A stretch of DNA of 64,000 nucleotides from an uncultured Lachnospiraceae bacterium (GCA_934293375.1 CAKQYS010000003.1:70441-134440), one strand, 5' to 3'; counted from the first letter of the stretch, positions 1 to 64,000 are shown. Numbers and translations are program-made. The notes: generated from the sequence alone by a model not told the origin.

Positions 1-1
1 G

Positions 2-220
2 GATGCTCTGCTGGCAAAGGAACTGTCTGCGCATATCAATTATTTTTTGGAGAAGCTTACGCAGGGGGATCGGATCTTATTTGTACGGCGGTATTGGTTT
101 GGGGATTCGGTGAAGGACATTGCAGCGATGCAGCAGATGTCAGGAAATCATGTGACGGTCAGGTTGCACCGTATTAGGAAACGGTTGAAGAAATATCTGG
201 AAATGGAGGGGCTGTTATGA
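2..220 (+). CDS. Sigma-70/ECF-type sigma factor, C-terminal fragment (5' end outside window)
   Basis: The frame is open from the window edge to TGA 218-220. The translation ...RILFVRRYWFGDSVKDIAAMQQMSGNHVTVRLHRIRKRLKKYL looks like a region-4 HTH. The stop overlaps the next start (ATGA). Confidence 0.6.
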   Translation, partial: DALLAKELSAHINYFLEKLTQGDRILFVRRYWFGDSVKDIAAMQQMSGNHVTVRLHRIRKRLKKYLEMEGLL

Positions 221-963
221 ATCGGAATATCACAGAGCAGATCGTATCGGGAATCAGAACAGAATATGTGGAGGAGGCAATCAGGAGTATGGATCGGGAG
301 AATGGCAATCAGGAAAAAAAGAAAAACAGAATCAGAAGGCTGCGGACGATGGCAGCCTGTATCGCTCTCATTTGCGTTGTGGGCGCAGGGGTCATGCTCC
401 TGCATGCACGACAGGGAGAAAATGCTGTCAGACAGCCCCTATCGGTATCGGCAGCAGAGCTAGGGGAGGCGGAAATGCCGTTTGGAGCAACGATGCCGTC
501 TATCATTTATGCAAAGGGCAATCTGGTCATCATGTATGATTATATCGGGATCTGGACATACGATCTGCAGGCGCAGAAGCTGACCGGATTCTGCGACTTC
601 AGGCCGATCAATATGACGCAGATACAGGGGGATCCGTGTGTGTTTGTAGAGGCAACGAAGGATGGCAGATATGTGATGTTCTATATGAATGATGATTCTG
701 TGAAATATCTGTATGATGTAAAAAAAAATGAGTACAAAAAGGTAGATGCTTATCATGAAAAGATGTCGGAACTTTCCCAGCTTACAGATGTCACACAAGA
801 GCATCGGCTGACAGATTACGCAGAAACTTATATGATGGACGATGGGCGGTATATCTCCTATGATCTGGATTTCTCCGAGAGCGGAGAGGTGCTCAAATAT
901 CGTGCATTGCAGCTTGTGGTGGAACAGGATGGCAAAACGATGCGGTATCCGGTCTTTCAATAA
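217..963 (+). CDS. Single-pass membrane protein, putative anti-sigma partner (by position only)
   Basis: 248-aa ORF translationally coupled to the sigma fragment. It has one TM segment (MAACIALICVVGAGVMLL) followed by an extracytoplasmic domain of about 170 aa. No zf-HC2 motif is visible. Confidence 0.6.
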   Translation: MNRNITEQIVSGIRTEYVEEAIRSMDRENGNQEKKKNRIRRLRTMAACIALICVVGAGVMLLHARQGENAVRQPLSVSAAELGEAEMPFGATMPSIIYAKGNLVIMYDYIGIWTYDLQAQKLTGFCDFRPINMTQIQGDPCVFVEATKDGRYVMFYMNDDSVKYLYDVKKNEYKKVDAYHEKMSELSQLTDVTQEHRLTDYAETYMMDDGRYISYDLDFSESGEVLKYRALQLVVEQDGKTMRYPVFQ

Positions 964-968
964 AAGAA

Positions 969-2423
969 TTACTTTTGAAAGCTTTCAGTAGGTGTTGCCG
1001 GATAGAGTGAAGGGTCAAAATCATAATATTCCGGACGGCCGACAGAAGGACCATAGGCTGCTACTTCTGCATCTGTTTTCAGGAAACAGCGGAAGTGACC
1101 GCTGTTCGGGCTGGCATCAAAATGATACCAGCCATTCCTGATATATACCAGATTCCAGAAATGGGTATCGCCAATCCGTTTGATATCCATATTCTGAATA
1201 CCGGCATGTGTAAGCAGTGCCTTGGAGGCGGCAAAATAGGTAAAGCAGTCGCCTTGTTTTTTTGTAAATCCCTGATATGCTCCCTGTACCCAGTCGGATT
1301 TGTCAGAATGTCCGATGTAGGTAATGGTGCGGTGAACATAGTTGTAGATGGCTTCTGCCTGTTCTACCTGGGTCATATCATTTGTCAGAATTCCGGACAG
1401 GATATCTTCACACAATTCATCTACTTCTTCGGTGTAGTCAGAAACTTCCACTACTGTGATAGTTATAGATTTCTTTGTTTCATTTCCGGATGGATCTGTG
1501 GCAATATAGATTGCCTCATATTCTCCCGGAGTATTGAGTTTCACTTTAGAGTTGTCAACAGAGATCGTGACTTCTCCATCAGAATTATCGGTTGCGGATA
1601 CACCCTGCTTGTAGGCGAGAGTTTCTCCCACTGTGATCTGCCGGTCACGGACACCTTGAAGCACCGGTGGTGTTGTGTCTCTTTTGACCGTAAGCAGGGC
1701 ATTGGCATCCGTTGTATTGCCGGAGGCATCTGTGCAGTGAATGGTGATTTCCTGTTCCCCTGCTGTTGTGCAGTCGGGTTCTGTTTCATATGCATATGTG
1801 ACTGTAGAAGCATCCCTGCAATATGCAATAAAATCAGATACAGAAATAGAGTCATACGGCCAGATTGTATAATTTTTGGTAACGATCTGAGGGGGTGTGG
1901 TATCTGTGACATGGAGTGTAGATGTGAAATGGATACCATCACAGAGCAGTGTAATGTTGTAGTTCCCGACCTTTGCAGTATCAAGGACTTGGCTGTAATC
2001 GTCCAATGTAACATCAATTTCAGATGCACTGTCAGGATCGGACAGGAACAGAGAAGGCGTGAGATGTCTTGTCGTTTCCGATGCTTCTAATGTGAGTTCG
2101 TCAACGACGGGTGTAATATGTAACAGAGATGCAACGGTTGTGGTGTTTCCATAACAGTCTGTCAAAAGAATGGAAATATTCTGGGTGCCTATTTTTTTGA
2201 AATCAGGATCGGACACAAATGTAGCTTCAATGGGTGTATTTCCTGAGATATCAGAGACACATTTCTCCGGTGCAACCGTTACACCATAGGAACTGTCGAC
2301 ATTTAATGCATATGCGACAGGAGGTGTGTGGTGCTGTTGGTAGATCCGGAATGCGGCAGTGCCTGCCAGACAGATCAATAGAATTATGAATATACTCAGT
2401 ACGATTTTTTTCATCATTTGCAC
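969..2423 (-). CDS. Membrane-anchored surface protein with Ig-like repeats and a C-terminal transglutaminase-like core
   Basis: 484-aa ORF with an N-terminal anchor (IVLSIFIILLICLAGTAAF) and repeated T/D-rich beta-type modules. The C-terminus has a Cys-His-Asp pattern: GDCFTY ... THFWNLV ... WYHFDAS. Confidence 0.7.
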   Translation of the reverse strand: MQMMKKIVLSIFIILLICLAGTAAFRIYQQHHTPPVAYALNVDSSYGVTVAPEKCVSDISGNTPIEATFVSDPDFKKIGTQNISILLTDCYGNTTTVASLLHITPVVDELTLEASETTRHLTPSLFLSDPDSASEIDVTLDDYSQVLDTAKVGNYNITLLCDGIHFTSTLHVTDTTPPQIVTKNYTIWPYDSISVSDFIAYCRDASTVTYAYETEPDCTTAGEQEITIHCTDASGNTTDANALLTVKRDTTPPVLQGVRDRQITVGETLAYKQGVSATDNSDGEVTISVDNSKVKLNTPGEYEAIYIATDPSGNETKKSITITVVEVSDYTEEVDELCEDILSGILTNDMTQVEQAEAIYNYVHRTITYIGHSDKSDWVQGAYQGFTKKQGDCFTYFAASKALLTHAGIQNMDIKRIGDTHFWNLVYIRNGWYHFDASPNSGHFRCFLKTDAEVAAYGPSVGRPEYYDFDPSLYPATPTESFQK

Positions 2424-2492
2424 ATCCTTTATATCAATACGGACTTAGCGTACACTGTAAGGATGTGATTTGTCAATGGAAAAGGTAAGATG

Positions 2493-2521
2493 TTGTATTT
2501 TTGGGTTGGATTTCGTATAAT
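2493..2521 (+). promoter_or_regulatory. Putative sigma-A promoter of the SDR gene
   Basis: TTGTAT - 17 nt - TATAAT, about 50 nt upstream of ATG 2571. Confidence 0.5.
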
Positions 2522-2570
2522 AGAAATATCGGAAACCGGTATGAACCGGATATATAAGGAGGTTTTTGCA

Positions 2571-3371
2571 ATGGGATTTTTAGAGGGTAAGGTAGCAATC
2601 ATCACAGGCGGCGGTCGTGCCGTATTGGCAGATGGAGGATGTGGTTCGATCGGATATGGGATCGCCACGGCATATGCCAAGGAGGGTGCGAATCTGGTGA
2701 TCACAGGCCGTAATGAGAAGAAGCTGGCAGATGCCAAGGAAGAATTAGAGCGTCTGTATGGGATCAAGGTGCTGGCAGTTGCCGCTGATGTATCTGCGGA
2801 TGCAGACAATGAGGCGGTTGTCGGCAATGTCGTAAAGCAGGCGATCGATACCTTTGGTCATATTGATGTGCTGATCAACAATGCACAGGCATCTGCGTCC
2901 GGTGTGACGCTGGCAGATCATACAACCGAGCAGTTTCATCTTGCTATGTATTCCGGATTGTATGCTGCATTTTATTATATGAAAGCATGTTATCCGTATC
3001 TGAAGGAGAGCAAGGGATCTGTGATCAATTTTGCATCCGGGGCAGGTTTGTTCGGAAACTATGGACAGTGTGCGTATGCCGCTGCCAAGGAAGGCATCAG
3101 AGGATTAAGCCGTGTGGCTGCCACAGAGTGGGCGAAGGACGGTATCAATGTGAATATTGTCTGTCCGTTAGCATGGACATCACAGCTTGAGCAGTTTCAG
3201 AATGCGTATCCGGATGCGTTTGAGAAGAATGTGCATGTACCACCGATGGGACATTTTGCGGATGCGGAGAAGGAGATCGGTCGTGCCTGCGTACAGCTTG
3301 CTTCACCGGATTTCAAGTATATGTCAGGTGAGACAATAACACTTGAGGGAGCCATGGGACAGAGACCATAA
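2571..3371 (+). CDS. Short-chain dehydrogenase/reductase (SDR) family oxidoreductase
   Basis: AAGGAGG lies upstream of ATG 2571. The protein has a Gly-rich dinucleotide motif (IITGGGRAV...GSIGYG) and a catalytic YAAAK. Confidence 0.85.
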   Translation: MGFLEGKVAIITGGGRAVLADGGCGSIGYGIATAYAKEGANLVITGRNEKKLADAKEELERLYGIKVLAVAADVSADADNEAVVGNVVKQAIDTFGHIDVLINNAQASASGVTLADHTTEQFHLAMYSGLYAAFYYMKACYPYLKESKGSVINFASGAGLFGNYGQCAYAAAKEGIRGLSRVAATEWAKDGINVNIVCPLAWTSQLEQFQNAYPDAFEKNVHVPPMGHFADAEKEIGRACVQLASPDFKYMSGETITLEGAMGQRP

Positions 3372-3413
3372 TAGACCGGTTCCCATCATAGACCAGACCC
3401 AGGGAGGACAGTT

Positions 3414-5357
3414 ATGAAGGATTTACTGCGGGTGGCGGCTGCCACACCAAAGGTGCATATAGGCAATGTAATGGCAAATGTGACGGAGATCAGTGCGGTT
3501 TATGAGGCACATGCAGATACGGTGGATATGATCGTGACACCGGAGCTGTCGTTGACAGGCTATACCTGTGCAGATCTGTTTGAGAACAGACAGCTCATTG
3601 AGCAGGCGAAGAAGGGCCTGCTTGCACTAGCGGAACTGACAGGAAAATGGGGTGAGCAGGGTGCGGCCCTGCTTGCAGGCCTGCCGTTTGAACTGGATGG
3701 TCGGTTGTATAATTGTGCTGCATTTATCCATGCAGGCAGGGTGGCTGCACTCGTGCCGAAGCTGTATTTGCCGAATTACGGGGAGTTTTACGAGAAACGC
3801 TGGTTTTCTTCCGGCAGTGGTTATCAGGAGATTTCGCTGGATGAGACACATACCTGCGGCTTTGGGACGGAGCAGATCGTGGTGCTTGGAAGCGGATCGG
3901 AAGCGGTGAAGATCGGAATTGAGATCTGCGAGGATGCGTGGACTCCGATTTCGCCGGGCAGACTGGCAGCACTGCAGGGAGCAGAGGTGATCTGCAACCT
4001 TTCTGCATCCAATGAGGTGATCGGGAAGGCACAGTACAGACGGACGCTGGCATCGGCGATGTCATCAGGCTGTCTGTGTGGTTATGTCTATGTATCTGCA
4101 GGCATGTATGAATCCACCTCGGATCTGGTGTTCAGTGGTCATAATCTGATCTATGAGAACGGAAGACTGTTAGGCGAGCGGGAGCCATTTGCCGATGGCA
4201 TCCTGATCCGGGATCTGAATCTGACAAAGATCCGTCATGACCGGATCGCGAACAAGTCTTTTGCAGACTGCAAGGAACGGATGATGGGTGCCCCATATAA
4301 GAAGGTATGGTGCCATAAGGATTTTGTAGAGAAGCAGGAGCTGATGGCGAAGCTGTCCATGACACCATTTGTGCCATCTAAGAATCTGTTGGAGCGGTGT
4401 TTGTCCATCTTCCGGATGCAGGTGGCAGGGCTGCAGCGGCGTATGGAAGCGACCGGGTGCAAATGTATCGTGGTCGGGGTATCCGGTGGACTGGATTCCA
4501 CACTGGCCCTTCTGGTGTCAGCACAGGCGGTCCGGAATCTGGGACTCCCTGCGAAGACACTGGTGGGAATCACGATGCCGGGCTTCGGTACGACAGGACG
4601 CACGAAGAATAATTCCATAACGCTGATGGAATATTTGGGCTGTGATATCCGGGAGATCCCAATCGTGGATTCTGTGCGACAGCATTTTACGGATATTGGG
4701 CATGATGAGGCTGTGCATGATATCACATATGAGAATTGTCAGGCGAGAGAGCGGACACAGATTCTGATGGATGTTGCGAATAAGGAAGGCGGGTTTGTGA
4801 TCGGCACCGGCGATTTGTCGGAGCTGGCACTTGGCTGGTGTACCTACAATGGCGATCATATGAGTATGTATGCCGTGAACACCAGTATTCCGAAGACACT
4901 CGTGCGTACATTGGTGGATCAGGTCGGACACTATATGAGTGCCAATGGATTTGCCGGTATTGAGGCGGTGGTCGAGGATATTATGGATACTCCTGTCAGT
5001 CCGGAGCTTCTGCCGCCGAATCCGGATGGTACGATCGCACAAAAGACAGAGGATACGGTCGGATCGTATATCCTGCATGATTTCTTTTTGTATTATACAC
5101 TGCGATACGGTATGACACCGGAACAGATCTTCTGGCTGTGTCAGAATGCCGTGAAGCAGGATCCTGCGTACACATTTTCGGATACGCAGATCCGGCATTG
5201 GATGAATGTATTCTATACGAGATTCTTCCGCCAGCAGTTCAAGCGGAACTGTATGCCGGATGGTGTCAAGGTCGGAACGGTTTCCGTCAGTCCGAGAGGC
5301 GATCTGAGACTACCGTCTGAGATTGAATTTGCGGAATTTTTACGGGAAGAGGACTAG
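3414..5357 (+). CDS. nadE: Glutamine-dependent NAD+ synthetase
   Basis: 647 aa. The N-terminal half resembles a CN-hydrolase (EICEDAW). The C-terminal half carries the N-type ATP-pyrophosphatase P-loop (GVSGGLDS). Confidence 0.9.
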   Translation: MKDLLRVAAATPKVHIGNVMANVTEISAVYEAHADTVDMIVTPELSLTGYTCADLFENRQLIEQAKKGLLALAELTGKWGEQGAALLAGLPFELDGRLYNCAAFIHAGRVAALVPKLYLPNYGEFYEKRWFSSGSGYQEISLDETHTCGFGTEQIVVLGSGSEAVKIGIEICEDAWTPISPGRLAALQGAEVICNLSASNEVIGKAQYRRTLASAMSSGCLCGYVYVSAGMYESTSDLVFSGHNLIYENGRLLGEREPFADGILIRDLNLTKIRHDRIANKSFADCKERMMGAPYKKVWCHKDFVEKQELMAKLSMTPFVPSKNLLERCLSIFRMQVAGLQRRMEATGCKCIVVGVSGGLDSTLALLVSAQAVRNLGLPAKTLVGITMPGFGTTGRTKNNSITLMEYLGCDIREIPIVDSVRQHFTDIGHDEAVHDITYENCQARERTQILMDVANKEGGFVIGTGDLSELALGWCTYNGDHMSMYAVNTSIPKTLVRTLVDQVGHYMSANGFAGIEAVVEDIMDTPVSPELLPPNPDGTIAQKTEDTVGSYILHDFFLYYTLRYGMTPEQIFWLCQNAVKQDPAYTFSDTQIRHWMNVFYTRFFRQQFKRNCMPDGVKVGTVSVSPRGDLRLPSEIEFAEFLREED

Positions 5358-5358
5358 C

Positions 5359-6168
5359 ATGAAGCGCAAGAAATACTATAAGATACTTGAACGATTAAAT
5401 GTGCTGAATTATGATGATGGGATTGAGTTTACGCTGTCATCCAGACTGGACCGGATCGCAGCGATCCTGTCCTCATCAGACTACAGCAGAGTGAATTCCA
5501 AGGGTTTGTTTCATTTGTACAGCCGCAAGCCGTTATCGATGATGAGTGGACCGGTTGTGGTATTGTCGACGCATGTGGACTGCGAGAAGAAGATTACGCA
5601 GTGCTTTTCCGAAATGCAGGATGGAGGTCTGCTGCGTGGTACCTACGACAACTCCATCACAAATGCGGCAGTCGTATGTCTGATGCTGGAGGGTGGACTG
5701 GCAGATCATGTGGTAGTGGCATTTACCGGCAACGAGGAGGTGTCCTCGATCGGAGCCCTGCAGCTGTCAGAATATTTGCGGAAATTTACGAATGATGTGG
5801 CTGTGATCGTATTGGATGTCAGCTATGAGGGATATCAGGAACAGGCAGATTATACGATTGAGAATCATTATTGGACGGATGCGATGGGACGCGTGGTGAC
5901 GGAGATCATGCGGCAGAGCGGATATGCATGGAGCTTCGTGCCGCAGGATCTATCGGATATCCCCGCATATATTCCGGCTGCCTGCGTCATACAGCGCAGC
6001 GCTGAGGCGGATGAAGCCAGAGATTACAAGGCATTTTTTCCGTGCTTCAGCTTCTGTCTGCCGGTTGGTGATGGGGAGATGCATGATAACCGCGGCGTCA
6101 CTGCCAGACAGGCAGGCTACCTGCACTATATGGAGACACTCCAGCGGTTAGCGAATACGATCATATAA
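5359..6168 (+). CDS. Hypothetical protein, possibly an aminopeptidase-like (M20/M28/M42-type) fold
   Basis: ATG lies 2 nt after the nadE stop. Segments LSTHVDC, YDNSITNAA and FTGNEEVSSIGA resemble metal-ligand regions. The functional assignment is weak. Confidence 0.5.
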   Translation: MKRKKYYKILERLNVLNYDDGIEFTLSSRLDRIAAILSSSDYSRVNSKGLFHLYSRKPLSMMSGPVVVLSTHVDCEKKITQCFSEMQDGGLLRGTYDNSITNAAVVCLMLEGGLADHVVVAFTGNEEVSSIGALQLSEYLRKFTNDVAVIVLDVSYEGYQEQADYTIENHYWTDAMGRVVTEIMRQSGYAWSFVPQDLSDIPAYIPAACVIQRSAEADEARDYKAFFPCFSFCLPVGDGEMHDNRGVTARQAGYLHYMETLQRLANTII

Positions 6169-6475
6169 AATGCATGATCTGCTCTACGATCAATACGGCA
6201 AGACACGCTTCCAGGGCTACGATCAGCAGACTGCGTTCCCTGTAGGCAGCGATCAGTGCGACTGCGAAGCCGGCGACGGCTGAGAGCAATGTGGCAGTAG
6301 AAGACAGGATTGCCGGAAATGTCATGGCTGCCAGACACGCATATGGCACATAATACAAAAAGGATTTGATGAATGGGTTCGTGATCTCCTTCTTTGAGAG
6401 TGCAAGCGGAAGCATACGGATCAGGTAGGTAACGCCTGCCATGATGATAATATAGAGATAAATATCAGGCTTCAT
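6161..6475 (-). CDS. azlD: Branched-chain amino acid transport protein AzlD family
   Basis: Small hydrophobic protein directly downstream of azlC. AAGGAGG lies 9 nt upstream of the ATG at 6475 (minus strand). Confidence 0.75.
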   Translation of the reverse strand: MKPDIYLYIIIMAGVTYLIRMLPLALSKKEITNPFIKSFLYYVPYACLAAMTFPAILSSTATLLSAVAGFAVALIAAYRERSLLIVALEACLAVLIVEQIMHFI

Positions 6476-7199
6476 TGGATGCTTCCTCCTTTCCTTCATT
6501 TGCAATCGGTTTTAACCATGCGGCGATGCCGGCTACGAGAATCGTTGTGATAATAATGACAAATCCGGATGATATCTGTTTGCATCCCGGTACAACAGCA
6601 AAGAAACCACGCATCAGCATGGCACCGACGACAACACAGAGTACGGCGGTGTCTTTTTTTGCCGGTGGGATAATGATAGCGAGAAACATGCCGTAGATGG
6701 CGATGCCGAGTGCACTCATAATAAAGGCCGGCAAAATATTGCCAAACACAGCACCGATCAGCGTACCGAATACCCATCCGGGGATTGCGACAGCCATGAT
6801 TCCGTAGTGATAGGCTGGTGGCAGGAATCCGCTCCGGCTAGCTCCGAGGGCGAAGATCTCGTCTGTCACACCATATGCCATCAGATAGCGGTGATAATTT
6901 GGGGTTCCCGGCTTCAGCTTCTGTGCCAGAGAAAACGACATCAGGCAGTAGCGCAGATTGATAATGAGCTGTGTCAATGCAATCTCAATATAGCTGCCAC
7001 CGCTGATGATGATCGTCAGCCCTGCAAACTGTCCGGCAGAGGTGACATTGGTCAGCGAGATCAGTACCGCCTGCAGAATACTGAGTCCACCTGTGATGGA
7101 CGCAATCCCAAATGTAAAGGATACGGCGAAGTAACCGAGTGCAACCGGAATGCCATCGGTGATACCGTTTTTGAATTCTTTAGAATGTGCCTGCTTCAT
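6465..7199 (-). CDS. azlC: AzlC family branched-chain amino acid permease component
   Basis: 244-aa polytopic membrane protein whose 3' end overlaps the azlD start. Pairing and size are typical of AzlC/AzlD. Confidence 0.8.
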   Translation of the reverse strand: MKQAHSKEFKNGITDGIPVALGYFAVSFTFGIASITGGLSILQAVLISLTNVTSAGQFAGLTIIISGGSYIEIALTQLIINLRYCLMSFSLAQKLKPGTPNYHRYLMAYGVTDEIFALGASRSGFLPPAYHYGIMAVAIPGWVFGTLIGAVFGNILPAFIMSALGIAIYGMFLAIIIPPAKKDTAVLCVVVGAMLMRGFFAVVPGCKQISSGFVIIITTILVAGIAAWLKPIANEGKEEASNEA

Positions 7200-7315
7200 T
7201 TCTTATGTATACTCCAATCTGATTCATACTTCCATATAGACGATGTTTCGTTACAGCCTGCAGTCTGATATTATAGCACAAAAGACTTAATAAAATAAAG
7301 TGGCAAACGAAATTG

Positions 7316-8152
7316 TTACTCAGATGTGGATGTCGGACGATAAGGGATCAAGGTATACATGTAGCAGTCAGAACCGTCTGACAGTTGATATGCATAGTAT
7401 ACAGCACCATCCATTATGTTCATTTCATAATATTTTTTTGCATCGGACAGACTCCTTACATTGGAGCTGTCAACGATCCATAACACAGAATCTTTTAATT
7501 CTAAATTAGAATATGGCAATGAAATCTGCGGATACATTGGTATATTTTCTCTGGTCAGATCTGCCGTTAGTGTAAATGAATTTTGTGTAAAAGGATTCGA
7601 TAAAGCATAGGCAAGATTTTTTACAGTGCCCGGTACATTGGTTGCCGCACAAAAGATTGTACCATCCTCAGTCATCCAGATGCTATGGGTTTGTGCAGTG
7701 CCATAAAGTACCAGATCAAATTTCCAATAATAAACAGAATATGTATGGAAACTGTTATCGGTCGCTTTATAGAGTGTGGCAGTCCAGTCATAGCGTTTTT
7801 TCAGATCTGTGGCAACCGAACAAGGATAGCCGCCTGCCTGATACAGAGTTTCTATGGACTCCCGGGCAGTCGTCAGTGCTTCGTAAGGAGATTGACGGGC
7901 TTCGGAAACATCTGCTTGCGTAATGGTACTGTCCCATAGATTACAGATCAGTTTTAGTTGTTCATAGGTTGACAGCCGGGAAGACGCATTTCTGGACATG
8001 ATCGGTGTAATCTCGTAATTATAAGAGATCGTAGTCGCAGTTTTTGATGTGTAATACTTCCCTGTCTGGTTATTTATGAGAATACCGGGTAGAAAAATAC
8101 CGCATAACAGGCTGCATATTGTGACAATTATGATGATAATATTATATTTCAT
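7316..8152 (-). CDS. Membrane-anchored protein of unknown function, co-transcribed with the two-component system
   Basis: 278-aa ORF with an N-terminal TM helix (IIIIIVTICSLLCGIFLPGIL). Its start overlaps the kinase stop (ATGA). Confidence 0.7.
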   Translation of the reverse strand: MKYNIIIIIVTICSLLCGIFLPGILINNQTGKYYTSKTATTISYNYEITPIMSRNASSRLSTYEQLKLICNLWDSTITQADVSEARQSPYEALTTARESIETLYQAGGYPCSVATDLKKRYDWTATLYKATDNSFHTYSVYYWKFDLVLYGTAQTHSIWMTEDGTIFCAATNVPGTVKNLAYALSNPFTQNSFTLTADLTRENIPMYPQISLPYSNLELKDSVLWIVDSSNVRSLSDAKKYYEMNIMDGAVYYAYQLSDGSDCYMYTLIPYRPTSTSE

Positions 8153-9573
8153 GATGCGGACACCTCCTCATAATCCGGGAATGTAATACGCATTTCTGTA
8201 CCTTCATCAGGACGGCTGATAATGGACAGGGCAGCATGATGCCGTGATACGATCAAAGAAACCAGTGACATACCGAGACCTGCACCCCCTGCTTGTCTGG
8301 ATCGGGATTTGTCAACCATATAGAATTCATTACATATTTTTTGGACATCTTCATTGGACATACCAATGCCGTGATCGATCACTTTGCATACATAGGTGCC
8401 GTTGGAGAAGCATTTTCCCTCAAAGTAGATCGTGTCACCCGGTTTGGATGCTTTGCGTGCATTGTCAATCAGATTGATAAAAGCGGTCATTAAAAGCTCC
8501 TTATCTCCATGAATCAGAGCAGGTTCTACATCCAGTCTGAGGCAGAGTCCGGATTCTGTCAGTTTTGGTGATATACTGTCTGCGATTTCTTTATACAAAG
8601 TTACGGTGGCAATGTTCTGCAAGGTGATTTCCACATGGTTCAGATAAATTAAGTCAAAGAGCTTTCTTGATATCGCTTCAAGACGCTTTCCTTCGGAGAA
8701 AATGTAATTGGCAGCAATGATCTGCTTTTCCCGCGGTAGTTCTTTGGATCGGATCATATCCGCATATCCGATGATGGATGTCATAGGTGTTTTGATTTCG
8801 TGGGTGAAATCGGCAACAAATTGTTCTCTGCGTTTTACCATCAAATGCAGTTCGTTCATGTGATCCGATACGGCTGTTGCCATGTAGTTAAATTTGCGTG
8901 CCAACTGGCCGATCTCATCTTTCTGCTTCATCCGGACGCGTACCTGATAATTTCCTTCCGCAAATTCACCGGTAACCTGATTAATATATTCCAGAGGCTT
9001 GGTAATATATTTGCTGATCGCAAAGATGATTGGGATACAAATGCATAACAAAAGTAAGACGATCATGCGGTAAAAGGCAATTTCCTGATCCCGCAGTTCA
9101 AAGGTATCAGAGATATCGGATCTGGTTGTGATATACAGATCCTCGCCGTCCAAATAAGTGAGTGCCGTCACATAGATGAAATAGTGGTCATCTTCTTTGG
9201 AGATGAGATATCGTCTGTTGGAAGGCTGAATCTCTTGATAGAGCGAGGTGTTCAATTCAGTGGTATCGTTGCTGTAGAGCATCTGATCGCGGTATTGGAT
9301 GTAGATTGCGGTGTTGGGGGTTGACATACCTTGAAAGACGAGGTTGCCGATGGATGGAATGAGTTCTTCAGGCAGGCGGATATCTGTACTCTGTGCACTG
9401 ATAAGGTTGTATTCTACAGAAGATAACAGCAGGCTGTTTTCCAGAACTGCATTTTCAATCTGCTTGTCCAGCGTGAGCTGCAGGCTGTTTTTTATTATAA
9501 AATAACCGGCAGTGCCGATGGCAAGACATAACAGTATGGTGTTGGTCAGTAATATTTTATAGCGAAAATGCAT
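8149..9573 (-). CDS. Sensor histidine kinase (HAMP-HisKA-HATPase)
   Basis: H-box FVADFTHEIKTPMTSI, N-box NLIDNARKA and G-boxes DHGIGM / GGAGLGMSL. There are two TM helices around an extracytoplasmic loop. The start is taken at MHFRYK, which has an AGGAGA RBS. Confidence 0.85.
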   Translation of the reverse strand: MHFRYKILLTNTILLCLAIGTAGYFIIKNSLQLTLDKQIENAVLENSLLLSSVEYNLISAQSTDIRLPEELIPSIGNLVFQGMSTPNTAIYIQYRDQMLYSNDTTELNTSLYQEIQPSNRRYLISKEDDHYFIYVTALTYLDGEDLYITTRSDISDTFELRDQEIAFYRMIVLLLLCICIPIIFAISKYITKPLEYINQVTGEFAEGNYQVRVRMKQKDEIGQLARKFNYMATAVSDHMNELHLMVKRREQFVADFTHEIKTPMTSIIGYADMIRSKELPREKQIIAANYIFSEGKRLEAISRKLFDLIYLNHVEITLQNIATVTLYKEIADSISPKLTESGLCLRLDVEPALIHGDKELLMTAFINLIDNARKASKPGDTIYFEGKCFSNGTYVCKVIDHGIGMSNEDVQKICNEFYMVDKSRSRQAGGAGLGMSLVSLIVSRHHAALSIISRPDEGTEMRITFPDYEEVSAS

Positions 9574-9598
9574 TTCATGTTGTCTCCTATTTGTATTG

Positions 9599-10261
9599 TC
9601 ACGAATCTGCGCTGCTGAGCAGGTAGCCGATCCCATATACGGTTCGCAGGTTCTTTTCCAAACCGGTCTTCTTACGCAGGCGTTGGATATGAAGATCCAA
9701 TGTCCGGGTATCTCCGGTATATTCCTGTTCCCATATACATTCGAAGATGCGATCCCGGTACAGGGTAATATTGGGATTGCGAAGAAAAAGTACTAACAGT
9801 TCGTATTCCTTGTGCGTCAGTTCCAATGGAATGCCGGCACGGGTGACAGTATGGTTTTCCGTGTCCACAACGATATCCCGGTAGGAAAGTGTGATATCGG
9901 TCTTATGAAATCTGCGGAGTACAACCTGAATACGAGCCATAAGCTCTACAATCTCAAAGGGTTTTACAATATAGTCTTCTGCACCGGCAGTCAGTCCTTT
10001 GACTCTGTCAGACAGGTCACCCCTGGCAGTGAGAAATATAACAGGGATTTTCATAGGTTTGATGTATTCAAGTAATTCAAAGCCATTGACCTGTGGCAGC
10101 ATGATGTCGAGCAGGATCAGATCAAATGTATGATCCTCAAGAATATCGGCTGCAGCCATACCATCGGACACACATGTACATTGATATCCGGCATCTTCAA
10201 GATTCATGCAGATCAGGTTTGAAATTGGGTGTTCGTCTTCCACGATGAGTATTTGTATCAT
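9599..10261 (-). CDS. OmpR-family response regulator
   Basis: Receiver domain (ILIVEDE ... LLDIMLP ... DYIVKPF) plus a winged-helix output domain (LTHKEYELLVLFL ... RTVYGIGY). Confidence 0.9.
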   Translation of the reverse strand: MIQILIVEDEHPISNLICMNLEDAGYQCTCVSDGMAAADILEDHTFDLILLDIMLPQVNGFELLEYIKPMKIPVIFLTARGDLSDRVKGLTAGAEDYIVKPFEIVELMARIQVVLRRFHKTDITLSYRDIVVDTENHTVTRAGIPLELTHKEYELLVLFLRNPNITLYRDRIFECIWEQEYTGDTRTLDLHIQRLRKKTGLEKNLRTVYGIGYLLSSADS

Positions 10262-10401
10262 AAGGAACTTCCTTCACAGTATTATAAATATCTTTTATAA
10301 CCATAGCATTTGTATGCAGGATTTGCAATTCCAAAATGATACAATTATGAAACATTTTGGGAATAGAATCAATCTCATAACAAAACTGAAGGAGGGGTCA
10401 T

Positions 10402-11418
10402 ATGCCAAAAGGAAAGTGTGGAGTCATATATATACTTGTTTGTATATTGGCCATTGGTCTGGTTGCATGTGGAAGTAAAAAAGAAACCGGAGGACAATCA
10501 TTGGAAATCAGTATTCCGTTATATGAGAAACTGGAGTACGCCACTGGGGAAGCAGTTCGTGGAGATCTGCAACCGGAGCTGCAGTTGTCTCTTAGGGAAG
10601 ACAGTTTTCATAGTATCAATTATCAGGTGGATCAGGATGATCTTAAAGTGAAGAAACTATATGTATCATTGGGGGATTGGGTTGAGAAAGGAGATATGCT
10701 TGTTGACTTTGCATCTGATGAAGTGGATAAGTCCATAAAGGAATCCCGGGATGCATTTGAAGAGAATACACTTATGATCGCGCATTATAAAAGGTTAAAT
10801 AAAATTGAGAAAAATCAGCAGAATCTTGACAATATCAAGGATCTGCAGGAACAGAACAGAATTTTGAAAGTGCGTATGCAGGAGTTGCAGTCGCAGTTGT
10901 CAGAGTATCAGATTAAGGCGACGGAATCCGGAAAGATCATAGGGATAGATGAGACATTGGAGTATGGATATGCGACTACAGGACAGACACTGATATCTGA
11001 ATCCTGTGGTTCCGGAAAGTATAGGGCTACGACATCAGATACATATCCATTTGCAATCGGACAGATCTTTACAGCGAAGCTGGGTGTAGCAGAATACAAG
11101 ATGAAGCTGGAGAAAATAGAAGACAGAGAGGATGGACAAAAGGAATTGTTGTTCTGTTCTGTAAGCAGCTTAAAGGGTGTATCGGCAACAGATACATTAT
11201 ATATTACACAGAAAAAGGAACCATTGCAGGATGTGGTTTATGTTCCTGAGAAAGCCGTATTTAAAGCCGGAAATTCATATTATGTATATACAATGGATGA
11301 AGATGGATTCCGAACAGGTGTTAAGGTCAATGTTGGAGACACCGTACAAAATGGGCAGGATGCTGTTGTTGTGATTGTGTCCGGATTGAAAGGCGGAGAG
11401 CAGGTGATGGTAAGATGA
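10402..11418 (+). CDS. Lipoprotein, HlyD/membrane-fusion-protein-like ABC exporter adaptor
   Basis: Lipobox LVACGS. A lipoyl-like half-motif (VSLGDWVEKGDMLVDF), a coiled coil, a second half-motif (IKATESGKIIGI) and then a beta-barrel-like tail. Confidence 0.7.
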   Translation: MPKGKCGVIYILVCILAIGLVACGSKKETGGQSLEISIPLYEKLEYATGEAVRGDLQPELQLSLREDSFHSINYQVDQDDLKVKKLYVSLGDWVEKGDMLVDFASDEVDKSIKESRDAFEENTLMIAHYKRLNKIEKNQQNLDNIKDLQEQNRILKVRMQELQSQLSEYQIKATESGKIIGIDETLEYGYATTGQTLISESCGSGKYRATTSDTYPFAIGQIFTAKLGVAEYKMKLEKIEDREDGQKELLFCSVSSLKGVSATDTLYITQKKEPLQDVVYVPEKAVFKAGNSYYVYTMDEDGFRTGVKVNVGDTVQNGQDAVVVIVSGLKGGEQVMVR

Positions 11419-13598
11419 GAATAAAAAAATACAGATGGCTGTTATATATGATGAGTGGTGTGCTTATGCTGTCAGGTTGTGGTACCGCAAAACAGACACA
11501 GGACATACCGGTGTTAGAGGATCCCGTATTTACCAATGAGGCATATCGCCCGGTGACTTATGGAACAGTTGGAAATTATGGGGAACTGATTGACAGTATG
11601 GGATTAGTTGTGCCGGAGGAACAATGTTATTTTTACACATCAGCGGCTACGATCGATCACATCTATGTGAATATTGGGGATTATGTCAGGTCCGGAACCG
11701 TGTTGGCTAGTGTGAATCTGGAAAATGACAAGAGAGAACTCGAAAATATACAGGACGAGTTGACCTATGAGAATAAAAAATTTCAGGTTCAGGAAGAATT
11801 GCATGATGTGACGGTAAACAATTTACAGAAACAGATTCTGGAGTGTGAAGAGAAAGCGGAGAAGGAGTCATACAAAAAACAGCTTAAGATAGAAAAAGAG
11901 AGCCAAAAGTATGATCGGATCATGCATAAAAGAATAGTCCGCCGAATGAAAGAGGAAATGGCGGAAAAGAAAAAAATCCTGGAAAACGGCACCTTGACTG
12001 CCAGACAGGACGGATATGTGACTTATATCGTGGATATCACATCCTCAGGGGATGTGGAAGCCTCCCAGAATGTTGTAATTGTTTCAGATTATGAACATGC
12101 GAGGATTGAAGATAGTGGACATACTTTGAATGATGCGGAAGTAAAAGATCTGGAAGAAATCTATACTGTTGTCAACGGAAAACGATATGATCTTGCAAGA
12201 TGTCACACAGATGCAGCGGCATTGGCAGCGATGCAGGCGGCAGGCGGATACATTTATACAAGCTTTGATATTCCGGATGGTGTAACAATGCAGATAGGAC
12301 AGAGTTATCCTTTGTATTATGTAGGGGAATCAGTGGATCATGTTCTGGTGGTAGCAAATGATTCCATAAAGACAAGTGGGAATGAAACCTATGTATATGT
12401 GAAGACCAAACAGAGTGATAAAGAAAAGCGGATCATTAAAACGGGTGCATCAGACATGGTATATACAGAAGTTAAGGAAGGCTTGGAGGAAAATGAACTG
12501 GTATATTACAGTCAGCCGGGTATGATTCCGATTCAATATCAATCACAGGAAATTTCTCTTGCATCGTATGCGTGTACCATGATGACACAGATGTGTAAAA
12601 AGGATGATACCCGTGAGTATGCGGCTTATGCTGAAGAAACATATTCTGTGATCGATGTATTAAAGCAGGAAGGAGATACAGTCAAAAAGGGAGAATCTAT
12701 TTTAAAAATTCGCTCTAACGAGGGAAAAGCGGATCTGCTGCAGGTGAAACAGCAACTCAGTCAGGCAAAGGAGAGCTTTGCCAAGGCGACAAAAGAACAT
12801 GATAAGGCAATGAAGCAATTGAAGAAAAAGGGTGATTTATATGCGATACAGAAAGAATCCTTGGAGTATCGTCAGAGCAAAGTGGAATATGATTACACAA
12901 TCTGCAATCTGAAGAAGCAGGAACAAGAGCTGAAACAGTTAAATGATGGAAATGGATATCGATACATCAAGGCAAGAGAAGAAGGTGTTGTCACGAAAAT
13001 GGCTGCGCAAAATGGGGGGATTATACGGGAAGGTGATCTGACATTTGTGATTACATATACGGATGCTTCTTCTAAACGGATTGCCGTGACATTACAGGAT
13101 AACATGGAGGATACCGGAACACAAAAGAGTGCGGCAGTGAATCAAAAGGTCAGCATTTATGCTGGAGACAGCATCTTCGAGGGCCTCTGTGTTGCGTCAG
13201 CACCGGATTATTACAAAGCTTATATTACATATATAAATGGAAAATATCATGTAACAAGATGTATCTGTTCGGAAAATGAAAACAGACAGTCGGTCTTCTA
13301 TGTAGAGACAGAGGATCAGGGGATACTGCAGACAGATAAGATAAATAAGGTATCTTATCAGATCAATTATATGCAGTCTGCATATGTGGTGCCGGTGAAT
13401 TGCGTTTATACTGAGAAAGAGCAAGAGACACAGACGGAGTATGAATATGTATGGAAGCTTGTAGATGGAGAATTAGTGAAACAATATGTTAAAAGCAGCG
13501 TCGATGCAAGGCGATATGATTCCGGTAAGCGGGTTTTGATCTGTGGTGTCAGCGAAGGGGATGTTGTGATTCGGGAAGTAACAGATACCAAAGAGTAA
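11415..13598 (+). CDS. Large lipoprotein with two tandem membrane-fusion-protein-like modules
   Basis: Lipobox LSGCGT. There are two separate lipoyl/coiled-coil/lipoyl units: IDHIYVNIGDYVRSGTVLASV ... LTARQDGYVTYI, and VIDVLKQEGDTVKKGESILKI ... IKAREEGVVTKM. The start overlaps the upstream stop (ATGA). Confidence 0.7.
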   Translation: MRIKKYRWLLYMMSGVLMLSGCGTAKQTQDIPVLEDPVFTNEAYRPVTYGTVGNYGELIDSMGLVVPEEQCYFYTSAATIDHIYVNIGDYVRSGTVLASVNLENDKRELENIQDELTYENKKFQVQEELHDVTVNNLQKQILECEEKAEKESYKKQLKIEKESQKYDRIMHKRIVRRMKEEMAEKKKILENGTLTARQDGYVTYIVDITSSGDVEASQNVVIVSDYEHARIEDSGHTLNDAEVKDLEEIYTVVNGKRYDLARCHTDAAALAAMQAAGGYIYTSFDIPDGVTMQIGQSYPLYYVGESVDHVLVVANDSIKTSGNETYVYVKTKQSDKEKRIIKTGASDMVYTEVKEGLEENELVYYSQPGMIPIQYQSQEISLASYACTMMTQMCKKDDTREYAAYAEETYSVIDVLKQEGDTVKKGESILKIRSNEGKADLLQVKQQLSQAKESFAKATKEHDKAMKQLKKKGDLYAIQKESLEYRQSKVEYDYTICNLKKQEQELKQLNDGNGYRYIKAREEGVVTKMAAQNGGIIREGDLTFVITYTDASSKRIAVTLQDNMEDTGTQKSAAVNQKVSIYAGDSIFEGLCVASAPDYYKAYITYINGKYHVTRCICSENENRQSVFYVETEDQGILQTDKINKVSYQINYMQSAYVVPVNCVYTEKEQETQTEYEYVWKLVDGELVKQYVKSSVDARRYDSGKRVLICGVSEGDVVIREVTDTKE

Positions 13599-13610
13599 GG
13601 AGGCAGCAGG

Positions 13611-16391
13611 ATGATTCGATATATAAAGAGTAAATTGAGAAGCAAAAAATGGCTGAATGCAAGCCTGTTATTGGGCATTATCTTGTTTATTTCAGTGGTA
13701 GCCTGTTATCCGATGTTTTCTGCCGGTTCCCGGAATAAATTGTTGGAGACTGCATTTTATGAACAGATTGAGAATGATAATGTGTACCCGGCTATTATCC
13801 AAAGAGAGGGTAGTTATAAGCTGGATACGGGCAGGAATCTGAGAGAATATCAGGAACAGGTGGAGGCTGCGGCAGAGAAGGTGAGAGCGCGTCTGGGCAT
13901 AAAAGGGAAACAGACACAGAGTATTTATAAACTCAATGGGACTGTTGCAAATGCATCCTATGGTGCTGAAAATTTGTATTTTGATGTCGCTTATATGCCG
14001 GAAATGGAAGCTCACATTAATATTGTAAAGGGTACGAGCCTGCAGGAAGCCCAGACGGTGGAAGGTGTGATACCATGTCTGCTGACAACCAAACAGATGG
14101 ATGATTATGAGCTGACATGCGGAGAGATACTGGAGTTTAAAAATGTGGGAGGGCGCTTTGATCGAACACTAAAATTGCAGATCATAGGTATTTTTGAAGA
14201 GGGAGATGTACATGATATTTTCTGGAGCCGTCGTGTGACAGAAATGGAGAAAATGTTGTTTGTTTCACAGGATGATTTTTGCGAATTGATGCAGCGGGAG
14301 GATTTTACGGAGCTTGCATTCTATCAAGCACAGATGTTGGATTATCAGCAGATTACCTATAAAAACGCAATGCATATTCATAATGTCCTGCAGCAGGAAA
14401 TCAAACAGGATAAGCTGTTATCCAGCAATTTTGACGGGATTATGTCTGCATATAAAAATGATGCGGCAACGGTATCTGTATTGTTATGGGTGCTGTCATT
14501 GCCAATGCTGCTGCTCCTTTTGTCATTTATTTATATGGTATCCGGTCAGATTCTGCAGACAGAGACGGACGAGATTGCAATGATGAAGAGCCGTGGTATC
14601 AGCAGATTGGAGATCATCTGGCTGTATGTGGAACAATTCTCCATTTTATCAGCCGTTGGTCTTGTAGTTGGGATTCCTCTCGGTCTTTTGCTGTGTAAGC
14701 TGGCAGCGTGTACAGAATCATTTCTTGTATTCGGATGGAAGGACACAGGAGGATACCGGTTTGTGGGGAGCACTGTGATCTATTCGCTGGTGGCAGCATT
14801 GGTTGGAATTCTGTGTATGATCATTCCGGTGATCGGGTATTCCAGACTTTCCATTGTCCAGCAGAAGAGCCAGGATAAGAAACAGAAGCAGACACAGTTC
14901 TGGGAGAAATATTATGTTGATCTTATCCTGTTGGGCATATCTGTTTATTTATTCTACAATTATAATCGCCAGCAGGATGTGATCAGTCTGAATATGTTAA
15001 AGGGGGAACCGCTGGATCCTATGATCTTTATCAATGTGTCCTTATTTATGCTGGCATGGGGATTGTTTATGCTGCGTCTGATTCATTGGATTGTTACATT
15101 GATCTATAAAATGGGTGGAAACAGATGGAGCCCGGCATTGTATGCCTCTTTCTTACAGATTACCAGAACATTTGCAAAACAGGGGTTCATCTCCATATTT
15201 TTGGTTATGACGATTGCAATGGGAATATTTAATTCCAATATGGTGCGAAGTATCAACGAAAATGCTGCACAGAGAGTTGCGTACAATGTAGGTGCGGATC
15301 TGGTTTACGGGGAACACTGGATATCAAAAACATATAGACCGGAGCGTGGTGTTGTTATCAGTATGTATGAGGAGCCGGATTATCAACGGTATGCCGGACT
15401 TAAGGAGCAGGGCATTTGTGAAAGCATGACAAGAGTGATAGAAGATGATAAAGCGCAGGTTAAGATCCATGGAAAACAGGTAGACCGGGTGAAACTGCAG
15501 GCGATCTGGACAAAGGAATTTGGGGAGACAGCCGATATGCAGGATGGATTGAATGATACGCATTGGTACAATACATTAAATACATTGGCAAATGTGACAA
15601 ATGGTGTGGTGATTTCCAAAAACCTAGCAGAAGAGTACAGCCTGAAGAAAAATGACATGATTTATGTTAAGGACAGTTCTCTGACAGTTGTGGCAATCGT
15701 GGATGCATGGCCGGGGTATCAGAATACCGGCTACACGACCGAGGAAGGTGCTTTCGCAGAGAAACAACAGTATCTCATGGTATGCAACTATGCTTATGCG
15801 ATTACAGCCTTTGGACAGCAGCCGTATTACATTTATATGAAGCTGGCGAAGGGGCATTCTGCGGATGAAGTCCGTGATTATGTTGATGCAAAGAACATGC
15901 AAATCGAAAAATTTGAAAGCAAGACACAGAAGCTTGAGGATATGAAATCTTCTCCGATTATGCAGATCACAAATGGTATGTATACCTTGAGTTTTATGAT
16001 TGCAATCGTACTCTGCCTGACAGGCTTTTTGTTGTACTGGATCACATCCATCAGACAGCGGGAGTTGATGTTTGGTATTTATCGTGCAATGGGGATGAGC
16101 ATGCGGGAGATCAATGCGATGCTGGTAAACGAACAGATCTTCAGTTCGGTACTGGCTGTGGCCGGAGGTGCCGGTGTAGGGGTGTCAGCTACGATTTTAT
16201 TTGTAAAAATTGTTGCACTGGTGTATCTGCCTCAAAGACATAATATTCCGATTACGGTGTATTCAAATATGTGGGATATGATCCGGCTTGCCGGTGTGGT
16301 TGTAATTATGTTTGCCGTATGTTTGATCGTGCTTCGTCTGCTTCTTAAGAATATGAAGATTGCGCAGGCATTGAAGTTAGGTGAAGATTAA
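13611..16391 (+). CDS. ABC transporter permease, FtsX/MacB-type, 926 aa
   Basis: Two clusters of TM helices are separated by large extracytoplasmic domains. The layout is typical of an FtsX-domain permease, and the gene lies between the adaptors and the ATPases. Confidence 0.8.
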   Translation: MIRYIKSKLRSKKWLNASLLLGIILFISVVACYPMFSAGSRNKLLETAFYEQIENDNVYPAIIQREGSYKLDTGRNLREYQEQVEAAAEKVRARLGIKGKQTQSIYKLNGTVANASYGAENLYFDVAYMPEMEAHINIVKGTSLQEAQTVEGVIPCLLTTKQMDDYELTCGEILEFKNVGGRFDRTLKLQIIGIFEEGDVHDIFWSRRVTEMEKMLFVSQDDFCELMQREDFTELAFYQAQMLDYQQITYKNAMHIHNVLQQEIKQDKLLSSNFDGIMSAYKNDAATVSVLLWVLSLPMLLLLLSFIYMVSGQILQTETDEIAMMKSRGISRLEIIWLYVEQFSILSAVGLVVGIPLGLLLCKLAACTESFLVFGWKDTGGYRFVGSTVIYSLVAALVGILCMIIPVIGYSRLSIVQQKSQDKKQKQTQFWEKYYVDLILLGISVYLFYNYNRQQDVISLNMLKGEPLDPMIFINVSLFMLAWGLFMLRLIHWIVTLIYKMGGNRWSPALYASFLQITRTFAKQGFISIFLVMTIAMGIFNSNMVRSINENAAQRVAYNVGADLVYGEHWISKTYRPERGVVISMYEEPDYQRYAGLKEQGICESMTRVIEDDKAQVKIHGKQVDRVKLQAIWTKEFGETADMQDGLNDTHWYNTLNTLANVTNGVVISKNLAEEYSLKKNDMIYVKDSSLTVVAIVDAWPGYQNTGYTTEEGAFAEKQQYLMVCNYAYAITAFGQQPYYIYMKLAKGHSADEVRDYVDAKNMQIEKFESKTQKLEDMKSSPIMQITNGMYTLSFMIAIVLCLTGFLLYWITSIRQRELMFGIYRAMGMSMREINAMLVNEQIFSSVLAVAGGAGVGVSATILFVKIVALVYLPQRHNIPITVYSNMWDMIRLAGVVVIMFAVCLIVLRLLLKNMKIAQALKLGED

Positions 16392-16402
16392 GGAGGGATC
16401 CA

Positions 16403-17095
16403 ATGAATAATATAATGACAGTAAAGAATGTAATAAAAAGATTCCCTCTTGGTGGGGGGCAGGAATTTGAAGCTCTGCATGGTGTAGATATGGAAGTGCC
16501 ACAGGGAAAACTTACAATACTGAAGGGGCGTTCCGGTTCCGGCAAGACAACCTTGCTGAATATTCTGAGTGCGTTAGATGATGCTACATCCGGTGAGGTG
16601 CTTTTTGAAGACCGGGCATATCACACGATGTCAGAGCAGGAAAAAGAACTGCAAAGGCGTCATCATATTGGTTTCATATTTCAGTCTGTGGCGTTGATCC
16701 CGATCATGTCAGCTTATGAGAATGTTGATTTTGGTCTGCGTCTGGCAGGATATCAGGGTGATCGGAAATCAAGGATCACGGAAGTGATGCAAATGATGAA
16801 AATGGAAGACAGAATGATGCATATGCCAAATCAGATGTCCGGTGGGGAACAGCAGCGCATTGCGATTGCAAGAGCAGTTGCCCACAAACCAAAGATCATA
16901 TTTGCCGATGAGCCGACAGGTGCATTGGATACGATGTCCGGTATCCGGGTGATCAATCTGTTTCGGGAATTGATCGAGCAGGAGAATATCACGATCGTGA
17001 TGACAACACATGATCCTGCGATGATGGCATATGGGGATGTGGTGTATGAGATGCAGGATGGATTACTGTCAAGGTGTGGGGAGGTGATAGAATGA
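16403..17095 (+). CDS. ABC transporter ATP-binding protein (MacB/LolD-like)
   Basis: Walker A GRSGSGKTT, signature MSGGEQQR, Walker B IIFADEPT. Confidence 0.9.
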   Translation: MNNIMTVKNVIKRFPLGGGQEFEALHGVDMEVPQGKLTILKGRSGSGKTTLLNILSALDDATSGEVLFEDRAYHTMSEQEKELQRRHHIGFIFQSVALIPIMSAYENVDFGLRLAGYQGDRKSRITEVMQMMKMEDRMMHMPNQMSGGEQQRIAIARAVAHKPKIIFADEPTGALDTMSGIRVINLFRELIEQENITIVMTTHDPAMMAYGDVVYEMQDGLLSRCGEVIE

Positions 17096-18060
17096 AGCTG
17101 TTACATAAACATTCCGGATCACAGAAGATTTCTGATAGGGTGCGTACAAAACAACAGACCGATATGCAGGAAGCACATACAGACAGTCTGATTTCCTGCG
17201 AGGGACTGGTCAAGATCTACAAAACGGATGAAGTGGAGGTCATGGCCTTACAGGGTCTGGAGCTTGAGGTAAAATCGGGCGAGTTGATGGCGATCATAGG
17301 TAAGTCAGGAAGTGGAAAATCTACATTGCTGAATATGCTTGGCGGATTGGAGAAACCATCAGCCGGGAAACTATTTGTCGATGACAGAAATCTTTTTACA
17401 ATGACGGAAAAGGAGCTGGTGGACTATCGAAAGCATATGGTTGGATTTGTATGGCAAAAGAGTGCAAGAAACCTGTTTTCCTATATGACGGTTCTTGAAA
17501 ATATTATGGCACCGATGTATGACCGGGATCAGAAATATTGCCGTGAGCGTGCAGAAATGTTGCTTGAAAAGGTAGGATTGACACATAAGGCAGACCGTTT
17601 TCCGGATCAGATGTCCGGCGGAGAACAGCAGCGTGCAGCCATTGCTGTTGCATTGGCGAACGATCCGAAGATCCTGCTTGCGGATGAGCCGACCGGGGCG
17701 GTGGATTCTAAGACATCTAATATGATCCAGAACCTGTTCCGGAAACTGAATGAGGAGCTTGGGATCACAATCATCATTGTAACACATGATATCAGTCTGG
17801 CAAATAAGGTGAACCGCGTAGTTATGATTTCAGATGGTAAGATCGGAACGGAGAAAATTATGAAGGCGTCCTACCGGGATCGGATGGGGGAATTATCCAG
17901 CGAACATTTTTCTGCGGAGGATTCGCATGATGAGTATTCTATTCTGGACAAGGCGGGGCGTGTGCAGTTAAATGAGGACATTCTTGCGGCAGCAGGCATT
18001 CACAGCAATAAGGTTAGGATAAAGATTGAAAATGGTAATGTGGTGATATCAAAAGAATAA
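17092..18060 (+). CDS. Second ABC transporter ATP-binding protein with a C-terminal extension of about 90 aa
   Basis: ATGA overlap with the upstream gene. Walker A GKSGSGKST, signature MSGGEQQR, Walker B ILLADEPT. The extra tail ends in ILDKAGRVQLNEDILAAAGIHSNKVRIKIENGNVVISK. Confidence 0.9.
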   Translation: MKLLHKHSGSQKISDRVRTKQQTDMQEAHTDSLISCEGLVKIYKTDEVEVMALQGLELEVKSGELMAIIGKSGSGKSTLLNMLGGLEKPSAGKLFVDDRNLFTMTEKELVDYRKHMVGFVWQKSARNLFSYMTVLENIMAPMYDRDQKYCRERAEMLLEKVGLTHKADRFPDQMSGGEQQRAAIAVALANDPKILLADEPTGAVDSKTSNMIQNLFRKLNEELGITIIIVTHDISLANKVNRVVMISDGKIGTEKIMKASYRDRMGELSSEHFSAEDSHDEYSILDKAGRVQLNEDILAAAGIHSNKVRIKIENGNVVISKE

Positions 18061-18084
18061 AGATGTAAACCATCCGGAGATAGA

Positions 18085-18531
18085 TCATTCCTGTGTTGAG
18101 GAACGGACCTGTCTCCGGTATTTCATTCTCGCAATCTCTATAATTTCCTCTTTGTCTAAACCTTCCAGCTGTTCATAATAAAATAGTAATTGTAATTCAT
18201 AGTAATCCAGAACAGATCGTTTTTCAGATTTGGATTCCTGTTCAATAAAATTCATATATGCATCCATATTTACTGCATCAATAAACATGCTGTGATCCTG
18301 ATAACTTTCTGCAGTTTCACCGGTAATGGCAGGAGAAAGTAATTCTGCAATGCTTATATGATAGAATTCTGCAATTTTGATTGCAAGGTCGGCATCCGGT
18401 GTGCGTTTCCCTGTTTCATAATTGGAATAAGTCTGTCGGGCAATTCCAATTGCTTCTGCAATATCAATCTGATTATAATTATGGGATTTGCGCAGTAATC
18501 TCAGTTTTTCTGCAAAAGAAGATGCATTCAT
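18085..18531 (-). CDS. XRE-family HTH transcriptional regulator
   Basis: N-terminal Cro/C1-type HTH (LRKSHNYNQIDIAEAIGIARQTYSNYETGKRTP) plus a C-terminal domain of about 80 aa. Confidence 0.8.
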   Translation of the reverse strand: MNASSFAEKLRLLRKSHNYNQIDIAEAIGIARQTYSNYETGKRTPDADLAIKIAEFYHISIAELLSPAITGETAESYQDHSMFIDAVNMDAYMNFIEQESKSEKRSVLDYYELQLLFYYEQLEGLDKEEIIEIARMKYRRQVRSSTQE

Positions 18532-18730
18532 AACATTTCGTCTCCTGATCTTTTATAGCTACATTTTAAAATAGATACTATGTAAATTGTAAACATAAGG
18601 TGTTTTCTGTGTGCTATAAATAATGACAAAATAATAACTGAAATGCATAAACCCGATGACATAGCGGCTGGTATGCCACATTAAATAACATTATTTGTGG
18701 AAAAAATATAATTATGCCTGAAAAAAATAC

Positions 18731-18759
18731 TTGACAAGATATGAACATGTGAATATACT
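18731..18759 (+). promoter_or_regulatory. Putative sigma-A promoter of the arsR-HMA-cadA operon
   Basis: TTGACA - 17 nt - TATACT. Confidence 0.7.
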
Positions 18760-18784
18760 TACATATGAAGAGATGTTCATATGA
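18739..18784. promoter_or_regulatory. Candidate ArsR/SmtB operator (TATGAACAT / ATGTTCATA inverted repeats)
   Basis: ATATGAACAT (18739-18748, inside the promoter spacer) is the reverse complement of ATGTTCATAT (18773-18782). A nested pair CATATGAA / TTCATATG lies at 18762-18784. Confidence 0.55.
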
Positions 18785-18829
18785 ATAAACATTATGTCGT
18801 CTATCTATTTCATAGAAAGGGGTGTGCAT

Positions 18830-19192
18830 ATGGCAGAGAAAAAGGAAGAAAGTGTCAGTGAATTTTTAGCAGCACATGAAGATGTTGTGAAACGCGTATT
18901 GGAGACACAACCTGCAGAAGAGGAGCTTTATGAATTGGCGGAGATCTTTAAGGTTTTTGGAGATTCAACCAGAATCCGGATTTTGTATGCATTGATCGAG
19001 AGTGATCTTTGTGTCGGAGATATTGCACAGCTGTTGAATCTGACGCAGTCAGCAGTAAGTCATCAGCTTAAGATTTTGAAAGATGCGAAGCTTGTAAGAT
19101 TCAGGCGTGAAGGAAAGATTATTATTTATGCATTAGATGATGATCATGTGAGAAATATTTTAAATATGGGTATGGAACATATTGAAGAGTGA
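18830..19192 (+). CDS. ArsR/SmtB-family metal-responsive repressor
   Basis: Winged HTH ELCVGDIAQLLNLTQSAVSHQLKILKDAKLV and FKVFGDSTRIRILYAL. It is the first gene of the metal efflux operon. Confidence 0.85.
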   Translation: MAEKKEESVSEFLAAHEDVVKRVLETQPAEEELYELAEIFKVFGDSTRIRILYALIESDLCVGDIAQLLNLTQSAVSHQLKILKDAKLVRFRREGKIIIYALDDDHVRNILNMGMEHIEE

Positions 19193-19255
19193 TGACGGAA
19201 TGTGCCGGTTTTTATGAAGCTGTGGAAATAATAAAAGAAAGCGAGGAATGTAATT

Positions 19256-19474
19256 ATGAAGAAGACTTATGGTGTAGAGGTTGATTGTGCAAATTGTGCA
19301 GCAAAGATGGAGGACGCAGTTAAGAATACTGCAGGTGTGAAGGATGCCAGTCTGAGTTTTATGACATTGAAGCTGAAGGTAGAATTTGAGGACGGTGCAG
19401 ATGTAGATGCTGTTATGAAGGAAGCATATGCAAACTGTAAGAAGGTTGAGGATGATTGCGAAATTTTTTTATAA
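19256..19474 (+). CDS. Stand-alone heavy-metal-associated (HMA) domain protein
   Basis: 72 aa with a CxxC metal motif (VDCANCAAKME) in a ferredoxin-like pattern, located just upstream of the P-type ATPase. Confidence 0.75.
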   Translation: MKKTYGVEVDCANCAAKMEDAVKNTAGVKDASLSFMTLKLKVEFEDGADVDAVMKEAYANCKKVEDDCEIFL

Positions 19475-19529
19475 GTGAACCGAAGAACTTCGTTTTGTAT
19501 GGAAGTGTGAAGTAGAAGAGGTGAGGCGT

Positions 19530-21407
19530 ATGAATAAGAAGCAGAAAAAGGTATTATACAGAATTATAACAGCAGCGGTTCTGATAGTGTTACTTACCAT
19601 GATTGATCAGAATGTGACCTTGCCAAAGGTGCTTCGTATTATTTTGTATCTGGTGCCGTATTTTGTTATTGGATATGACATATTGAAAAAGGCATGGAAG
19701 GGTATTTTAAATAAGCAGGTATTCGATGAGAATTTTCTGATGGCGATTGCAACAATAGGTGCGATGCTGCTGGGAGATTTCAGGGAAGGTGTTGCCGTAA
19801 TGCTGTTCTATCAGATTGGAGAGCTGTTCCAGTCATGTGCAGTCGGCAAGAGCCGCCAGAACATAGCCGCACTGATGGATATCCGTCCGGATTATGCTAA
19901 TGTGATGGTGGGTGGCAAGCTCTGTAAGGTTGACCCGGATGAGGTGGAGATCGGTACAGAGATTGTTGTGAATCCGGGCGAAAAAGTGCCGATCGATGGT
20001 GTGATCGTGACCGGAAATACGACCTTGAATACCAGTGCATTGACAGGGGAGAGTGTACCTCGAAGCGCAGGCGAAGGCGAAGAAGTGATTTCCGGCTGTA
20101 TTAATATGACAGCATCAATTACCATTCGCACCACCAAGGAGTTTGGCGATTCTACGGTATCCAGAATTCTGGATCTTGTAGAGAATTCAAGTATGAAGAA
20201 ATCAAAGTCTGAGAACTTCATTACGAAGTTTGCAAGATACTATACACCGGCTGTATGCTACAGTGCCCTTGCACTCGCATTGCTGCCACCGGTTATCAGC
20301 TTGGTTATGGGTGATGCACCGCAGTTCGGAATGTGGATCAACAGAGCCTTGACATTTCTGGTAATCAGCTGTCCGTGTGCACTGGTCATTTCCATTCCAC
20401 TTTCTTTCTTTGGAGGTATCGGCTGTGCATCGACAAAGGGCATTCTGGTAAAGGGGTCCAACTATCTGGAGGCATTAGCCGGAACAAAATATATTGTGTT
20501 TGATAAGACAGGTACACTGACAAAAGGTGTATTTGAGGTGACGGGCAGCTACCCGGCAAATGGATTTGATGCACAGACGCTTTTGTACCATGCGGCGTAT
20601 GCAGAGAGTGGTTCAAGTCATCCGATCAGTGTCAGTCTGAAGCGGGCATATGGACAGGAAATGGATCTTAGTCATGTAGCAGATATTGAGGAAATCGCAG
20701 GACACGGCGTTAAGGCTGTAGTAGACGGGCGCACAGTGGCTGCCGGAAATGTCAGGCTGATGAAGCAGATCGGAGTATCCATCACACAGGAGCATGATGA
20801 GGGTACGGTTGTCTATGTTGCCGTGGATGGTGTCTATGCCGGCTGTATTGTGATTGCTGATGTAATCAAGCCAACTGCCAAGCTGGCAATGACAGAGCTT
20901 AAGAATCATGGCATCAAGCAGACCGTCATGTTGACCGGAGATACGAAAAAGACTGCGGACAGAGTGGCCGCTGAAATTGGTGTGGATAAGGTCAGAAGCG
21001 AATTGCTTCCGGCAGACAAGGTAGAAGAGGTAGAGAAGCTGTTAGCAGAGAAGGAAACGGATGACAAACTTGCTTTTGTCGGCGATGGTATCAATGATGC
21101 ACCGGTGCTGTCTCGTGCAGATATTGGAATCGCGATGGGTGCACTCGGCTCGGATGCAGCAATCGAGGCTGCGGATATCGTTTTAATGGATGATGATCCG
21201 GCGAAGATTGCCCTTGCAATGAAAATTTCCAGAAAGACTCTTCGTATTGTGAAGGAGAATATCGTATTCGCACTTGCAGTCAAGGCGGTTTGCCTGATTT
21301 TAGGTGCGATCGGAATTGCAAATATGTGGGTTGCGATCTTTGCGGATGTAGGCGTTATGGTCATTGCGGTGATCAATGCAACGCGTGCCCTTAAGATTAA
21401 GCTATAA
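19530..21407 (+). CDS. cadA: Heavy-metal (Cd/Zn/Co-type) translocating P1B-type ATPase
   Basis: Motifs CPC (SCPCALVIS), DKTGTLT, TGD and GDGINDAP. There is no N-terminal HMA domain in this polypeptide. An alternative GTG start lies at 19521. Confidence 0.85.
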   Translation: MNKKQKKVLYRIITAAVLIVLLTMIDQNVTLPKVLRIILYLVPYFVIGYDILKKAWKGILNKQVFDENFLMAIATIGAMLLGDFREGVAVMLFYQIGELFQSCAVGKSRQNIAALMDIRPDYANVMVGGKLCKVDPDEVEIGTEIVVNPGEKVPIDGVIVTGNTTLNTSALTGESVPRSAGEGEEVISGCINMTASITIRTTKEFGDSTVSRILDLVENSSMKKSKSENFITKFARYYTPAVCYSALALALLPPVISLVMGDAPQFGMWINRALTFLVISCPCALVISIPLSFFGGIGCASTKGILVKGSNYLEALAGTKYIVFDKTGTLTKGVFEVTGSYPANGFDAQTLLYHAAYAESGSSHPISVSLKRAYGQEMDLSHVADIEEIAGHGVKAVVDGRTVAAGNVRLMKQIGVSITQEHDEGTVVYVAVDGVYAGCIVIADVIKPTAKLAMTELKNHGIKQTVMLTGDTKKTADRVAAEIGVDKVRSELLPADKVEEVEKLLAEKETDDKLAFVGDGINDAPVLSRADIGIAMGALGSDAAIEAADIVLMDDDPAKIALAMKISRKTLRIVKENIVFALAVKAVCLILGAIGIANMWVAIFADVGVMVIAVINATRALKIKL

Positions 21408-21673
21408 TCCCTGACCGCTGCCAATACGGATCTCGCTATCAACTGTCAGCTGCTAACGGTCTACGAAGCGTGATTTTCTACGGGTTCTGCGTTCATCTAT
21501 ATAGGCGCACGCGACCGGCTCACAGAGCCCGTCCAGGGCTCCCTCGCCTGGTCTGGTCGTCCATGACCAGACCTCGCTGTGAGCCGAAGCAGAACCTGAG
21601 AAAATCTACGCTCCTCCGACATACGCATCTTGCCAGCTGATAGCGAGATCCTTATATATGGCAGCATCAGGGA
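21408..21673. repeat. Approximately 266-bp GC-rich imperfect palindrome (long hairpin element) abutting the cadA stop codon
   Basis: The outer arms are TCCCTGACCGCTGCCA..GGATCTCGCTATCA and TGATAGCGAGATCC..TGGCAGCATCAGGGA. Inner arms are CGTGATTTTCTACGGGTTCTGC / GCAGAACCTGAGAAAATCTACG, then GGCTCACAG / CTGTGAGCC and GGTCTGGTC / GACCAGACC. Confidence 0.8.
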
Positions 21674-21816
21674 CGCAATGCATGATATGATGCTGTGTCT
21701 GGCGAGTTTGACGAAGGTGTGCATCATCAATGGGTCGAAGCCTCAAAGTATAGAAATCCCCATTTTTTATAGACGCGTTGTTATGGCAAATAATATGACT
21801 ATACAGATATGATTAT

Positions 21817-21839
21817 ACCCGGTTAGCCGGGCTTTTTTG
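21817..21839 (+). terminator. Intrinsic terminator-like hairpin downstream of cadA and the palindromic element
   Basis: CCCGG-TTAG-CCGGG followed by C and TTTTTT. Confidence 0.5.
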
Positions 21840-21879
21840 TTGTAATGGGAATGGTATTACAGGGATATGTACATTCTAA

Positions 21880-21908
21880 TTGACAAAAATATGTGGATTG
21901 GATATAGT
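21880..21908 (+). promoter_or_regulatory. Putative sigma-A promoter of the CaCA antiporter gene
   Basis: TTGACA - 17 nt - TATAGT. Confidence 0.65.
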
Positions 21909-21959
21909 TAGTTCAATGTAACATAAATATCGTGATGAGAAAGGTTGGAATGTAGTAGT

Positions 21960-22916
21960 ATGAAAGAAATGGGGATAGCAGCATTACTGTTAGTTGTAGG
22001 ATTTGTTCTGCTGATCAAGGGGGCAGATTTTTTTGTGGAAGGAAGTTCTTCCCTTGCAAAAAAATTGAAGGTGCCTTCGATGATCATCGGACTTACGATC
22101 GTAGCAATGGGGACGAGCCTGCCGGAGTGTGCGGTCAGCGTGACGGCTTCTCTGACGGGAAATAATGCATTGGCGATCAGCAATGCAGTGGGATCTAATA
22201 TTTTTAATCTTATGGTAGTATGTGGATTTTGTACATTGTTTTGTCCGTTGACGATCCAGAAGGATACACTGAAAAAGGAATTTCCGTTTTCAATCATTTG
22301 TGCAGGATTGTTGCTATTTTTTGGCATGATCGGTATGTCACTCGGACGGATCGAGGGATTGATTCTAATTGTGATTTTTGCGATATATCTGGGTATTATG
22401 ATTTATAATGCATTAAAGGCGAGACAGCAATTTGATCATGTGCCTGAGAGTGAAGAGGAGATTAAGATCCTGCCGATCTGGTGCTGCATTCTTTATATTA
22501 TTGGCGGCGGTGTGGCGATCAAATTTGGCGGCGATTTTGTGGTAAACGGTGCATCAACGGTGGCTTCCAGGCTGGGTTTATCACAGAATCTGATCGGGCT
22601 TACGATCGTGGCAATGGGGACGAGCCTGCCGGAGCTGGCGACATCAGCCGTGGCTGCCAGAAAGAACGAAGTAGATATGGCAATAGGCAATGTGATCGGT
22701 TCCAATATTTTTAATATTCTGCTGATCCTCGGTGTGGCATCCGTGATGAGCCCGATTACATTTGTTATGGAAAATGTAATTGACATTATGGTGCTGATCG
22801 TAATGAGTATTTTAGTGTGGATATTCTGCTGGACAAAGCAGCAGCTTGATAAGAGGGAAGGTATTTTCATGTTGATCGCATATGCGGTTTATATGGTGTA
22901 TATTATTCTGCGATAA
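21960..22916 (+). CDS. Ca2+/Na+ antiporter, CaCA (YrbG-like) family
   Basis: Two alpha-repeat motifs GLTIVAMGTSLPE (one in each half) and about 10 TM helices. The exact start is uncertain (ATG 21960 or TTG 21945). Confidence 0.8.
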   Translation: MKEMGIAALLLVVGFVLLIKGADFFVEGSSSLAKKLKVPSMIIGLTIVAMGTSLPECAVSVTASLTGNNALAISNAVGSNIFNLMVVCGFCTLFCPLTIQKDTLKKEFPFSIICAGLLLFFGMIGMSLGRIEGLILIVIFAIYLGIMIYNALKARQQFDHVPESEEEIKILPIWCCILYIIGGGVAIKFGGDFVVNGASTVASRLGLSQNLIGLTIVAMGTSLPELATSAVAARKNEVDMAIGNVIGSNIFNILLILGVASVMSPITFVMENVIDIMVLIVMSILVWIFCWTKQQLDKREGIFMLIAYAVYMVYIILR

Positions 22917-22940
22917 GACAATACGCATAATAGGTGTGAC

Positions 22941-24377
22941 ATGAAGAAGAACTATGAACATATAATTAAAGAGGTGTATCCTGGATCTATTGCACAGGAG
23001 ATGGAGATTGCGCCGGGCGATGTTCTGCTTGCAATCAATGATCAGAAGATACAGGATGTATTTGATTATCGGTTTTATTGTAAGGACGAGTATATTGAGG
23101 TGCTGATCCGCAAGCCGGACGGCGAAAAATGGCTGTTAGAGATTGATAAAGAATATGATGACGATCTGGGTATCGAATTTGAAAATGATCTGATGAGTGA
23201 TTACCGGTCGTGCTGCAACAAATGTATTTTCTGCTTTATTGATCAGATGCCGCCGGGGATGCGGGAAACCCTATATTTCAAGGATGACGATTCCCGGCTG
23301 TCCTTTATGCAGGGCAATTATATTACTTTGACCAATATGCAGGAAGAAGATGTGGACAGAATCATCAAGATGCAGCTGGCACCGATCAATATTTCTGTGC
23401 AGACAACCAATCCGGAGCTTCGTTGCAAGATGCTGCACAACCGTTTTGCCGGAGAGAAATTGAAGTTTATTGACCGGCTTTATGAAGGACATGTTGAGAT
23501 GAACGGGCAGATCGTATGCTGCAAGGGCGTCAATGATGGCGAGGAACTCAGGCGTTCCATTGAAGATTTGTCCCAATATCTGCCGTTTATGCGGAGTGTA
23601 TCGGTGGTGCCTGCCGGGATTACGAAATACCGTGACAATCTGTATCCGCTTGCATTATTTACGCCGGAGCAGTCCGGTGAGGTGATTGATCTGATCGAGA
23701 GCTATCAGCAGGGCTTTTACGATGCGTATGGTCTGCATTTTATCCATGCCAGTGATGAGTGGTATATTCAGGCGGGACGGGATTTCCCGGAGGAAGAGCG
23801 TTACGATGGCTACATCCAGTTGGAAAATGGTGTTGGAATGATGAGGCTGTTGTTGACAGAATTTGAGCAGGCGGTAGATGCACTGTTAGAAGACACCGAG
23901 CTTTTGTCAGAGGTGAAGCAGGGCGTGAACCGGACGATAACACTGGCAACCGGCAAACTCACCTATTCCACGATGGCGGCATTGGCTTCCCGTGTGATGG
24001 AGATCTGTCCGGGATTGCAGGTGCATGTATTTGCGATCCGGAATGATTTCTTTGGGGAGACGATCACAGTATCAGGATTGATCACAGCACAGGATCTGAT
24101 TGCACAGCTTAAGGAGAAGCAGGATGCCGGAGAGAATCTGGGGACACATTTATTGATTCCGATGAATATGCTGCGCTCCGGTGAGCAGGTGTTTTTGGAT
24201 GATCTGACAGTCACAGATGTGGAAGCTGCGCTGTCCATGAAGGTTGTTGCAGTGGATACCGGTGGCGGGGATCTGCTGGATGCGATGTTGTATGAGGATT
24301 ATGCGATGCAGCGTGATCCGGATCAATTTGTTTATATAGATGCATATGGTGATGGACAGGAGGATGTCCGGGATTAA
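22941..24377 (+). CDS. DUF512-type radical SAM protein with an N-terminal PDZ-like domain
   Basis: The N-terminus (VYPGSIAQEMEIAPGDVLLAINDQKI) is PDZ-like. The Cys cluster is CCNKCIFCFIDQ, followed by LYFKDDDSRLSFMQGNYITLTN. Confidence 0.75.
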   Translation: MKKNYEHIIKEVYPGSIAQEMEIAPGDVLLAINDQKIQDVFDYRFYCKDEYIEVLIRKPDGEKWLLEIDKEYDDDLGIEFENDLMSDYRSCCNKCIFCFIDQMPPGMRETLYFKDDDSRLSFMQGNYITLTNMQEEDVDRIIKMQLAPINISVQTTNPELRCKMLHNRFAGEKLKFIDRLYEGHVEMNGQIVCCKGVNDGEELRRSIEDLSQYLPFMRSVSVVPAGITKYRDNLYPLALFTPEQSGEVIDLIESYQQGFYDAYGLHFIHASDEWYIQAGRDFPEEERYDGYIQLENGVGMMRLLLTEFEQAVDALLEDTELLSEVKQGVNRTITLATGKLTYSTMAALASRVMEICPGLQVHVFAIRNDFFGETITVSGLITAQDLIAQLKEKQDAGENLGTHLLIPMNMLRSGEQVFLDDLTVTDVEAALSMKVVAVDTGGGDLLDAMLYEDYAMQRDPDQFVYIDAYGDGQEDVRD

Positions 24378-24381
24378 ACAG

Positions 24382-24431
24382 ATCGGCAGTCTGTGCTAAC
24401 GAACATGGCACAGGCTGCCGATATTATTATT
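24382..24431 (+). terminator. Intrinsic terminator after the DUF512 gene
   Basis: 15-bp stem ATCGGCAGTCTGTGC / GCACAGGCTGCCGAT (one G-T pair) followed by ATTATTATT. Confidence 0.6.
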
Positions 24432-24489
24432 GAGGTATATTAACAGGGTACTCCATACTCACAAATGGAATTGTGAAAGGAGGATGATG

Positions 24490-25086
24490 ATGCAGATTAC
24501 AGGGAATGTAGATGCCAGACGAAATGGGGTGCCAATCATGCGGACAAAGCAGACGGGACAGGGTGTCGTGGTCTATGCAGCAGCCGGCAGGACGAATACA
24601 CAGCAGGAAGCTGTGAAGGAGCAGACGGTAGAGCAGGAGACATATACACCATCCAAGGAGGCAATGTCAGCATGTGCACAGGACTTTATGGATCGGATCA
24701 ACCGTGCGGGAGAGGGTCTGATGAAGCTTACGAAACAGGGTGACAAGAATCCATTTGAGGATCAGGCACGGGCTATGCGCATTGCATTGAATATGATGCG
24801 GGGCAAACAGGTGCCACCGCAGGATGAGAAATTTCTGATGCAATTTGATGATGAACTTTATCAGGCGGCGAAGAATATCCAGATGATGAAGAAGCGTAAG
24901 GAAGATGCGGAGAGTGAACTGGAGGATGACGATGACAGTACCTCTGAGAAGATCCGGAAGCTGGCACTGGACAATGCAGGGGAAAAGCTGGTGGACAGCT
25001 TTGACCATGCGGGGGCTGCCATAAGCGATACCACAGACGCCCCGGATGCAGCAGAAGTTGTACCGGTTGCCGCGGGAGATGTGTAA
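24490..25086 (+). CDS. Hypothetical acidic protein
   Basis: GAAAGGAGG RBS followed by three consecutive ATGs; the third has workable spacing. No recognisable motif. Confidence 0.6.
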   Translation: MQITGNVDARRNGVPIMRTKQTGQGVVVYAAAGRTNTQQEAVKEQTVEQETYTPSKEAMSACAQDFMDRINRAGEGLMKLTKQGDKNPFEDQARAMRIALNMMRGKQVPPQDEKFLMQFDDELYQAAKNIQMMKKRKEDAESELEDDDDSTSEKIRKLALDNAGEKLVDSFDHAGAAISDTTDAPDAAEVVPVAAGDV

Positions 25087-25175
25087 GTGCAGGACACTGG
25101 AATCTCTTTCGAAGGATTCCATGTATTTGCATGGAGTCATTACGAGGAGCCATACCAAACAAGGAAGGAGCGAAC

Positions 25176-25985
25176 ATGATGCGTTCAACAGTACAGGGAA
25201 GTACAATGACACAGATGGCAAATGCGTATGGGATATCCAATGATACCAGAACGCAGAAGGAAAAGAACGATGTACAAAAGACCGGTCAGACGGAGACGGT
25301 GCAGAAGACAGGACAGATCTCCGGCAGAGTGATCGGCAATGCAAAGCTGTCAGAGAAGGCAGCAAAGTATTATGATCAGTTAAAGAGCAAGTTTTCTGAT
25401 ATGGAGTTTATTCTGGTCAGCGAGGATCAGAAACAGATGGCACAGGCACAGGCTGCGAGCTTCGGCAATGCATCCAAGCCGGTGGTGCTGATCAATGAGG
25501 AGAAGCTTGAAAAGATGGCTGAGGATGAGAAGTATCGAAGCCGGTACGAAGGGCTGATTGCGGGTGCTGCCGGTCAGTTAAAAAGCATGGGAGAGCGTCT
25601 TGGCAGCAGTGTCAAGGCATATGGCATGCAGGTGGATGACAAGGGTATTGCTTCTTATTTTGCGGTTGTTGACAAATCCTTTGCCGCACAGCGTAAGCTG
25701 ATGGCAAAGAAGGCAGCCAAGAAGAAGGCAGACGAGAAGGCTGCAGCAAAGCGTGCAGAGAAACAGAAGCAGGAAGAAGCGATCAAGAATAAAAAGTCGG
25801 AGCAGAACAAGAAGACAGATGCTTCTGATTCCGCTTCAGATGCAGAGGAGTTAGAGACCGTAACGGCCTCCTCCGTGGATGCACTGGTGGATAAGGTAAA
25901 GGATCTGACGATGCAGACGCTCAGTGATCTGGCACAGACAGAGGAAGAACGCAAGGTAGGTCAGTACTTCGATTTTAAGCTATAG
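25176..25985 (+). CDS. Hypothetical protein with a Lys/Ala/Glu-rich low-complexity C-terminal half
   Basis: AAGGAAGGAG RBS 5 nt upstream of the ATG. No recognisable catalytic motif. Confidence 0.65.
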   Translation: MMRSTVQGSTMTQMANAYGISNDTRTQKEKNDVQKTGQTETVQKTGQISGRVIGNAKLSEKAAKYYDQLKSKFSDMEFILVSEDQKQMAQAQAASFGNASKPVVLINEEKLEKMAEDEKYRSRYEGLIAGAAGQLKSMGERLGSSVKAYGMQVDDKGIASYFAVVDKSFAAQRKLMAKKAAKKKADEKAAAKRAEKQKQEEAIKNKKSEQNKKTDASDSASDAEELETVTASSVDALVDKVKDLTMQTLSDLAQTEEERKVGQYFDFKL

Positions 25986-26000
25986 GGAAGGAATCGGAAT

Positions 26001-26663
26001 ATGAAGAAGATAACAGTCGTGGAGGATGACACAGCGATCAGGGCAGAACTTACCGAGCTTTTGAATCATGCCGGTTATCAGACCGCGATCATAGAGAATT
26101 TCACAGATGTGACATCGCAGATTGTGAAGCAGGCGTCCGATCTGGTGCTGCTGGATATCAATCTTCCGGGTCAGAATGGACAGATGTTGTTACATGAACT
26201 GAGAAAGACATCGCAGATTCCGGTGATTATGGTGACAAGCAGGACCTCAGAAACAGATGAGGTCCTGTCTATGAGTTATGGGGCAGATGATTATATCATG
26301 AAGCCCTATAACCCAACGATACTGCTGCTTCGGATTGGCGCCATTTTTAAGCGTATGGATGCCGGATCGGGGACACAGACCTACCGGGATCTGGAGGTAA
26401 ATCCATCTAAGGGTACATTGCGGCGTGGAGAAGAGGAACTTTTGTTGACTAAAAACGAGATGTTGATCTTTCAGTATTTATTGATGAATTGTGGCCGGAT
26501 CGTCTCGAGGGATGAGTTGATGACGCAGCTATGGGATCATGATGAATATATCAATGACAATGCATTGACGGTGAACATCAGCAGACTGCGTACCAAGCTG
26601 TCCGGGTTTGGATATGCGGATGTGATCGAGACGAGAAAAAAGCAGGGCTATCAGCTACAGTGA
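26001..26663 (+). CDS. OmpR-family response regulator (BceR-like by context)
   Basis: Receiver domain (ITVVEDD ... LLDINLP ... DYIMKPY) plus a winged helix. It is followed by an intramembrane-sensing kinase and a BceAB-type ABC pair. Confidence 0.85.
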   Translation: MKKITVVEDDTAIRAELTELLNHAGYQTAIIENFTDVTSQIVKQASDLVLLDINLPGQNGQMLLHELRKTSQIPVIMVTSRTSETDEVLSMSYGADDYIMKPYNPTILLLRIGAIFKRMDAGSGTQTYRDLEVNPSKGTLRRGEEELLLTKNEMLIFQYLLMNCGRIVSRDELMTQLWDHDEYINDNALTVNISRLRTKLSGFGYADVIETRKKQGYQLQ

Positions 26664-26746
26664 AGGGTATTTCGTTGGACTTGCCACATAGAAATACCGC
26701 ACCGGTATACTTGCGGAATATATAAAATGACAGAGAGGAATTATGT

Positions 26747-27763
26747 ATGACATTGGGGGAATATATAAAGGATAGAAAAATCACCATCATTGTGGCACTG
26801 GTATCTTACGGTGTCATGATGATGTTTCTTTTTGCGTTTCAGGTGAACACTGCATTGCCGGTGGCGTGCAGCATGTTATTTGGGATGACATTTGTGGGGA
26901 TCATGGCATGGGAATATGGCAGGCGGAAAGCTTTTTATGACAGGCTGCAGGACAATCTTTCGCAATTGGATAAGAAGTATTTGATTTTGGAAATGCTGTC
27001 AAGACCGGACTTTTATGAAGGCCGGCTTCTTTATGAGGATTTGTATGAGATAGATAAGTCTATGACAGAAAATGTTGCTGCATATAGGAGGCAGCTGGAG
27101 GATTTTAAGGAATATATCGAGATGTGGATCCACGAAGCGAAGATCCCTGTTGCAAGTCTTGTGTTAATGTGTCATAACCATCCTGGGGAAACCGGACAGA
27201 AGGGGTTTGAAGAGCAGATTCGGAGATTGGATCGCATGATCGACCAGATCTTATACTATGTCAGAGCCGAGCATGCCCAAAAGGATTATCATATTCAGGA
27301 GTATTCATTGAAAGACATTGTGAAAAAAGTGGCATTGTACAATAAGGATGATATTCTGGGATATCATATTGATTTTTCTGTACAGGTAGAGGGTATGGTG
27401 ATGACGGATGCAAAATGGCTTGCCTTTATAATCAATCAGATTGTGAATAACAGTATCAAGTATGTGCGAGAGGATGTACAACCGAAAATTACAATATATA
27501 CTGAATATATAGAAAAAGATATCATGCTGGTGATCGAGGACAATGGCATTGGTATTGATCCGGCGGATCTGCCACGCGTGTTTGAGAAATCCTTTACAGG
27601 GCAGAATGGACGAGATCGTGTGAAGTCGACAGGTATGGGATTATATATTGCAGACCGGTTGTGCAGACAACTCGGACATAAGATCTCTATGGCATCGGTG
27701 CCTGGTGAGGGGACGAGGACGGAGATTATGATCGCACATTTTGATCATGTCAGGCCGGAGTAA
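26747..27763 (+). CDS. Intramembrane-sensing histidine kinase (BceS-like)
   Basis: Two N-terminal TM helices with almost no extracellular loop. H-box MWIHEAKIPV, N-box QIVNNSIKY and G-boxes DNGIGI / STGMGL. Confidence 0.85.
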   Translation: MTLGEYIKDRKITIIVALVSYGVMMMFLFAFQVNTALPVACSMLFGMTFVGIMAWEYGRRKAFYDRLQDNLSQLDKKYLILEMLSRPDFYEGRLLYEDLYEIDKSMTENVAAYRRQLEDFKEYIEMWIHEAKIPVASLVLMCHNHPGETGQKGFEEQIRRLDRMIDQILYYVRAEHAQKDYHIQEYSLKDIVKKVALYNKDDILGYHIDFSVQVEGMVMTDAKWLAFIINQIVNNSIKYVREDVQPKITIYTEYIEKDIMLVIEDNGIGIDPADLPRVFEKSFTGQNGRDRVKSTGMGLYIADRLCRQLGHKISMASVPGEGTRTEIMIAHFDHVRPE

Positions 27764-27765
27764 CA

Positions 27766-27798
27766 TTACAAAATTGTAATGTTGTGTAATGTTAGAAA
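27766..27798 (+). promoter_or_regulatory. Candidate BceR-type response-regulator box
   Basis: TTACA-AAAT-TGTAA (27766-27779) is followed by a direct repeat TGTAATGTT-G-TGTAATGTT. It lies in the bceS-bceA intergenic region. Confidence 0.55.
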
Positions 27799-27937
27799 TG
27801 CGACAGCTTCGATTGTGTATTGTAGAATGCTTACATGAGAGTTGATAATCTAAGACAGGTTCAAACGATATCTTAGCTCTGGAAGAGTGCAGTTTTGATG
27901 CTTGTCTGGGTAAATGGGAGTATGAAAGGAGTATCTC

Positions 27938-28705
27938 ATGGAGAACATTTTAACAATTGAGCATATTGAAAAATATTATGGAAGCAAGTCGAGCCTGACG
28001 AAGGCGTTAGATGATCTGAGCCTTTCGGTAGAGAAAGGTGAGTTTGTAGCGATCATGGGTGCATCCGGCAGTGGTAAGACGACACTGTTAAATTGTATTT
28101 CAACAATTGACCGTGTGACATCAGGACAGATTCTGGTAGGCGGCCGGGACATTACGAAGTTAAAAGGAAATGATCTGAACAGGTTTCGTAGAGAAGAACT
28201 GGGTTTTATCTTTCAGGATTTTAATCTGTTAGATACATTGACGGCATATGAAAATATTGCATTGGCATTATCCATTCAGAATGTAGCGGCAAAGGAGATT
28301 GCAGCCCGTGTCGATGAGGTGGCGATCGAGCTGGGTGTGGAGGATGTGCTGCAGAAATATCCATATCAGATGTCCGGTGGTCAAAAGCAACGTGTTGCAG
28401 CTGCCCGTGCGATCGTCACAGAGCCGAAGCTGATCCTGGCAGATGAGCCGACCGGAGCATTGGATTCGAAGGCCTCTAAGATGCTTCTTGAGAGAATGTC
28501 ACGACTGAATCAGACACTTAAAGCAACAATTTTGATGGTAACGCATGATTCCTTTACTGCAAGCTATGCGGGCAGAGTCATTTTTATCAAGGATGGTAAG
28601 ATTTTTAATGAGATCCGCAAAGGCGAAAAGAGCAGAAAGCATTTTTTCGAGGAAATCATCAATGTCATTACTCTGTTAGGAGGTGACATGAGTGATGCTC
28701 TTTAA
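27938..28705 (+). CDS. BceA-like ABC transporter ATP-binding protein
   Basis: Walker A GASGSGKTT, signature MSGGQKQR, Walker B LILADEPT. Confidence 0.9.
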   Translation: MENILTIEHIEKYYGSKSSLTKALDDLSLSVEKGEFVAIMGASGSGKTTLLNCISTIDRVTSGQILVGGRDITKLKGNDLNRFRREELGFIFQDFNLLDTLTAYENIALALSIQNVAAKEIAARVDEVAIELGVEDVLQKYPYQMSGGQKQRVAAARAIVTEPKLILADEPTGALDSKASKMLLERMSRLNQTLKATILMVTHDSFTASYAGRVIFIKDGKIFNEIRKGEKSRKHFFEEIINVITLLGGDMSDAL

Positions 28706-30788
28706 ATTATCAATGAAAAATATTGGAAAAAGTATAAGAGATTATGCGATTTATTTCTTCACACTGATTGTGGGTGTTGCAGTGTTTTATGTGTTCAATG
28801 CGATTGAAACGCAGACAGTCATGCTGGATGTAACGAGCAGTACAAGAGAAATTATTAAACTGATGGTAAGTATGCTGTCAGGTGTCAGTGTATTTGTGTC
28901 CATTATACTTGCCTTCCTGATCGTATATGCGAGTATGTTTTTAATGAAGCGCAGAAAAAAGGAATTCGGAATCTATCTGACACTCGGTATGGGAAAGCGT
29001 AGGATTTCACTGATCCTGTTTTTTGAAACGCTTGTGATCGGTGCGGTTTCTTTGGTGGCAGGTCTGTTGTTTGGTGTGGGACTGTCACAGGTTATGAGTG
29101 TATTTGTTGCAAATATGTTTGAAGCAGACATGACAAAATTTACATTCGTATTTTCTATATCAGCCTGTAGGAAAACCATAGTATACTTTAGTATTATGTA
29201 TCTGGTGGTGATGATTTTCAATACGGTTGTTGTCAGCCGCTGCAGGCTCATTGAGCTGCTGCAGGCAGGACGATGTTCGGAACAGGTGAAGATGAAGAAT
29301 CCGTGGGTCTGCACGATCGTTTTTCTTGTCGCATCCGGCTTCCTTGGATATGCATATTATATGGTAACGGAAAAGATCATGGATATGCAGAGAATGGAGG
29401 AAATCCTAATCCCTATCGCAATTGGTATCGTGACAACATTTCTGATCTTCTGGTCACTTTCGGGTCTGTTGCTTCGGATTTTTATGGCCCTTAGAAAGAC
29501 ATATTTTAAGGGGCTTAATAGTTTTACCTTAAGGCAGATCAGCAGCAAGATCAATACAACGGTATGTGGGATGTCTATTATCTGTCTGATGTTGTTTGTG
29601 ACAATCTGTGTACTGGCATCGTGTTTGTCCCTCCGTAATTCACTGGCAATGCAGCTGGATGAACTGTGCCCTGTGGATGTTATGATCAATAAGGTCAATC
29701 AGAATACGGATGAAATAGAAGATGATCCGAATATGGATCAGGCAAAGTTTGAAGAACAGCAGCAAATGTCGATTCATGATATGTATGCAGATGCCGGAAT
29801 TCCGGTTGATACATTGCTTGCAGAAAGCGTGAGTGTACAGGAATATGAGGATGCTGCGTTTACGATGAGAGATTCGATTGGGACGGCAGCACAGCAGATG
29901 GAGAGGGAATATCCGACACTTGTCTGGGATGCGAAGGAACAGATCATATCGTTAAGTGATTATAACCGGCTGGCAACATTGTATGGAAAAAAGACTTTTA
30001 CACTGGATGACAATGAATATATTGTTGTGGCAAATTTTGGTTCTTTTGTTGGGATTCGTGATGTGGGTCTGCAGTCGGGTACAGCGATCAGGATATTTGG
30101 GCATACCTTATCTCCAAAGTATCACACCTGTGAGGATGGATTTATTGAACCTGCAAGTAACGCCTGCAACCTAGGATTTTTTGTGGTGCCGGATGCAGTT
30201 GTGAAGGATCAGAATGCCTGTGGAGAGTATCTGATCGGTAATTATGCGGCACAGACGAAGGAAGAACGATATGCTGCAGATGCACAGCTGATCGGACCGT
30301 TTGACAAGACATTGGCAGATGCACACACAAAGAAGATAGATATGCAGTATGTTGCAATCCGGACAGGGTGCAGGACAGAGGTCTGCGATTCTGCGATCGG
30401 TCTGGGTGCGATGGTTTCGTTTATCGGTCTGTATCTTGGGATTATTTTCCTGATCTCAGCAGCGGCAATTCTGGCATTAAAGGAGTTGTCAGAGAGTGCG
30501 GATAATGTGGAACGATATCAGATTCTGAGGAGATTAGGAGCAGATGAAAAGATGATTAAACATGCACTGTTTAGACAGATTGGTATTTTCTTCCTGGCAC
30601 CATTGATCTTAGCAGCGGTGCATTCTATATTTGGTATGAAATTTGCAATGATACTGTTAGAATCAGTAGGCACAAGTGTAGCCGGGATCTCCATTGTGAT
30701 CACATTGCTGGTATTAGCCTTTATTTATGGTGGGTATTTTGTACTGACCTATGTATGCAGTAAAAATATTATCAAAGAGAGAATTTAG
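28695..30788 (+). CDS. BceB-like ABC transporter permease (FtsX-type, 10 TM with a large extracellular domain)
   Basis: About 697 aa. The N-terminus MLFKLSMKNIGKSIRDY is typical of BceB-type permeases. TM1-4, a large loop of about 220 aa, then TM5-10. TAGGAGGTGA RBS. Confidence 0.85.
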   Translation: MLFKLSMKNIGKSIRDYAIYFFTLIVGVAVFYVFNAIETQTVMLDVTSSTREIIKLMVSMLSGVSVFVSIILAFLIVYASMFLMKRRKKEFGIYLTLGMGKRRISLILFFETLVIGAVSLVAGLLFGVGLSQVMSVFVANMFEADMTKFTFVFSISACRKTIVYFSIMYLVVMIFNTVVVSRCRLIELLQAGRCSEQVKMKNPWVCTIVFLVASGFLGYAYYMVTEKIMDMQRMEEILIPIAIGIVTTFLIFWSLSGLLLRIFMALRKTYFKGLNSFTLRQISSKINTTVCGMSIICLMLFVTICVLASCLSLRNSLAMQLDELCPVDVMINKVNQNTDEIEDDPNMDQAKFEEQQQMSIHDMYADAGIPVDTLLAESVSVQEYEDAAFTMRDSIGTAAQQMEREYPTLVWDAKEQIISLSDYNRLATLYGKKTFTLDDNEYIVVANFGSFVGIRDVGLQSGTAIRIFGHTLSPKYHTCEDGFIEPASNACNLGFFVVPDAVVKDQNACGEYLIGNYAAQTKEERYAADAQLIGPFDKTLADAHTKKIDMQYVAIRTGCRTEVCDSAIGLGAMVSFIGLYLGIIFLISAAAILALKELSESADNVERYQILRRLGADEKMIKHALFRQIGIFFLAPLILAAVHSIFGMKFAMILLESVGTSVAGISIVITLLVLAFIYGGYFVLTYVCSKNIIKERI

Positions 30789-30796
30789 CGAAATTA

Positions 30797-30825
30797 CTTG
30801 AACTACATAGCCTTCCTGCGTATAA
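30797..30825 (+). promoter_or_regulatory. Putative sigma-A promoter of the MATE gene
   Basis: TTGAAC - 17 nt - TATAAT. Confidence 0.65.
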
Positions 30826-30860
30826 TATGTTAAGTGATTTGACATAGCAGGAAGGTTTTT
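30810..30860 (+). terminator. Possible terminator of the bceAB-like operon, overlapping the MATE promoter and RBS
   Basis: CCTTCCTGC (30810-30818) pairs with GCAGGAAGG (30847-30855), followed by TTTTT. The 28-nt loop is unusually large. Confidence 0.35.
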
Positions 30861-30863
30861 ATT

Positions 30864-32216
30864 ATGGCAAAAGAAAAGAAAATGAATATGTTGGAAGGCT
30901 CGATCATGGACAAGCTGTTGCTATTTGCTCTGCCTCTTGCGGCAAGCAGCATATTGCAGCAGCTCTTTAATTCGGCAGATGTGGCGGTAGCCGGGAAATT
31001 TGCCGGACCGGATGCTCTGGCAGCGGTGGGCGGCAATAGTGCAGTCATCAACCTGCTCGTGAATTTATTTGTTGGTCTGTCGATCGGTGCAAATGTTGTG
31101 ATAGCGAATTATATAGGCCAGAAAAAACCGGATCAGGCAAAGGAATCTGTACATACAACGGTGGCACTGTCGATGATATGTGGGTTGATCCTGATGGTGA
31201 TCGGATTGTTTTCGGCACGGTTTATTTTGGAGCTGATCGATACCCCGGCAGAGACATTAGATGCAGCTGTATTGTATTTGAGGATCTATTTCCTGGGTAT
31301 GCCATTTATTATGTTTTATAATTTTAGTGCGGCAATTCTAAGATCTGTCGGAGATACGAAGCGTCCGCTATACTGTTTGATCGTATCCGGTATTGTAAAT
31401 GTGCTATTGAATCTGTTCTTTGTAATTGTATGCAGGATAGATGTGGCGGGTGTTGCCTTGGCGACAGTGTTGTCAAATGTGATCAGTGCAGGAATGATCC
31501 TTTATTATCTGATGCACGCTGAGGATACGATACGGTTTGAACCGGCAAGACTGAAACTTCACGGGGATCAGGTGTTAAAGATCATGCGGATTGGTATCCC
31601 TGCCGGGTTGCAAGGAATTGTATTCTCATTTTCCAATGTATGCATCCAGTCCGGGATCAACAGTCTGGGAAAGCATGCAGTTGCGGGATCTGCCGCGGCG
31701 TTGAATTATGAGTATTTTACTTATTTTGTTACGAATGCATTTGCACAGGCAGTTGTTACTTTTACCAGCCAGAATTACGCTGCAAAGGAGTACGGCCGGT
31801 GTAAACGGATATTCAGGCAGTGCATGCTGCTGGGACTTGTGATTACAGCGATGATGAGTATTATATTTGTGGGTGCAAATCAGTTCTTTATGGAGATCTA
31901 TACGAGTGATGCAGAGGCCATCCGTTTTGGTATTATCCGGTTGACACATGTTGAATTGTTAGAGTGCATGACCTGTTTGTATGAGATCAGTGGCGGAGCA
32001 CTTCGAGGTATGGGATATTCTTTGCTGCCGTCACTGATGACAGTATTTGGATGTTGTGTTGTGCGGTTGATCTGGCTGTATACTGTGTTCAAACAGTACC
32101 ATACATTTGCGGCACTGATGACTGTTTATCCGTTTTCATGGGTTGTTACAACAATTTTGGTGCTGGGTGCATATTATATTGTACGAGGACATTTATTTAG
32201 AAGAAATGCGTCTTGA
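30864..32216 (+). CDS. MATE-family efflux transporter
   Basis: 450 aa and 12 predicted TM helices. The N-terminus DKLLLFALPLAASSILQQLFNSADVAVAG is characteristic of MATE/NorM-type proteins. Confidence 0.85.
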   Translation: MAKEKKMNMLEGSIMDKLLLFALPLAASSILQQLFNSADVAVAGKFAGPDALAAVGGNSAVINLLVNLFVGLSIGANVVIANYIGQKKPDQAKESVHTTVALSMICGLILMVIGLFSARFILELIDTPAETLDAAVLYLRIYFLGMPFIMFYNFSAAILRSVGDTKRPLYCLIVSGIVNVLLNLFFVIVCRIDVAGVALATVLSNVISAGMILYYLMHAEDTIRFEPARLKLHGDQVLKIMRIGIPAGLQGIVFSFSNVCIQSGINSLGKHAVAGSAAALNYEYFTYFVTNAFAQAVVTFTSQNYAAKEYGRCKRIFRQCMLLGLVITAMMSIIFVGANQFFMEIYTSDAEAIRFGIIRLTHVELLECMTCLYEISGGALRGMGYSLLPSLMTVFGCCVVRLIWLYTVFKQYHTFAALMTVYPFSWVVTTILVLGAYYIVRGHLFRRNAS

Positions 32217-32281
32217 TTATGCGGTTTCAGCATGGTATATTTGTGGTAGGAATATAAGATAACGAAGCGGAGGAAAATACG

Positions 32282-32884
32282 ATGTACATAACATGTTTGG
32301 ATCTTGAAGGTGTATTGGTACCGGAGATTTGGATCGCATTTGCACAAGAGACAGGAATTCCGGAGCTTAAGAAGACAACAAGAGACGAGCCGGATTACGA
32401 TAAGCTGATGAATTACAGAATTGGTATTCTGAAGGAGCATGGGCTGGGACTTAAGGAGATTCAGGAGACAATTGCGAAGATTGATCCGATGCCGGGTGCC
32501 AAGGCGTTTTTAGATGAACTGCGTTCCATCTGTCAGGTGATCATTATCAGTGATACTTTTTCACAGTTTGCAGGACCGTTGATGAAGAAGCTGGGATATC
32601 CTACGATCTTTTGTAATGAGCTGGTAGTTGCTGACAGTGGTGAGATTACAGGATTTAAGATGCGTTGTGAACAGTCTAAGTTGACCACGGTAAAGGCACT
32701 GCAGTCGATTGGATATGACACGATTGCCAGTGGGGACAGCCACAATGATCTTGGCATGATCGGTGCCAGCAAGGCAGGATTTTTGTTCCGCTCTACAGAT
32801 GCTATTAAGGAAGAATACCCACAGTATCCTGCGTATGAGACATACGCAGAATTGATGGAGGCAATTAAGAAAGCAATGGTATAA
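32282..32884 (+). CDS. thrH: ThrH-type phosphoserine phosphatase / homoserine phosphotransferase (HAD superfamily)
   Basis: The N-terminus MYITCLDLEGVLVPEIWIAFAQETGI...TTRDEPDYDKLM closely resembles Pseudomonas ThrH as I remember it. HAD motifs DLEG and GDSHND are present. Confidence 0.8.
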   Translation: MYITCLDLEGVLVPEIWIAFAQETGIPELKKTTRDEPDYDKLMNYRIGILKEHGLGLKEIQETIAKIDPMPGAKAFLDELRSICQVIIISDTFSQFAGPLMKKLGYPTIFCNELVVADSGEITGFKMRCEQSKLTTVKALQSIGYDTIASGDSHNDLGMIGASKAGFLFRSTDAIKEEYPQYPAYETYAELMEAIKKAMV

Positions 32885-32902
32885 GTTCTGGAGGTGTTTG
32901 AC

Positions 32903-33205
32903 ATGACGAATATGACCAGCATGGACTGCTATATAAGTGGTTTATATTACTATTATGATAAGATTGTTTCATCACCGGGTGTGTGTGATGGAGAGGGATT
33001 TTCATTGTTATCAGATTTTAAGATAGCGCTGGATGATTTCAATCTGTTCCGTCGGAAGCCGAATTTTGACAGGCTGTGTCAGACACAGAACAGCTGGTAT
33101 GTGGATGGTTACCTGAAGGGAATACTAATACAGAATGAAATTGTGGACTATTATGATTGTATCAGTGAGTTGATGATGCGTCTGAAACGCTTATTTGGCA
33201 GATGA
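32903..33205 (+). CDS. Hypothetical protein
   Basis: GGAGGTG RBS 6 nt upstream of ATG 32903. It is followed by a strong intrinsic terminator. No motif recognised. Confidence 0.55.
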   Translation: MTNMTSMDCYISGLYYYYDKIVSSPGVCDGEGFSLLSDFKIALDDFNLFRRKPNFDRLCQTQNSWYVDGYLKGILIQNEIVDYYDCISELMMRLKRLFGR

Positions 33206-33228
33206 TTATTTTCATCAGAAAGAAATGT

Positions 33229-33261
33229 CCCTGCATCTTTAAGATGCAGGGGTATTTTTTT
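33229..33261 (+). terminator. Intrinsic terminator
   Basis: 11-bp stem CCCTGCATCTT / AAGATGCAGGG followed by a T-run. Confidence 0.8.
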
Positions 33262-33287
33262 GCATGAAAATAATCCTTGCATAAAAT
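33260..33287 (+). promoter_or_regulatory. Putative promoter of the DUF819-like membrane protein gene
   Basis: TTGCAT - 16 nt - TAAAAT, immediately after the upstream terminator. Confidence 0.45.
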
Positions 33288-33365
33288 ACATCCTTCCGTG
33301 CAAAATATTTGAAGAGGTAATCTTGAAAAGAGCTCATAATAGTATGAAAAACGAGGGAACAGAAC

Positions 33366-34544
33366 ATGATTCAAAATGGATTTATTTATATTGCGGTACT
33401 TATTTTTGTAGCGGCATTGATCGTGAATCTGCCACATATTTTTACAGGGAAAAAGGCAAAATTGTTTTTCAGTTTTGCTCCACCGATCGTATTGATGTAT
33501 CTTGGATTTATGCTTTTGTGTACCGTCCGGTTATGGAATTTAGAGACGACATCAGACACATACAGCAATCTTAAGAATCCGATTCTGTATACTATGTTAT
33601 TTTTGATGCTGCTTCGATGCGATCTGAGAAAGATTATAAAGCTGGGACCCCGAATGCTGTTTGGCTTTTTTCTCGCAACCGTTTCGATAGGACTTGGATT
33701 TATTATATCTTATTGGATGTTTGGTGGAGCACTTGGTGCAGATTCATGGAAAGCATTGGGTGCATTATGTGGAAGCTGGATGGGCGGCGGAGGCAATATG
33801 ATGGCGGTGCAGGCAGCACTGAATGTAGATGAAGCAACGATGGCATATGCACTCGTTATGGATTCTGTTTGTGCCACGATTTATGTTATGTTTCTGCTCT
33901 GGATCGTATCGCGTGCAGATCAGCTGAATGATTGGATCGGTGCAGATACCAGAAGGATTGATGAGGTTGGGATGGCACTGCAATCACAGATACAGGCTGA
34001 GGATAAGAAGCTTACATGGCAGAATATTATGATCCTGCTGGGTAGTGGTTTGCTGGCTTCCGGTTTGTGTCAGGAACTCGGGGTATGGACTTACAACTAT
34101 ATTCCCTTTTTTGACAAGACAACATGGACTGTATTGTATGTCACTCTGATCGGTGTCCTTGCGGCATTGACACCATTTGGGAAATTGAGGGGTACGGAAG
34201 AATTGTCAACAGTGTTATTGTATACTGTGATTGCATTGATTGCTTCGCGTGCAGATCTTTTAAGTATTGGAAATGCACCTATATGGCTGTTGGCAGGTTT
34301 TGTTATTTTGATCATTCATGTCTTGATCATGGTGGGTGGGGCAAAGTTGTTTCATATTGATGTTTTTACATGCTGCGTCGCCTCTCTGGCGAATGTTGGA
34401 GGAACTGCAACAGCCCCGGTATTGGCAGGTGCTTATTCCAGTGTGTTGGTTCCGGTTGGAATTATCATGGCATTGCTTGGATATGTGGTCGGAACCGGAG
34501 GTGGGCTGCTGGTGGCTGAGCTGATGCATATTATAGGAGATTGA
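33366..34544 (+). CDS. Polytopic integral membrane protein (DUF819-like, function unknown)
   Basis: 392 aa with about 10-11 hydrophobic helices and a glycine-rich segment (GSWMGGGGNMMAV). The family assignment is tentative. Confidence 0.7.
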   Translation: MIQNGFIYIAVLIFVAALIVNLPHIFTGKKAKLFFSFAPPIVLMYLGFMLLCTVRLWNLETTSDTYSNLKNPILYTMLFLMLLRCDLRKIIKLGPRMLFGFFLATVSIGLGFIISYWMFGGALGADSWKALGALCGSWMGGGGNMMAVQAALNVDEATMAYALVMDSVCATIYVMFLLWIVSRADQLNDWIGADTRRIDEVGMALQSQIQAEDKKLTWQNIMILLGSGLLASGLCQELGVWTYNYIPFFDKTTWTVLYVTLIGVLAALTPFGKLRGTEELSTVLLYTVIALIASRADLLSIGNAPIWLLAGFVILIIHVLIMVGGAKLFHIDVFTCCVASLANVGGTATAPVLAGAYSSVLVPVGIIMALLGYVVGTGGGLLVAELMHIIGD

Positions 34545-34609
34545 TATATCTGATACACTGGAAAATGAGAGGAAAATGTGATAATCTAATGCACAGAAGA
34601 TAGATTTAT

Positions 34610-34824
34610 TAGACAATTGCGAAACTCCTTGAAGATGTTGATGTTATGTGCATATTGCATAATGTATCGCAGGCACGCTCTCGCTACTTCATCACGCAGC
34701 GGTGCTAAACTCAGTCAATGCGTAGCTTGACTTCGTTAAGAACCGGCGTTCTTCAAGTACCTGCTTATACATTATGCAATATGCACATAGTCGCAATCGT
34801 AATCGAGAGTTTCGCAATTGCCTA
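34610..34824. repeat. Copy A of an approximately 215-bp long-hairpin palindromic element (MITE/REP-like or structured RNA)
   Basis: Terminal inverted repeat (G)ACAATTGCGAAACTC / GAGTTTCGCAATTG(C). An internal perfect 23-bp stem pairs 34645-34667 with 34767-34789, and further nested stems are present. TA dinucleotides flank both ends. It is near-identical to 50879-51094. Confidence 0.85.
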
Positions 34825-34855
34825 GATAAATTTATATAAACGAGGAGAGAGCGGT

Positions 34856-35398
34856 ATGAAAAAGATTTTGATTGTAGTGGATATGCAGAATGATTTTATT
34901 GATGGTCCGCTTGGAAATGCAGAGTGTCAGGCGGCCGTTCCTCATGTTGTAGATGTGATCCGGAACGGTATGTATACGAATATTATATTGACGCGGGATA
35001 CACATCAGAATAACTATTTGGAAACACAGGAAGGAAAGCATCTTCCGGTTGTGCATTGCATTGAAAATACGAATGGCTGGCAGATACATCCGGATGTGAT
35101 GCAGGCAGTGGATGAAGTGATGGGCAGGATGCCGGTGGAGCCTGTGATATTTGACAAGCCTGCATTTGGCAGTATGGAGCTGGCCGCATGGATCAGGGAA
35201 CATGTGACGCAGATGGATGAGATCGATCTTGTTGGAGTGTGTACCGGTATTTGTGTGATCAGCAATGCCATGCTTGCCAAGGCAGCAGCACCGGAGACGA
35301 AGATTTGTGTGATTGGCAAAGCGTGTGCATGTGTGACACCTGCATCTCATCAGACAGCTCTGGACGCAATGAAACTTTGCCAGATTGAGATCGTATAA
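34856..35398 (+). CDS. pncA: Nicotinamidase / isochorismatase-family hydrolase
   Basis: VVDMQNDFIDG motif and catalytic Cys context GVCTGICV. It lies directly upstream of pncB. Confidence 0.8.
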   Translation: MKKILIVVDMQNDFIDGPLGNAECQAAVPHVVDVIRNGMYTNIILTRDTHQNNYLETQEGKHLPVVHCIENTNGWQIHPDVMQAVDEVMGRMPVEPVIFDKPAFGSMELAAWIREHVTQMDEIDLVGVCTGICVISNAMLAKAAAPETKICVIGKACACVTPASHQTALDAMKLCQIEIV

Positions 35399-35434
35399 AT
35401 GGGAAAGGTAATACATAGCAGGAGGAAGAAAAGC

Positions 35435-36637
35435 ATGAAATTAAAGCCGGTTATAACAAGTCTGCTAGAAACGGATATGTATAAGTTCAGTATGGGGCAG
35501 GCAATATATCATCAGTTTAGCGATTATAAGACTACATGGACATTTAAGTGCCGCAATGAGGATGTTCATTTTACGACAGAGATGGTAGAGGAGATTAAGC
35601 AACAGATCCGGGCATATTGTGAGCTGCGGTTTACGGAAGAAGAGCTTACATATCTGCATAGTGTGACATGGATCAAAGGCAGTTATGTGGATTTTTTAAG
35701 ATTGTGGCATCCAAGGTATGAGGATTTTGAAATCGGTACGGATGGGGATAGTGGATTGTCGATCGAAACACGTGGGACATGGTTGAATACTTCTATGTAT
35801 GAGATTCCGACACTGGCAATTGTCAATGAAGTTTATTTCCGGTTAGCATATGATTATGATGATCTGTTAGTGAGCTTTCAGAAAAGGCTGGATGAAAAGA
35901 TTGCGAAGCTTGAGTCTGGGGAACATAATATTGGAGCGTTTAGTGAATTTGGTTTAAGACGCCGTTTGTCTGCAGAGGCACAGGAGCTTGCAGTTCGGAA
36001 ACTGGCTGAGCACAAATACCCTGACTCACAGTTCGTAGGAACTTCTAATGTGTATCTGGCATGGAAATATCATTTAAAGCCGGTTGGTACAATGGCACAT
36101 GAGTGGATCATGTGTGTAGGACAGGGGAATCACAAACATAATCCGGCATACTCTAACTGGTATGCGTTGGATGCGTGGGTAAAGGAATATGGTATTTTAA
36201 ATGGTATTGCTCTGACAGATGCGATCACAACAGATTGTTTTTTAAATGATTTTCAGTTGACATATGCGACATTGTTCTCAGGTGTCCGTCATGATAGCGG
36301 GGATCCGTATGAATGGGGTGAGAAGATGATCTCACATTATGAGAGCCTTGGAATAGATCCAAAGACAAAGACTTTATTATTCAGTGATGCATTGGATTTT
36401 GAGCGAGCAAGTAAGTATTATGCATATTTTCGGAACAGGGCAGGGGTGGCATTTGGAATTGGGACTTTTATTGCAAATGACACAGATGTGCCGGCGCTCA
36501 ATATCGTTATGAAAACAACAGCATGCAATGGCATGGATGTTGCGAAGATTTCTGATACGCCGGGTAAAGGCATGTGTCAGAACCCGGATTATGTCCACTA
36601 TCTGAAGCGGTGTATTGACTGGCGTATGCGCCATTAG
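35435..36637 (+). CDS. pncB: Nicotinate phosphoribosyltransferase
   Basis: N-terminal LLETDMYKFSMGQ and the MAHEW segment. Size is about 400 aa. AGGAGGAAG RBS. Confidence 0.85.
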   Translation: MKLKPVITSLLETDMYKFSMGQAIYHQFSDYKTTWTFKCRNEDVHFTTEMVEEIKQQIRAYCELRFTEEELTYLHSVTWIKGSYVDFLRLWHPRYEDFEIGTDGDSGLSIETRGTWLNTSMYEIPTLAIVNEVYFRLAYDYDDLLVSFQKRLDEKIAKLESGEHNIGAFSEFGLRRRLSAEAQELAVRKLAEHKYPDSQFVGTSNVYLAWKYHLKPVGTMAHEWIMCVGQGNHKHNPAYSNWYALDAWVKEYGILNGIALTDAITTDCFLNDFQLTYATLFSGVRHDSGDPYEWGEKMISHYESLGIDPKTKTLLFSDALDFERASKYYAYFRNRAGVAFGIGTFIANDTDVPALNIVMKTTACNGMDVAKISDTPGKGMCQNPDYVHYLKRCIDWRMRH

Positions 36638-36694
36638 TTTGTATTGTTAAGTAGATTTCCAATTGCGCAGAAGCAATTTTAGAAAGGAATCAGC

Positions 36695-37240
36695 ATGAAT
36701 ATAGAATTGTGGATTTTGGATGCCTTGCAGGGGTTACATAGTCCGATTATGGACAGAGTGATGGTCGGGATCAGTACACTGGGAAATGCGGGCATGATAT
36801 GGATCCTGTTGGCAGTTGTATTGCTGATTAGAAAGAAAACGAGACCACTTGGCTGTGTGCTGGCAGTATCATTGTTTGTGGATGTGATTCTGTGTAATGC
36901 AATTCTGAAGAATTTGTTTGCCAGACCGAGACCTTTTACTGTGAACACGATGGTGGATCTGTTGGTGGCAAAACCGAAAGATTATTCATTTCCATCAGGA
37001 CATACAGCGGCATCCTTTACGGCTGTGTTTGCATTATGGTGTGCAAAAGAACGGCATGGGCTATTTTGGAGCACTCTTGGACTTGCAGTTTTGATCGCGT
37101 TTTCAAGAATGTATTTATATGTGCATTATCCGACAGATATTCTTGGCGGTGTGCTTGTGGGAGGTATTGCAGGATATGCCGGTGCGAGGATTGTTGAAAT
37201 GATTCGAAATAAAGTGATGAAGACTCAAGCAGAGAAGTAA
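36695..37240 (+). CDS. PAP2-family phosphatase (undecaprenyl-diphosphatase-like)
   Basis: Acid-phosphatase motifs KNLFARPRP, PSGH and SRMYLYVHYPTD within a 6-TM protein. Confidence 0.85.
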   Translation: MNIELWILDALQGLHSPIMDRVMVGISTLGNAGMIWILLAVVLLIRKKTRPLGCVLAVSLFVDVILCNAILKNLFARPRPFTVNTMVDLLVAKPKDYSFPSGHTAASFTAVFALWCAKERHGLFWSTLGLAVLIAFSRMYLYVHYPTDILGGVLVGGIAGYAGARIVEMIRNKVMKTQAEK

Positions 37241-37276
37241 TGAATAAAAATGTGGATAACGAAGGAGGAACTAGTA

Positions 37277-38437
37277 ATGCGTAATGTAACAATTTCAGAT
37301 GCGATCCGTTATATCGGAGTGGATGACACGACAATTGATTTGTTTGAGAGTCAGTACATAGTACCAAACGGTGTATCTTATAATTCTTATGTGATCTTAG
37401 ATGAGAAGATCGCGGTTATGGACACCGTAGATGCGAGAAAAACAGAGGAATGGTTTGCAAATTTGGATCAGGTGTTAGATGGAAAGATCCCGGACTATCT
37501 TATCGTATCACATCTTGAACCGGATCATTCCGGCAATATCAAACTGTTTGCGGAGAAATATCCAAAGACACAGCTGGTGATGAGTGTGAAGGCAAAGGCA
37601 ATGCTGCCACAGTTTTTTGAGATTGCAGATCTGGACAGCCGTTGTATGACGGTAGCAGAGGGTGACGAACTGACGCTCGGCGTACATAAGCTCCGTTTTA
37701 TACTTGCGCCGATGGTGCACTGGCCGGAGGTGATGGTGGAATACGAGAGTACAGAGAAGGTTCTGTTCTCTGCAGATGGCTTCGGCAAGTTCGGTGCCCT
37801 TTCTGTCGATGAGGACTGGGCATGTGAGGCAAGACGATATTACTTTAATATTGTTGGCAAATATGGTGCACCGGTACAGACATTACTGAAGAAGGCAGCT
37901 GCACTGGATATTCAGACAATCTGTCCGCTGCATGGCCCTATTCTGAAAGAGAATCTGCCGTATTACATAGGGAAATATCAGACATGGAGCAGTTATGCAC
38001 CTGAGGATGAGGGTGTTTTGGTGGCATGTGCTTCAATTCATGGCAATACGAAGGTGGCAGCACAAAAGCTTGTAGAAATATTAAAGAAAAAGGGTGTGAA
38101 GGTTGCTTTTACTGATCTGACTAGGGATGATATGGCAGAGGCGATTGAGGATGCATTCCGATACAGCAGTATGATTGTAGCCGCTGCGAGCTATGATGGG
38201 GGAGTGTTCCCGCCGATGGAGGATTTTCTGCATCGCTTGTCACATAAGATGTATCAGAACCGTAAGGTTGGAATTCTGGAAAATGGATCATGGGGTCCAA
38301 CTGCTGCCAGAAGTATGAAGGCGGTTTTAGATACCATGAAAAATGTGACTGTGTGTGAAACGGTAGTGACGATCCGTTCTACGATGAAAGAAGCTGATCT
38401 TGCTGCGATGGAGAAGCTGGCAGAGGAGATTTTGTAG
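37277..38437 (+). CDS. FprA-type flavodiiron protein (metallo-beta-lactamase-like plus flavodoxin-like domains)
   Basis: Di-iron ligand motif SHLEPDHSG (HxExDH). The C-terminal flavodoxin-like half contains VLVACASIHGNT. GAAGGAGG RBS. Confidence 0.85.
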   Translation: MRNVTISDAIRYIGVDDTTIDLFESQYIVPNGVSYNSYVILDEKIAVMDTVDARKTEEWFANLDQVLDGKIPDYLIVSHLEPDHSGNIKLFAEKYPKTQLVMSVKAKAMLPQFFEIADLDSRCMTVAEGDELTLGVHKLRFILAPMVHWPEVMVEYESTEKVLFSADGFGKFGALSVDEDWACEARRYYFNIVGKYGAPVQTLLKKAAALDIQTICPLHGPILKENLPYYIGKYQTWSSYAPEDEGVLVACASIHGNTKVAAQKLVEILKKKGVKVAFTDLTRDDMAEAIEDAFRYSSMIVAAASYDGGVFPPMEDFLHRLSHKMYQNRKVGILENGSWGPTAARSMKAVLDTMKNVTVCETVVTIRSTMKEADLAAMEKLAEEIL

Positions 38438-38517
38438 GTAAAGTGATGGCTGTTATCATCAATAAAGACCAGATAACAGCCAATGACAGGTTTTTATATC
38501 GGAGACATTGGATTATA

Positions 38518-38547
38518 AGAGGGTGAATTGATATCACCCTCTTTTTC
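38518..38547 (+). terminator. Intrinsic terminator after the flavodiiron gene
   Basis: AGAGGGTGA - 7-nt loop - TCACCCTCT followed by TTTT. Confidence 0.75.
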
Positions 38548-38566
38548 GTGTGTATTGAAGATGTGA

Positions 38567-39670
38567 TTATGAATTTTGTGATAAGGAGTATTTTTTCATC
38601 AGTTCACGAATCGTAGTTTCATCTTCTTCCAGCATATCTGCGATGTCTGGAATATGCATTCCTTTGCTGAGTTTAGCTGTGATTAAGGCTACCAATTGTT
38701 GCTCAATGCCCTGTTCAATGCCCTGTTCGATACCTTGTTCAATGCCCTGTTCAATGCCCTGTTCGATGCCCTGTTCGATGCCTTGTTCGATGCCTTGTTC
38801 GATTCCCTGTTCGATGCCTTGTTCAATGCCTTGTTTAAAGCCGTCTTCCAGACCTTGTTTAGTTGCCCGTTCATAGAGAACTTCGCCCCAATTGCACATA
38901 TTGTTAACCTCCTGTTCTGTATCAGGTATCTCCATTATGAGACCATGTTTTTCTTGTAATTGTTTCTTAACTTCTGTTGGTTCCCTTTTAGATACAAGGG
39001 TTTCAAGCATCTGGATCAATTCATTACGGGACTCTGCTACATTTTCAGATTCGCGAATGCGGATGATGTATGCTTCCATTTTGTCAAATTGTTTGTACTG
39101 TACATCTTTGCCGTATAGAGTATCCGGTTTGAATGTAAATTTTGTGATCCCATCAGCATCTTGTGATGCGTCCATACAGATCCATATGCTGGTCACCTTT
39201 TTGATATCGTCATAATGATCCTTGGAAAATTCCTGCGTTTTCTGCGCAGAGATCATCCGTGCCAGATAGTACTGGACACGGTTTTCAATGTGATACTTTA
39301 GTCGACCGGGATCTGTTGACTTTTGCGCTTCGAGATTCAGTAGTATTCGGATTGGTTCATCACCGTAACAAACAGAAAAACGAATGTCATATCGGATCTC
39401 GCCTTCGCCCGGAACCAGATCAACTGTCTGCTCCCCGATATCCCGGTTAAGATTGGAATATCCCGGATCCAATCTGGTATCCTGAATGGAAATATCACAG
39501 ATAGCAGCCATCATAGTCGGCATATCCCAACCGGAAAATTCGTCCATGGTGTGGATCAGTATATATGACAGGATCTGTGGATCTGCCAGCAGTCGGCATA
39601 CATTTTCGTTGTAACGGCGAATCAATTCGTCCGTTGTCTCGACCGATATGGCCAAGCGCGTTTTGCTCAT
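38567..39670 (-). CDS. Rpn/YhgA-like PD-(D/E)XK nuclease-family putative transposase with a C-terminal (GIEQ)n repeat
   Basis: PD-(D/E)XK-like core (IRYDIRF ... LLNLEAQK). The C-terminus has 11 perfect GIEQ units, as is typical for this family. AAAGGAGG RBS before ATG 39670. Confidence 0.7.
   Translation of the reverse strand: MSKTRLAISVETTDELIRRYNENVCRLLADPQILSYILIHTMDEFSGWDMPTMMAAICDISIQDTRLDPGYSNLNRDIGEQTVDLVPGEGEIRYDIRFSVCYGDEPIRILLNLEAQKSTDPGRLKYHIENRVQYYLARMISAQKTQEFSKDHYDDIKKVTSIWICMDASQDADGITKFTFKPDTLYGKDVQYKQFDKMEAYIIRIRESENVAESRNELIQMLETLVSKREPTEVKKQLQEKHGLIMEIPDTEQEVNNMCNWGEVLYERATKQGLEDGFKQGIEQGIEQGIEQGIEQGIEQGIEQGIEQGIEQGIEQGIEQGIEQQLVALITAKLSKGMHIPDIADMLEEDETTIRELMKKYSLSQNS
38699..38842 (-). 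repeat. 12 tandem 12-bp units encoding GFKQ followed by 11 GIEQ, inside the Rpn-like gene
   Basis: Read directly from the sequence. The units vary only at synonymous positions (GGC/GGT/GGA, ATT/ATC, GAA/GAG, CAA/CAG). Confidence 0.95.
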
Positions 39671-39963
39671 GTGCATTCCTCCTTTGATATCAGGAGACAA
39701 CATGAGTCAATTATCCCCTGTTTTTATTGTGATAAATGTGGAACAAAAGCAGAGAATAATATAATATTAAAAGATATCAATTATGGGATGACGACTCAGC
39801 CGGATATGCGAATCCGTTCGTCTGCAAATGAAAATCTGCTTTGAATGCATTTTAACATATCATGTATAAAAAAGCAAGCAATTTATATATTGTATTTTAA
39901 ATTTATGGGGCGGGAAATCAATACTACGAAGGAAAGTGTGAGAAAAATTATAGCAACGCTCAC

Positions 39964-39992
39964 TTGACGCTTTATTGGTTTCCCATTACAAT
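39964..39992 (+). promoter_or_regulatory. Putative sigma-A promoter of tetR (and possibly of the whole tetR-maf-greA-SMC-like gene string)
   Basis: TTGACG - 17 nt - TACAAT. A short inverted repeat GAGAC-TTTTT-GTCTC at 39999-40013 lies just downstream. Confidence 0.65.
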
Positions 39993-40045
39993 AGAAATGA
40001 GACTTTTTGTCTCGGGGGAAATACAAAAGAGTGAGGAAGGCAAAC

Positions 40046-40732
40046 ATGAGAGATCCGGTTAAAGTAAAGAAAGAGATGGAAGAGAAGGATCAAATAATAT
40101 TAGAAGCAGCATTTCAAATATTTGTGGAGAAGAAGATAGAAGCAGTTAGTATGGATGAGATTGCCAGAGCTGCGAATGTGGGAAGAGCAACATTGTTCAG
40201 ACATTATGCCAGTAAACCGGAACTGGTAATTGCTGTGAATACGAAGCAGTGGGGAGATTATCTGAGTGCAGTGGATGCGGTTCGTCCAATTTCTTCCATT
40301 CATGAGATTCCTGCTATTGACAGATTGATTTTCACAATGGACAGTTATATTGATATGTATCAAAAGCGTAAGGATCTGCTGCAGTTTAATGATAATTTCA
40401 ATCATTATGTGAGCCATGCAGGGAGAAATCACGAAAAGCTGCAAGGGTTCCATAACTCTTTGTATTCCGCAGATACAAGATTCCGTTTAATGTTTGAAAA
40501 GGCGAAGGAAGATCATACATTCCGGACAGATATCCCACGGGAGCAGTTCTTCCGCGTGACGGTACACACGATGATGACGGCCTGTGCGTATTATGCAGGT
40601 GGTTTTATCTGGGGTTCGGAAGAGAATAGAGATTATACGGATGAATTGGTATTATTAAAGGATATGATTCTCGGATATGCAACAGCAGGAAACTGTAAGA
40701 AGAAATATCATAAGGAGTCTGCCGGAAAATGA
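40046..40732 (+). CDS. TetR/AcrR-family transcriptional regulator
   Basis: HTH MDEIARAANVGRATLFRHYASK. GAGGAAGG RBS. A consensus-like promoter lies 55 nt upstream. Confidence 0.85.
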   Translation: MRDPVKVKKEMEEKDQIILEAAFQIFVEKKIEAVSMDEIARAANVGRATLFRHYASKPELVIAVNTKQWGDYLSAVDAVRPISSIHEIPAIDRLIFTMDSYIDMYQKRKDLLQFNDNFNHYVSHAGRNHEKLQGFHNSLYSADTRFRLMFEKAKEDHTFRTDIPREQFFRVTVHTMMTACAYYAGGFIWGSEENRDYTDELVLLKDMILGYATAGNCKKKYHKESAGK

Positions 40733-40763
40733 AATTCCTGATATGGAAAGTGAGGAAGTATAG

Positions 40764-41405
40764 ATGAAGGCGTTAATTCATGCAAAGACAATGCCTTACC
40801 GTGTGATCCTGGCATCTAAGTCTCCCCGTAGAAGAGAGCTGCTGGCAAAATTGGGGTTCCCTTATGAGGTGATACCTGCACGGGGAGAGGAAGAGCATAC
40901 GGGGAATGATTTTTGTGAACTGGCGATGCATCTGGCAAAGCAGAAGGCATTGGAGGTTTATGAAATGGTGAACGAGCAGGGTGATACACGAACACCGCTG
41001 CTTGTGATTGGTGCGGATACGATCGTGGTGTATCAGAATGAACTGTTATGCAAGCCAAAAGATGCGAAAGATGCGTTCCGGATGCTTTCCATGTTGTCAG
41101 GTAATACGCATAAAGTATATACAGGCGTGAGTTTTTGCTTCCATACAGAAGATGCTCCGGATGTGATGCAAACACATACATTTGTAGAGTGCACAGATGT
41201 TATGTTTGAGGAACTGACAGCACCGGAGATTGATGCGTACATCGCAAGTGGAGATCCGTTTGACAAGGCAGGTGCATATGGTATTCAAGGAGAGTTTGCG
41301 ATTCATGTGAAGGGAATCTGTGGCGATTATAATAATGTCGTAGGGCTTCCGATTGCAAGGGTATATCATGAGCTTCGGAAATTGAATATATTATATTTTA
41401 TGTAG
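40764..41405 (+). CDS. maf: Maf-family nucleoside triphosphate pyrophosphatase
   Basis: VILASKSPRRRELL, GADTIV and KAGAYGIQG motifs. Confidence 0.9.
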   Translation: MKALIHAKTMPYRVILASKSPRRRELLAKLGFPYEVIPARGEEEHTGNDFCELAMHLAKQKALEVYEMVNEQGDTRTPLLVIGADTIVVYQNELLCKPKDAKDAFRMLSMLSGNTHKVYTGVSFCFHTEDAPDVMQTHTFVECTDVMFEELTAPEIDAYIASGDPFDKAGAYGIQGEFAIHVKGICGDYNNVVGLPIARVYHELRKLNILYFM

Positions 41406-41423
41406 CAAAATGGGGTGAAATTT

Positions 41424-41927
41424 ATGTATCATGAATTGACAGAGACTGATATCAAGAAGATGGAGGAAGAGATTGAACATCGCAAGGTTGTGGTCAGAAA
41501 GCAGCTTTTAGAGGCGGTGAAGGAGGCAAGAGCGCAGGGAGACCTAAGTGAGAATTTTGAGTATTATGCTGCAAAGCGTGAGAAGAATAAAAATGAGAGT
41601 CGTATCCGCTATTTAGAGCGGGAGATCCGGACGGCGAAGATGATCGAAGATACCTCGAAGGAAGATGAAATCGGATTATTTAATACAGTTACCCTTTATT
41701 ATGAGGATGACGATGAGGAGGAAACGGTCAAAATCGTGACGAGTCTCAGAGTGGATGCAATGGTTGGAAAGATCAGCAATGTTTCTCCGATTGGCAAAGC
41801 AATCATGGGACATAAGGTTGGTGACCGTGTATTTGTAGAGGTTTCAAAAGGAAATGGCTATTATGTGGTGATTCGAAAGATAGAGAAGACGGTAGATGAC
41901 GGTTCAGATGAACTTCGGGAGTTCTAA
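41424..41927 (+). CDS. greA: GreA-family transcript cleavage/elongation factor
   Basis: The coiled-coil tip carries acidic residues (QGDLSENFEYYAAKRE). The C-terminal globular domain contains VSPIGKAIMGHKVGDRV. Confidence 0.85.
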   Translation: MYHELTETDIKKMEEEIEHRKVVVRKQLLEAVKEARAQGDLSENFEYYAAKREKNKNESRIRYLEREIRTAKMIEDTSKEDEIGLFNTVTLYYEDDDEEETVKIVTSLRVDAMVGKISNVSPIGKAIMGHKVGDRVFVEVSKGNGYYVVIRKIEKTVDDGSDELREF

Positions 41928-41948
41928 GAAATCCGGACAGGAGAGAAT

Positions 41949-43568
41949 ATGGCAGCACTAAAGCATGTAATGATCAATGATATCATAGAGGATCAGAATA
42001 TCCGGATGCAGAATTTACGGAAGTATTATCCGTTTTTTTGTCTGTGCGATACTGCATTTTCCCAGTATAGGGAGGGCAGATATGCAAGGCTTGATATGGG
42101 ATATATCACGATGGCGACTCTACGGTTTTTCATTAATGAGAATAATTTTAATGAGAGGGAGGTCACATACGGTCAGTATGAGACCTTCTTAATTGAGCTG
42201 TTACGACGGGATTACGATCTGAAGGAGACCCCGGAAGAGGAGCGTGCATTAGCAGCATATATATTTGATAAGATCAAGAATGATGGACGAGCATTTGAAT
42301 TCACTTTCTATGACCCGGATACAAAACAGAACAAGACGGCACGTGTAAAGTATATTGACAGTCATATTGTAGATGGCGAGGTCAGGTATCATATTACCTC
42401 AGAAGGTATCGAGTTCTATCTGGATACAAAGGAGATGAAGGAGGAGAGCAAGATCAGTGTACAGCAGCTTCTGCTGGGCAAGCTGATCACGGCAAAGAAC
42501 TTCAAGGGCGGCATCGAAGTGGTCAAGCGGATCAACAGCGAGGTGAGCAAGCTCATTTATGAAAAGCAGGAAGTATTGCATATCTTGAACTACGATGTGT
42601 TTGCGGGTGCAAAAGCCTGCGAGGATTATATGGAAACAGCAGCAAGATGGTTTGAACAGGAACAAAAGCTGTTTACAAAGAACCAACAGCTGATCGAGCA
42701 GGCATTAAAAACAGCGACGGGTGACCGTGATGCAGAGGGCAGGGATGAGTTTTATAAATCATTAGAGGATATTCATACCCTAGAGACAGAGCTTAAGAAG
42801 ACGATCAAGAAACATAGTGATCTGATCGGGGAAACGATTGCTTTGCAGAGTGCATCGGATAAGATTATCAGTAGAGCGAAGTTTCGAAAACTTCGAAATG
42901 TATTTGATTTTAAGGAAAGTCTGTTAAAGGTGCAGAAACAGGATCATCCTGCACTTATGGGAAATGTTCTGGCACCATTGTTTGCACCGCGGCTCAAGAA
43001 GACATTTACTGTCAGAGAGATTGATAATATGCTGACATACAGGCAGGATATGTCAGATCCGGGTGAGAAGATTATAAAGGAAACATTTGATCAGGATTTT
43101 GTATATGAAGATGAGCTGGTGGATCAGAGGATTGCAAGAAACTATGAACGCATTTTTATGGTGCTTCTTGATCAGCTTATGAAGAAACATACATTAGATT
43201 TGAACATACTCAACGGTATATTAGAGATTAAGTTTGGAGAAGAGCTTTTTGTCAACGGTGATTATTATGGATTTCTGTCGCATTTGTCTCAGAAACACTG
43301 TTATGATATGGCGAAACTGTTAGAACGGCAGGATACTTTCCTAGAGGGGATTATCAGTGACAGTATGACTGAAAATGAGAGGGCCAGGTATGGAAATATG
43401 GTATTTGAGATTTCATTTTTACCGCAAGAGAAAATCAATTTAAGCAGCTATGTGACAGAGGTAAAAAAGGCGAGAGGACAGACCTTGCCTAGAGAGCAGA
43501 TGCTTGCAGGGGACGAGCGGTTTGTCGTTACGAATATGCGGTTTTCATTGATTGAGGAGGGAGTATAG
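41949..43568 (+). CDS. MukF/MksF/JetA-like (kleisin-position) subunit of an SMC-like module, 539 aa
   Basis: It is the first gene of a three-gene set with F-E-B order and sizes. The protein is largely helical and charged, with a long central helical region. It starts 21 nt after greA with a GGAGAG RBS. The function is assigned from position and size only. Confidence 0.45.
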   Translation: MAALKHVMINDIIEDQNIRMQNLRKYYPFFCLCDTAFSQYREGRYARLDMGYITMATLRFFINENNFNEREVTYGQYETFLIELLRRDYDLKETPEEERALAAYIFDKIKNDGRAFEFTFYDPDTKQNKTARVKYIDSHIVDGEVRYHITSEGIEFYLDTKEMKEESKISVQQLLLGKLITAKNFKGGIEVVKRINSEVSKLIYEKQEVLHILNYDVFAGAKACEDYMETAARWFEQEQKLFTKNQQLIEQALKTATGDRDAEGRDEFYKSLEDIHTLETELKKTIKKHSDLIGETIALQSASDKIISRAKFRKLRNVFDFKESLLKVQKQDHPALMGNVLAPLFAPRLKKTFTVREIDNMLTYRQDMSDPGEKIIKETFDQDFVYEDELVDQRIARNYERIFMVLLDQLMKKHTLDLNILNGILEIKFGEELFVNGDYYGFLSHLSQKHCYDMAKLLERQDTFLEGIISDSMTENERARYGNMVFEISFLPQEKINLSSYVTEVKKARGQTLPREQMLAGDERFVVTNMRFSLIEEGV

Positions 43569-43569
43569 G

Positions 43570-44286
43570 ATGGACAGTCGAAATCTGGATAAGGCATTGG
43601 ATATCTATGCGAAGCTGATCATGGGCGAAGAAGTCAGGAAAGGTGATCGGGAAAATGGGCATCTGTATGACGAATATTTTCAGAATGCAGAAGTGTATGA
43701 GATTACCGGACAGATCATGAAGAAGCTGAACCTTACAATATATGAGTATCAGGATGCATTGTATCTGACAGCGGGAGAGGGAAATCATGTTTTCGGTTAT
43801 ACCAACGAGGAACTGAAACGGATCATGGGACTGCGGTATAATAAAGAGCTTTATCTGGTTTATTATATTATATATCAGGTTTTGTTGTCGTTTTATAATG
43901 ACTCAGCAGCGTATCAGTTTCAGGAATTCGTGAAGTTGGAAAATGTGTTGGATGAGGTGTCAAAGTCTCTGACGGGTATTCTCAAGGAACTGTCTATCTA
44001 CAATATGGATCAAGTGGAGGAAAACAGTTTTAAGACGATCGCACTGTTGTGGGATGAGTTGCCGACCGCCTCAAAGGAAGACCGGGATAAGCTGCGTGCA
44101 TCGAGAAATTCTCGCGCGGGATTATGTAAGATCGCATTCAATTTCCTGCTGTCACAGGGATTGTTTTTAGAGGTAGAAGACCGGTATTATCCGACCGACC
44201 GGTTTAAAGCATTGGTTGAGAATTATTTTGAGGAATACAGAGGACGGCTTTATGAGGTATTATCAGGGGTGTCTGAGAATGAGTAG
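43570..44286 (+). CDS. MukE/MksE/JetB-like small acidic subunit, 238 aa
   Basis: ATG lies 1 nt after the upstream stop and is preceded by GAGGAGGGA. Its size and its position between the kleisin-like and SMC-like genes match MukE/JetB. Confidence 0.45.
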   Translation: MDSRNLDKALDIYAKLIMGEEVRKGDRENGHLYDEYFQNAEVYEITGQIMKKLNLTIYEYQDALYLTAGEGNHVFGYTNEELKRIMGLRYNKELYLVYYIIYQVLLSFYNDSAAYQFQEFVKLENVLDEVSKSLTGILKELSIYNMDQVEENSFKTIALLWDELPTASKEDRDKLRASRNSRAGLCKIAFNFLLSQGLFLEVEDRYYPTDRFKALVENYFEEYRGRLYEVLSGVSENE

Positions 44287-44300
44287 AAAGGAGAAGCAGG

Positions 44301-47300
44301 ATGCCAAGTATCAATAGAATACGAGTTAATAATGTAAAATATAATTTTGGCACGCAGCAGTACGATGATTTTGTCATGCGTATGTACGGCAGGAATACCT
44401 TGTATGATCTGGCAAATGGTGGTGGAAAGAGTGTGTTGATGCTGCTTCTTTTACAGAACCTGATTCCAAACTGTACACTGGACGAGAAGCAGCCGATCGA
44501 GAAGCTGTTTCGAAATGGAGGGGGCAATACAGTCATTCATTCTCTGATCGAGTGGAAGCTTGACGATGAAGAGAATGGTGAGGGGTATCGTTATATGACG
44601 ACCGGATTCTGTGCGAGGAAGGCAAAGGATCAGGCAGAGGGACAGGAAACTGCGAGAAAGGATACTGCATCAATTGAATATTTTAATTACTGCATCCGGT
44701 ATCGGGAATACAATCGAAATGATATTGTGAATCTGCCACTGTCACAAAATGGAGAACACATTTCATTTACAGGACTGAGAAATTATTTAAAGGATCTTTC
44801 ACGCAAAGATCTGAATCTGGATATTCAGGTGTTTGATCGTAAGGGAGAATATCAAAGATATATTAGTCAGTATGGCCTGTATGAAAGCCATTGGGAGATC
44901 ATTCGTGGAATCAATAAAACCGAGGGACATGTCAGAACATATTTTGAAAGTAATTACAGGACGGCGAGAAAGGTTGTAGAGGATCTGCTGATTGAAGAAA
45001 TCATTGAGAAAGCATATCTGGTGAAGACAGAGCAGAATGAAGATTCCCAGGACATGGCCAAGAATCTGTTGGATATTAAGGACAAACTGATGGAGCTGAC
45101 AAAGAAGAAGCGGGATATTGCAAATTACGACCGTCAGACCGAACTGATCCATGTACTAGAGGGACGGGTGACATCCTTTCTCAATTTATTTGAGCAGCGG
45201 GATAAGATGAAGCAGACCATTGCCAATGTCTATGTGACGGGAAAGGCGGTTACAGAGGAAGATGAGATCAAGCTGGCAGGATTTGAGAAGCAGAAGGAAG
45301 ATAAGCTTAAGGAAAAAGAAAAGAAGTTAAAAGAGTTAGAAGCTCTGAAAATCCGGGAAATGGAGTATGAGAAGGATGCTCTAATGGATGGAATAGAGGA
45401 GCTTTTGCGTTTGGTGGGTGAAAATAAATCTGAATATCAGGAGACTCTTAACGAGCTGAAATGGAAAGAGTCCATGAATGATTATATGGACTATAAAAGG
45501 GATGCTGCAGCAGTTCGTGAAAATGAATCTGTTTTGCGTGCAGCCCAGACGGATTCCAGAACAGATGTATCGAAACTTCGCCAGCTGGCTTATGTAAGAA
45601 AATGTATGAATGATGAGCAGGATGCGGTTGATCAGAAGACGATTCAGACAGAACGGGTGCGCCAGGAGCAGCTGGGAGAAAGATATAAGACAGAGTCAGA
45701 GCAGCTTAGTGAGGCGCAGATCAGTCTGTCTGTTGCGGAAAATGATGTGAAGCGTTGTAAAGAAGAGGCCCGGGAACTTTTGTCTACAATCAGCCAGCTC
45801 AAGTCGAATACCAGCATTTTGATGCTGGCAGATGCGGAAGAACTGATAATTTCAAATGAACAGGCAATTGCGGCATGTAAGAAAACGATAGAGGATGCTG
45901 AGAGCCGGAAGAAGACGCATACGAAGACATATTATGATCAGTTGCATGAAGCAGACAGACTGGAGCTTGGCCTGTCTTCGGCAAAGGCGGATCTGAAGGT
46001 GCGACAGGAGCAGATGGATCGGTATCTGGATAATGCGGACCGCATTCAGAATATGCTGAGAATTTATAATGTGCCGGAGCAAAAGGAACTTTTGTCAGCG
46101 ATCAATAAGCGTTGTATGCAATGTATTGTAGATGTGACCAATAAGCAGGATACCTTAAAGCAGTTGGTAAGGCGGAGAGCAGATCTTGCAGAGGACCGTA
46201 TCATCGGTGAGACAGCTGCTGTCGCAAAGGTGAAGGAATATATCGAGACACGGCATAATGAGAGTGCGGTATCCGGTATGGATTATCTGGCTGCAAGAGA
46301 TACTGCACAGAGGGAACAGCTTTTGGAAGGATATCCATTGCTGCCATATGGTGTTGTAGTTAAGAATTTCGACTTCTTGTCAACAGATGATGCAATCTAT
46401 GAATTGCAGCTTGGCGATTACGCTGTGCCGGTTTTTAGTGAAGCGCTGTTGTATAACCCAATGGGAAGAAATTACGATGATTCCGTAATGTTTATTTCCA
46501 AGGGAAAGATGCATTTCACAGACGAGACACTGCTGAAAAAGGCAAGAGAACAGCTTGAAAATGAAATTAAAGAATGTGAAGAATCCATCAGAAGACTGAC
46601 TGAAATGGGTCTGACATATGAAGAGGATATGGAATATATCAGCAGTCTGGGTGCTTCTGTGTCGATTCAGACAATGGATGCCGTGAATGAAAAGAAAGCG
46701 GAGGTTGTTGCGCTGGAAAAGAAGCAGAATGCATATAAGGATGGATGTCATGATCTGTTGTTGGCGATCGAGCAGGATGAGCAGGCAGTTCAGACTGCAA
46801 GACAGGAACTTGATAAGCTTTTGCAGACAGAGAAGAATCTGGTTGCGGTGAAGGTAGTAAGTGATCGTATTGTGAAACTTGATCAGGAAAAGCAGGACCG
46901 GGAAGCGGATGTAAAGCGTTTGATGCAGACGATAGCCGCTCTTAAGAAGCGTGTTGAGGAGTCCGGCATGGAGTATGATGATGTGACGGGCAGGATTGAG
47001 ACTCTGGAACAGACAGTCAATGCTCGAAGACAGGAATGGCAGAAGCTGTATGCGGATTATTATGTAGATGGCAGCTACGAAATGCTGTTGATGTCGGATG
47101 AGGAACTGAATGCTGCATTCAAGGCAGCGAAAGCGGTATATGAGCGTGAAAACATTGTACTTGCAGATAAGAAGCAGCTGATCGAGACATTGCATCAGAG
47201 TATGAAAAGATTGCAGCGGTCGATTGAACGCCGGGACATCAGTATGGAACAGCTTGCGCAGATGGATGAAGATCATAAGCTGTATACAATTGGCGAGCAG

Positions 47301-48707
47301 GCACTCAATAAGCTGTCTGTCTATGCTGCGAAATTGTCAACGGATGGTGCGCTGTTATCAAATCAGTTAGAGCAGAAGCGAAGTGTGCTGCATCATTTGG
47401 AAGGAAACATTGAACAGTCAGTAAAACAGCTCGAGGAGAAGCACGGAAGCTATACACCGGTTACAGTATCCAGGGAAGAGATTGCACAGGCGATCAGTGA
47501 AGGTGATAAAGTGTTAAAGCGTATTGACCAGGAATACCGGGAAATGGTCAAAGCATACGAACGCAGTGTGAAACAGCATAATAGTATGGTAGAGCTTTAT
47601 AAGGATGTAACCCGAATCATGAAGGTGAATGAGATTTCGCCGAAGGATGCGGTTGTGATTCATGAATCAGAAGACAGAATGCGGAGCCTTTTCGAGGAAA
47701 GCCTGTTGGCATATGACAAGAGTGAGAAAGCGTTAGAGCGCGCGAAGGCGGAGCTTCTTAAGTATAAGTCACATACTGCAGAGACATTGTATAGTATGCA
47801 GGCATTTGAGCTGTCAGAGACAATCGGAAGAGATGTGTCAGTGCCGGAGGATTACGCATCTGCAACGCTTCTGTTGGATAATCTTAAGACAATGATTTCC
47901 TTTATTGAGCTGGAGAAGGATCGTGTAGCGAAGGGCATCTCAGATATGGAATTTATCAAGCATAACTTTGAAAATCAGTGTATCCAGAGATGTAAAGATG
48001 TGAAGACCGAACTGGATAAGCTGCCGGGACTGTCAAGAATTACATTAAATGGTGAGCCGGTGCAAATGGTTGGCCTTACGATTCCATATGTCAAGGAAGA
48101 GTTCATGAAGCAGAAAATGAGTGATTATATAGATGATGTGGTTGCAGGCGCAGATCAGTATGATGATGCGAAAGACCGTATGAAATATATACGGAGCAGG
48201 CTGGTTTTAAAGAAGTTGTTTGGCGTGATCGTTACGGATATGAACGCAGTCAGACTGACTTTGTATAAGCGTGAGCGTATTAAGGAACAGAGCAGATATC
48301 TGCGTTATGAGGAAGCGGTTGGAAGTACCGGACAGTCACAGGGTATTTATATTCAGTTCTTGATCTCCATCATCAATTATATTTCCGGTATGTACGGATC
48401 TAATGTGGAAAATGACAAGAGAACTAAGACAATATTCATTGACAATCCATTTGGTGCAGCGAAAGATATCTATATCTGGGAGCCGATCTTTGCACTTCTG
48501 AAGGCTAATCGTGTACAGCTGATCGTGCCGGCAAGAGGAGCGACACCGGCTATTACGGCACAGTTTGATGTAAATTATACACTGGGGCAGCAGCTGGTTG
48601 GAAAGAAGCAGCAGACGGTTGTTGTAGATTACAGAAGCCAGACTGAGCAGCAGGAGATTGAATACAAAGAATTGGATTACGAGCAGGCAAGCTTTGACTT
48701 CATATAG
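44301..48707 (+). CDS. MukB/MksB/JetC-like SMC-family ATPase, 1468 aa
   Basis: N-terminal P-loop LANGGGKS (aa 37-44). Two long E/K/Q/L-rich coiled-coil stretches flank a compact segment around aa 675-745. The C-terminal head has GSTGQSQG (aa 1341-1348) and TIFIDNPFG (aa 1377-1385). Confidence 0.6.
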   Translation: MPSINRIRVNNVKYNFGTQQYDDFVMRMYGRNTLYDLANGGGKSVLMLLLLQNLIPNCTLDEKQPIEKLFRNGGGNTVIHSLIEWKLDDEENGEGYRYMTTGFCARKAKDQAEGQETARKDTASIEYFNYCIRYREYNRNDIVNLPLSQNGEHISFTGLRNYLKDLSRKDLNLDIQVFDRKGEYQRYISQYGLYESHWEIIRGINKTEGHVRTYFESNYRTARKVVEDLLIEEIIEKAYLVKTEQNEDSQDMAKNLLDIKDKLMELTKKKRDIANYDRQTELIHVLEGRVTSFLNLFEQRDKMKQTIANVYVTGKAVTEEDEIKLAGFEKQKEDKLKEKEKKLKELEALKIREMEYEKDALMDGIEELLRLVGENKSEYQETLNELKWKESMNDYMDYKRDAAAVRENESVLRAAQTDSRTDVSKLRQLAYVRKCMNDEQDAVDQKTIQTERVRQEQLGERYKTESEQLSEAQISLSVAENDVKRCKEEARELLSTISQLKSNTSILMLADAEELIISNEQAIAACKKTIEDAESRKKTHTKTYYDQLHEADRLELGLSSAKADLKVRQEQMDRYLDNADRIQNMLRIYNVPEQKELLSAINKRCMQCIVDVTNKQDTLKQLVRRRADLAEDRIIGETAAVAKVKEYIETRHNESAVSGMDYLAARDTAQREQLLEGYPLLPYGVVVKNFDFLSTDDAIYELQLGDYAVPVFSEALLYNPMGRNYDDSVMFISKGKMHFTDETLLKKAREQLENEIKECEESIRRLTEMGLTYEEDMEYISSLGASVSIQTMDAVNEKKAEVVALEKKQNAYKDGCHDLLLAIEQDEQAVQTARQELDKLLQTEKNLVAVKVVSDRIVKLDQEKQDREADVKRLMQTIAALKKRVEESGMEYDDVTGRIETLEQTVNARRQEWQKLYADYYVDGSYEMLLMSDEELNAAFKAAKAVYERENIVLADKKQLIETLHQSMKRLQRSIERRDISMEQLAQMDEDHKLYTIGEQALNKLSVYAAKLSTDGALLSNQLEQKRSVLHHLEGNIEQSVKQLEEKHGSYTPVTVSREEIAQAISEGDKVLKRIDQEYREMVKAYERSVKQHNSMVELYKDVTRIMKVNEISPKDAVVIHESEDRMRSLFEESLLAYDKSEKALERAKAELLKYKSHTAETLYSMQAFELSETIGRDVSVPEDYASATLLLDNLKTMISFIELEKDRVAKGISDMEFIKHNFENQCIQRCKDVKTELDKLPGLSRITLNGEPVQMVGLTIPYVKEEFMKQKMSDYIDDVVAGADQYDDAKDRMKYIRSRLVLKKLFGVIVTDMNAVRLTLYKRERIKEQSRYLRYEEAVGSTGQSQGIYIQFLISIINYISGMYGSNVENDKRTKTIFIDNPFGAAKDIYIWEPIFALLKANRVQLIVPARGATPAITAQFDVNYTLGQQLVGKKQQTVVVDYRSQTEQQEIEYKELDYEQASFDFI

Positions 48708-48725
48708 AATCCATTGGATTCTATA
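48703..48725. terminator. Perfect palindrome containing the stop codons of both convergent genes
   Basis: TATAGAATCCA-T-TGGATTCTATA. The TAG of the SMC-like gene (48705-48707) and the TAG of the asparaginase gene (complement of 48721-48723) both lie inside it. Confidence 0.5.
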
Positions 48726-49713
48726 GAAGTCCGAGCACAAGCTGCATATAGGCATCTGCCGGTGTCATGACCGGGAGTAATGTCAGATGAAGAGAGGTGT
48801 AAGCCTGTGTACTTGCGTAAGGTGTGCAGGCGGGGTCAGTGCCAAGCACATAGACCGGCACCTCTTTTTTGTGTGCAGATATGGCAAAATCACGAAACGC
48901 TGAGTCCTTTGTCGGCAGTGTACCAGAGTGATAAGTGAGTAGTAGTATGGCTCGGATATCGTCTGTGACGGGAGGGTAATACATGCCGGGCATGACAGTC
49001 AGTACCAGTATATCCGGCTGGCGGGGCTGCAGCAGTGATATGTTTTCGGATACGGCATTTGTCTCAGAATGGTATGCCAAAGACTGTTCTGTCTGTTCGT
49101 AATACGGTTGTCCGTCCCGCTTTTTTGGAAGAATACGGCAGACATATTGCCCGTGCAGACTGGAAACCGTATCTTCATATAGCGTATGAGGCATCAGACT
49201 GTTTGCGTGGTAAATGTACACCGGTGCAATGCTGTCGTCTGACATGTTGTTCTGATAAGATACATATACGCCAGTTTGCGGCATATGGCGGACGAAAGCG
49301 ACTGCTGATGCAAAATTTGCAAAACCATTAGAACGGGGATCATCCAGAACATAATTAGCAGAGACCATCACGATAGGCAAGCTGGAAACCGGACATAGAC
49401 GGCAGAGGGCCGCAGCGGTATAGTGCAGGGTGTCGGTGCCGTGCGTGATCAGGATGGCATCGTAATGCCTGTCTTCAGCCAAATGCTGGCGGATACATTG
49501 ATATAGAGTGAGGATGTGAGACATATTCAGTTCTTCACTCAGAATGACATAGGGGGAGTCGGTAGTAAATACCACAGGTTCAAGATCAAATGCAGATTCA
49601 TAATCTGTATATGCCGATAAAAGCTGGCTGCATTGTGCCGGATCGGTATTGATGAATCCATTTTGCGTAGTGGATCCAATTGTACCACCGGTATAGATCA
49701 ATAAAATCTTCAT
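48721..49713 (-). CDS. L-asparaginase (type I-like)
   Basis: N-terminal LLIYTGGTIGS and ITHGTDTL motifs. 330 aa. Confidence 0.8.
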   Translation of the reverse strand: MKILLIYTGGTIGSTTQNGFINTDPAQCSQLLSAYTDYESAFDLEPVVFTTDSPYVILSEELNMSHILTLYQCIRQHLAEDRHYDAILITHGTDTLHYTAAALCRLCPVSSLPIVMVSANYVLDDPRSNGFANFASAVAFVRHMPQTGVYVSYQNNMSDDSIAPVYIYHANSLMPHTLYEDTVSSLHGQYVCRILPKKRDGQPYYEQTEQSLAYHSETNAVSENISLLQPRQPDILVLTVMPGMYYPPVTDDIRAILLLTYHSGTLPTKDSAFRDFAISAHKKEVPVYVLGTDPACTPYASTQAYTSLHLTLLPVMTPADAYMQLVLGLL

Positions 49714-49825
49714 GGAATGTCTCCTTTTTCTGATTGCAAATTTTATAAACTAATGATACCCTATTGTACAATAAATTATAAAACACTGCCATAGAGATTT
49801 ATGGCGGATCAATGGAGGGTATAAA

Positions 49826-50056
49826 ATGGGAATTAATCCAATGAAATTAATGCAGCTTCAAAATGTATGGAAGGGATTTGTGACCAGACATCCAAAGCTT
49901 CCGATGTTCTTTCAGGCTGTTGGGAATCAGGCACTTTTAGAAGGTACGGTTATGGAGATCAAGGTGATCAAACCGGATGGATCGGAAATGAAGGCTAATC
50001 TTCGTCTTTCACAGGAAGATCTGGAAGCGATTGAACAGGTGAAGTCTGCTTTTTAG
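49826..50056 (+). CDS. Small hypothetical protein (76 aa)
   Basis: GGAGGG RBS 7 nt upstream of the ATG. The composition is balanced and globular-looking. Its 3' end overlaps the convergent LytTR gene by 62 nt. Confidence 0.55.
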   Translation: MGINPMKLMQLQNVWKGFVTRHPKLPMFFQAVGNQALLEGTVMEIKVIKPDGSEMKANLRLSQEDLEAIEQVKSAF

Positions 50057-50849
50057 ACAGAATCGCTACATCTGGCTGCGCAACCTGCATGACCTTTGGT
50101 TGTGGAACATAGGATGGCAGACTGTTTTCAAGTGGATGCATTTTGAACTGGAATAGGACGGCTTTATAGTATGTCCTGCTGATAGATAGTTTGTATGGAC
50201 CGGCATAAATAGTTTCCCGGGCGATGTGATCTACATGATTCCAGTTAACAAGGCAACCTTGGTGAATCTGAACAAACTGCTTGGGATTTAATTGATGTCT
50301 TAATGACCGGATGGTGTCGTATATATGATAGCAGGAGTTTTTTGTGTATATGTATAGTTTGTTTCGGTATTTTTCAAAATAATAGATATCGCGGGTAAGA
50401 ATGTAGAATGGATTGCCGTCCTGTCTGACCATGATGGAATTGGTAGTATTTGGAACAGACATTTTCGCAAACAAATAGGGCAGCAGACGATTTAATAATT
50501 CAGACAGATCTTCGTAGCATACGGGTGTCAGTAAAAATCCACTGGCTTCATTACGGAAAGCTTCATAGGCACGATCGGTATCCTGACTGGTCAGGATCAT
50601 GGGTATGGACAACTTCAACCGATAAAGCTGATCCGAAAAAGAACAGATGTTGCAGGCTGGCATATCCATTGATACTATGCATAGGACAAAGGCTTCTTTC
50701 ATGACTGCGTCAAGAAATTCAGTTGCCTGGTTGAAAATTTTAAAAGTAAAAGAAACGCCTGCAAGTCGTGCATAGGTATTCAGATGGGTACTAAGTTGTT
50801 CGCAGCTTGCAGTATTGTCATCGATAATTGCCAGATTATAGTGTAACAT
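49995..50849 (-). CDS. Orphan LytTR-family response regulator
   Basis: Receiver domain (AIIDDN ... VSMDMP ... ILTSQ) plus a LytTR DNA-binding domain (FYILTRDIYYFEKYRNKLYIYT ... FVQIHQGCLVNWNHV). AAGGAGG RBS before ATG 50849. Confidence 0.8.
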   Translation of the reverse strand: MLHYNLAIIDDNTASCEQLSTHLNTYARLAGVSFTFKIFNQATEFLDAVMKEAFVLCIVSMDMPACNICSFSDQLYRLKLSIPMILTSQDTDRAYEAFRNEASGFLLTPVCYEDLSELLNRLLPYLFAKMSVPNTTNSIMVRQDGNPFYILTRDIYYFEKYRNKLYIYTKNSCYHIYDTIRSLRHQLNPKQFVQIHQGCLVNWNHVDHIARETIYAGPYKLSISRTYYKAVLFQFKMHPLENSLPSYVPQPKVMQVAQPDVAILSKKQTSPVQSLPDLPVKDED

Positions 50850-50878
50850 GGGATTCCTCCTTATAACAGTAATAAGAA

Positions 50879-51094
50879 TAGACAATTGCGAAACTCCTTG
50901 AAGTTGTTGATGTTATGTGCATATTGCACAATGTATCACAGGCACGCTCTCGCTACTTCATCACGCAGCGGTGCTAAACTCAGTCAATGCGGTAGCTTGA
51001 CTTCGTTAAGAACCGGCGTTCTTCAAGTACCTGCTTATACATCATGCAATATGCACATAGTCGCAATCGTAATTGAGAGTTTCGCAATTATCTA
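50879..51094. repeat. Copy B of the same approximately 215-bp palindromic element, in the same orientation as copy A
   Basis: Aligns end to end with copy A, with 7 substitutions and one 1-nt indel. It has the same terminal inverted repeats and flanking TA. Confidence 0.85.
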
Positions 51095-51155
51095 GTAATA
51101 AGAAGATTGTATCGTAAAGAATTAAAAACGCAACAAATATGGGATAAATGGAATC

Positions 51156-51196
51156 CAAAAAGGATGTGCAACATTTTTGTTGCACATCCTTTTTTA
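51156..51196. terminator. Bidirectional intrinsic terminator downstream of mecA
   Basis: AAAA-AGGATGTGCAACA-TTTT-TGTTGCACATCCT-TTTTT. Confidence 0.8.
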
Positions 51197-51288
51197 TTCT
51201 TGCATATCCAATTTGTCCCATCTATCCCGAAAAAGGTTCGGATGTCCCATCTCTATTGCAAAACAGAGCCCATTGAGGCATGATAGAT

Positions 51289-52092
51289 TTACAGCTTGGA
51301 CAATGACTGCAGGGCGTTATGCCCAAGAAGCAGTCTGTAGTGTTCCTGTATATAACTTGGGGCTGCATAGGAGCTCTTGACAATAGTTCCATATTCGCCC
51401 AGTATGTTGCATACACGATTGAATACAGTGGATTGGGTTGTGTTCATGACGATCAGATAGTACAGATTGTCATGGGGATTCTTATATAGGCTGTTGGTAT
51501 CGTTGTATAATGTTTCAAGCAGCTCAGCAACCATGCTGACCTCAGTCAGATCATGGAATCTGTATATCCGGCAGGTGTCAGCCGGGAGTGTTCCGGAAGC
51601 GGTATCCTGCTGCTTAAATGTCTGACCTGCTATGGCATTTCGCTTGGACTTGTGTGCCGGTGTGCCGGATGCATCTGTCTCATCTGTATCAAGAGTTTCC
51701 TCGTGGAGGATTTCTCGCAGATTGTCCAAAATGGCAGATGTGCCGTCAATATATTCTTCAATATCGGACAAGTATTCCGTGTCATCGTCTTCATCAGTTT
51801 CTATTTCATGTGTGAAACTGGAGAACCGTGCATCAAACTCTTCCGGATCCTCGACTTTTGTAATGTTCAGGATCAGACAGTCGGCAGATACCGGGATCGC
51901 CTCGACCATGAGTGGAATGTTGTCGGCTTCAAAGCCAAGCTCAGCGGATGCTTTCTGCATCATCTCGCTGAACAGCTCCTTTGCCTTATCTGTACCGTAT
52001 GCAAGCTCGTTGAGCAGCAGATGCTTGTCTGCTAAATCTGCTTTGTTTAAGGTGCAACGGATTTTATTTTCACTAATACGTTCAAGCTTCAT
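51289..52092 (-). CDS. mecA: Adaptor protein MecA
   Basis: The N-terminus MKLERISENKIRCTLNKADLADKHL...ELAYGTDKAKELFSEMMQKA is typical of MecA. An acidic linker and a C-terminal domain follow. Confidence 0.85.
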   Translation of the reverse strand: MKLERISENKIRCTLNKADLADKHLLLNELAYGTDKAKELFSEMMQKASAELGFEADNIPLMVEAIPVSADCLILNITKVEDPEEFDARFSSFTHEIETDEDDDTEYLSDIEEYIDGTSAILDNLREILHEETLDTDETDASGTPAHKSKRNAIAGQTFKQQDTASGTLPADTCRIYRFHDLTEVSMVAELLETLYNDTNSLYKNPHDNLYYLIVMNTTQSTVFNRVCNILGEYGTIVKSSYAAPSYIQEHYRLLLGHNALQSLSKL

Positions 52093-52571
52093 AGGATCAT
52101 CTCCTTACTAATCATGTTCTGGCCTATAACACAGAACGCTGCACAACCAAGATGTATTCTATATTCACAGTCTAGTTTATCACAAAAATAGAACATGTAA
52201 AGCCAAAACTGAGAAAGTTAATAATTTTTTCGTTTCAAACCGACTCCGTAGGACAAATATGGACCGGTTACGGTCTCCCCGCCGGGTTTCCGATTCATAT
52301 TCAGCTGGAATGAAAAGTTATTATAAATGTGGAATGTTGATTCCACCGTAATGCACAAGAATGTTTACACATCACATCGTACATTTGTATGGCATTACAC
52401 AAATAAATTGAATGGGAGGTGATAGCCAGTACATAAGATATTGTTTCTTTATTGTCAATGCATGAGAGATCATGCAAAATAAGAATCCGCAATCAGGGAT
52501 CCGAAACGACAACTCAAAAAGATTGCCGGTTTCTTATCATCAAGCTATTACAAATGTGCTGACATGCACAT

Positions 52572-52599
52572 GGAGTCTGCTTTGGCAGACTCCTTTTTG
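52572..52599 (+). terminator. Orphan plus-strand intrinsic terminator in the mecA/amidase intergenic region
   Basis: GGAGTCTGC-TTTG-GCAGACTCC followed by TTTTT. No annotated plus-strand gene lies upstream. Confidence 0.6.
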
Positions 52600-52658
52600 T
52601 ATGCAGCGAGCCGGGCAGACGGGTGCACCCGATCCCTATTATATAGGATATGAGAATG

Positions 52659-53393
52659 TCATGAAATTATGATATGAGAATGCTGGAAGATTATTTTGCG
52701 ATCATATAATGATTGCGTTTGTACATACTGATTGATACCGGTTGTAATTGCAAGTGCTAGTTTTTCCTGATATTGATCATCGGACAACAGGAGTGCTTCA
52801 TCAGCATTCGACAAAAAACCACATTCGACAATGATGACAGGACAGGTGCTGTTTTTCATAATGTAGTAAGAATCGTTGGATTTGGCCTGTCTGCGGTTAT
52901 CCGGATCCGCCAGTGATATCAGAGCTGCCTGCAGTATGCCGGCAAGTTCCTGCCCGGTATCAGATCCGGCATAGTAAAAACATTGAGCGCCGTGTATAGA
53001 ATTGTCCGGGTAACTGTTCTGATGGATGCTGATAACAAAATCCGCCTCGGATTCCTGCATCATCTGTACTCTGCGGCTCAGATCAGAGGTCTTTTTGTTG
53101 GGGACCTGAGGATCTGACAGCATGCAGTCTGTTTCTCTGGACATTACAACATGGTAACCATTTGCTTTGAGACATGCAGCCAGTTTGCGTGAAATCGACA
53201 GATTGATATCCTTTTCAAGTTCTCCGTTGATGCCGATCTTACCCGGATCATCACCACCGTGACCGGGATCGATCAGGATCGTAATGATATGTTTGCTGCT
53301 TGTGGTCTGTGTGTTCCAATAAGCAGTGAATGCACCGCAGAGTATAATGGTTCCTATTACAATATAAATAATCCCTGAACGCTTACCGGACAT
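52659..53393 (-). CDS. N-acetylmuramoyl-L-alanine amidase (Amidase_3, CwlD-like)
   Basis: N-terminal TM anchor, IDPGHGGDDPG, and the ISIHQNS and VECGFLSN motifs. Confidence 0.8.
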   Translation of the reverse strand: MSGKRSGIIYIVIGTIILCGAFTAYWNTQTTSSKHIITILIDPGHGGDDPGKIGINGELEKDINLSISRKLAACLKANGYHVVMSRETDCMLSDPQVPNKKTSDLSRRVQMMQESEADFVISIHQNSYPDNSIHGAQCFYYAGSDTGQELAGILQAALISLADPDNRRQAKSNDSYYIMKNSTCPVIIVECGFLSNADEALLLSDDQYQEKLALAITTGINQYVQTQSLYDRKIIFQHSHIIIS

Positions 53394-53590
53394 AAACACC
53401 TCTATCAATGATGCCATTATTCTTCAGTATATGAAATGAGAGAGTAATTTATGCGATAAAAATAAAAACAGAAAATATATGCATTCTTGCCCGGAGAGGG
53501 GGTCCATGATATAATAAACGGAAAAGTAATTGCGTGATGCAGACAAGGGGAATATACCTGATCACTGCAGACAGGAAGAAGGATAAAATA

Positions 53591-54634
53591 GTGAATACGC
53601 AGATGATTACATGGAATGAACAGGAGCCGGAATGTATTGCTGCGGCTTCAAAATGCCTCAGGGAGGGTGGTCTCGTAGCATTTCCGACTGAAACAGTATA
53701 TGGTTTGGGCGGGGATGGTATGAATCCGGCAGCTTCTGAGAAAATATACAGAGCCAAGGGGAGACCGTCTGATAATCCGTTAATTCTGCATATAGCTCAT
53801 GAGAGCGCAGTCGAGCAGATTGCAGAACATATCAGCGATGATGCATGGAAACTGATGGACGCATTCTGGCCGGGACCGTTGACATTGGTGCTGCCAAAGA
53901 AGGCTGCGGTGCCAAAGGAGACAACAGGAGGACTTGATACGGTGGCTGTCAGGATGCCATCACATCCTGGTGCCTTGGAACTGATCAGACAATCAGGGGT
54001 GTTTGTCGCTGCTCCATCAGCGAATACATCCGGCAGACCAAGCCCATCCAAGGCAGCTCATGTATATGAGGATCTCAATGGTAAGATCGATTATATTATT
54101 GATGGCGGAGAAGTCGATATCGGGATTGAATCCACGATCGTGGATATGACTTCACAGGTTCCGATGATCCTTCGCCCGGGTTATATTACACCGGAGATGC
54201 TAGAACAGGTAGTTGGACATGTGGAGTTTGATCCGGGTATTATGGGCGTGGCAGCGAATGTGCGTCCGAAAGCACCGGGGATGAAGTACACACATTATGC
54301 ACCAAAGGGCGAATTAACCATTGTAGAGGGCAATTTAACAGATGTTGTTCGTAAGATCAATGCCCTGACCGCACAGAAGCGGCAGATGGGGCACCGGGTA
54401 GGGGTTTTGGCTACGCTGGAAACACGGGAATTATATGATGCAGATGTGGTGTTGTCCATGGGACGCAGATCAGAACCGATCACAGTTTCGGCAAAATTAT
54501 ACAGTTGTCTGCGTGAATTTGATACATTGGGAATGGAATACATGTATACAGAGTCATTTTCGGGAGACAGTCTTGGCAACGCGATCATGAATCGTCTTTT
54601 AAAGGCTGCAGGACACCGGGTGATTCATATATAA
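53591..54634 (+). CDS. tsaC: L-threonylcarbamoyladenylate synthase (Sua5/YwlC/TsaC type with a C-terminal Sua5 domain)
   Basis: VAFPTETVYGLGG, KGRPSDNPLILH and APSANTSGRPSP motifs. The start is GTG 53591 (RBS AGGAAGAAGGA) or ATG 53603. Confidence 0.85.
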   Translation: MNTQMITWNEQEPECIAAASKCLREGGLVAFPTETVYGLGGDGMNPAASEKIYRAKGRPSDNPLILHIAHESAVEQIAEHISDDAWKLMDAFWPGPLTLVLPKKAAVPKETTGGLDTVAVRMPSHPGALELIRQSGVFVAAPSANTSGRPSPSKAAHVYEDLNGKIDYIIDGGEVDIGIESTIVDMTSQVPMILRPGYITPEMLEQVVGHVEFDPGIMGVAANVRPKAPGMKYTHYAPKGELTIVEGNLTDVVRKINALTAQKRQMGHRVGVLATLETRELYDADVVLSMGRRSEPITVSAKLYSCLREFDTLGMEYMYTESFSGDSLGNAIMNRLLKAAGHRVIHI

Positions 54635-54722
54635 TATAGAGGAGTTGTTTTGCAGATGTGTGTATGCATGGCAGACTGCAAAATTGCACAACATAAATAA
54701 TAAACATATGGAGGAATATTTT

Positions 54723-55151
54723 ATGATCGCATTAGGATGTGATCATGGCGGATATGCCATGAAGGAGGAACTGAAGAAGCATTTGGATGAGAGAGGCATT
54801 GCCTATCAGGATTTTGGATGTGACAGCGAAGAGTCTGTAGATTATCCGATTTATGCCAAGAAGGTAGCACATGCGGTGGCGGATGGTGAATGCGAGAAGG
54901 GTATTATTATCTGCGGAACCGGGATCGGCGTTTCCATAGCTGCCAACAAGGTTAAGGGTGTACGTGCGGCTCTTTGCCATGATTGTTTCAGTGCCAAGGC
55001 TACAAGAGAGCATAACGATGCAAATGTGCTGACAATGGGAGCCAGGGTAGTAGGACCGGGACTTGCAATGATGATAGCAGATATTTTTATCGATACACCG
55101 TTTTCAAATGATGAGCGCCATGTCAGAAGAATATCCATGTTAGAGGATTAG
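54723..55151 (+). CDS. rpiB: Ribose-5-phosphate isomerase B
   Basis: MIALGCDHGG and IICGTGIGVSIAANK motifs. GGAGGAA RBS. Confidence 0.9.
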   Translation: MIALGCDHGGYAMKEELKKHLDERGIAYQDFGCDSEESVDYPIYAKKVAHAVADGECEKGIIICGTGIGVSIAANKVKGVRAALCHDCFSAKATREHNDANVLTMGARVVGPGLAMMIADIFIDTPFSNDERHVRRISMLED

Positions 55152-55270
55152 AGTTGCGAAATTATAATAAAAGAAAAGTAAAATGTCTATAAATTTCGAC
55201 TGGAAATATGGACGATTTAAACAAAAAATGGTATACTTACAAGAAGTCTGAAAAGAGGGGCCGGCAGGTT

Positions 55271-55594
55271 ATGAAGGAAGGAAATAAAATTGCAAAAGCA
55301 TTCATGTTAGTGCTTCAGATCGGTCTGACTATGATCGTTGCAGTTGGTCTTTGCACAGCCGCCGGGTATTACATTGATAATCATTTCGGTTGTAATTTGA
55401 TGTTTTTTTTTATTGCACTCGGTGTGATTTCCGGATACAGCGGATGTTATTCCCTGATCAGACAGTATATCGATATGACGAGCAGCCGGGACAAGTACGA
55501 CCAGATGTTCTCTGACTGGGAACAAGGGGAGGATATGTCCGATGATGCCGGGATAAAAGGTGAGGACGATGACGAAAATAAAACAATACATTAG
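55271..55594 (+). CDS. AtpZ/AtpR-like small membrane protein preceding the atp operon
   Basis: Two TM helices (FMLVLQIGLTMIVAVGLCTAAGYYID ... FFFIALGVISGYSGCY). It is located at the head of the atp operon. The start is uncertain (55208 or 55271). Confidence 0.6.
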   Translation: MKEGNKIAKAFMLVLQIGLTMIVAVGLCTAAGYYIDNHFGCNLMFFFIALGVISGYSGCYSLIRQYIDMTSSRDKYDQMFSDWEQGEDMSDDAGIKGEDDDENKTIH

Positions 55595-55988
55595 CGATAT
55601 AGACGAAGTATTACGGGATCTTATTTTCGGCATTGCCCTTTATTTTATTGTCATCAGTCTGATCGGAGTTCTTGTGGTAGAAGACAGACTGGCATTTGTA
55701 TTGGGAGCACTTACAGGATGTGTGGTTTCCTGTGTAATGGCGGCGCATATGTATCGTTCACTGGATCGTGGACTGGATATGGATCCCGATGCGGCCGGCA
55801 AATACATTTTTCGTCAATCTATGTTACGGTTATTCATGATGCTGGTGGCGGTATATCTGAGTCTGCTGCTTCCCCGTGTGAGTCCGGTAGGTGTGATCCT
55901 CGGACTGCTGGGGCTTAAGTTGTCAGGACTGATGCGGCCACTGGTATCCTCGTATATAACAACAAAAATATTCAGGGAAGGAGAGTGA
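55569..55988 (+). CDS. atpI: ATP synthase protein I
   Basis: Small hydrophobic 4-TM protein immediately upstream of atpB. RBS AGGTGAGGA. Confidence 0.7.
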   Translation: MTKIKQYISDIDEVLRDLIFGIALYFIVISLIGVLVVEDRLAFVLGALTGCVVSCVMAAHMYRSLDRGLDMDPDAAGKYIFRQSMLRLFMMLVAVYLSLLLPRVSPVGVILGLLGLKLSGLMRPLVSSYITTKIFREGE

Positions 55989-55992
55989 ACAT

Positions 55993-57062
<1,070 letters not shown>

Positions 57063-57115
57063 TTACGGTGATTCCGGATTAGGGAGTAGTAAATACGGCG
57101 AAAGGAGGCAAGGAC

Positions 57116-57685
57116 GTGGGAGATTGTATCACAGGATTGGGAACCATGCATTTCTTATTGGAAGCTGATCCATATATCTTCAGCCTGGATCCACAGCTGC
57201 TGTTTGGTGTACTGATTCAGGGCATCAGTATTTTTATCTTGTTTGCGGCATTGTCATATCTGTTATTCGAACCGGCGAAGAAGTTGTTAGAGAACAGACG
57301 CAATAAGATTCAGAATGATATTGAAACAGCGAAGCAGGACAAGCAGGAGGCTGCCCGGCTGAAGGAAGAATATGATAATAAAATCAAGTCTGTAGAGAAG
57401 GAAGCGGAGTCGATTCTTGCTGCATCCCGCAAGAAAGCGTTGAAGCGTGAAACAGAAATCACGGATGAGGCGAAAGAGGAAGCTGCACGGATCATGAAGC
57501 GGGCGAATCAGGAGATCGAGATGGAGCAGAGCAGGGTACAGGATGATGTCCGCAAGGAGATCATTGCAGTAGCAACCCTGATGGCTTCGAAGATTGTTGC
57601 GGTTTCGATCAGTGAGGAGCAGCAGAATGCATTGCTTGATGAGACATTGAAGGAAATGGGTGATGACACATGGCTAAGCAGGTAA
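57116..57685 (+). CDS. atpF: F0F1 ATP synthase subunit b
   Basis: An N-terminal TM helix followed by a long charged helix. GTG start with an AAAGGAGG RBS. Confidence 0.8.
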   Translation: MGDCITGLGTMHFLLEADPYIFSLDPQLLFGVLIQGISIFILFAALSYLLFEPAKKLLENRRNKIQNDIETAKQDKQEAARLKEEYDNKIKSVEKEAESILAASRKKALKRETEITDEAKEEAARIMKRANQEIEMEQSRVQDDVRKEIIAVATLMASKIVAVSISEEQQNALLDETLKEMGDDTWLSR

Positions 57686-58209
57686 GTACAACCTATGGGG
57701 AAGCCTTATTTGAGCTGGCTGTGGAGGAGGATCAGATTGATGCTTTTTATGAAGAGGCAAAAGGACTGTATGATGTGTTTATACGGGATCAGGATCTGAA
57801 TCTGTTTCTGGGCCATCCGAAAGTGCTCAAGGAAGATAAGACCGCAATGATCCAGAAAGTCTTTACAGGACGGGTACACGAACAGCTTGTGGGTTTCCTG
57901 ACTATCATTATCAAGAAAGACAGACAAAAGGATATTCCGGCGATCCTGGAATATTTTATCAAAAGAGTAAAGGATCATAAAAAGATCGGTGTAGCAAATG
58001 TTACATCGGCCATTACACTTTCTGATGCAAAAAAGCAGCAGATTGAAGCAAGGTTGCTGGAGACGACAGATTACAACAGTATGGAGGTGCATTATGAGGT
58101 AGATGCATCGCTGATCGGTGGACTTGTGATCAGAATCGAGGACCGGGTTGTAGACAGTAGTATCAGGAACCAGCTTTTCATGATGAGACAATCATTGATG
58201 AAAGCATAG
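57670..58209 (+). CDS. atpH: F0F1 ATP synthase subunit delta (OSCP)
   Basis: N-terminal VSTTYGEALFELA and C-terminal LIGGLVIRIEDRVVDSSIRNQL. Confidence 0.85.
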   Translation: MAKQVSTTYGEALFELAVEEDQIDAFYEEAKGLYDVFIRDQDLNLFLGHPKVLKEDKTAMIQKVFTGRVHEQLVGFLTIIIKKDRQKDIPAILEYFIKRVKDHKKIGVANVTSAITLSDAKKQQIEARLLETTDYNSMEVHYEVDASLIGGLVIRIEDRVVDSSIRNQLFMMRQSLMKA

Positions 58210-59745
<1,536 letters not shown>

Positions 59746-59809
59746 ATTGCAGGTATTGAGTCTGCATTTGGGAGATGCCTGTGCAGACGGAAAGGACAGG
59801 TGATATGTC

Positions 59810-60679
59810 TTGGCATCCATGCAGGATATCAAAAGACGAAAAAATAGTGTCAATAGCACTATGCAGATAACCAAGGCCATGAAGCTTGTATCTACAGTCA
59901 AATTGCAGCATGCAAAGGCAAAGGCCGAGAGCACAAAGCCATATTTTGACATGATGTATAAGACGGTCAGTTCCATTCTGGCAAAGACAGATAATGTGTC
60001 ACACCCGTATCTTGATTCTAACGGCTGTGATAAAAAGGTGGTGATCACGATCACCTCAAACAAGGGTCTTGCAGGTGGATACAACAATAATGTTGTCAAA
60101 GAAATGGCAGCATCGGGACTGACCCCTGAGAACAGTACAATCTATACGATTGGACGTAAGGGATATGAGTCCTTGGCAAGGAAAGGTTATCCTATCGTAA
60201 AGGATGAGTCGGATATTATAAATGAACCATTGTATTCAGATGCGATCGCAGTCAGCAAGCAGGTGCTTGATATGTATACAAACGGAGAAGTTGGCGAGAT
60301 ATATCTTGCTTATACGGAGTTTAAGAATACAGTAAGCCAGATCCCACATGTGATCAGGCTGCTGCCAATCGACATGAGTATTGTGGAGGCTTCGGCAGAA
60401 ACGGACAAGAATGAGGCTGTGACATTGATGGATTATGAGCCGGAAGCAGAGGAAGCTCTTTATGAGATCGTTCCGAAGTATATGACCAGCCTGATCTATG
60501 GTGGTCTGATCGAGGCTGTAGCCAGTGAAAATGGTGCCAGAATGCAGGCGATGGATAATGCTACAAGCAACGCTGAAGATATGATATCAGATTTATCATT
60601 GTTATATAATAGAGCACGTCAGAGTTCTATTACACAGGAATTAACAGAGATTGTCGCAGGTGCGTCTGCGATTGAATAA
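59810..60679 (+). CDS. atpG: F0F1 ATP synthase subunit gamma
   Basis: N-terminal MASMQDIKRRKNSVNSTMQITKAMKLVS and C-terminal ITQELTEIVAGA. The start appears to be TTG. Confidence 0.9.
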   Translation: MASMQDIKRRKNSVNSTMQITKAMKLVSTVKLQHAKAKAESTKPYFDMMYKTVSSILAKTDNVSHPYLDSNGCDKKVVITITSNKGLAGGYNNNVVKEMAASGLTPENSTIYTIGRKGYESLARKGYPIVKDESDIINEPLYSDAIAVSKQVLDMYTNGEVGEIYLAYTEFKNTVSQIPHVIRLLPIDMSIVEASAETDKNEAVTLMDYEPEAEEALYEIVPKYMTSLIYGGLIEAVASENGARMQAMDNATSNAEDMISDLSLLYNRARQSSITQELTEIVAGASAIE

Positions 60680-62098
<1,419 letters not shown>

Positions 62099-62119
62099 TC
62101 AGGATATAGAGGAGAGCAT

Positions 62120-62524
62120 ATGGCAGAAAAGACATTTCGCGTAAAGATCGTGTCTCCGGATCGTATTTTTTATGAGGGAGAGGCTGACTTTATAGAATTT
62201 AAAACAACAGAAGGGGAAGTTGGTGTGTATGCACAGCATGTGCCAATGACCTCAATTATTGCACCGGGTGTACTGCGGATACACAGTGCCGGGAGTGTGA
62301 AAGAAGCTGCTTTGCTGTCAGGCTTTGTGGAGATATTAAAGGATTCCATTACCATTCTGGCAGAGTCGGTAGAATGGCCGGATGAGATTGATACCAAACG
62401 TGCCGAGGAGGCGAAGATCCGTGCGGAGCGCAGATTGAACCATAATGATACGGATATAGATTATGACCGTGCAGAACTCGCACTGAAACGAGCAATCGTC
62501 AGACTGCTGGTAGCACACAAATAA
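62120..62524 (+). CDS. atpC: F0F1 ATP synthase subunit epsilon
   Basis: 134 aa with a beta-sandwich N-terminus (FRVKIVSPDRIFYEGEA) and a helical C-terminus. It is the last atp gene and is followed by a strong terminator. Confidence 0.9.
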   Translation: MAEKTFRVKIVSPDRIFYEGEADFIEFKTTEGEVGVYAQHVPMTSIIAPGVLRIHSAGSVKEAALLSGFVEILKDSITILAESVEWPDEIDTKRAEEAKIRAERRLNHNDTDIDYDRAELALKRAIVRLLVAHK

Positions 62525-62527
62525 TAT

Positions 62528-62563
62528 AAAAAGGCCTGTGAAATGCTTCACAGGCCTTTTTTG
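62528..62563 (+). terminator. Intrinsic terminator of the atp operon
   Basis: AGGCCTGTGA - 6-nt loop - TCACAGGCCT followed by TTTTTT, starting 4 nt after the atpC stop. Confidence 0.9.
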
Positions 62564-62617
62564 TGTCTTTATGGGTAATGATAAGGTACATATGGAATCT
62601 ACAGTGCAAGAAGACAC

Positions 62618-62647
62618 TTGACATAGATATGTATTGTCTTTTATACT
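62618..62647 (+). promoter_or_regulatory. Putative sigma-A promoter of the 117-aa ORF
   Basis: TTGACA - 18 nt - TATACT. Confidence 0.55.
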
Positions 62648-62679
62648 ACTTGATAGTTGTGTAGAAAGGAAGATTAGAT

Positions 62680-63033
62680 ATGATATTAGAAGAGTTTGTC
62701 AAGATGTCCAAGAATTTGCCGTTTGCGCAGTTGTTTGTACTCGAAAACGGAAGCTATCGACCACTTTGGATGGGCCGCAGAATTGATAAGCTCTATGATG
62801 ATGTGAAGTCATTATATGGGGAAGACTATGTGACACAGCTGCATAGCTGTGAAATACTTGGATTTGAGGGAAATGGACAGGATCAGCTATATATTGTAAC
62901 GGATATGTCCGCACCAAAGAATTTCTTCGCATACACGAAGGAATATTGGGATAAGATGCATGAAGAAGCATCCGGTAATACGAAGAAGACGAAGAGCAAA
63001 TTTGTAGAATTTATGACGAAGGATCTGTTTTAA
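62680..63033 (+). CDS. Hypothetical protein (117 aa)
   Basis: ORF with its own consensus-like promoter and a downstream hairpin. No motif recognised. Confidence 0.55.
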   Translation: MILEEFVKMSKNLPFAQLFVLENGSYRPLWMGRRIDKLYDDVKSLYGEDYVTQLHSCEILGFEGNGQDQLYIVTDMSAPKNFFAYTKEYWDKMHEEASGNTKKTKSKFVEFMTKDLF

Positions 63034-63056
63034 TAAGACGACCTGCATATTTTAGA

Positions 63057-63104
63057 AAATGCCGTCAATACTCTATGTAAATGAGAGTATAGGGGGCATT
63101 TTTT
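63057..63104 (+). terminator. Terminator-like composite hairpin ending at the start codon of the next gene
   Basis: ATGCC / GGCAT and ATACTCT / AGAGTAT stems followed by TTTTTT, directly preceding ATG 63105. Confidence 0.45.
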
Positions 63105-63860
63105 ATGCGTAAAAAAGAGTGGATGTATCTGTTTATATTAGTCTGGATGGTGTTTGGTATCCAGTTGGCTGTCAATGCGGGCATGAAAGATGATGACCAA
63201 CTGATCGAAGCATTTCACGAGATAAAGACGATTCCGGTGGAAAGTGATGTGGAGGCATACGGATATTTTGGTGATATGTATCTAAGCGGAGAAACCAAGA
63301 AAAAAATGCTGCAAAATCTGGCGGATAAACTGGACATCAAAGAGGGATATCTGATTGATACTGTCGATGGTGGCAGTTTCACAAGAACCAGTCTGATCAA
63401 AGATGGTGCGTACGGAAAAACGCAGTTGCAGCTGATCACGCTGCACACAGAAAATGCAGATGGTGATGCTTTAAACCAACAGTATGTATATGCAACCATT
63501 ACAATTTATAACAGTGTGGAACATGTACAGTATTACCGCAGACAATTAGAGAAGATCTTTGCGGATATTGGGATGAAGGCAGATGTGAATATTTATCTGG
63601 CGGGTGAGATGCATGGACGGCAAAGCAAAGAGGCACGCGAAAAGCTGATAGAAGCGTTTTTAGACTGTATGGATGCAAAGGAGGTATGCGGTAATCGTAC
63701 TGATGATCTGTACACAATATATGGATACACAAGGCATGAGAGAGAGTATGTTTATCAGAATGGAGAGCGTGTCAATGTCAATATTGCCCTGACCTATGAC
63801 GAAACACAGAATAAGACAAAGATTCATATGGCGGTTCCGTTTATTTCAAAATCTTATTAG
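63105..63860 (+). CDS. Secreted protein, YwmB-like (DUF1779-type) by position downstream of atpC
   Basis: Signal or anchor sequence (WMYLFILVWMVFGIQLAVNA). Its size of about 250 aa and its location after the atp operon match Bacillus ywmB. The family call is tentative. Confidence 0.5.
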   Translation: MRKKEWMYLFILVWMVFGIQLAVNAGMKDDDQLIEAFHEIKTIPVESDVEAYGYFGDMYLSGETKKKMLQNLADKLDIKEGYLIDTVDGGSFTRTSLIKDGAYGKTQLQLITLHTENADGDALNQQYVYATITIYNSVEHVQYYRRQLEKIFADIGMKADVNIYLAGEMHGRQSKEAREKLIEAFLDCMDAKEVCGNRTDDLYTIYGYTRHEREYVYQNGERVNVNIALTYDETQNKTKIHMAVPFISKSY

Positions 63861-63942
63861 AATAATTTCTGAATATGCCGTGATTTGGCAGTCCGCCCTG
63901 TTAATATGGTGCTATCAAATGGGCCATAAGGAGGATACAGAT

Positions 63943-64000
63943 ATGGAAATCGTAATCAGAGTAGATGTATTAATGTTGAGATTAAAGAAGTTTGGAAAAC
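63943..64000 (+). CDS. 5' end of an unidentified gene (continues beyond the window)
   Basis: AAGGAGGA RBS 7 nt upstream of ATG 63943. The frame is open to the window end. Only 19 codons are visible. Confidence 0.3.
   Translation, partial: MEIVIRVDVLMLRLKKFGK

Follow-up and report, generated by a model that had tools for sequence, protein, structure and literature searches.

Positions 41949-48707 (+ strand) of the window, the whole 64-kb stretch of Lachnospiraceae DNA analyzed here, contain three tightly packed genes with products of 539, 238 and 1468 aa. These are almost certainly the JetABC core of type III Wadjet, deprived of the Toprim nuclease JetD. This JetD-less variant falls within the already named Wadjet type III family. 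On balance, we favor the explanation that this core now acts as a nuclease-free, loop-extruding complex resembling MksBEF.

Identity of the three proteins

The three genes and their convergent neighbor are arranged as follows:

41949..43568, + strand: jetA3, 539 aa, ATG start, predicted MukF/JetA-type kleisin
43570..44286, + strand: jetB3, 238 aa from ATG, predicted KITE subunit, Pfam DUF6063
44301..48707, + strand: jetC3, 1468 aa, predicted SMC-like ABC ATPase
48721-49713, minus strand: asparaginase gene (PF00710), convergent, 14 nt past the jetC stop

The genes are separated by 1 nt (jetA-jetB) and 14 nt (jetB-jetC), and each has a ribosome-binding site of the GGAG type in front of it, that of jetB lying within the 3' end of jetA. 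The longest jetB open reading frame begins at a TTG codon (position 43552). Gene calls made independently on public contigs of identical sequence also yield products of 539, 238 and 1468 aa, and JetA and JetC are labelled hypothetical in public records. ORF analysis and these calls agree with the three ORFs, sizes and gaps described in the first-pass annotation, and the convergent asparaginase gene that it placed 14 nt downstream is also present.

The first-pass annotation had proposed profile searches against Pfam and TIGRFAM and a PADLOC run, and searches with Pfam, NCBIfam and PADLOC models identified all three products. JetA matched PADLOC JetA3 (PDLC00560) over its full length (E 2.7e-207, model positions 3-501 of 511), JetB matched JetB3 (PDLC00571, E 2.5e-104), and JetC matched JetC3 (PDLC00581, E 0, 1762 bits, residues 1-1468 against model positions 1-1473). 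The same three models match the complete JetDABC locus of the Faecalimonas type. JetB also belongs to Pfam DUF6063 (PF19539, E 1.9e-47, 162 bits, cut-off 27); neither JetA nor JetC matched a family in Pfam or NCBIfam. Sequence and profile searches of JetA, JetB and JetC against solved structures returned no JetABC or MukEF chains, the JetA and JetB profiles finding neither MukF, MukE nor JetAB chains, and the only SMC-type matches were those of the JetC coiled-coil arms and a weak match to the MukB head.

Structure prediction for JetA and JetB recovered the expected partner folds. The AF2 model of JetA (pLDDT 70) runs from an N-terminal winged-helix region through a helical bundle and a linker of low confidence to a second winged-helix region at the C terminus, and its best Foldseek matches were Wadjet-II JetA (9qe0_E, E 8e-6) and MukF (9gm7_C, 7nz2_C1 and 3euh_A). 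The N-terminal part, which is the dimer-forming portion in MukF and JetA, is strongly conserved. The JetB model (pLDDT 76) consists of two winged-helix-like halves that best matched JetB (8dk1_F, 8as8_C), MukE (3rpu_G, 9gmb_E) and a chain of the Nse1-Nse3-Nse4 complex (7dg2_A). As modeled, JetA3 is a MukF-like kleisin and JetB3 (DUF6063) a KITE protein.

JetC3 reads as an SMC-like ABC ATPase from its sequence, with the following features:

44412..44432, + strand: Walker A (P-loop) ANGGGKS, aa 38-44
45048..46295, + strand: first coiled-coil arm, aa ~250-665, limits approximate
46323..46535, + strand: hinge-like non-coiled segment, aa 675-745
46329-46361, + strand: hinge-region motif GYPLLPYGVVV (YPLxPYGVVV), aa 677-687
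46549..47900, + strand: second coiled-coil arm, aa ~750-1200, limits approximate
48321..48344, + strand: signature-like motif GSTGQSQG, aa 1341-1348
48429..48455, + strand: Walker-B-like motif TIFIDNPFG, aa 1377-1385, with Asn rather than Glu after the Asp

Across 35 type III JetC proteins, JetD-bearing systems included, N39, G42 and K43 of Walker A never vary, and conservation of G40 and G41 is 90% or higher. S1342 and G1344 of the signature-like motif are invariant across type III, Bacillaceae JetC3 proteins having SGGE or SGGQ at this position. The Walker-B-like residues D1381, N1382, P1383 and F1384 are invariant in 35/35, with or without JetD. As the Asn of type III JetC replaces the catalytic Walker B Glu of canonical SMC ATPases, ATPase and motor activity should not be taken for granted by analogy with type I.

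Column conservation among 56 JetC orthologues is 80-95% in both head halves and 36-62% in the arms. Both arms are rich in E, K, Q, L and R, which make up 43-54% of residues in the first, where Pro and Gly are scarce and column conservation is low. The first arm gave coiled-coil matches to myosin and SMC4, and the second to myosin, SMC6, SMC3 and MukB (profile positions ~730-1165). The YPLxPYGVVV motif is common to this JetC and Bacillus bombysepticus JetC3, and conservation across type III is 90% or higher at G659 and P679. The N-terminal head profile matched an ABC-F nucleotide-binding domain (E 2.9e-5) and, weakly, the MukB head (E 0.033). The head motifs, conserved heads, variable arms and coiled-coil matches together uphold the SMC layout that had first been read from the translation.

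Several other SMC-type families were considered. JetC has a single CxxC (CMQC, aa 605-608), which its orthologues do not conserve, hence the hinge has no Rad50-type zinc hook, and the neighbors here are a kleisin and a KITE protein instead of the Mre11/SbcD nuclease partner of Rad50/SbcCD. For Lamassu, in which the SMC-like ATPase LmuB works with an LmuA effector, the best LmuB model reached only E 0.3 and 7.2 bits. Against SMC_prok_B (TIGR02168) JetC scored 13.8 bits, compared with a cut-off of 567.35, and in coiled-coil regions only; the triplet shares with Smc-ScpAB the general SMC-kleisin-KITE architecture and presumed loop extrusion, but JetA is predicted to be a MukF-type kleisin of 539 aa rather than ScpA, and JetB is a DUF6063 protein. 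By sequence, there was no Pfam or NCBIfam match to the MukFEB or MksFEB families at E up to 1. A divergent SMC system unrelated to Wadjet, or a Rad50/SbcC-, RecN- or Lamassu-type ATPase beside unrelated genes, would accord with the lack of Pfam and NCBIfam families for JetA and JetC and of JetABC or MukEF chains in sequence and profile searches. However, the full-length PADLOC matches, the kleisin and KITE folds of the partners, and the models shared with complete JetDABC relatives refute it, in keeping with the absence of a conserved zinc hook and the LmuB score; we give it virtually no credence. Thus, of the options raised in the first-pass annotation, an undescribed SMC family falls away, this being the named Wadjet type III with JetB in DUF6063, and a nuclease-less Wadjet derivative is borne out by the PADLOC matches, the predicted folds and the absence of JetD. 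The remaining option, a second condensin, would be the likeliest consequence for function. It had also allowed for an already named family carrying an overlooked nuclease; the family is indeed named, but no nuclease domain was found in the JetA, JetB or JetC products.

The usual position of jetD

In complete type III Wadjet loci the genes run jetD-jetA-jetB-jetC, with the nuclease gene directly 5' of jetA. This order was found in 6/6 outgroup loci sampled without reference to JetD (L069, L070, L071, L075/76, L092 and L094). It is not absolutely fixed, as jetD follows jetC in L086; every JetD3 gene found adjoins jetABC, usually overlapping jetA. Since the nuclease gene normally lies upstream, its absence had to be checked there. 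The first-pass annotation had looked downstream of jetC, so that its conclusion stands and its reasoning does not. Upstream of jetA, which begins 21 nt past the end of greA, are:

40007-40732, + strand: TetR-family gene (PF00440), on identical public contigs
40764-41405, + strand: maf (PF02545), on identical public contigs
41415-41927, + strand: greA (PF03449/PF01272), on identical public contigs

These three genes occupy the usual position of jetD and are co-oriented with jetABC, the gaps being 31 nt (TetR-maf), 9 nt (maf-greA) and 21 nt (greA-jetA). A single promoter-like site with a 10/12 match was found on the + strand upstream of the block (39964-39992), and no terminator-like site was found between greA and jetA; the sequence makes it possible that the block is co-transcribed with jetABC.

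Using four JetD3 queries, tblastn gave no match in the 64-kb window or in 72 JetD-less loci with flanks up to 10 kb, while searches among the four queries themselves gave matches at 24-30% identity (E 2e-5 to 1e-36). No JetD was found by PADLOC among the 47 other proteins of the window, with JetD3 models that recognize all four control JetD3 proteins, nor among the upstream neighbors at 39 loci. The triplet resembles type III Wadjet (e.g. Bacillus thuringiensis/B. bombysepticus, Pontibacillus and Faecalimonas umbilicata) in its homologous JetA3, JetB3 and JetC3 of the same length, A-B-C order, tight coupling and unusual DNPF Walker B motif, and differs in that the PF09983 (DUF2220) Toprim jetD is replaced by greA, maf and the TetR gene. 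Without jetD, the locus fails the four-gene Wadjet definition and would not cut DNA in the way Wadjet does.

A complete Wadjet in two pieces, with a JetD-type Toprim nuclease encoded elsewhere and acting in trans, is improbable. The DNA inspected comprises 64 kb here and flanks of at most 10 kb in relatives, and the variable gene order seen in L086 would be compatible with such an arrangement. However, a pattern scan of limited sensitivity, built from four JetD3 proteins and run on 185,579 species genomes, found 12 loci, none of them in assemblies with the JetD-less triplet, and both Lachnospiraceae matches were linked to their own jetABC. The invariable adjacency of JetD3 to jetABC, and an absence from the flanks that is uniform over ~70 loci, also argue against a distant nuclease.

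Distribution and selective constraint

A survey of relatives, as had been suggested, found the JetD-less triplet in at least 64 species-representative genomes, mostly labelled Lachnospiraceae, with no jetD at those loci. It also occurs in four further metagenomic lineages (loci L072-L074, L077 and L078). The clade, found in at least 64 species representatives, is limited to a subset of Lachnospiraceae, so an accessory role fits as well as a core role. In a neighbor-joining tree of JetA+B+C the JetD-less loci are monophyletic (bootstrap 69/100), which fits, with moderate support from this one method, a single ancestral loss of jetD in the mostly Lachnospiraceae clade to which the window belongs.

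JetABC is very probably functional and under selection. All three ORFs are full length in ~60 species, and dN/dS for jetA, jetB and jetC is 0.01-0.09 in 10 JetD-less pairs, compared with 0.005-0.065 for the adjacent malic enzyme and 0.044-0.063 for JetABC of one JetD+ pair. That the defining effector gene is missing could point to a decaying, functionless remnant left by jetD deletion, but the intact ORFs, low dN/dS, invariant ATPase motifs and 80-95% conserved heads effectively refute this reading, to which we assign a minimal probability. Even in L026/L027, where extra genes are inserted between jetA and jetB, the jet genes remain intact and constrained. As the JetD+ sister pair is constrained just as strongly, constraint cannot by itself separate a condensin from a defense system.

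JetC identity correlates with that of the linked malic enzyme (Spearman 0.75). Housekeeping genes in the window include those for ATP synthase, Sua5, RpiB and NAPRTase, and its GC content and skew show no anomaly. Elsewhere the JetD-less loci neighbor genes for FBA aldolase, YbaB-RecR, SSB, CarD and KsgA, and none of those examined had a defense-island or mobile-element context.

Proposed function and its meaning

In the mechanism we propose, two JetC subunits, a JetA dimer and JetB dimers would assemble into a dimeric SMC ring complex. This complex would bind and hydrolyze ATP and extrude DNA loops, as does type I JetABC without JetD, and would leave the captured DNA uncut because the nuclease is missing. 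Type I JetABC hydrolyzes ATP and extrudes loops in the absence of JetD, and cleavage requires JetD (10.1101/2024.02.17.580791). JetABC would then most likely serve as an accessory, MksBEF-like motor for chromosome organization or segregation, a domestication of Wadjet independent of MksBEF and, here, from type III. Judging by the housekeeping neighborhood, the vertical inheritance and the constraint on the genes, we put the chances of a chromosome-directed, condensin-like role rather than defense at nearly even.

Continued defense against plasmids or mobile elements without a dedicated nuclease appears unlikely. JetABC3 could fully extrude and entrap small circular DNA, blocking its replication, segregation or expression, as has been proposed for Smc5/6, or could deliver what it traps to a general nuclease of the cell. 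The PADLOC models make Wadjet ancestry unambiguous, the distribution within the family appears patchy, and the DNA-sensing machinery looks unchanged, judging from subunit sizes that match the JetD+ sister (JetA 516 aa there and 539 here, JetB 238 in both, JetC 1470 and 1468). The strong conservation of the N-terminal part of JetA also speaks for this reading. That SMC complexes may compact or silence circular DNA has also been discussed (PMC10586767). Against this, JetD is required for type I restriction and cleavage, the loci lie outside defense islands and mobile-element contexts, and the jet genes co-diverge with their housekeeping neighbors at equally low dN/dS.

For a chromosomal complex, the closest functional analogy is MksBEF (e.g. 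Pseudomonas aeruginosa PAO1; mycobacterial MksB), likewise a nuclease-free kleisin-KITE-SMC triplet, which is believed to work on the chromosome next to Smc-ScpAB. Its relatives are type I Wadjet and MukBEF, whereas the triplet here is of type III lineage in a Firmicute host, and its loss of JetD would be a separate event. MksBEF families are of the Pfam DUF3375/DUF4194/DUF3584 type, and Pfam and structure-profile searches detected no sequence similarity of the triplet proteins to MksBEF or MukBEF families. Enterobacterial MukBEF, which replaces Smc-ScpAB as the main condensin and partners with MatP and topoisomerase IV, has the same kleisin, KITE, SMC order and similar sizes (MukB is 1486 aa). 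The predicted folds of JetA and JetB match MukF and MukE, and the N-terminal head profile weakly matches the MukB head, but the triplet has no sequence-level membership in the MukBEF families. MksBEF is thought to derive from JetABCD through loss of JetD and organizes the chromosome, and both MukBEF and MksBEF have been proposed to be Wadjet minus its nuclease, retained for chromosome maintenance (PMC10586767; 10.1101/2025.03.10.642339).

That a clade of gut Lachnospiraceae independently turned type III Wadjet into a nuclease-free chromosomal SMC complex is plausible, at a little under even chances. If true, it would be a third, Firmicute instance of this proposed domestication. The other known cases date far back, and to our knowledge their Wadjet ancestors cannot be identified; here the direction of change is readable, with JetD-bearing outgroups and the JetD-bearing sister (Faecalimonas) bracketing the JetD-less clade. 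More radically, JetABC might have replaced Smc-ScpAB in some of these genomes, or might restrict plasmids by entrapment alone. Should JetABC prove to be simply an accessory condensin, this would be a solid, if incremental, finding. Defense-system finders demand all four Wadjet genes and would be expected not to call the module Wadjet, which leaves an SMC complex that is widespread in abundant gut bacteria of humans and animals effectively unannotated. The locus looks like a defense machine turned chromosome-handling machine, a function we infer from its context. The Faecalimonas-type JetDABC and the JetD-less JetABC, matched by the same HMM sub-models, form a living before-and-after pair. This raises the questions of whether JetABC-III still measures DNA circles and whether the Faecalimonas JetD can be re-added, and offers a natural experiment on what changes in an SMC motor that no longer serves as an immune sensor.

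Identity and layout of the JetABC module

The first-pass annotation described a MukFEB/MksFEB/JetABC-like module without JetD. Our ORF calls recovered its three ORFs at the same positions, with the same lengths of 539, 238 and 1468 aa, and confirmed the convergent asparaginase gene 14 nt downstream. The same three products are called on identical public contigs.

39964-41927, upstream of jetA and co-oriented with jetABC: block comprising a promoter-like site, a TetR-family gene, maf and greA
41949-43568, + strand: jetA, 539 aa
43570-44286, + strand: jetB, 238 aa counted from the ATG
44301-48707, + strand: jetC, 1468 aa
48721-49713, convergent with jetC: asparaginase gene (PF00710), within 14 nt of jetC

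The jet genes are separated by 1 nt (jetA-jetB) and 14 nt (jetB-jetC), and a GGAG-type ribosome-binding site precedes each of the three starts, that of jetB lying inside the end of jetA. Base composition and GC skew are alike in the module and its flanks. Gaps along the TetR gene, maf, greA and jetA are 31, 9 and 21 nt. On the + strand, the block is preceded by just one promoter-like site of the 10-of-12 class (39964-39992), which lies ahead of the TetR gene, and nothing terminator-like was found in the greA-jetA interval; co-transcription of the TetR gene, maf, greA and jetABC as a six-gene unit is therefore possible. In the related locus L003, greA also directly precedes jetA. At 48705-48723 jetC and the convergent asparaginase gene finish in a perfect 19-nt palindrome, TAGAATCCA-T-TGGATTCTA, with one stop codon at each of its ends; no T-tract follows it and it was not scored as terminator-like. 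A 298-aa antisense ORF (46380-47276, minus strand) within the coiled-coil region of jetC is almost certainly not a gene, its low-complexity, Leu/Ile/Phe-rich translation being what is expected opposite E/K/Q-rich codons.

The PADLOC and Pfam searches proposed in the first-pass annotation named all three proteins. JetA, JetB and JetC matched the type III models JetA3 (PDLC00560, E 2.7e-207, full-length), JetB3 (PDLC00571, E 2.5e-104, full-length) and JetC3 (PDLC00581, E 0, 1762 bits; residues 1-1468 aligned to a model of 1473 positions). Pfam returned a single match, JetB to DUF6063 (E 1.9e-47), and NCBIfam has no family for any of the three. None of them carries a nuclease domain that might have been overlooked.

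Sequence and profile searches of JetA and JetB against PDB chains found nothing. No JetABC, MukEF or SMC head was matched by the full-length queries, and the full-length JetC profile gave coiled-coil matches only, which we read as noise. By sequence, the type III proteins are very far from the solved type I/II Wadjet and MukBEF proteins, and we therefore compared folds using AF2 models of JetA and JetB built from alignments of protein-search matches. The JetB model (pLDDT 76) has two winged-helix-like halves. Among PDB chains it most resembles the JetB proteins of P. aeruginosa and E. coli, MukE, and chain 7dg2_A of an Nse1-Nse3-Nse4 complex; on these matches JetB is a KITE protein. In the JetA model (pLDDT 70), winged-helix regions at both termini enclose a helical bundle followed by a disordered linker, and the best matches are Wadjet-II JetA (9qe0_E, E 8e-6) and MukF. 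The partners of JetC are a kleisin of 539 aa and a KITE protein of 238 aa. The module holds the SMC-kleisin-KITE subunit set of the MukBEF/Wadjet kind, minus the sole subunit known to cut DNA.

Absence of JetD and distribution of the JetD-less clade

Complete type III loci are ordered jetD-jetA-jetB-jetC. A tblastn search with JetC led to two Bacillaceae megaplasmids with this order, where jetD is annotated as 'JetD domain-containing' and 'DUF2220', and the order recurs in four metagenomic lineages (L071, L075/76, L092 and L094) found through distant JetB representatives, where a PF09983 (JetD_C) gene lies directly upstream of jetA. In a Halanaerobiaceae MAG (L086:2161-7699) a JetD3 gene follows jetC rather than preceding jetA, so type III loci can depart from that order. 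The first-pass annotation had argued from the lack of room downstream of jetC; because complete loci carry jetD upstream of jetA, that argument examined the wrong side. The absence itself stands: upstream of jetA the window has greA, maf and the TetR-family gene and no jetD. Searched by tblastn with four JetD3 queries, neither the 64-kb window nor any of the JetD-less loci gave a match; these queries find one another across the deepest splits (24-30% identity, E 2e-5 to 1e-36). Run on the 47 other window proteins, PADLOC returned ABC-transporter cross-matches only and no JetD, and the PADLOC JetD3 models do detect all four control JetD3 proteins. That the module is served by a JetD encoded in trans, away from these loci, seems to us improbable.

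A survey of related genomes, as the first-pass annotation had suggested, showed the arrangement to be recurrent. Scanning one genome per species, we found at least 64 loci with JetA relatives (45-78% identity), mostly labelled Lachnospiraceae, among them Coprococcus hominis CLA-AA-H212 (NZ_JAJEQT01), Wujia and Eubacterium sp. MSJ-21 (JAHLPZ01). Where the contig extends far enough, each shows this A-B-C triplet and lacks JetD for up to 10 kb of flank. Five copies of this Firmicute-type locus (L009, L013, L030, L052 and L056) come from MAGs labelled 'uncultured Bacteroides sp.', which are probably mislabelled or mis-binned. Four more metagenomic lineages, with approximately 46-52% JetB identity, also lack JetD, and have ybaB-recR upstream in one case and tatD-ksgA in another. 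Among 8000 candidates scored in the protein database, at least 1768 JetC clusters, formed at 90% identity, reach E 1e-5 or better; the best 120 of these are 47-100% identical to the window JetC, and the named ones are called hypothetical.

The closest JetD-bearing lineage comprises Faecalimonas umbilicata and a related MAG, whose JetA, JetB and JetC match the same PADLOC sub-models as the window proteins. By neighbor joining, both the JetC sequences on their own and a JetA-JetB-JetC concatenation (2198 columns, 35 taxa) grouped all JetD-less loci in a single clade that branches from within the JetD-bearing lineages (bootstrap 69/100; 94/100 for this clade with its two nearest JetD-bearing lineages). 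The simplest reading of this topology is one loss of jetD in the ancestor of the JetD-less clade.

Constraint on JetABC and the JetC ATPase site

Throughout the JetD-less clade jetA, jetB and jetC are full-length. As dS between the window and its nearest species is saturated, dN/dS was taken from ten closely related JetD-less pairs elsewhere in the clade, and was 0.016-0.070 for JetA, 0.00-0.083 for JetB and 0.022-0.093 for JetC, compared with 0.005-0.065 for the adjacent malic-enzyme gene. The four public copies of the window's own species are 100% identical and offer no polymorphism for selection analysis, so this evidence covers the clade rather than the window strain. For a JetD-bearing pair the ratios were 0.044-0.063 for JetABC and 0.16 for JetD. 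In L026 (11524-16128) and the equivalent region of L027, a same-strand insert encoding an ABC-transporter ATPase, a permease, a membrane protein and an unclassified 417-aa ORF separates jetA from jetB; the jet genes are intact despite the insert, with dN/dS of 0.04-0.07. The related loci L037 and L054 have a gap of ~780 nt between jetA and jetB. Judged by these coding sequences, the JetABC remnant is alive, that is, retained under constraint. We give next to no chance to a dead remnant or to a triplet belonging to an unrelated family.

Per-column conservation across 56 JetC orthologues is 80-95% in the two halves of the head and 36-62% in the arms, in agreement with the SMC layout read earlier from the translation. 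The conserved head motifs are as follows.

JetC aa 38-44: Walker A, ANGGGKS
JetC aa 1341-1348: signature-like motif, GSTGQSQG
JetC aa 1377-1385 (window 48429-48455): Walker-B-like motif, TIFIDNPFG

A JetC profile restricted to the head matched the nucleotide-binding domain of an ABC-F protein (E 2.9e-5), and it gave a weak match to the MukB head (E 0.033); the orthologues have no conserved zinc hook. Where SMC, MukB and Rad50 have D-E at the Walker B position, type III JetC has D-N, with asparagine replacing the catalytic glutamate, and D-N-P-F occurs in 35 of the 35 type III JetC proteins examined, with or without JetD. In the same set N205 and E208 are invariant within an INKTEG motif (aa 204-209, window 44910-44927), perhaps a Q-loop equivalent that provides an acidic residue. 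Together these residues suggest that the ATP-hydrolysis chemistry of type III Wadjet may be non-canonical.

Genomic setting and proposed role

The window carries genes for ATP synthase, Sua5, RpiB, NAPRTase and MecA, and by gene content it is core chromosome. The two upstream neighbors in 39 JetD-less loci are likewise housekeeping genes (FBA aldolase, CpXC, LemA, thioredoxin, YbaB-RecR, SSB and CarD), and neither JetD nor a recombinase is among the families listed. Over 630 locus pairs, identity in JetC rises with identity in the linked malic enzyme (Spearman 0.75), which fits long vertical residence. A search for smc by its GPNGSGKSN motif found none in 1.58 Mb of locus DNA, a result that is silent on whole genomes.

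We considered a radical-SAM gene as a replacement effector. In 36 related loci (L004-L036 and others; e.g. L033:16702-17580) a gene of ~292 aa lies ~20 nt after jetC on the same strand, with a CxxxCxxC motif and partial matches, well below cut-offs, to the Rv2578c/PA0069 radical-SAM families. We set this candidate aside: the window lacks it, as do L001/L002 and a subclade with 47-49% JetC identity, its homologue in L058-L060 has lost the Cys motif, and it lies within a conserved block with the malic-enzyme gene that comes next. Two JetD-bearing relatives also have radical-SAM genes nearby, a SPASM-type one right after jetC in L071 (12740-13618) and one of another type in Faecalimonas (L075:2020-3093), two genes before jetD; neither is homologous to the clade gene, and their proximity is probably coincidence in the radical-SAM-rich Clostridia. 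The clade gene could be a functional partner, or its position could simply reflect synteny conserved with the malic-enzyme gene.

Even in the absence of JetD, type I JetABC hydrolyses ATP and extrudes DNA loops, and it stalls when the DNA is circular; cleavage is strictly JetD-dependent (10.1101/2024.02.17.580791). Given the asparagine in place of the catalytic Walker B glutamate, this motor activity is not simply transferable to type III. We propose that JetABC-III of the JetD-less clade would be a loop extruder without a nuclease, most likely serving the chromosome as an accessory condensin. The housekeeping setting and the constraint on the genes lead us to give this role close to an even chance. 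Nuclease-independent restriction of small circles by the same complex appears unlikely, though less so than a JetD in trans.

JetABC belongs to Wadjet type III by membership, but JetD, the fourth defining feature, is missing, so the module is not a Wadjet system as defined. In function the module would most resemble MksBEF, which is regarded as a JetABCD derivative minus JetD and contributes to chromosome organisation (PMC10586767). JetABC-III falls outside the MksBEF/MukBEF sequence families and would be an independent derivation, from another Wadjet type and in another phylum. Our literature searches found no paper mentioning DUF6063, and no account of JetD-less type III modules or of Wadjet-derived SMC complexes in Lachnospiraceae. 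Wadjet domestication is already established as a hypothesis; what is new here is a clear, polarised and widespread example of it, with a living JetD-bearing sister lineage.
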